Source of the DNA: a virus | Lineage: Duplodnaviria > Heunggongvirae > Uroviricota > Caudoviricetes | IMG/VR virus record: IMGVR_UViG_2671180846_000031 | Length of the DNA: 8,338 bases | Direction: 5' to 3' (one strand) | Part shown: one piece after another, positions 1 to 8,338 of the stretch | Layout: each line of letters opens with the position of its first letter | Position numbering within the stretch: position 1 is the first letter of the stretch | The notes under the pieces: generated by a model | Seen by the model: only the letters and a program-made list of their open reading frames with translations | Told to the model about the DNA's origin: nothing | The model's database searches: none | Translations under genes and position numbers: made by a program

Positions 1-203
1 ACCGGCATTTCTCTGACTTCTCCGGTCTGCTTATCCACGCCAGCCTCAACATTGCGGGTGGAAAGATGATCCTGACCGGATGAAACGGATAACCCCATTG
101 CATCCAGACGGGTCTGAGACAATGGCCGGACACGGCAGCGGCAGTTCCAGCCATTGGGTGGGTAGTGTGTATTCCAGAACGGATCGTCATAGCGGAATAC
201 CAG
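1..203 (-). CDS. Head-morphogenesis protein, Mu F (gp30)-like, internal fragment running off the window start
   Basis: Minus-strand translation of 203->1 reads [67 protein letters not shown]. The PPxGWNCRC block is the motif I associate with the Mu F / SPP1 gp7 head-morphogenesis family, and portal followed by F is the Mu gene order. The fragment is cut off from the N-terminal part by N gaps. Confidence 0.55.
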
Positions 204-253
204 NNNNNNNNNNNNNNNNNNNNNNNNNNNNNNNNNNNNNNNNNNNNNNNNNN
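204..253. other. Assembly gap or masked run (50 N)
   Basis: Exactly 50 consecutive N in the sequence. Confidence 0.95.
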
Positions 254-502
254 CGCTGTCCACCACAATCTGCTTTCCCCACCATCCCAGCTTTTGCAGG
301 CGGGGTGTCAGTGTGCGGATAAATGCTTTCTGTGAAATCCCCTCATCAACAGCACGCTGCACTTCCGCCTGTAGTGTGGTCAGTACGTCCAGGCGTGCCA
401 CTTTTGCCGCCGTGAATGAACGGGCATGAACATCTGCGTTTGTTTCGAACCAGTTCCAGCTGATATGCGCCCCTTTGGCGCGGAAGTATGCCACCGCCTC
501 TT
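254..502 (-). repeat. Second, ~97%-identical copy of the F-gene N-terminal coding segment (duplicate of 565..813), bounded by N gaps on both sides
   Basis: Direct comparison of 254-502 with 565-813 shows about 8 mismatches in 249 bp. On the minus strand both copies translate to the same F-like peptide (...AYFRAKGAHISWNWFET[N/D]ADVHARSFTAAKVARLDVLTTLQAEVQRA[V/I]DEGISQKAFIRTLTPRLQKLGWWGKQIVVDS...); six of the differences are synonymous. Confidence 0.8.
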
Positions 503-552
503 NNNNNNNNNNNNNNNNNNNNNNNNNNNNNNNNNNNNNNNNNNNNNNNNNN
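503..552. other. Assembly gap or masked run (50 N)
   Basis: Exactly 50 consecutive N in the sequence. Confidence 0.95.
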
Positions 553-857
553 GCGTTACCGGCGCTGTCCACCACAATCTGCTTTCCCCACCATCCCAGC
601 TTTTGCAGGCGGGGGGTCAGTGTGCGGATAAATGCTTTCTGTGAAATCCCCTCATCAATGGCCCGTTGCACTTCCGCCTGTAGTGTGGTCAGTACGTCCA
701 GGCGTGCCACTTTTGCCGCCGTGAACGAACGGGCATGAACATCCGCGTCTGTTTCGAACCAGTTCCAGCTGATATGCGCCCCTTTGGCGCGGAAGTATGC
801 CACCGCCTCTTTTGAGGGAAGGGTGGCGGCATAACCTAAATCAATCCCCTGTGCCAT
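553..857 (-). CDS. Head-morphogenesis protein, Mu F (gp30)-like, N-terminal part (truncated by the gap at 503-552)
   Basis: ATG at 857..855 with AAGGGG Shine-Dalgarno about 8 nt upstream; the start overlaps the portal 3' end by 17 nt. Translation: MAQGIDLGYAATLPSKEAVAYFRAKGAHISWNWFETDADVHARSFTAAKVARLDVLTTLQAEVQRAIDEGISQKAFIRTLTPRLQKLGWWGKQIVVDSAGNA, which resembles the N-termini of Mu F-like proteins as I recall them. This frame is absent from the ORF track because the gap truncates it. Confidence 0.6.
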
Positions 858-2443
858 CCAGCATCCCCTTCATTTCCGCAGCAAACATGGCATCACTGAG
901 CAGCGTCATCAGGCGGGAATCATCCATTTCACGGTAAAGGGCAGGCAGGTCTGCCAGTGCCTCCGCCAGCCCCCGCGTTCTGATGGCATCAATGACCGGC
1001 TCCAGTACCGGGTCGATGGCCTCCTGTAACCGGCGGGCAGGCACCGCATCCCCCATGTCGTCCAGTTCATCTCGGGGGCTGCTNNNNNNNNNNNNNNNNN
1101 NNNNNNNNNNNNNNNNNNNNNNNNNNNNNNNNNTCCTGTTTTTCCGGTGGCATCTCTTTGTCTGTCTGAGCAGGTTCATTGCCACTCTGACGGACACGGA
1201 AGATGGCTTCACCGGGGGCAGGCTGTGGAATACCGGTCTGCTCCCGTACCCAGGGATCAGGAATATCCATCCCCGTACTGAGCTGCATCACCGCACTGGT
1301 GATTTTGGTGATATCCCCCGGCTCTTTTGTCTGGAAACAGATACGCGGCAGGCGACGGATATCAATGGCGTGGGCGGTGTTCAGGGCATACAGCGGATAC
1401 ACCAGATCGCGGTTCAGCGTGGCGGCCAGCTGACGTAAATCAGAATCCCTGATTTCCCGGCGCACCTCGTTATGCACTTCACCCAGCGAACGTGCGCCCT
1501 TGTCTCCGGCTTCCGTGGTCAGCGTGCCGCCGAGGATAGCTTTGGAGATGGAACGCTCCCCCCACGAAATCATGGTTTCAAACGGATCGGCCTGACCGTT
1601 CGCTGCCGCCTGAAACTCCAGCGACATCCCGGCCGGGATGATCCCGCCTGTACGTCGCCCGATATCCATCACCGCCCGCATCAGGGCGCTTTTCTGCTCC
1701 GGCGTTGCCCCGGACGGGTATTTACCGACCTTCATCGGCAGGCCGTACACCTCCAGAAATTCAGCCAGATCGCGCACGGAATAGTTTTTGAAAATGAACG
1801 GCCAGATAAGCGTTCTGACAAGCCCCGTCGCACCACCGTAGCCGGTGCGTGAACGTGACTGATGCACTATCCAGCCAAAGGGCTGAAACGCCACCCCGGC
1901 ATGGCTGCCGTCACGCAGCCGCAGTTCGCTCAAATCATCCGGGTTAAGGCAGAAATGCCCGCTGTCACGCCAGCGGATGGCGCGGATGATGTGCATTTTA
2001 CCGAGCATCCCGTGCTCAATCTCCATGCAGGAATAGCCTTTCAGGATGGCATCGGTGGCATCAAACAGCATGGCATCAAACCAGTCGGCGGAATGCAGAT
2101 ATTCGTCGAGCATTTCCGCGTCCTTTTTCTCATTCGCGCTGGCGTTCGGGGGCGGCTCAATACTCCAGGGCACGCCCTGAATGGCAAGACGTCGCTTGCC
2201 CAGCTCTGCAAAAAGGTGGGTATCCTTTTCTTCAATGTCAGCGGCCAGATCGGACTGGGCAATCAGATCGCCACGTTCAGCCCCGCGAAGGCACTGTGCC
2301 GCCCGGTTCGGGGTGATACCCGAGGCCGGATGTTCAATATAACGGCTGGCAATCTGCGGAATATCCAGCGCGGCGCTCTGCATCTCCGGGTCAAAGGAGA
2401 AAGGTTTTCCGTCAAGATCAATTATACGTCCCACTACCAGCAC
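841..2443 (-). CDS. Phage portal protein, Mu gp29-like (DUF935-type), interrupted by the N gap at 1084-1133
   Basis: A 458-aa ORF (1067..2443) plus an 80-aa C-terminal continuation (841..1083, ending ...EMKGMLDGTGD). The frames differ only because the gap length is arbitrary. It lies between the large terminase and F as in Mu. The ORF-track start is GTG at 2443, overlapping the terL stop (TAG 2434-2436); the true start is uncertain (next in-frame ATG at 2383, without a good SD). Confidence 0.75.
1084..1133. other. Assembly gap or masked run (50 N) inside the portal gene
   Basis: Exactly 50 consecutive N in the sequence. Confidence 0.95.
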
Positions 2444-4098
2444 CCCCGATCAAATTCATGATATGCCTCATCGTCATCACGATAACCGCCCTCCATGGCC
2501 CGCGACCGCTCCGGCAGCGCCTGACAGGCTGATTCATCCAGGATGAAGCCCTCCATGTATGACGCCCGGTTTGCCATACAGAGCGCCACGGCAAAATCGC
2601 CATGGCGGCGGGCGTTCACAGCCGTTGCGTTCTGGTCCTTCGTACGCCCCTTGTCAATTTGCGGGATACCGTTCACCACCTTCACATGGCGCAAATCATC
2701 AAGCGTGGTCTGATGGCGGGCGACGAGGATATTCTGATCCTCAAACTCGGCCTTCAGTTTTGGCATCCACTCGCCGTACCACTTCGGCGATAACATCACG
2801 CAGTCGATGATGTCCGGGCCAAAGGCCAGCAGCGCGGCTTCGGCCAGATAGCCGCCGTTACCGGTGGCGTCGAACGCCGCACCGACCAGCGCCGGAACGC
2901 GGGTCAGGATGTACATCATCACCTGCTCCTGCTGGGCATACGGCAGGTTGCGCAGCTCCACGCGAAACACCTCGCGTTTTGCCAGGGATTCAGTGATTTC
3001 CAGCAGCACAAAGCAGGAGAGGTCACCGATGCGGGCAAAGTCTTCCCCGAAGCTGAAGCGGGAACGGGGATTTAACGCCTCTAAAAGCGGTTTTAAATGT
3101 TCTTCACACCAGGTTAAAACCTCCGATTCACGCAGCCATGCGGCACGGCTGATGAAGTCGTCCGGGGCTTCAAACGTCAGAATCGGGATGTCGCGGAGCA
3201 TCGCCATTTCAATAAGCGCGTGAGGAATATAGGCACCGCCGGATTTTTTCGGGATACAGCCGTATTCCTCGTCGGCATCCTCACGGGTCGGGGCGTTTTT
3301 GTAGAGATCATCACGCCACTTCTGCTCGCTTTCCGGTGACCATTCGCGGCCGGTGACATAACAGATACGACGGTACAGCCCGTCCGCAATGGCATCATCC
3401 AGGGTAATGCGGTGGACGCTGTAATCCTTGCGCCCCTCGCGGGCTTCCTGAATGTACTGATTAAACAGATTATCGACGCCGTTATGCGTGGAGATAATAC
3501 GCACGCGCGCGCCCCACATGGTGAGCGCCATTGCCGCCTTGAGAAGCTCATCCAGTGACTCGTGGAACGCGGCTTCATCAATCACCACATCCCCCTGAAG
3601 GCCGCGCAGGTTTGACGGACGGGAAGACAGTGCCTGAATTTTGAATCCACTGTTCGGAAAGCGGATCATGTAGGTCAGAATTTCTTCTTTTTTATCCCGA
3701 TCCCAGAAGGTCTGCTCATACACATCAGCATCTGCCAGCTGGTTAAAGGCACGGGAGAACAGTGCGCAGGCAGAAATATATTCCAGCGCCATCTCCTGCT
3801 TTGACCCCACATAAAACACATTGCGGCCACCACGCCGCTTAGGCTTTGCGGCGGTAATGACGTTACGCCCGGCTTCCGCCCAGGTAAGCCCGGTGCGGCG
3901 GGATTTTTCCGCGATGCAGACCTCGCTTTCATCCTCAAACCAGCGGGCCTGATAATCCAGAAATACCGGCATATCACCGGGCAAATCAAGGCTGTCCGGC
4001 ACATCCACGCCCAGCAGGGCTTTTTCACCGGCCAGATCAATTTTGCGGGTGGAGACGGTATTCGTCAGTAAGGGGGAGAGTTCTTCGGCGTTATTCAT
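2434..4098 (-). CDS. terL: Terminase large subunit (Mu gp28-like)
   Basis: A 554-aa ORF whose ATG (4098..4096) overlaps the stop of the upstream small-terminase gene (ATGA). It carries a P-loop-like segment (EKSRRTGLTWAEAG) and a Walker B-like GDVVIDEAAF, followed by an acidic C-terminal half consistent with a nuclease domain. Size and position between the gp27-like gene and the portal match a phage TerL. Confidence 0.85.
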   Translation of the reverse strand: MNNAEELSPLLTNTVSTRKIDLAGEKALLGVDVPDSLDLPGDMPVFLDYQARWFEDESEVCIAEKSRRTGLTWAEAGRNVITAAKPKRRGGRNVFYVGSKQEMALEYISACALFSRAFNQLADADVYEQTFWDRDKKEEILTYMIRFPNSGFKIQALSSRPSNLRGLQGDVVIDEAAFHESLDELLKAAMALTMWGARVRIISTHNGVDNLFNQYIQEAREGRKDYSVHRITLDDAIADGLYRRICYVTGREWSPESEQKWRDDLYKNAPTREDADEEYGCIPKKSGGAYIPHALIEMAMLRDIPILTFEAPDDFISRAAWLRESEVLTWCEEHLKPLLEALNPRSRFSFGEDFARIGDLSCFVLLEITESLAKREVFRVELRNLPYAQQEQVMMYILTRVPALVGAAFDATGNGGYLAEAALLAFGPDIIDCVMLSPKWYGEWMPKLKAEFEDQNILVARHQTTLDDLRHVKVVNGIPQIDKGRTKDQNATAVNARRHGDFAVALCMANRASYMEGFILDESACQALPERSRAMEGGYRDDDEAYHEFDRGCW

Positions 4099-4679
4099 CA
4101 GGCTTTACCCAACAGAATCCCCTTAATACGGGACTCAAGCTGTTCACTCATCCCGTCCACGCCGCGCAGCTCGTCGGTGACCGCGTTTGCCATCTCTTCA
4201 GCAAATGCGGCCCGGATTTCTTTTTCACGCTTAATGCTGCGCTCGGCAGCACTTTCCGCACGCTGTGCTGACAGGAGGATGTCTTTGATGAGGCGCATAT
4301 CCACGTCGCTGTCGCTGTTCAGAGATTCGGTCGCGGCACGCAGGCGGCGGTACATCAGGGCGCGGGACATTTCCAGAATCAGCGCTGTGGTTTCACCGGT
4401 TGGCTTGTCCCCCAGTTCGGCCATCATGGCTTTTGTCTGCTCGCGTAAATCACGCAGGTTACGGGCAATCAGCTCATTACGGGAGGCTTCCCGGCTGATG
4501 GCCGCCGGTGAAAGCTGCTGCTCTTCCGGCAGGCCCGCCTCACGGATCAGACGGTTGATTTCCTCGCGGATCTGGACCTGCGTCAGACGTTTTTCACGCA
4601 GCATTTCCAGCAGCGGCTTACGGATGCTGTCGGGGAGCAAATCCACCTTGCGCACGCGGCCACGCGTCGGCTTGTCCAT
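4098..4679 (-). CDS. Mu gp27-like protein (DUF3486-type), putative terminase small subunit
   Basis: A 193-aa ORF with ATG at 4679 and AAGGGGG SD about 7 nt upstream. The basic N-terminus (RGRVRKVDLLPDSIRKPLLEMLREKRLTQVQIREE) looks like a DNA-binding region, followed by a charged helical C-terminal half. It sits immediately upstream of terL and is translationally coupled to it. Confidence 0.65.
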   Translation of the reverse strand: MDKPTRGRVRKVDLLPDSIRKPLLEMLREKRLTQVQIREEINRLIREAGLPEEQQLSPAAISREASRNELIARNLRDLREQTKAMMAELGDKPTGETTALILEMSRALMYRRLRAATESLNSDSDVDMRLIKDILLSAQRAESAAERSIKREKEIRAAFAEEMANAVTDELRGVDGMSEQLESRIKGILLGKA

Positions 4680-4681
4680 CG

Positions 4682-4972
4682 CTACCCCCTTGCGCGTGGT
4701 TTCTTCACACCCGGAACGCAGGCCCGGCCTTCCGCCACATCCTGCCCACGACCGGTCAGTTCCGCGATGAAATAACCGTTAATCAGAACGCGTTTGCGCA
4801 CCAGTCCCTGCTCGGCAAGCCAGGCAATGTGGGTGTGAACGGTGTCGCGGGACACGCGGTGGCCGTAATCATCCAGACAGTCCTGGAGCACGGATTCACC
4901 CAGTTCACCGTTGTAATCTGCCAGCGACCGCAGAATGACCAGACGCTGATCTTCAGTAATGAAATCACTCAT
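4682..4972 (-). CDS. Small conserved phage protein, Mu gp26-positional equivalent; function unknown
   Basis: A 96-aa ORF whose ATG (4972..4970) overlaps the stop of the upstream gene (ATGA), with AAGGA upstream. It is soluble (no TM segment) with a basic C-terminal tail (GVKKPRARG). No family is confidently recognised from sequence alone. Confidence 0.5.
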   Translation of the reverse strand: MSDFITEDQRLVILRSLADYNGELGESVLQDCLDDYGHRVSRDTVHTHIAWLAEQGLVRKRVLINGYFIAELTGRGQDVAEGRACVPGVKKPRARG

Positions 4973-5277
4973 TGCGTTTTTTTCCTTACAGCCTGCTCCA
5001 GCAGCAGTTCGTTCTGATAGGAGACAGAGCGGAGCGTGGCGTTCGTGGTTTTCAGTTCACCCCGCAGGGTCACGATTTCCACATTCAGACGGTTGACCTC
5101 AGCTTCTGTCGGCAGTGACGACAGGCGGGTTTCCACCTTCTCAACGCGGTCGGAGAGTTTTTCAAAGGCCTCGCGGGGGACAAACGTTTTGCGCATCAGC
5201 GCCATGAATATCCCGCCAGCGGTTGCCGTCGCCGAAAGGATCGGCACAACATAATCTTTAACGATGCTGACCCACAT
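4969..5277 (-). CDS. Small type-II membrane protein, Mu gp25-like; candidate lysis-associated protein (possible releasin)
   Basis: A 102-aa ORF with GGAGG SD about 8 nt upstream of ATG 5277. It has a single N-terminal TM helix (VVPILSATATAGGIFMALM) followed by a coiled-coil-like segment (EKLSDRVEKVETRLSSLPTEAEVNRLNVEIVTLRGELK). Position after the spanins matches Mu gp25. Confidence 0.55.
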   Translation of the reverse strand: MWVSIVKDYVVPILSATATAGGIFMALMRKTFVPREAFEKLSDRVEKVETRLSSLPTEAEVNRLNVEIVTLRGELKTTNATLRSVSYQNELLLEQAVRKKTQ

Positions 5278-5485
5278 GACGGGCCTCCATGATGTTCTGG
5301 CAGTTCACACAACGGATGGCATCCGGCACAGCAACAAGACGTGCGGCGGGGATCTCTCCGCCACAGTCCGCGCAGACACGTCTGCCCGGAGCATCCATTG
5401 CCCGGCGCTTACGTGTCAGCCGGTTACAAAGGGCGCGTTCTGATCCCCGCTCCATCACAGCCTGAGCACGATCTGAATCATCCAT
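5258..5485 (-). CDS. TraR/DksA-family C4-type zinc-finger protein
   Basis: Contains C-x2-C-x17-C-x2-C (CADCGGEIPAARLVAVPDAIRCVNC), the DksA/TraR zinc-ribbon spacing. Preferred start is ATG 5485 with AAGGA SD, 10 nt after the o-spanin stop, giving about 75 aa (TraR-sized). The ORF track extends to an upstream in-frame ATG at 5551, which would overlap the o-spanin. Confidence 0.7.
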   Translation of the reverse strand: MDDSDRAQAVMERGSERALCNRLTRKRRAMDAPGRRVCADCGGEIPAARLVAVPDAIRCVNCQNIMEARHVGQHR

Positions 5486-5495
5486 ACCTTTTTCC

Positions 5496-5867
5496 TTACT
5501 TCGTCTTTCCTGCCGGAACAGCAGGCGTTCCGGCCATATCAGTAAATTCATGTTGTCGCCGCGCCTCCAGACGACGAATACTGGCCTTGTCCACGTTGCA
5601 GTTCTTGATCACCGCCAGCAGTTGCAGGTTGTAAGTGACCGATGCCCCAAACGTGAACGGCTCCGGCGCAGGAGGGACCAGGCAGTCAGCCAGCCATTCA
5701 GCGGGGATCGGCACCGGCTTCACAGGCACGTATTTCACAGACGGCCCGGCGCACCCGATCAGCCACATCATCAGGAACAGGGGCAGAGGCCGCAGGCACT
5801 GCCGCCAGCGACCGGCGGACAACGCTCTGCTGCCCCTCGCTGTGCTGAATGTTCTGTTGTTTTTCAT
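5496..5867 (-). CDS. o-spanin (Rz1-like outer-membrane lipoprotein), overlapped architecture
   Basis: Alternate-frame ORF that begins inside the i-spanin gene and runs 200 nt past its stop. It has a lipobox LIGC and a proline-rich mature region (AGPSVKYVPVKPVPIPAEWLADCLVPPAPEPF). Tentative start is ATG 5867 with GAGG SD, but that gives an unusually long pre-lipobox region, so the start is uncertain. Confidence 0.55.
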   Translation of the reverse strand: MKNNRTFSTARGSRALSAGRWRQCLRPLPLFLMMWLIGCAGPSVKYVPVKPVPIPAEWLADCLVPPAPEPFTFGASVTYNLQLLAVIKNCNVDKASIRRLEARRQHEFTDMAGTPAVPAGKTK

Positions 5868-6198
5868 TCGTGGCCGCCTCACTGATTTGTGAAATGAGTT
5901 GCAGGGTGTGCTGCTGATTTGCCAGCACCTGACGCGCCTCATCCCGCTCACGCACAAGCACCTGATTATTGTCTTCAAGGCGCTGCGTCTTCTGGTGCAT
6001 TCCCCATATAGCGGCAACCAGTACAGCGATAATCCCCAGCGCCGCCATGCACGCCCCGGCAATCAGGGCCGGTAAGGCATTATTCACCGCAGCCACAGGA
6101 CACCCCGTAACAGCAGTACCGCACACAGCAGCGCTATCATGAGCGGTCGCCAGAAGCGGTTCAGACTTTCGGCAAGTCGTAGCGACATAACCATTCAT
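5698..6198 (-). CDS. i-spanin (Rz-like inner-membrane spanin subunit)
   Basis: A hydrophobic TM segment (ALPALIAGACMAALGIIAVLVAAIWG) is followed by a long charged, Gln-rich helical domain (QKTQRLEDNNQVLVRERDEARQVLANQQHTLQLISQISEAATNEKQQ...) and a C-terminal Cys pair (RRAVCEIRAC). It is immediately downstream of the endolysin and contains the out-of-frame o-spanin. The start is ambiguous: ATG 6198 (overlaps lys by 38 nt), GTG 6096 or 6087, or ATG 6048; the ORF-track start at 6219 is a TTG. Confidence 0.55.
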   Translation of the reverse strand: MNGYVATTCRKSEPLLATAHDSAAVCGTAVTGCPVAAVNNALPALIAGACMAALGIIAVLVAAIWGMHQKTQRLEDNNQVLVRERDEARQVLANQQHTLQLISQISEAATNEKQQNIQHSEGQQSVVRRSLAAVPAASAPVPDDVADRVRRAVCEIRACEAGADPR

Positions 6199-6661
6199 CC
6201 GCCGAACGGCGGGCCTCAAGGCCGGGGAGTTTCACCCCCTTTGAATAAATCCAGCGGATATACTGCTTACAGGACGCGGGCATCTGCCCGGCATTGATCA
6301 GGCGCAGAAGCGTGGAGTTGCGGAAGTTCGTTTCACCGGCCCAGAAGATCCACGAAGCCAGCGCCACCGTCTGACCACGGGTAAGCGGCACCTGAACACG
6401 CCGATCAATGGCCGCAAAGGCCCATTTCATGTCCTTTTCCAGTAGTTCCAGGCATTCTTCATCTGTCAGGGTCATACCCGGTTTCACATCCGGGCCGGTA
6501 TGGCCGTAACAGATGGTGGGTGTACCGGTGGGATCGATATACGTGGAGTTTTCTTTCCCTTCCCAGTAACCGGTGTAATGCGTGGCAATCGTGAACGTCC
6601 CGGCACCGGCCAGAACAAGGGCAATCAGCTTTTTACGCAGTGGTGCGGGGAGTTTTGGCAT
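6161..6661 (-). CDS. lys: Endolysin, T4-type lysozyme (GH24) with N-terminal signal-anchor-release (SAR) domain
   Basis: A 166-aa ORF with ATG at 6661. The N-terminus MPKLPAPLRKKLIALVLAGAGTFTIATHY has basic residues then a weakly hydrophobic Gly/Ala-rich helix, typical of SAR endolysins. It is followed by YWEGKENSTYIDPTGTPTICYGHTG, which has the Glu...Asp...Thr catalytic spacing of T4-lysozyme-like enzymes. Mu Lys is a known SAR endolysin. Confidence 0.8.
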   Translation of the reverse strand: MPKLPAPLRKKLIALVLAGAGTFTIATHYTGYWEGKENSTYIDPTGTPTICYGHTGPDVKPGMTLTDEECLELLEKDMKWAFAAIDRRVQVPLTRGQTVALASWIFWAGETNFRNSTLLRLINAGQMPASCKQYIRWIYSKGVKLPGLEARRSADEWLCRYDLPKV

Positions 6662-6662
6662 T

Positions 6663-6700
6663 GTTACGCTGTCTCATGATGTTCTCTGAGTCAGCGTAAC
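6663..6700 (-). promoter_or_regulatory. Perfect 9-bp inverted repeat (GTTACGCTG ... 20 nt ... CAGCGTAAC) abutting the lys start codon; candidate regulatory site or translation-occluding hairpin
   Basis: Plus-strand 6663-6671 gttacgctg and 6692-6700 cagcgtaac are exact reverse complements. On the minus-strand mRNA the 3' arm covers positions -2 to -10 relative to the lys ATG, where an SD would sit. No T-tract follows, so it is not a terminator. Confidence 0.35.
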
Positions 6701-6732
6701 GGTGAAGGAGAGGCGGCAGGCTTTGCGGAATA

Positions 6733-8338: not shown

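What the first reader, a model, noticed from the sequence alone, without database searches (positions are those of the whole stretch)
204..870. Two diverged alleles of the same F-gene segment, separated by 50-N gaps
Segments 254-502 and 565-813 are about 97% identical. Their 8 differences are mostly synonymous in the F reading frame (6 silent, plus V/I and N/D), which is the signature of two real homologous gene copies under purifying selection, not sequencing error. The middle copy is a short island bounded by exactly 50 N on each side. The likeliest explanation is that the source genome or sample holds two related Mu-like prophages and the scaffolder stitched a stray contig from the second copy into this one. 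A genuine in-gene tandem duplication, which would disrupt F, is the less likely alternative. Either way, gene content here should not be taken as contiguous.
Basis: seen in the sequence. Interest (0 to 1): 0.45.

Follow-up and report, generated by a model that had tools for sequence, protein, structure and literature searches.

The report
Duplicate gene piece from scaffolding error
The 249-base "second copy" of a phage head-assembly gene is a leftover alternative contig that a scaffolder placed next to the stretch it duplicates, so it is an assembly artefact and not a real gene duplication.

Summary
The repeat register is 254-502 against 563-811, not 565-813. There are 8 differences in 249 nt (96.8% identity): 6 synonymous, plus D37N and I67V in the Mu F (gp30-like) head-morphogenesis gene on the minus strand.

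Against an intact E. coli Mu-like prophage, the island maps wholly inside the stretch already covered by the next contig. The 50-N gaps really stand for 181 nt and 46 nt of missing sequence.

Both alleles occur as exact matches in finished E. coli genomes (18 and 14 listed records), always inside one uninterrupted 441-443 aa F gene. None of 30 related loci has a tandem copy. In the six two-copy genomes where both positions were listed, the copies lie 1.8-3.4 Mb apart.

Five of the six internal contig ends abut sites that vary between prophage lineages (P about 4e-6). A two-haplotype de Bruijn graph with k=63 reproduces five of six ends. It also predicts that this 8-SNP bubble is the only one in the broken region (L001 3204-3961) long enough to pass a 200-nt filter.

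Verdict: this is a scaffolding artefact caused by a second, closely related Mu-like prophage sequence in the sample. I cannot tell whether the second copy is in the same genome or comes from a mixed sample. Interest is low.

The parts
1..203 (-). Contig c1: F (Mu gp30-like head morphogenesis) codons 163-230. It is identical in both prophage lineages.
   Evidence: 100% identical to L001 3001-3203 and to L002. Pfam Phage_Mu_F scores 33.8 bits against a cutoff of 29.6. Its end at L001 3203 abuts variant site 3204.
204..253 (.). A 50-N placeholder. Together with the island and the next gap it replaces 181 real nt of F (L001 3204-3384, F nt 306-486).
254..502 (-). Island c2: a redundant B-lineage allele of F nt 47-295 (82 complete codons, 17-98). 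It is best read as the alternative branch of an assembly bubble.
   Evidence: Maps to L001 3395-3643 at 96.8%. Has 0 mismatches to L002, L004, L014 and others, and to 18 finished genomes. Its end equals the last SNP plus 62.
503..552 (.). A spurious 50-N gap. No real sequence belongs between c2 and c3, because they overlap on the reference.
553..1083 (-). Contig c3, A-lineage. It holds F codons 1-101 (555-857, ATG at 857) and the portal C-terminus (stop codon at 841-843).
   Evidence: 99.8% identical to L001 3385-3915. Translation. Its start equals the first SNP minus 62, and its end abuts variant site 3916.
563..811 (-). The segment of c3 that the island duplicates. This is the corrected register.
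1084..1133 (.). A 50-N placeholder inside the portal gene, standing for 46 real nt (L001 3916-3961). The length mismatch shifts the frame by 4.
1134..2434 (-). Start of contig c4: the rest of the Mu-type portal gene (DUF935/Portal_Mu). c4 continues to 8338 through the terminase-like gene, gp27, the lysis genes, Mor and GemA.
   Evidence: L001 annotation. Pfam labels on homologous loci. Its start at L001 3962 abuts variant site 3961.

Best explanation
The window is a short scaffold from a fragmented short-read assembly of an E. coli-type Mu-like (Sp18-like) prophage. The sequenced sample contained two closely related versions of this prophage. I call them A (like the prophage in strain 2012C-4502) and B (like the one in strain 90-3040). 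Where the two versions differ, the assembly graph forked. Shared stretches became contigs that stop flush against a variant base, and variant stretches became pairs of alternative 'bubble' contigs. Pieces shorter than about 200 nt were discarded. The 8-SNP bubble in the 5' part of F (259 nt predicted at k=63) was the only one in the broken region (L001 3204-3961) long enough for both branches to survive. The A branch was merged into contig c3 (553-1083). The B branch survived as the 249-nt contig c2 (254-502). A scaffolder or contig-ordering step then placed c2 beside c3 with fixed 50-N spacers. The true A-lineage sequence is one intact F gene: c3, then 181 missing nt, then c1. The portal gene likewise lacks only 46 nt at the third gap. 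Shown: the mapping, the allele identities, the absence of any tandem copy in relatives, and the coincidence of contig ends with variant sites. Inferred: the type of assembler, k=63, the 200-nt filter, and where the B copy resides.
For: c1, c3 and c4 map collinearly to an intact prophage at L001 3001-3203, 3385-3915 and 3962 onward. c2 maps to 3395-3643, nested inside c3. In that reference F is one 1332-nt gene. The c2 allele is 100% identical in 18 listed finished E. coli genomes and the c3 allele in 14, each under a single 'phage head morphogenesis protein' CDS. All 30 related loci carry the segment exactly once, with F called as 441-443 aa carrying Phage_Mu_F and MuF_C wherever a gene call for it is on record. 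Co-resident copies are real but distant: 266 places in 228 genomes, with up to 4 per genome. CP075665 has copies at 2.96 and 4.77 Mb, and CP038309 at 2.18 and 4.42 Mb. GCA_026134135.1 and GCA_025988525.1 each hold two prophages. Strain 8479 has one on the chromosome and one on a plasmid. The base just outside 5 of 6 internal contig ends is polymorphic among 19 related prophages (binomial P=4.4e-6). For the single A/B pair L001/L002 it is 3 of 6 (P=3.8e-5). The window's right end is also flush to a C/T site. A two-haplotype graph with B = L002, L004 or L014 reproduces 5 of 6 ends at k=63 and at no other k. That model predicts every other bubble between 3204 and 3961 to be under 200 nt, and the two missing stretches (181 nt and 46 nt) are indeed made up of such sub-200-nt pieces. 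Variant sites at 3204, 3916, 3961 and beyond 8338 show that the second haplotype extends well past the 249-nt island, which a small in-gene duplication would not do.
Against: I did not find the source assembly or its reads, so coverage and phasing are untested. The pure unitig model is imperfect. The c2 start is 10 nt short of the k=63 prediction. c3 runs through a predicted SNP at 3820, and c4 runs 7.2 kb through several predicted A/B sites without breaking. This needs either bubble merging by the assembler or a sample B haplotype that differs from the panel. The value of k and the polymorphism panel were both chosen after seeing the data, so the P values are rough. An assembly graph alone would look similar if the two haplotypes lay adjacent in the genome.
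Confidence: 0.9

Rival explanations
1. The artefact is the same, but the B allele comes from a second strain in the sequenced material (mixed culture, cross-sample contamination or a metagenomic bin) and not from a second prophage in the same chromosome. This is a sub-variant of the best explanation. Its confidence is the share of the artefact reading that I assign to this origin.
For: Only one short B-lineage piece is present, and c4 is not broken at other A/B sites. That fits patchy, low-coverage representation of a second haplotype. Both alleles are common among STEC strains that are often sequenced together.
Against: Multi-copy genomes are frequent enough to make the same-genome origin unremarkable: 38 extra places among 228 carrier genomes, with several concrete examples. 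Nothing in the window signals contamination directly.
Confidence: 0.35
2. A genuine tandem partial duplication or hybrid junction inside F, created by unequal recombination between two Mu-like prophages, so that F is really disrupted in this genome.
For: The scaffold order c3, c2, c1 is what a literal tandem repeat would give. A two-haplotype assembly graph cannot by itself tell adjacent copies from distant ones.
Against: The island is nested in the neighbour's coordinates and bounded by fixed 50-N spacers, with no sequenced junction. None of 30 loci has a tandem copy, and none was found in the 229 E. coli records that match. The island is an exact copy of a widespread intact allele and keeps a synonymous-dominated pattern, which is not expected for a decaying in-gene duplicate. 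Variant-site breakpoints at 3204, 3916, 3961 and past 8338 show the second haplotype spans far more than the island.
Confidence: 0.03
3. Sequencing or consensus error produced a false variant copy of the same locus.
For: None beyond the short length of the island.
Against: All 8 variant bases together reproduce, with no mismatch, an allele found in 18 finished genomes and 13 panel loci. Six of the eight are third-codon positions. Random error would not do this.
Confidence: 0.01

Closest known systems
Unmerged bubble branch (haplotig or redundant allelic contig) in a short-read assembly of a multi-copy prophage
   Same: A short contig duplicates part of its neighbour at about 97% identity. Contig ends sit at variant sites or k-1 bases beyond them. 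Fixed-length N spacers separate the pieces, and sub-200-nt pieces are missing.
   Different: Such branches usually stay unplaced. Here one was placed in series with its alternative. One end of the branch is 10 nt shorter than the k=63 prediction.
Sp18 of E. coli O157:H7 Sakai and related EHEC Mu-like prophages (for example Phi804-3 of FRIK804)
   Same: Same gene order: GemA, Mor, lysis genes, gp27, terminase-like gene, Portal_Mu, Mu F. The F segment is 98% identical to Sakai Sp18 (H93). PMC7430833 describes these prophages as about 39 kb, at strain-specific sites, able to transpose, and reports that the Sakai and FRIK804 prophages share 37.97 kbp (96.52%) sequence identity.
   Different: The window is a gapped draft. 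No biological difference from these prophages is demonstrated.
Bacteriophage Mu gp30 (F) / SPP1 gp7 family head-morphogenesis protein (Pfam PF04233 Phage_Mu_F)
   Same: The intact homologue has Phage_Mu_F (101 bits) and MuF_C (29.5 bits). The window fragment c1 carries the C-terminal motif of the domain at 33.8 bits, above the cutoff.
   Different: In the window the gene is split by gaps and cut off at codon 230. The island fragment alone is too short to reach the Pfam threshold.

Membership tests
Phage Mu F / SPP1 gp7 head morphogenesis protein (PF04233) | A Phage_Mu_F domain scoring above Pfam's gathering threshold | tested here: met
   c1 fragment: 33.8 bits against a 29.6 cutoff. Intact 99.8-100% identical homologue (L001 F): 101.2 bits.
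Phage Mu F / SPP1 gp7 head morphogenesis protein (PF04233) | Position immediately downstream of, and overlapping, a Mu-type portal gene in a head-morphogenesis module | tested here: met
   The F ATG at 857 overlaps the portal stop codon at 841-843. Homologous loci show Portal_Mu followed by Phage_Mu_F.
Phage Mu F / SPP1 gp7 head morphogenesis protein (PF04233) | The C-terminal MuF_C domain | not testable with these tools
   The window ends at F codon 230. The domain lies at residues 347-429 of the intact homologue.
Genuine tandem (in-gene) duplication | Both copies and their junction read on continuous sequence | tested here: not met
   The island is bounded on both sides by exactly 50 N, and no junction is sequenced.
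Genuine tandem (in-gene) duplication | The same arrangement present in related genomes | tested here: not met
   One copy per locus in all 30 loci. In the six two-copy genomes with both positions listed, the copies are 1.8-3.4 Mb apart.
Assembly artefact: redundant allelic contig placed by a scaffolder | The extra contig maps inside the reference interval of an adjacent contig | tested here: met
   c2 is L001 3395-3643 and c3 is L001 3385-3915.
Assembly artefact: redundant allelic contig placed by a scaffolder | Contig ends coincide with sites that differ between the two haplotypes | tested here: met
   5 of 6 internal ends (P=4.4e-6), and 3 of 6 for the single L001/L002 pair (P=3.8e-5). The k=63 graph reproduces 5 of 6.
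Assembly artefact: redundant allelic contig placed by a scaffolder | Each allele exists on its own as a normal single-copy gene elsewhere | tested here: met
   Exact matches in 18 and 14 listed finished genomes respectively.
Assembly artefact: redundant allelic contig placed by a scaffolder | Read evidence: doubled coverage on shared contigs, mixed bases at the 8 sites, and no read spanning a tandem junction | not testable with these tools
   The source assembly and its reads were not found.

The most novel reading that the evidence does not exclude
The scaffold order is literally true. Unequal recombination between two co-resident Mu-like prophages would then have produced a hybrid F gene with a partial tandem duplication made of an A-lineage copy and a B-lineage copy, inactivating head morphogenesis in this prophage.
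Probability: 0.03. Interest if true: 0.25.

Novelty: not a real feature. Interest (0 to 1): 0.07.

Why it matters
It matters only for data hygiene. Anyone annotating this scaffold would wrongly call F and the portal gene disrupted, duplicated or frameshifted. The 50-N spacers stand for 181 nt and 46 nt, and one spacer stands for nothing at all. The pattern also signals that the sample holds a second Sp18-like Mu-like prophage or a second strain, which affects prophage counts and typing for that isolate. It reveals no new biology.

Tried and rejected
**Locating the source assembly**
- A gap-spanning pattern in viral contigs found nothing.
- An island-specific 68-mer in viral contigs gave 6 contigs, none with N gaps or both alleles.
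- A two-allele IUPAC pattern found nothing in genome contigs. In metagenome contigs it gave 2 single-match contigs, neither of them the source.
- Exact-protein look-ups with GemA (481 blocks) and the 98-aa protein (3509 blocks) were too common to single out the source.

**Other checks**
- No exact suffix-prefix overlap longer than 1 nt exists between neighbouring contigs, so the pieces cannot simply be joined.
- I looked for a finished genome carrying both exact alleles. No record appears in both lists of exact matches. The closest are CP038309 (A allele 100%, second copy 99.2% to B) and CP075665 (B allele 100%, second copy 98.4% to A).
- I asked whether c4 belongs cleanly to one lineage. It does not, and is a natural mosaic like all of these prophages.
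- Sequencing error was rejected because the 8 variants jointly reproduce a known allele exactly.

Full report
**1. What is in the sequence**

The window has three runs of exactly 50 N, at 204-253, 503-552 and 1084-1133. They split it into four contigs: c1 (1-203), c2 (254-502), c3 (553-1083) and c4 (1134-8338). The repeat finder reports one long direct repeat, 254-502 against 563-811, at 97% identity. Nothing else exceeds 28 nt. In the correct register there are 8 substitutions and no indels, which is 96.8% identity.

The genes run on the minus strand. c3 holds the portal C-terminus (stop codon at 841-843) and the overlapping start of F (ATG at 857, codons 1-101). c2 holds F nt 47-295 (complete codons 17-98). 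c1 holds F codons 163-230. Six of the 8 differences are synonymous third-position changes. The other two are D37N and I67V.

**2. Gene identity**

In the closest finished genome, E. coli 2012C-4502 (locus L001), the region is annotated as a Mu-like head module: DUF935 portal, then 'phage head morphogenesis protein', then virion morphogenesis protein, protease and the gpT major head protein. The intact 443-aa F homologue has Pfam Phage_Mu_F (101 bits) and MuF_C (29.5 bits). The window's c1 fragment alone passes the Phage_Mu_F cutoff. The F segment is 98% identical to the one annotated as prophage Sp18 of O157:H7 Sakai (H93). EHEC Mu-like prophages of about 39 kb, at strain-specific sites and able to transpose, are described in PMC7430833.

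**3. Mapping to an intact prophage**

| Window contig | L001 position | Identity |
|---|---|---|
| c1 | 3001-3203 | 100% |
| c3 | 3385-3915 | 99.8% |
| c4 | 3962 onward | 99.2% |
| c2 | 3395-3643 | 96.8% |

c2 lies entirely inside the interval already covered by c3. The real layout is c1, then 181 missing nt, then c3, then 46 missing nt, then c4. c2 is redundant. The 50-N runs are placeholders of arbitrary length, and the middle one (503-552) corresponds to no sequence at all.

**4. Both alleles are ordinary, single-copy alleles elsewhere**

The segment is found in 228 of 5426 complete E. coli genomes. The c2 allele matches at 100% in 18 listed records and the c3 allele in 14. Each match lies under one 'phage head morphogenesis' or 'minor head' CDS. 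All 30 related loci I fetched from finished genomes, draft genomes, IMG/VR and metagenomes carry the segment exactly once. Wherever a gene call for F is on record in those loci, it is a single product of 441-443 aa. I found no tandem arrangement anywhere.

**5. Co-resident copies are real and common, but far apart**

There are 266 places in 228 genomes, with up to 4 per genome. Examples:
- CP075665 has an exact c2 allele at 2.96 Mb and a second copy at 4.77 Mb.
- CP038309 has an exact c3 allele at 4.42 Mb and a c2-like copy (99.2%) at 2.18 Mb.
- GCA_026134135.1 and GCA_025988525.1 each hold two prophages.
- Strain 8479 has one copy on the chromosome and one on a 167-kb plasmid.

A sample with two related Mu-like prophages is therefore unremarkable.

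**6. Signature of a two-haplotype assembly graph**

I compared an A-lineage prophage (L001) with a B-lineage one (L002, which carries the exact c2 allele). They differ at L001 3204, 3365, 3372, 3447-3581 (the 8 sites), 3654, 3820, 3916, 3961 and further on. The window's contig ends line up with these sites:
- c1 ends at 3203, one base before a variant.
- c3 ends at 3915, one base before a variant.
- c4 starts at 3962, one base after a variant.

Using a 19-prophage panel, the base just outside 5 of the 6 internal contig ends is polymorphic, where the local density of polymorphic sites is 6% (binomial P=4.4e-6). With the single A/B pair the count is 3 of 6 (P=3.8e-5). The window's right end is also flush to a C/T polymorphic base, which suggests the window is a whole short scaffold that ends at a graph fork. 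c1 is identical in both lineages, c2 is exact B, and c3 is A.

**7. A concrete model**

In a de Bruijn graph, shared unitigs end flush to a SNP, and bubble branches extend k-1 bases beyond the outer SNPs. The c3 start (3385 = 3447-62) and the c2 end (3643 = 3581+62) independently give k-1 = 62. I scanned k from 21 to 127 with each panel haplotype as B. Only k=63 with B = L002, L004 or L014 reproduces 5 of the 6 ends. All three carry the exact c2 allele.

Listing the predicted unitigs shows that the 8-SNP bubble at 3385-3643 (259 nt) is the only bubble between 3204 and 3961 whose branches exceed 200 nt. The stretches that are actually missing, 3204-3384 (181 nt) and 3916-3961 (46 nt), consist of pieces of 74-170 nt. 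A 200-nt minimum contig length is, from my own knowledge, the usual GenBank WGS threshold. It would explain both the gaps and why only this segment appears twice. This step is inference.

**8. What the model does not explain**

- The c2 start is 10 nt short of the k=63 prediction, although it does abut another polymorphic site at 3394.
- c3 runs through a predicted SNP at 3820.
- c4 runs 7.2 kb across several predicted A/B differences.

Either the assembler merged simple bubbles in favour of A, or the sample's B haplotype is identical to A in those places. These prophages are mosaics, and c3 itself carries the B state at window 822. The value of k and the panel were both chosen after seeing the data, so the P values are indicative only.

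**9. Rival explanations**

- A true in-gene tandem duplication is very unlikely (about 3%). No junction is sequenced, no relative has one, and the island is an exact copy of a circulating intact allele. The second haplotype also demonstrably extends from at least 3204 to 3961 and probably to the scaffold end, far beyond the 249 nt shown.
- Sequencing error is excluded, because the 8 variants jointly reproduce a known allele.
- What remains open is whether the B haplotype sits in the same genome or comes from a second strain in the sample. Only the reads could tell. I lean towards the same genome, at roughly 60:35.

**10. Source search**

I could not find the source record in viral contigs, genome contigs or metagenome contigs, nor through exact-protein look-ups.

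**11. Verdict**

It is a scaffolding or assembly artefact in a well-known Sp18-like Mu-like prophage and not a biological feature. Gene content across 1-1133 must not be read as contiguous: F and the portal gene are most likely intact in the underlying genome. Novelty: not a real feature. Interest: low.

Noticed in passing
window 1084-1133: A third 50-N gap, not mentioned in the finding, lies inside the Mu-type portal gene (window 841-2434, minus strand). It stands for 46 real nt (L001 3916-3961), so the placeholder shifts the frame by 4 and would make the portal gene look broken. Both of its edges are flush to A/B variant sites.
   Followed up: yes
window 8338 (right end): In related prophages the base just beyond the window's right end is polymorphic (C or T, followed by TCTG or TCAG). 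The window therefore probably ends at a real contig end at a graph fork, and the whole 8.3-kb window may be one short scaffold from a repeat-tangled region.
   Followed up: partly
window 822 (c3; L001 3654): The otherwise A-lineage contig c3 carries the B-lineage base at this one site. It is a small sign of natural mosaicism between lineages, or of a consensus drawn from mixed reads.
   Followed up: partly
window 4134-4733: This stretch, mainly the gp27-family gene, has at least 4 mismatches per 600 nt to every one of the 30 related loci. Flanking bins match some loci perfectly. It looks like a local mosaic segment not represented in the panel.
   Followed up: no
NZ_CP074994.1 (chromosome) and NZ_CP074995.1 (166,865-bp plasmid) of E. 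coli strain 8479: The same strain carries this prophage region on both its chromosome and a large plasmid. The F segment is 100% and 99.6% identical to the window's c3 allele. This is a real example of near-identical co-resident copies.
   Followed up: no
LC727881.1 57735-60062 and LC727895.1 21026-23353 (phages collection): Two Stx-converting phage records are annotated with a 'region of the inserted Bacteriophage Mu-like phage' that matches this window at 99.0% and 97.4%. In other words, the Mu-like element can sit inside Stx prophages.
   Followed up: no
L001 2277-2356 and L002 1883-1962 (just downstream of F, outside the window): RefSeq annotates an 80-nt 'tRNA-OTHER' on the opposite strand between F and the virion morphogenesis gene in these Mu-like prophages. 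I did not examine it.
   Followed up: no

Follow-up and report, generated by a model that had tools for sequence, protein, structure and literature searches.

How might a Mu-like prophage free its putative SAR endolysin from the inner membrane when its lysis genes include no recognizable holin? The question is raised by a window of 8,338 nucleotides (the whole stretch of viral DNA analysed, IMG/VR record IMGVR_UViG_2671180846_000031), which is a Mu-like prophage of E. coli O157:H7 of the Sp18 type. The window is ~99.9% identical to many complete genomes and is present in 231 of 5426; an intact copy of its lysis cassette occurs in 231 of the complete E. coli genomes (~4%), including O157:H7 and other STEC. 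Sp18 itself has been predicted to be intact (PMC2669165). Judging from the sequence, we read the locus as the late lysis module of an Sp18-type prophage, which probably works as in Mu; the terms 'holin-less' and 'releasin-dependent' are carried over from Mu genetics (PMC9239132). The block is largely ordinary, consisting of the expected lysis genes of a known and common prophage type. The exception is an unannotated small membrane-peptide gene of no known family, which we call the mini-ORF.

Positions 6661-4969 of the minus strand form a tightly packed late operon that runs from the GH24 lysozyme gene lys through the i-spanin/o-spanin pair and a TraR/DksA zinc-finger gene to the gene for a DUF2730 protein (Table 1). 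From lys to terL, neighbouring genes overlap or lie at most 10 nt apart. The ATG of the gp26-like gene overlaps the DUF2730 stop codon (ATGA, 4-nt overlap), so that the two genes appear to be translationally coupled, and the gp26-like gene is syntenic with Mu gp26 across all loci compared. At the gp27-like gene, spaced 2 nt and -1 nt from the genes on either side, the lysis block gives way to the packaging genes of the same operon. Across 69 related loci belonging to several clades, the gene order is the same: C-lys-spanins-ZnF-DUF2730-gp26-gp27.

Upstream of lys, the activator gene encodes a protein with 39% identity to Mu C and 27% to Mu Mor, and is the one Mor-family gene annotated by RefSeq in the complete prophage. 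An intrinsic terminator stands directly after gemA, upstream of this C-like gene. The spacing between the C-like gene and lys contains no ORF and presumably holds a C-dependent late promoter and the lys leader, by analogy with Mu, where Plys is located between C and gene 22. A sigma-70 scan of this gap found no promoter, which is the expected outcome if the promoter is activator-dependent.

Table 1. Features of the lysis block and its surroundings, with positions in the window.
Feature	Position	Strand	Basis
Intrinsic terminator	7200..7223	-	9-bp stem AAATCCCGC...GCGGGATTT, then TTATTTT
Mor/C-family late transcription activator, 141 aa	6733..7158	-	Pfam PF08765, E 3e-32
Gap between C-like gene and lys, 71 nt	6662..6732	-	measured spacing
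lys, GH24 muramidase with N-terminal SAR-type signal-anchor, 166 aa	6161..6661	-	PF00959, E 6e-37
SAR-type segment of Lys, codons 12-29, LIALVLAGAGTFTIATHY	6575..6628	-	weak hydrophobicity, KD hydropathy 1.5
Mini-ORF, 36 aa (34 aa from second ATG, 6188), MVMSLRLAESLNRFWRPLMIALLCAVLLLRGVLWLR	6084..6194	-	one predicted TMD
i-spanin, 132 aa from GTG 6096	5698..6096	-	phrog_214 Rz-like spanin, E 1e-32
o-spanin, 123 aa	5496..5867	-	Pfam LysC PF23793, E 2e-16; phrog_3001, E 8e-42
TraR/DksA-type C4 zinc-finger protein, 75 aa	5258..5485	-	PF01258, E 8e-12; phrog_54, E 9e-20
DUF2730 protein, 102 aa	4969..5277	-	PF10805, E 7e-20; phrog_736, E 9e-32
gp26-like winged-helix protein, 96 aa	4682..4972	-	phrog_436, E 1e-40
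gp27-like small terminase subunit	4098..4679	-	PF11985 Phage_Mu_Gp27, E 2e-33

The lysis system of Mu comprises the SAR endolysin gp22, the spanins gp23 and gp23.1, gp24 and the releasin gp25 (Chamblee et al., 2022; PMC9239132). To judge by sequence and gene order, the five genes of the lysis block are syntenic orthologues of Mu 22, 23, 23.1, 24 and 25. As in Mu, they stand in the same order behind a C-type activator, they are followed by gp26, gp27 and terminase genes, and no multi-TMD late protein accompanies them. The proteins are nevertheless diverged, with identities of only 39% to gp22, 27% to gp23, 42% to gp23.1 and 34% to gp25. The zinc-finger gene, whose start is preceded by an AAGGA Shine-Dalgarno sequence, occupies the position of Mu gene 24 and encodes a clear TraR/DksA zinc finger, unlike Mu; its match to gp24 is a weak CxxC...CxxC one. 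The prophage further differs from Mu in having one Mor/C regulator in place of Mor plus C, in the absence of a gp18-gp20 middle operon, and in the extra single-TMD ORF of 34-36 aa between lys and the i-spanin gene. The original prediction had matched the block to the holin-independent lysis model of Mu, citing an endolysin with an N-terminal SAR-type segment, overlapped spanins with the lipobox LIGC and a Pro-rich o-spanin, a TraR-like gene upstream of a 102-aa gp25-like membrane protein, and no ORF of the 2-3-TM holin type; each of these is present as described, as is every feature of the model that sequence can address, and the syntenic Mu orthologues together with the lack of any ORF with at least two TMDs in the late region support that match.

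The spanins are a two-component pair adjoining the endolysin gene. An N-terminal TMD, ALIAGACMAALGIIAVLVAAIWGM, is followed in the i-spanin by a helical periplasmic domain with two C-terminal Cys. We put its start at GTG 6096, which is ATG in the L004 clade and is preceded at a distance of 6 nt by a conserved GGGG, and rejected the RefSeq start at 6126, which lies in a frame with dN/dS >2. The o-spanin gene, in the +1 frame, shares 170 nt with that of the i-spanin and continues for 202 nt past its end, which is the 'overlapped' architecture. Its product has a lipoprotein signal with Cys39 in the lipobox and Ala at +2, and a mature part of 85 aa with 11 Pro (13%); the clade keeps both the MK(N/S)N start and the lipobox, and the ATG has a GAGG 9 nt ahead of it.

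Holins are small late membrane proteins, usually with 2-3 TMDs and a charged C-terminus, that are lethal on membrane depolarisation; class III holins have one TMD and a large periplasmic domain. Among ORFs of at least 20 aa on both strands of 4900-6750, none has two credible hydrophobic segments, the TMD calls here and below being those of a Kyte-Doolittle scan. No ORF with at least two TMDs was found in the late cassette of the 69 related loci, nor a multi-TMD ORF in the late region of the complete 39-kb prophage, and no TMD protein scanned matched a holin family. The 50-N gaps of the window (204-253, 503-552 and 1084-1133) fall within the portal and F genes, outside the lysis region.

The gp25-like protein had been taken for the only other membrane protein of the cassette, and here the original prediction needs revision, as it overlooked one putative membrane protein of the late operon, the mini-ORF product. 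The first codons of this ORF lie within the 3' end of lys, and at its other end the TGA runs into the start region of the i-spanin gene. It encodes one strong hydrophobic segment of 19 residues (KD hydropathy 2.3) with no charged C-tail, has no match among Pfam or PHROG families, does not occur in the Mu clade and is missing from the RefSeq annotation. Across Sp18-like loci it is open in all 52 that cover the site, with 23 peptide variants. Its changes are distributed 15/10/23 by codon position with a dN/dS of ~0.5, whereas the alternative frame of the same region gives 2.4-2.7 and the third frame has stops; the mini-ORF evolves as coding sequence. The product stays hydrophobic more frequently than random mutation would leave it (P 0.016-0.06 per lineage). 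That it is a real small membrane protein taking part in lysis is a tentative proposal that we rate as rather unlikely; it could then serve as a minimal trigger or timer, assist the DUF2730 protein as a co-factor of anchor release, or regulate the spanins or endolysin. If so, Sp18-type prophages would represent a variant of the holin-free Mu system with an extra component that Mu lacks.

A membrane-protein gene in this position has a counterpart in P2, whose lysis cassette Y-K-lysA-lysB-lysC comprises the holin Y, a soluble endolysin and overlapped lysB/lysC, with the multi-TMD protein LysA encoded between endolysin and i-spanin. The o-spanin of the Pfam LysC family and the overlapped spanins are also shared with P2; LysA, however, is much larger than the mini-ORF product, which has no similarity to any family. 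Another comparison is with Lcc6 of Shewanella phage LambdaSo, a small single-TMD protein needed for SAR-endolysin lysis (bioRxiv 10.1101/2024.01.23.576932), so small accessory membrane proteins can matter in such systems; unlike the mini-ORF product, Lcc6 is 65 aa long, works together with a pinholin and has its gene at a distance from those for lysis.

This precedent, the conservation described above with its conservative substitutions, and the placement of the mini-ORF in the late operon, chained by overlaps to lys and the i-spanin gene, would also fit a cassette that is not truly holin-less, in which the mini-ORF acts as a minimal holin or pinholin-like trigger, a timing regulator or an endolysin-release co-factor. 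We consider this unlikely. The product has a single TMD in 34 aa and resembles no known holin family, and its most invariant part, LRGVLWL, overlaps the i-spanin Shine-Dalgarno sequence and start, so that part of the conservation is not at the level of the peptide. It may be a mere bridging ORF that keeps lys and the i-spanin gene translationally coupled, or a relic of an ancestral i-spanin 5' end, as it lies where gene 23 of Mu begins and weakly resembles the gp23 TMD (shuffle P 0.025). A holin role is less likely still for a 61-aa early protein whose gene lies just beyond the window, in the variable early region: its two strong TMDs, KR N-terminus and basic C-tail give a class-II-holin-like profile, but it is an early ORF outside the late operon, found in only 7 of the ~20 Sp18-like loci with at least 3 kb of sequence upstream of gemA. 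The small TMD proteins gp19 and gp20 of Mu, like gp25, have been shown not to be holins (PMC9239132).

Release as in Mu, the reading that we prefer, places the DUF2730 protein at the centre. It matches PF10805 over its full length (positions 3-101 of 102) and Mu gp25 with a BLASTP E of 5e-18, and is by sequence the orthologue of the gp25 'releasin'. A TMD at residues ~9-28 (KD hydropathy 1.8) ends at the junction M28-R29-K30 and leads into a helical cytoplasmic domain with a C-terminal S.Q.ELLLE.AV; the RK junction motif and the C-terminal motif are common to Mu gp25. The AF2 model has helices at 3-30, 35-53 and 58-101. A net charge of 0 before the TMD and of +2 within the 16 residues after it predicts an N-out/C-in orientation, as reported for Mu gp25 (PMC9239132), and not the type-II topology first assigned to the protein. 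In Mu, gp25 is needed for the release of gp22, and the same study places DUF2730 genes no more than 5 genes from the endolysin gene (PMC9239132); here the DUF2730 gene comes fourth among the annotated genes that follow lys, and fifth with the mini-ORF included. By analogy with Mu, we infer both a dependence on the DUF2730 protein and the absence of holin activity.

The protein might instead have no role in endolysin release, serving for example in head assembly or packaging with gp26, gp27 and terminase, while Lys leaves the membrane spontaneously and late-gene expression alone sets the timing of lysis. Its coupling to gp26 and its proximity to the terminase genes would suit such a function, and in two loci (L070 and L071) its neighbour is a truncated lys and spanins are missing. 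The cytoplasmic domain also varies in charge, with a net +3 here and -1 in Mu. In Mu, gp25 dependence hinges on K6 and K7 of gp22, not on K9; the BLAST alignment sets K6 and K7 opposite A6 and P7 of Lys, whose basic cluster (K3, R9, K10 and K11) is arranged differently and is not position-equivalent to them, and dependence on the DUF2730 protein is therefore not confidently transferable. Two relatives (L005 and L041) keep DUF2730 with Ser at the K7-equivalent position, and the family also adjoins endolysins without SAR domains (PMC9239132), both of which suggest that DUF2730 proteins may do something more general. We nevertheless hold a release-independent role to be improbable, since the protein is of the Mu type in its similarity to gp25 and its shared motifs, and has a SAR muramidase of the Mu type as its partner. 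The Mu protein promoted the release of unrelated SAR endolysins too, and extra N-terminal positive charge, as in the four basic residues that flank the SAR segment of Lys, is reported to lock SAR domains in the bilayer (PMC9239132).

Mu-type release also requires an endolysin that is held in the membrane. Lys matches phrog_7 endolysin (E 8e-51), and its catalytic triad E34-X8-D43-X5-T49, read off the translation, is that of the T4/P21 lysozyme family. In the N-terminus MPKLPAPLRKK-LIALVLAGAGTFTIATHY, the basic residues precede a hydrophobic stretch in which 9 of 18 residues are G/A/S/T, and E34 lies five residues beyond it; both this composition and the basic N-tail recur throughout the clade. 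The segment has 2-3 Gly, compared with a run of six in Mu, where the basic residues are K6/K7/K9. Residues 1-50 of Lys contain no Cys, the first being C51, and the Cys-free SAR segment fits the R21 type and not the disulfide-caged P1 Lyz type. The best solved relatives are R21 of phage 21 (3HDE) and RrrD (4ZPU), with E 1e-24, and the alignment begins at residue 5, so that the SAR segment is covered; the 3HDE crystal structure includes the SAR helix (PMC6024848). R21 (3HDE/3HDF), the closest, shares the N-terminal MP..LRK and the G/A-rich SAR segment; phage 21, however, encodes the two-TMD pinholin S21-68 upstream of R, and no such gene is present here. Without its SAR segment, R21 was reportedly found to be inactive by Sun et al. 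in 2009. From these features we infer that Lys behaves as an SAR endolysin. A cleavable Sec signal peptide that would make Lys a secreted, soluble endolysin is highly improbable, for although the n-region MPKLPAPLRKK, the h-region LIALVL and an A-x-A-like site (A18-G19-A20/G21) would allow cleavage after AGA, the strongly hydrophobic core is only 6 residues long, the hydrophobic G/A/T-rich stretch runs 8-9 residues past that site to 5 residues from the catalytic Glu, the whole N-terminus can be aligned to the R21 SAR segment, which the solved full-length enzyme still carries and in which an AIA motif also occurs, and an active muramidase secreted at once would leave lysis untimed.

These considerations suggest a model for the Sp18-type lysis module in which Lys is tethered and then released. 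The single Mor/C-family activator would turn on one late operon beginning with lys. By comparison with R21 and Mu gp22, Lys would be exported by Sec and tethered in the inner membrane by its weakly hydrophobic SAR segment, which the R9-K10-K11 cluster may lock on the cytoplasmic side; with Glu34 only ~5 residues from the membrane, tethered Lys would be inactive. Following Mu gp25 genetics, we propose that the DUF2730 protein, single-pass and N-out/C-in, builds up from the same transcript and promotes the escape of the SAR segment from the bilayer, whereupon Lys could refold and degrade the cell wall. The overlapped i-spanin/o-spanin pair would then disrupt the outer membrane, with no canonical holin involved.

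The releasin route of lysis has so far been shown only in phage Mu, and the cassette is a diverged natural variant, with ~35-40% identity for the endolysin and the DUF2730 protein. It offers a second test case both for which features of the endolysin N-tail impose releasin dependence and for whether DUF2730 proteins must have an acidic cytoplasmic domain for their mechanism, as the domain is not acidic here. The zinc-finger protein and the conserved 34-aa mini-ORF also belong to the cassette and have no assigned role. For the RefSeq annotation, the analysis yields three corrections: the start of the i-spanin and its name, 'endopeptidase'; the o-spanin call, which lacks the lipobox; and the missing mini-ORF.

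To judge from homology, the lysis cassette, carried by a well-known prophage, is a diverged new member of the releasin-based kind of lysis system known from Mu, and not a system of a new kind. Its genes belong to the same families as Mu genes 22-25, with which they are orthologous and syntenic; measured against the curated Mu record, lys is 39% identical to gp22, the i-spanin 27% to gp23, the o-spanin 42% to gp23.1 and the DUF2730 protein 34% to gp25 (E 5e-18), and the zinc-finger protein shows a weak CxxC...CxxC match to gp24. The original prediction, which matched the cassette to the holin-independent Mu model and proposed alignment with Mu Lys, gp23 and gp25 as a check, was thus essentially right in what it observed, and homology supports its interpretation. 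Mu uses gp22 as SAR endolysin and gp23 with gp23.1 as spanins, and gp25, the prototype of DUF2730, is required to release gp22, a requirement imposed by gp22 residues K6 and K7; Mu-like phages carry a DUF2730 gene within five genes of the endolysin (Chamblee et al., PMC9239132). The enterobacterial entries in the table of 34 active phages in that work are all close Mu relatives and include no Sp18-type element (the type of the Mu-like prophage studied here), so that the cassette is a diverged member not covered there (PMC9239132).

Scanned with a DUF2730 alignment, IMG/VR and the GTDB genomes yielded 69 loci, which comprise a Sp18-like clade, several intermediate groups (approximately 32-36% DUF2730 identity) and the Mu clade; the order C-lys-(spanins)-(zinc finger)-DUF2730-gp26-gp27-terL is found in all clades. 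The IMG/VR scan was the productive one; the same alignment gave three loci in genome contigs, and a word-based protein search for DUF2730 reached only relatives at least 72% identical. All genes of the window lie on the minus strand, and those from lys to terL overlap or are at most 10 nt apart, and therefore form one operon; a scan for sigma-70 promoters upstream of lys found none. The activator gene ahead of lys is closer to Mu C (39% identity) than to Mor (27%). It is the only Mor/C-family gene of the prophage, and Sp18-like elements, which carry this single gene directly after gemA, differ from Mu in lacking the middle genes 18-20, among whose products are the two membrane proteins formerly put forward as holin and antiholin. 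A lone Mor/C gene, in a prophage that has neither a separate Mor nor a gp18-20 middle operon, points to a two-tier transcription cascade rather than the three-tier cascade of Mu.

Features of the lysis region and its surroundings, with the proteins of the complete prophage that have strong hydrophobic segments (window coordinates unless stated; L003 is the complete element of strain 90-3040).
Feature	Position	Strand	Remarks
61-aa protein	L003 10882-11067, ~240 nt past right end of window		two strong TMDs
orf98	8030-7734	minus	98 aa; one N-terminal TMD (strong); early region, just upstream of gemA; phrog_17269 (unknown function)
GemA	7737-7228	minus	
Intrinsic terminator	7223-7200	minus	directly after gemA
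Mor/C-family activator	7158-6733	minus	
Gap, activator to lys	71 nt		
lys	6661-6161	minus	PF00959, E 6e-37
Mini-ORF	6194-6084	minus	single TMD
i-spanin	ends 5698	minus	strong hydrophobic segment
o-spanin	5867-5496	minus	Pfam LysC
TraR/DksA zinc-finger protein	5485-5258	minus	
DUF2730 protein	5277-4969	minus	DUF2730 model, E 7e-20; strong hydrophobic segment
gp26-like winged-helix protein	4972-4682	minus	
gp27-like small terminase	4679-4098	minus	
Large terminase, then portal	after gp27-like gene	minus	
DUF1378 protein	lambdoid-type moron block near gin/com		60 aa; strong hydrophobic segment

Lys is a muramidase with the triad E34-X8-D43-X5-T49. Its N-terminus, MPKLPAPLRKK-LIALVLAGAGTFTIATHY, places four basic residues ahead of an 18-residue stretch, half of it Gly, Ala, Ser or Thr, with a Kyte-Doolittle (KD) value of 1.5, which stops five residues short of the catalytic Glu. 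Among solved structures, full-length phage 21 R21 (3HDE) and E. coli RrrD (4ZPU) come nearest, each with E 1e-24; both align from residue 5 onward and thus cover the N-terminal segment, and the full-length R21 structure includes the SAR helix (PMC6024848). As no Cys occurs before residue 51, the R21 type fits rather than the disulfide-caged P1 Lyz type. Lys also holds a peptidase-like site, A18-G19-A20|G21; a cleavable signal peptide is nevertheless very improbable. Three features argue for the SAR-type segment originally proposed: a strongly hydrophobic core of just six residues, a weakly hydrophobic stretch that runs on past the putative site, and homology of the entire segment with that of R21. 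All Lys homologues have a Gly/Ala-rich N-terminal segment, with basic residues that differ in number and placement. In the group of loci L005 and L041 a Ser occupies the position of Mu K7 and DUF2730 is still kept, which calls for caution in transferring the Mu K6/K7 rule directly. A tandem (SPK)n expansion, KSPKSPKSPKSPKSPKSPKSPKS, is present in a related Lys at locus L065 (5593-6237), where it precedes the SAR segment directly, within the cytoplasmic tail; it adds about seven lysines exactly where Mu genetics places the determinant of releasin dependence.

The 102-aa DUF2730 protein matches positions 3-101 of the 102-position family model. It had been described as a gp25-like type-II protein; the likeness to gp25 holds, and as for orientation, a net charge of 0 before the TMD and of +2 within the 16 residues after it predicts not type II but an N-out/C-in topology, in agreement with Mu gp25 (PMC9239132). 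Its TMD (VVPILSATATAGGIFMALM) is rich in Ala, Gly, Thr and Ser and in this resembles a SAR segment. The cytoplasmic domain carries a net charge of +3 (14 K/R, 11 D/E), as against -1 in Mu gp25, and on this composition would not easily fit the 'acidic microenvironment' model discussed for gp25 (PMC9239132). An AF2 model has three helices (3-30, 35-53 and 58-101; mean pLDDT 73.5), and a Foldseek search of the PDB with this model gave no match and no mechanistic lead. At loci L070 and L071 (4320-5060) DUF2730 is kept beside a truncated lys, and genes for spanins and a zinc-finger protein are missing from the interval between the two. Together with the Ser-bearing L005/L041 group, this arrangement hints that DUF2730 may have a role beyond overcoming a K6/K7 lock; a role unrelated to endolysin release, for a protein with this orthology to gp25, we consider unlikely.

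The prediction that the lysis region holds no ORF of holin-like 2-3 TM topology is borne out by a KD scan of ORFs of at least 20 aa on both strands of 4900-6750, in which none has two credible membrane segments; nor does an unassigned ORF with at least two strong TMDs lie between gemA and gp27 in any of the 69 loci. Only five annotated proteins of the complete prophage have strong hydrophobic segments (see table), among them orf98, which is variable among relatives. A holin hidden in the N gaps of the window can be set aside, as these gaps fall within the genes for portal and F, where the complete prophage has none; the late region of the complete prophage holds no multi-TMD ORF. The 61-aa protein (MIKR-TMD-loop-TMD-RITGKHK) has a KR N-terminus and a basic C-tail, a class-II-holin-like profile. 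It is encoded in the early region, its sole match is phrog_19804, a PHROG of unknown function, and it occurs in only 7 of about 20 Sp18-like loci that hold at least 3 kb upstream of gemA, the others having no small multi-TMD ORF in that stretch; it is thus an accessory gene rather than a conserved lysis component, and unlikely to be the missing holin.

We favor, as the probable working mechanism, one like that of Mu. After export, Lys would be kept inactive by its SAR segment and an R9-K10-K11 lock, which would hold it in the inner membrane, the DUF2730 protein made from the same late transcript would promote its release, and the spanins would complete lysis, with no holin taking part.

The gp25-like protein had been named as the only other membrane protein of the cassette, an account that missed a single-TMD mini-ORF between the lys stop and the i-spanin TMD. 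This conserved mini-ORF is the one element of the cassette without precedent. Lying in the third frame, it encodes 36 aa (MVMSLRLAESLNRFWRPLMIALLCAVLLLRGVLWLR), or 34 aa from a near-invariant ATG at 6188; it shares its first 28-34 nt with lys, and at its other end the TGA overlaps the region where the i-spanin starts. The frame is open in 52/52 Sp18-like loci covering it, with 23 peptide variants that differ by conservative substitutions. Over the 64 nt not shared with lys, changes fall 15/10/23 by codon position (dN/dS ~0.5); of the other frames, the one by which RefSeq extends the i-spanin gives a dN/dS of 2.4-2.7, and stops interrupt that of lys. When mutated at random up to the divergence seen, sequences retain the observed hydrophobicity in just 1.6-6% of trials per lineage pair. 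From these patterns we conclude that the frame is probably coding. With the invariant C-terminal LRGVLWL overlapping the ribosome-binding site of the i-spanin, part of the conservation is not at the level of the peptide. The peptide has no Pfam or PHROG family and is called only as 'Uncharacterised protein' in a few Shigella sonnei assemblies; it is found only in the Sp18-like lineage, a metagenome scan giving close relatives only (83-100% identical). It has no significant similarity to Mu gp20, gp25 or orf98. Its place corresponds to that taken in Mu by the 5' end of gene 23, and it bears a weak likeness to the gp23 TMD (GVLW vs GGLW; shuffle P 0.025). It may be a relic of an ancestral i-spanin start that persists as a bridging ORF and couples translation, or it may be a real small membrane protein. 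Lcc6 of LambdaSo, a small single-TMD protein, is essential in a SAR-endolysin system (bioRxiv 10.1101/2024.01.23.576932), and the mini-ORF may accordingly have a part in lysis; that a hidden trigger or regulator, chiefly the mini-ORF, operates here is unlikely beside the Mu-like mechanism. In one IMG/VR contig (L016, 3417-3995) Lys runs on through a frameshift into the frame of the mini-ORF (…CRYDLPKSLNRFWRPLMIALLCAVLLLRGVLWLR), which would add a C-terminal hydrophobic tail to the endolysin; a sequencing error is possible.

The spanin genes overlap as predicted, by 170 nt, with the o-spanin extending 202 nt further; the o-spanin has the lipobox LIGC (Cys39, Ala at +2) and 11 Pro in 85 mature residues. 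The RefSeq/PGAP calls for both spanins (window 5698-6126 and 5496-5738; L003 13522-14152) look wrong by their reading frames and motifs. The o-spanin call starts at an internal GTG (5738) and gives 80 aa without signal peptide and lipobox; the true start is likely the conserved MK(N/S)N at 5867. For the i-spanin, named 'endopeptidase' in RefSeq, we conclude that GTG 6096 is the start: this codon reads ATG in the Citrobacter/Salmonella clade, and a conserved GGGG precedes it by 6 nt. The RefSeq start (GTG 6126) and the longest ORF (TTG 6219) are rejected on the dN/dS of the frame upstream of 6096 and a stop in locus L037. Likewise, the mini-ORF and i-spanin are not one frameshifted or two-TMD gene, as the intervening stop is retained in all 52 loci and a fusion would leave the spanin periplasmic domain in the cytoplasm.

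The 8338-bp window is ~99.9% identical to a Mu-like prophage present in 231/5426 complete E. coli genomes, with many O157:H7 and other STEC strains among the carriers, and two Stx phage records hold the same element, annotated 'inserted Bacteriophage Mu-like phage'. Its counterpart in O157 Sakai is the Sp18 type, which has been described as Mu-like and as a prophage that is predicted intact (PMC2669165). The lysis region is contiguous in the window. Three 50-N runs (204-253, 503-552 and 1084-1133) lie within the portal and F genes; the pieces flanking them correspond to stretches of the F (head morphogenesis) gene that overlap one another, and part of 553-1083 recurs as 254-502. Window 1-1133 has been scaffolded from F-gene pieces, some of them duplicated in part, and is a draft-assembly artefact and not biology. 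The complete element (L003) is ~39 kb long and inserted in comEC. Outside the window, at L003 36957-39606, genes for DUF6645, DUF1378 (one TMD) and DUF826 proteins lie between gin and com/mom; lambdoid Stx prophages typically carry genes of these types in their late regions, and the block looks like a moron insertion.

Follow-up and report, generated by a model that had tools for sequence, protein, structure and literature searches.

Among relatives with a solved structure, the best match to the protein considered here is TraR of the F plasmid (PDB 5W1S, 6N57), a protein of 73 aa whose gene is located in the conjugative transfer operon. Three elements have been distinguished in TraR, comprising residues 2-27, 28-57 and 58-73; the DxxDxA tip at the extreme N-terminus must sit beside the active-site Mg2+, and residues E46, R49 and K50 at the β'-Si3 interface contribute to activation (PMC6970531). 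In the papers cited here, these Si3 contacts are presented as a functional detail of TraR and not as a family-defining trait. For TraR and five phage homologues, one study demonstrated binding to RNA polymerase, inhibition of the promoters rrnB P1 and rpsT P2, and complementation of a dksA deletion; it also showed that the DxxDxA tip is required for the activity of TraR and of lambda Orf73, with aspartate substitutions in the tip abolishing the activity of TraR homologues, and that Orf73 raises the lambda yield 3-4 fold (PMC9239242). The genes of the tested phage homologues belong to early or lysis-lysogeny regions (PMC9239242).

The window, which is the whole stretch of 8,338 nt that was analysed, is a Mu-like prophage, and near-identical DNA was found in 231 of 5,426 complete E. 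coli genomes. On its minus strand, a maximal open reading frame of 97 codons runs from 5551 to 5258 and encodes the motif C38-x2-C41-x17-C59-x2-C62 (numbering of the 75-aa protein described below). This frame is part of a tightly packed run of genes which follows the gene for a Mor/C-family activator and codes, in this order, for an endolysin, the spanins, the TraR-like protein, a releasin, gp26, the small terminase and the large terminase. Scans of the window with Rfam and ARAGORN gave no matches. The features are the following:

6733..7158, minus strand: Mor/C-family transcription activator (Pfam PF08765, 111 bits; phrog_532), the presumed activator of the operon
6161..6661, minus strand: endolysin (phage lysozyme) with a SAR-like N-terminus (Pfam PF00959, 127 bits), first gene of the late lysis/packaging operon
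5698..6126, minus strand: i-spanin, Rz-like (phrog_214; PGAP 'endopeptidase' CDS)
5496..5867, minus strand: o-spanin of the LysC type with an LIGC lipobox (Pfam LysC, phrog_3001; PGAP start at 5738)
5489..5498, minus strand: o-spanin stop codon TAA (5498-5496) overlapping an AAGGA Shine-Dalgarno sequence, from reading the sequence
5486..5551, minus strand: upstream 22 codons of the maximal reading frame, probably untranslated as part of the TraR-like protein
5258..5485, minus strand: TraR/DksA-family C4 zinc-finger protein, 75 aa plus stop, the true CDS in the Mu gp24 slot (Pfam, TIGR and phrog profiles; PGAP CDS)
5470..5482 (approximate span), minus strand: codons of the tip D2-D3-S4-D5-R6-A7 (DxxDxA motif), aligned with TraR D3/D6/A8
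5300..5374, minus strand: zinc ribbon C38-x2-C41-x17-C59-x2-C62, including R49 and L50 (alignment, translation)
4969..5277, minus strand: DUF2730 protein of the Mu gp25 releasin family (Pfam PF10805, 71 bits), its start overlapping the 3' end of the TraR-like gene by 20 nt
4682-4972, minus strand: gp26-like winged-helix protein (NF050184, Pfam PF11985 and phrog_426, jointly with gp27)
4098-4679, minus strand: gp27 small terminase (same joint basis)

An initial sequence-only reading had assigned the gene to 5258-5551. While the reading frame is present there, the coding sequence is shorter, and the ATG at 5485 (M23 of the frame) is taken from several lines of sequence evidence to be the real start of a protein of 75 aa. 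An AAGGA Shine-Dalgarno sequence is located 7 nt 5' of this ATG, just past the o-spanin stop codon at 5496-5498, whereas none was seen before the ATG at 5551. The profile matches (TIGR02419, phrog_54) start at residues 23-24 of the frame, most of the homologues listed align from their own residue 1-3, and the CDS called by PGAP has 228 nt. In addition, the first 66 nt of the frame overlap the o-spanin gene. In distant homologues, the gene begins with an ATGA that overlaps the upstream gene. The 22-codon extension is also unlikely because the DxxDxA tip, which must reach the active site in TraR, would thereby be buried. The protein is thus TraR-sized, and its C-x2-C-x17-C-x2-C motif, as noticed from the sequence at the outset, is real.

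The TraR-like protein is a member of the TraR subfamily within the DksA/TraR C4 zinc-finger family. It matches NCBIfam TIGR02419 with 76.8 bits (E=1.4e-21; curated cut-off 59.7), Pfam PF01258 with 45.4 bits (curated cut-off 24.9) and phrog_54 with E=1e-19, and F-plasmid TraR, to which it is 33% identical, is its top match of solved structure (PDB 5w1s/6n57, E=2e-5). The profile scores are far outside what chance would give. The equivalog models for DksA are not reached, with 22-24 bits against cut-offs of 105-289. This identification is not new: RefSeq WP_000342749.1 already carries the correct name "TraR/DksA family transcriptional regulator", and the protein is an ordinary member of the family. 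The sole unusual trait of the gene is its place in the late lysis cluster of Mu-like phages and not among early genes.

It had been proposed that an alignment with TraR should reveal whether the acidic residues of the tip are conserved. In this alignment, D2, D5 and A7 fall on D3, D6 and A8 of TraR; a loss of the acidic tip residues, which would have spoken against the initial reading, was thus not seen. Residue conservation was counted in 119 short homologues, in which D2 and D5 are each retained in 96% and A7 in 86%, the zinc cysteines C38, C41, C59 and C62 in 98-100%, and R49 in 100%. R49 is the equivalent of TraR R48, which binds the β' rim helices. Q63 and E67 are conserved like Q62 and E66 of TraR, with E67 present in 90% of the same homologues. 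The protein shares with TraR the tip at the extreme N-terminus, the zinc-ribbon spacing, the R48 equivalent, the Q after the last cysteine, the conserved E in the C-terminal helix and, as far as a predicted model shows, the three-element architecture. In contrast to TraR, it contains a two-residue insertion in the linker between helix and globule, and the β'-Si3 contacts E46/R49/K50 are replaced by A47, L50 and V51. At position 50, corresponding to TraR R49 and DksA L126, an L is present in 71% and an R in 15% of the 119 homologues.

An AlphaFold model based on a 63-sequence alignment (pLDDT 78) shows a helix at residues 3-30, a zinc domain and a helix at residues 60-73; this layout of N-helix, zinc globule and C-helix corresponds to the three elements of TraR. 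In TraR, the helix that follows the zinc site at the C-terminus makes contact with the β-lobe Si1. A Foldseek search of the PDB with this model returned TraR (6n57_M) first, with a probability of 1.00 over a full-length alignment, the similarity being modest (TM 0.47-0.49, E=5.9e-3). The best 11 PDB matches were all members of the TraR/DksA family, with the DksA structures following TraR. For a first model, built with 7 close relatives (pLDDT 68), only generic zinc-finger matches were obtained, and the TraR/DksA matches appeared only once the 63-sequence alignment was used. Taken together, the TraR alignment, R49, the C4 site, the C-terminal helix and the layout of the predicted model favour the TraR/DksA-type assignment made initially.

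E. coli DksA contains a homologous zinc ribbon and tip, and the segment 'ARLVAVP' of the window protein resembles 'RRLEARP' of DksA, including the L at DksA position 126. However, the window protein has half the size of DksA (75 versus about 150 aa) and lacks the first coiled-coil helix. The residues of ppGpp site 2 in DksA are R91, K98 and K139, with R91 and K98 located on this first helix. Since the helix is absent and Q63 occupies the position of K139, the protein would be expected to act independently of ppGpp, like TraR.

Among phage-borne proteins, lambda Orf73 (24% identity), P2 Orf82, VHML Orf8 and VP882 Orf61 (TraR_VP882) are also of TraR size and share the same tip and zinc finger, and an action on RNA polymerase like that of these tested homologues is predicted for the window protein. 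All of them keep the equivalent of R49 in TraR numbering, which is absent from the window protein. Their genes also differ in location, since the window gene is found downstream of a late activator gene and inside the lysis cassette. More similar in this respect are Burkholderia KS10 gp7, VPCG_00028 of the Vibrio phage martha 12B12 and Mannheimia PHL101 ORF11, members of the same family from transposable and P2-like phages, with 37-49% identity or less to the window protein. Their genes are part of late operons, where they come directly behind the genes for lysis (PMC2628397).

The gene had initially been described as embedded between the spanins and the packaging genes. This was correct for the spanin pair upstream; downstream, however, the DUF2730 releasin gene comes first and the packaging genes only thereafter. 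Mu gp25 of this family is a releasin with a lysis function (PMC9239132). With a gene of the releasin family directly downstream, the TraR-like gene lies within the lysis cassette, where it occupies the slot of Mu gp24, and it is probably translationally coupled to this cassette. For this reason, the initial statement that the protein is unrelated to lysis is not established. The slot, preceded by the endolysin and spanin genes and followed by those for DUF2730, gp26 and gp27 in phages with GemA, Mor, Mu portal and Mu F genes, is found in the window, in Mu, in Vibrio phages and in nine of the ten distant homologues looked up. In two P2-like phages, a TraR-like gene follows right behind the lysis genes. 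The nearest relatives form a clade whose genes are fixed in the late lysis cassettes of the Mu-like phages of Gamma- and Betaproteobacteria. A module consisting of a LysC-type o-spanin and a TraR-like gene, shared by Mu-like and P2-like phages, was considered and rejected, as the two o-spanins gave no BLASTP similarity to each other.

In Mu itself, the identical slot between the spanins and gp25 is occupied by gp24 (Mup24), a protein of 64 aa annotated as 'hypothetical protein'. Mu gp24 has the same C-x2-C-x17-C-x2-C spacing and a similar zinc-ribbon profile (hhalign probability 81%), but contains EDQNRA in place of DxxDxA, lacks both the R48 equivalent and the C-terminal helix, and is not recognised by Pfam PF01258. 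Since the zinc ribbon is kept without tip or R48, the slot can apparently persist without the chemistry of an RNA polymerase tip. Mu gp24 may be interpreted as a degenerate TraR-like protein, of which the window protein would be the intact form.

The late promoter of the operon was searched for by a promoter scan, a C-box search and an alignment with Mu Plys, none of which pinpointed it. A σ70 scan of the minus strand from 6661 to 4098 gave no promoter-like site. No operator of the Mu C type (TTAT-N5-12-ATAA) is present in the gap that separates the Mor-family gene from the endolysin gene; the window contains only two matches, both elsewhere, and at least two matches occurred in 11 of 200 shuffled sequences. 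The alignment of the gap before the endolysin gene with Mu Plys gave no convincing conserved block. The only terminator-like match between 6661 and 4098, at 5365-5342 inside the TraR-like gene, was discounted because it falls within the codons of the zinc ribbon and its T tract is weak.

The best explanation of these data, to which we assign a probability of roughly 0.7, is that the gene in the gp24 position of this E. coli Mu-like prophage encodes a TraR-type protein that binds the RNA polymerase secondary channel late in infection. Judged by homology, its most likely function would be that of a ppGpp-independent, late-made secondary-channel binder that shuts down rRNA promoters. The gene would be transcribed late, together with the lysis and packaging genes; its product would then bind host RNA polymerase via the secondary channel without a need for ppGpp and destabilise open complexes at rRNA and ribosomal-protein promoters, as do TraR and lambda Orf73. 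RNA polymerase might thereby be freed for the activator-dependent late promoters of the phage during the last part of the cycle. This late role is an extrapolation, since the tested phage homologues are all encoded in early regions. With A47, L50 and V51 in place of the Si3 contacts, direct promoter activation may be weaker than that of TraR, or may be organised as in DksA, where an L is also present.

Among the alternatives, it is conceivable, though unlikely, that the protein binds RNA polymerase mainly for a direct co-activation of the Mor/C-dependent late promoters, the shut-off of host rRNA synthesis being secondary. Transcription from three F promoters is raised by TraR (PMC9239242). The late promoters of Mu have no -35 element and need an activator that acts with the σ70 holoenzyme (PMC12867686), and promoters of this kind can be kinetically limited; as the gene is located in an operon driven by such promoters, a positive feedback would result. 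However, the residues through which TraR activates at β'-Si3 are not conserved in the window protein, and lambda pR, pR' and pL are not meaningfully activated by Orf73 (PMC9239242).

It appears quite improbable that the TraR-like protein was recruited as an accessory of the lysis cassette or of morphogenesis, for example to interact with or regulate the DUF2730 releasin or to time lysis, and does not act on host transcription. This would agree with the position of the gene between the lysis genes and DUF2730/gp26/gp27, usually overlapping both neighbours, with its place in the two P2-like phages and with the retention of the zinc ribbon but not of the tip in Mu gp24. Furthermore, TraR of VP882 forms a complex with a protein encoded in its own operon, for which the tip is not needed (bioRxiv 10.64898/2026.07.27.740977), and one published releasin model invokes an unknown partner (PMC9239132). 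On the other hand, the tip aspartates and the R48 equivalent are retained in 96-100% of the clade, and the only role given to them in the papers cited here is at the active site and the rim helices of RNA polymerase. Mu gp25 by itself was reported to help in the release of SAR endolysins of other phages (PMC9239132), and the endolysins vary widely in type among the gp24-slot loci while the TraR-like gene stays constant.

That the gene is a decaying passenger without a current function is very unlikely. While Mu gp24 has a degenerate look and no essential Mu gene is known in the gp24 slot, the dN/dS values of the window gene are 0.17-0.29 when it is compared with relatives that are 83-87% identical, the zinc-ribbon half does not vary among the E. 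coli variants, and the motifs are kept across genera. Purifying selection acts on this gene, which is conserved and protein-coding. The weakest alternative, namely that the 97-aa frame is the real product, an intermediate-size DksA/TraR homologue which like others might not act on RNA polymerase, follows some automatic public gene calls (P0001, P0003 and P0004) but is extremely improbable in view of the ribosome-binding site, the o-spanin overlap, the PGAP call, the ATGA starts of distant homologues and M23 being the start both of the family profiles and of most of the top-ranked representatives listed.

A broader reading, which is rather improbable, concerns the whole group. The gp24-slot proteins might represent a distinct, late-expressed branch of the TraR family and a functional component conserved in the lysis/packaging operon of transposable and some P2-like phages. 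They could serve either as a feed-forward switch, in which RNA polymerase is stripped from the rRNA operons and passed to the late promoters as soon as the Mor/C-type activator acts, or as a factor physically coupled to the DUF2730 releasin that ties the state of host transcription to lysis timing in these holin-less phages. If this is true, either role would be new among TraR homologues, the tested ones being early genes.

For annotation, the value of the analysis is small, as the name in RefSeq is already right and the mechanism of the family is well worked out. Its modest value is comparative, setting a late-cassette clade beside the early-gene TraR homologues studied so far, and Mu gp24, still 'hypothetical', becomes interpretable. 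The E. coli Mu-like prophage, which is present in many Shiga-toxin-producing strains, would offer an intact and tractable version for the study of a late-made secondary-channel factor, which may have effects on burst size, rRNA shut-off, late transcription and lysis timing.

The window DNA is 98.7% identical to an "inserted bacteriophage Mu-like phage" within an Stx2c-converting phage record, and 231 among 5,426 complete E. coli genomes carry the 1-kb stretch around the TraR-like gene, so the window is a common Mu-like (transposable) prophage of this species. Gene identities were assigned by family searches, and the genes of interest all lie on the minus strand:

7228-7737, minus strand: GemA
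6733-7158, minus strand: Mor/C-family activator, single
6161-6661, minus strand: phage lysozyme (endolysin)
about 5698-6126, minus strand: Rz-like i-spanin
ending at 5496, minus strand: LysC-type o-spanin
5258-5551, minus strand: zinc-finger ORF, between the o-spanin and DUF2730 genes
4969-5277, minus strand: DUF2730 protein
4682-4972, minus strand: gp26-like winged-helix protein
4098-4679, minus strand: Mu gp27 small terminase
2434-4098, minus strand: large terminase
last in right-to-left order, after the large terminase, minus strand: Mu-type portal

Three runs of exactly 50 N each (204-253, 503-552 and 1084-1133) are present in window 1-1133, and 254-502 duplicates 563-811 at 97%. Relative to a complete genome, the first N-run coincides with a loss of about 181 bp, and the third stands in for 46 bp. 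The N-runs and the duplicate, all within the Mu F (gp30) and portal genes, look like gaps in the scaffold or prophage copies that collapsed, not biology. For the same prophage in strain 2012C-4502, RefSeq places a "tRNA-OTHER" (locus L003, 550-629) outside the window, with the Mu G-like gene on one side and the F-like gene on the other; no tRNA was found there with ARAGORN.

The tip, the zinc site, the rim-helix arginine and the C-terminal helix are all intact in this member of the TraR family. The zinc-ribbon identity assigned by the sequence-only reading was confirmed by PF01258 (45.4 bits, curated threshold 24.9 bits) and by the TraR-specific model TIGR02419 (76.8 bits, threshold 59.7 bits), while the scores for the DksA equivalog models were far under their cut-offs. 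Among all PDB sequences, F-plasmid TraR on RNA polymerase was closest (5w1s_M, E=2e-5), followed by DksA. Two alignments gave the residue equivalences, that of the PDB match and one made with MAFFT that included TraR, lambda Orf73 and Mu gp24. The acidic DxxDxA tip, on which the proposal of an RNA polymerase regulator had been made to depend, is present, with D2/D5/A7 aligned to TraR D3/D6/A8; R49 corresponds to TraR R48 and Q63/E67 to TraR Q62/E66. Across 119 short homologues drawn from the exhaustive search, these six residues are conserved to 86-100%. The tip aspartates are needed for the activity of TraR and lambda Orf73, R48 contacts the rim helices, and the TraR C-terminal helix touches beta-Si1 (PMC9239242; PMC6970531). 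The TraR beta'-Si3 interface, E46/R49/K50, which adds about two-fold to activation (PMC6970531), is replaced by A47/L50/V51. At position 50 the consensus of the protein's clade is Leu (71%), like DksA L126.

A structural model built on seven close relatives (pLDDT 68) matched only generic zinc fingers in Foldseek. The model built on a 63-sequence alignment (pLDDT 78), with a helix at 3-30, a zinc domain and a helix at 60-73, mirrors the TraR layout (elements 2-27, 28-57 and 58-73; PMC6970531). Its eleven best PDB matches were all TraR/DksA-family proteins, with TraR 6n57_M first (probability 1.00, full-length alignment, E=5.9e-3, TM about 0.5). This predicted match is supportive, by itself not decisive.

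The preferred reading, given a probability of about 0.7, is a ppGpp-independent secondary-channel factor which would inhibit rRNA-type promoters and divert RNA polymerase to phage late promoters. The N-terminal helix would enter the secondary channel of the host enzyme. ppGpp would not be needed, since the first coiled-coil helix is absent and a Q occupies the DksA K139 position. Promoters with short-lived open complexes (rRNA, ribosomal-protein) would be inhibited, and polymerase would be released for activator-dependent late promoters towards the end of the lytic cycle, in line with the proposal for lambda Orf73. Because the Si3 triad is missing, activation is predicted to be weaker or DksA-like. 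That the protein would itself co-activate the late phage promoters directly is unlikely, but leads the alternatives.

In Mu, the lys transcript continues through the packaging genes. In the window, the lysis/packaging operon comes after one Mor/C-family gene and, by analogy, should be late. The late promoters of Mu, four in number, require C protein and sigma70 holoenzyme (PMC12867686 and its references 23-24). A promoter scan of the minus strand from 6661 to 4098 gave no match, and the sole terminator-like match in this stretch was weak and within coding sequence; the late promoter of the operon was looked for and not located. Between the GemA and endolysin genes the window has this single activator, as opposed to Mu with both Mor and C, and a single one is also found in several distant Mu-like loci (L033, L035-L037, L042). 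Its termini, ...TQMSMF... and ...TQPPLF, resemble the two beta-clamp-binding motifs of Mu C and Mor, a recent description (PMC12867686). The early operon may end at a strong terminator-like hairpin (7200-7223, minus strand; 9-bp stem, then TTATTTT), which separates the GemA stop from the Mor-family gene.

The spanins were correctly placed upstream by the sequence-only reading; the downstream neighbour is DUF2730, not a packaging gene. Mu gp25, the founding DUF2730 member, is the "releasin" that the SAR endolysin of Mu requires for its release from the membrane (PMC9239132). The TraR-like gene is thus inside the lysis cassette, 10 nt past the o-spanin stop and with a 20-nt overlap with the releasin-family gene start. 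The endolysin N-terminus is SAR-like, similar to that of Mu; it reads RKKLIALVLAGAGTFTIA and looks like the Mu gp22 SAR domain with its lysine pair. Together with DUF2730, this suggests a holin-less, releasin-dependent lysis as in Mu. For the o-spanin (5496-5867), the PGAP start at GTG 5738 omits the lipoprotein signal. Translation from an alternative ATG at 5867, which GAGG precedes by 9 nt, begins MKNNR...LFLMMWLIGC and includes an LIGC lipobox, and from there the gene would overlap the i-spanin 3' end (overlapped architecture).

The position in the lysis/packaging operon is conserved and tightly coupled. Genomic context was looked up for ten homologues of just 33-47% identity, among them Thiothrix, Marinomonas and several metagenomic contigs, and nine come from elements of the Mu type, with GemA, Mor, Mu portal or Mu F genes as markers. 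In all nine, the gene comes after endolysin and spanin-like genes and is followed by DUF2730 and/or gp26-like genes, small terminase (gp27 or DUF1804), large terminase and portal. The endolysin family varies by locus (lysozyme, GH108, M15 peptidase, amidase, muramidase or DUF5675). The same order is present in Vibrio phages martha 12B12 and 1.028.O and in Burkholderia transposable phage KS10, for which the TraR-like gene was noted in 2008 (PMC2628397). The tenth homologue belongs to a P2-like element (L039, 5001-5219), where a holin, a lysozyme and two spanin-like ORFs precede it and the tail-completion gene R (gpR) comes next; ORF11 of the P2-like Mannheimia phage PHL101 (L044, 2501-2722) is placed likewise. 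Since all these share it, the lysis-cassette end is a recurrent placement, and P2-like phages are a second lineage in which a TraR-like gene adjoins the cassette. Of about 50,700 phage records, at least 750 contain a TraR-like gene.

Mu gp24 (L001, 3525-3719; 64 aa, "hypothetical protein") occupies the same slot with the same C-x2-C-x17-C-x2-C spacing. Its match to the clade profile is weak and limited to the zinc ribbon (hhalign probability 81%), its tip is EDQNRA instead of DxxDxA, and the R48 equivalent and C-terminal helix are absent. It was not recognised in a Pfam scan and is not discussed in the Mu lysis paper (PMC9239132). From sequence comparison, Mu gp24 is apparently a degenerate TraR-like relative. 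The lost tip, the fixed gene position and the VP882 TraR, recently found to work in a complex with the product of an adjacent gene (bioRxiv 10.64898/2026.07.27.740977), suggest a lysis-cassette accessory or releasin partner; this role is improbable and ranks second among the alternatives.

Against E. coli variants of 83-87% identity, dN/dS is 0.17-0.29 and the zinc-ribbon half is unchanged. The gene is under purifying selection, and a decaying passenger is very unlikely. The ORF at 5258-5551 exists and encodes the cysteine motif, but its start had to be corrected. The true start is almost certainly ATG 5485, giving a TraR-sized protein of 75 aa, because an AAGGA Shine-Dalgarno lies 7 nt before it, overlapped by the o-spanin stop TAA (5498-5496); TIGR02419 and phrog_54 matches begin at ORF residues 23-24; among the best 150 of 1,444 cluster representatives (exhaustive profile search, E<=0.001) the majority have 65-80 aa and start to align at their own residue 1-3; and PGAP calls the same 228-nt CDS (WP_000342749.1, "TraR/DksA family transcriptional regulator"). 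ATG 5551 is without a Shine-Dalgarno and inside the o-spanin gene; a real 97-aa product is hardly credible. The second-best match of the exhaustive profile search, protein P0016 (3,179 aa), with 37 separate matches to the N-helix/first-CxxC part of the profile, is probably a repetitive or low-complexity artefact; P0017 (308 aa) was noted alongside.

The RefSeq annotation as TraR/DksA family and the family mechanism are already known, the window protein itself being uncharacterised. All five phage TraR homologues tested to date come from early or lysis-lysogeny regions or an unknown context (PMC9239242), and the late position is the one feature of this clade unaddressed in the TraR literature examined. 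Beyond the annotation, the late lysis cassette of transposable phages has this clade as a fixed part, and Mu gp24 can be interpreted as a degenerate relative of it.

Follow-up and report, generated by a model that had tools for sequence, protein, structure and literature searches.

What is an inverted repeat doing at the start codon of an endolysin gene? In the window analysed here, the whole stretch of 8,338 nt in which every gene lies on the minus strand, the activator gene mor and the endolysin gene lys are separated by a gap of 71 bp (on the minus strand, mor ends with its stop at 6733-6735 and lys begins with its ATG at 6659-6661). As an earlier note on this DNA had pointed out, the gap contains a perfect 9-bp inverted repeat, GTTACGCTG (6663-6671) and CAGCGTAAC (6692-6700), whose arms are exact reverse complements 20 nt apart and whose 3' arm covers lys positions -10 to -2 in mRNA sense. 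The note had regarded the repeat either as an RNA structure gating the translation of lys or as a DNA site for a regulator such as the Mor/C-type activator.

The junction of mor and lys

The Sp18-type Mu-like prophage to which the junction belongs is present in 231 of 5426 complete E. coli genomes, with a junction identity of 85.6-100%. The limits of mor and lys used here (Table 1) match the CDS limits in the RefSeq annotation of identical prophages. The stop codon of mor (TGA, 6735..6733) is located inside the block that we regard as the predicted activator site. The complete prophage copy contains one Mor/C-family gene while Mu contains two, Mor and C, and the regulatory cascade thus appears to be one tier shorter than that of Mu. 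Mu has no holin, and its lysis needs a SAR endolysin and a DUF2730 releasin, which are both transcribed from Plys (PMC9239132). According to Pfam, the window encodes both a SAR endolysin and a DUF2730 releasin.

The relatives of the junction fall into two groups: class A, which is window-like, and class B, which comprises sequences from Citrobacter, Salmonella, and others with about 83% Lys identity and a different leader. The position of the lys start is confirmed by the class B relatives because they use GTG at the same codon, after a GGAG SD. Elsewhere in the window there are three runs of 50 Ns (204-253, 503-552, and 1084-1133), and the gp30/F-like minor head gene contains a tandem duplication (254-502 and 563-811, period 309 bp, 249 nt, 97% identical). 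In RefSeq, the corresponding gp30/F-like gene and the portal gene of strain E2865 are marked as frameshifted, with a 'tRNA-OTHER' feature nearby; ARAGORN found no tRNA in positions 1-1300 of the window.

Table 1. Features of the mor-lys junction and its surroundings (positions refer to the window)
Feature	Position	Strand	Remarks
gemA	7737..7231	minus	
Intrinsic terminator between gemA and mor	7200..7223	minus	sole terminator-like site on this strand in 6100-7800
mor	6733..7158	minus	sole Mor/C-family activator gene of the prophage; Pfam PF08765, E = 2.8e-32; single Mor-family CDS in the identical RefSeq prophage
Predicted Mor binding region, block CTGATATTCCGCAAAGCCTGCC	6715..6736	minus	about -50 to -29; contains CCGCAA 6728..6723
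5' arm of the hairpin (mRNA sense), GUUACGCUG-A-CUCA	6687..6700	minus	restricted to transcripts with an upstream start
-10 hexamer TACGCT of the predicted Plys	6693..6698	minus	within the hairpin's 5' arm
Predicted late transcription start, G	6686 (+/- 2 nt)	minus	first loop base; 7 nt after the hexamer
Hairpin loop, GAGAACAUCA	6677..6686	minus	
3' arm of the hairpin, UGAG-A-CAGCGUAAC	6663..6676	minus	lys positions -15 to -2, including the sole SD-like GAG
lys, GH24 endolysin with signal-anchor-release-type N-terminus	6161..6661	minus	Pfam PF00959 (Phage_lysozyme); ATG 6661..6659
DUF2730 protein, homologue of the Mu gp25 releasin	4972..5277	minus	Pfam PF10805
Spanin-like genes, TraR/DksA zinc-finger gene, terminase and portal genes		minus	

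The repeat extends beyond the nine base pairs to 14-nt arms that are complementary at 13 of 14 positions (nine perfect pairs, one mismatch, and four more pairs) and enclose a loop of 10 nt. In the mRNA, the 5' arm, the loop, and the 3' arm follow each other in this order, and only a single A separates the 3' arm from the AUG. The 42-nt hairpin segment has a folding energy of about -20 kcal/mol, and the hairpin still forms in a context of 261 nt. Folding the surroundings of the lys start, which the earlier note had proposed as a check, gave a z-score of -3.9 for a 106-nt segment, with none of 200 shuffles being as stable.

Regarded on its own, the repeat is not exceptional. Perfect 9-bp inverted repeats with loops of 3-30 nt occur 0.98 times per dinucleotide-shuffled window, and 60% of the shuffles contain at least one. 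Because about one is expected per shuffled window, the 9-bp repeat is not beyond chance. Arms of the 13/14 type are found 0.05 times per dinucleotide-shuffled window. The energy of -20 kcal/mol is also unexceptional across this GC-rich sequence, shuffled windows holding between 22 and 69 44-nt windows that are as stable, and the raw minimum free energy was therefore dropped as a window-wide measure of significance. The Rfam 15 covariance models did not give any match at E <= 1 in the whole window. Given that the repeat itself is unremarkable, the case for a function rests on its position and on the comparison with relatives. Another perfect 9-bp inverted repeat, at chance level, is present in gemA (7528-7539 and 7568-7579).

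The earlier note had also described the lys start as poor in SD sequences, with a GAGA only in the loop. The first part stands, the late lys mRNA having only a weak SD (GAG with 10-nt spacing), but the GAGA nearest to the start codon is located in the inner stem, where UGAG pairs with CUCA. A 14-codon out-of-frame ORF on the minus strand (6677..6633), whose AUG is located in the loop and inner stem, extends across the lys start. All class A sequences have it unchanged; class B does not have it.

A predicted late promoter in the spacer

The mor-lys spacer very likely represents a Mu-type, Mor-dependent late promoter, Plys. A late promoter in this gap had already been considered in the earlier note, and the sequence bears this out with a putative activator block and a -10 hexamer that are spaced as in the late promoters of Mu. 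The block CTGATATTCCGCAAAGCCTGCC is found a second time in the prophage, directly before the head protease gene, with 18 of 22 positions identical and at the same distance to its hexamer, TATGCT, as found here to TACGCT (shared TAnGCT). The chance expectation for such a match of 18/22 in 52 kb is estimated at about 0.004. The block is invariant in the 15 class A variants, and the predicted Mor site shows a weak dyad symmetry (TTTC-N9-GCAA). Both classes share the arrangement of CCGCAA, 24 nt, and TAC(G/T)CT. The spacing CGCAA-N24-hexamer is that of the three mapped late promoters of Mu, where CATAA-N24 leads to TAGACT in Plys, CAAACT in PI, and TATCCT in PP (promoter sequences from the oligos in PMC4461284). 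Mu late promoters have -10 hexamers but no -35, and C binds to an imperfect dyad centred at -43.5 (PMC2582627). TACGCT matches the -10 element at T1, A2, and T6; this hexamer and the predicted discriminator together make up the 5' arm of the hairpin. A consensus sigma-70 scan of 6100-7800 did not find a promoter, as would be expected if the promoter is activator-dependent.

For comparison, 21 representative loci from roughly 18 lineages were aligned on the hexamer. The position of the half-site is kept in all of them. Between hexamer and start codon there are 31-37 nt in 20 of the 21, while L215/L216 have 42-43 nt. A search for further late promoters of the prophage, such as equivalents of PP and Pmom, with up to 6 mismatches retrieved only the sites at lys and at the protease gene, and the region upstream of com does not contain a clear match to the late promoter motif. 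At the second late promoter (L042 12221..12172, minus strand, before the head protease gene), TATGCT is only 6 nt away from the annotated ATG. Therefore, either the protease/scaffold mRNA is leaderless or the annotated start is wrong. As a practical use, late operons of Sp18-type prophages, which are frequent among O157 and further Shiga-toxin-producing E. coli, can be located by searching for CCGCAA-N24-TAnGCT.

The motif TCAGAGAA directly after the -10 hexamer is common to the window and Mu Plys. The start of Mu Plys was reportedly determined by S1 mapping (Margolin et al., 1989). We took the Mu +1 from the oligo design in PMC4461284, which extends 20 nt downstream of the S1-mapped start and thus places the +1 within TCAGAGAA. 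By this alignment, late transcription of lys would start at about 6686. As this predicted start is the first loop base and thus located 3' of the 5' arm, the late mRNA would not contain the hairpin, and shifting the start by 2 nt in either direction would still leave the late RNA without the 5' arm. For the predicted late RNA, GAGAACAUCAUGAGACAGCGUAACA-AUG, the amount of structure does not exceed that of its shuffles (z = +0.8).

The lys start in read-through RNA and in other lineages

The terminator scan did not reveal any terminator between mor and lys, and every mor-encoding RNA should therefore continue into lys. How mor itself is transcribed could be explained by read-through of the 7223..7200 terminator, or by a weak promoter whose TAAACT falls within the T tract. 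This terminator, which precedes mor, may limit the amount of read-through RNA. In such RNA, opening lys positions -15 to +5 costs 15.1 kcal/mol, compared to 4.0 kcal/mol in RNA starting at 6686. When the upstream 72 nt were dinucleotide-shuffled, the cost was 5.5 +/- 1.4 kcal/mol and none of 150 shuffles reached 15.1 kcal/mol, which was also not reached with any of 14 non-cognate promoter regions from other lineages.

Based on these predictions we consider it probable, though by no means certain, that the hairpin silences lys translation on read-through from mor and that the start at Plys gives a shorter, translatable mRNA. The gating of lys translation proposed in the earlier note would thus apply to transcripts begun upstream but not to the main late mRNA, whose predicted start is in the loop. 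Mor-carrying transcripts from early or middle read-through would enter lys with the hairpin keeping the lys start closed, and no endolysin would be made while Mor is being made. Accumulated Mor would then bind to 6736..6715 and RNA polymerase would start at about 6686, in the loop. The resulting late mRNA would lack the 5' arm and have a 25-nt unstructured leader, and would be translated, its translation efficiency being an assumption. In this way the hairpin would sort transcripts by their origin and protect the holin-less lysis cassette of SAR endolysin and DUF2730 releasin from being expressed too early. At least part of this insulation would be provided by an intrinsic terminator behind mor/C in most relatives. 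Mor dependence, the start site, and the read-through transcripts are all predictions from the sequence.

The dyad is conserved in class A, as the earlier note would have it for a functional structure. Among 15 distinct class A sequences with up to about 14% divergence, none of the 26 paired hairpin positions is variable, while 2 of the 12 unpaired hairpin positions (the mismatch and one loop base) and 10 of the 32 positions of the spacer 5' of the hairpin vary. Covariation of the arms, in contrast, was not found within class A, where the stem is without variation. The invariance of the stem could instead be caused by selection on the -10 element and the translation start region.

A stronger argument comes from lineages that pair the two regions with sequences of their own. 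Searches with Lys on genome contigs gave only one locus, and a scan of viral contigs with the Mor protein together with a single-sequence protein search only gave near-identical copies from E. coli and Shigella; the other lineages were reached by alignment-based searches. Positional homology is lacking between the hairpins of different lineages, and they were therefore compared by their opening energies relative to shuffles and non-cognate promoters. The same two regions are paired, by unrelated sequences, in about 17 other Mu-like lineages, strongly in four or five of these and weakly in most. In L209, ACCCTCCTT (-10 and discriminator) pairs perfectly with AAGGAGGGT (SD), and 1 of 200 shuffles reaches the observed value. 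In L215/L216, a 14-bp stem begins at the -10 and reaches into the SD in front of an amidase-type endolysin (1-4 of 200 shuffles). UUUAUCCU.AGUCGA pairs with UCGACU.AG.GAUAAA in L223 from Serratia (0 of 200), and TCTGTC-GTTA with TAAC-G-GACAGA in L153 (3 of 150). Twelve lineages are just modestly above the shuffle mean (p of 0.03-0.15), individual p-values across the weak lineages being 0.03-0.37, and Mu, L188, and L219 do not show any excess promoter-start pairing. All 20 non-window representative loci are above the shuffle mean, the lineages not being fully independent.

Some relatives contain other repeats in this region. In L193/L186 and their relatives, which have class B spacers, GTTACT is found three times as direct repeat (at about -52, at the -10, and at about +14) and once inverted over the SD. 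These repeats result in two mutually exclusive hairpins, and in the predicted late RNA the start region is fairly closed with an opening cost of 8-11 kcal/mol. In L157, the 5' end of lys contains about eight tandem copies of CCCCAAAAG, some 115-190 nt past the C stop. The copies extend the cytoplasmic N-terminal part of the SAR endolysin by (Pro-Lys-Ser)n, and the region extended is the one where basic residues confer releasin dependence in Mu.

The main rival to silencing is that the complementarity does not have any dedicated function but is a by-product of the conserved -10 and lys start regions in combination with chance, the translation of lys from read-through RNA being irrelevant or controlled elsewhere. 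We regard this as unlikely. A repeat expected about once per shuffled window, folds of -20 kcal/mol that are common in a GC-rich window, a class A stem without covariation, and the missing excess of pairing in Mu, L188, and L219 are what a by-product would look like. However, the 13/14 arms, expected only 0.05 times per window, are placed exactly between the -10 and the start codon, the occlusion was reached neither by the 150 shuffles nor by the 14 non-cognate promoters, and the arrangement recurs in independent lineages with different sequences and even with a different endolysin family.

The comparison with relatives also bears on a possible role of the hairpin at the 3' side of the mor transcript. 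A hairpin or terminator behind mor/C is missing in class A and L215/L216 only, which both have the strongest promoter-start hairpins. This trade-off between terminator and hairpin is a loose one, as both are found in L223 and in L209. The closest outgroup, from Salmonella (Mor 65-68% identical), has an identical activator block and a canonical terminator before it, whereas in class A the mor reading frame runs on to the TGA within the activator block. Class A therefore looks like a terminator-less derivative relying on the hairpin. In L215/L216, the 14-bp hairpin between the -10 (TACACT) and the amidase ATG is followed by U6-7 and resembles a full intrinsic terminator; read-through transcripts may thus be terminated there as well as silenced.

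The hairpin of the window might itself act as a pause, a processing signal, a stabilising structure, or a weak terminator that limits entry into lys. In favour of this, most relatives have a hairpin or terminator behind mor/C and class A does not, and the equivalent hairpin in L216 is followed by U7 like a true terminator. Such a role in place of a block to translation is nevertheless quite unlikely. The stem of the window is followed by AAUGCCAAAAC and not by a U tract, and the hairpin was not called by the terminator scan, although the same scan passing over it does call the 7223..7200 terminator. An interrupted stem of 13 bp would also be an unlikely RNase III site. In addition, just 1 nt lies between the 3' arm and the AUG, which is a sensible place for occlusion, and a role at the 3' side would be compatible with translational silencing.

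It is very unlikely that the hairpin is part of the late lys mRNA itself and gates or times its translation there, being opened by a factor, by temperature, or by translation of upstream sequence or of a uORF. The lack of a good SD at lys and the 14-codon uORF, which begins in the hairpin and overlaps the lys start, would suit such a role. However, it needs a transcription start upstream of 6700, where a motif for one is missing and the 32 nt from the mor stop to the stem are taken up by the activator block and the promoter spacer, and it conflicts with the conserved hexamer in the 5' arm and with the alignment of the Mu Plys start to the loop. The coupling to upstream translation suggested in the earlier note is unlikely as well, because the stem begins 32 nt after the mor stop, out of reach of a terminating ribosome and too distant for ribosome-mediated unwinding. 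Finally, it is highly improbable that a dimeric protein, be it Mor, as the earlier note had considered, or a repressor of Plys, uses the repeat as its DNA operator: a dyad overlapping a promoter would fit proteins of the Mor/C type, which bind imperfect dyads, but the repeat is at about -14 to +24 while Mor/C footprints cover about -30 to -55 and the activator site by homology is 6736..6715, such a repeat does not accompany the activator block at the prophage's second late promoter, the arms do not recur beyond chance in the 52-kb prophage region, and other lineages retain the pairing with entirely different arms, which fits an RNA structure and not a conserved protein site.

Known systems and the timing of lysis

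Silencing of read-through transcripts has a precedent in phage T4. Early transcripts enter the lysozyme gene e with its start region sequestered, and late promoters are located in the DNA encoding the 5' strand of the structure so that the late transcripts are translated (McPheeters et al. 1986, reviewed in PMC3014915). The T4 genes soc, 49, and I-TevI behave in the same way (PMC3014915). The hairpin of the prophage is best read as a computationally inferred case of this gene e logic on a Mu-type promoter. As in gene e, the SD and start of an endolysin gene are within a hairpin on upstream-initiated transcripts, which is computed here, and the late start is inside the structure and 3' of the 5' strand, as predicted by alignment; in both cases premature lysis would be avoided. 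The promoters are of different types, gp55-type late promoters (TATAAATA) in T4 and a predicted sigma-70 promoter needing a Mor/C activator in the prophage. There is also no sequence relationship between the two, the prophage being temperate and transposable with a SAR endolysin and a releasin. Likewise, soc, gene 49, and I-TevI share the promoter-in-hairpin logic but differ in gene and promoter class.

In its layout the junction resembles Plys of Mu, which is also located between the activator gene and lys, has the half-site 29-30 nt upstream of TAnnCT, lacks a -35, has TCAGAGAA at the start, and has a similar distance of 36-37 nt from the hexamer to the start codon. The half-sites differ (CCATAA in Mu, CCGCAA in the prophage), and Mu uses Mor plus C where the prophage has one activator gene. 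Furthermore, Mu has an intrinsic terminator behind C and no excess promoter-start pairing (z = 0.4), whereas in the prophage the pairing is strong and no terminator lies behind mor. Within the Mu family, com-mom is another case of a start-codon-sequestering hairpin that controls a toxic late gene. However, the functional mom mRNA carries its hairpin, which Com opens, while the functional mRNA of the prophage is predicted not to contain the hairpin and would not require any protein. In the literature searched, promoter-in-hairpin control of lys was not found described for Mu-like phages.

In Mu-type phages, which do not have a holin clock, the timing of lysis depends on when the SAR endolysin and the releasin are made. 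It is possible, though somewhat less likely than not, that the lys promoter core of Mor/C-controlled phages has to satisfy two selection pressures at once, as -10 and discriminator and as an 'anti-start' complementary to the region where endolysin translation begins, so that lysis genes are translatable only from the activator-dependent start. Insulation at the RNA level would then replace or trade off with a terminator downstream of the activator gene and could be a convergent general rule for lysis timing in holin-less systems. If silencing by the hairpin is true, it would explain how a prophage with a single Mor and without a terminator between mor and lys avoids making endolysin during activator synthesis. 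A device so far seen only in lytic phages of the T4 type would then also exist in temperate transposable phages, on another class of promoter, and this would point to a convergent evolution of promoter-in-hairpin control.
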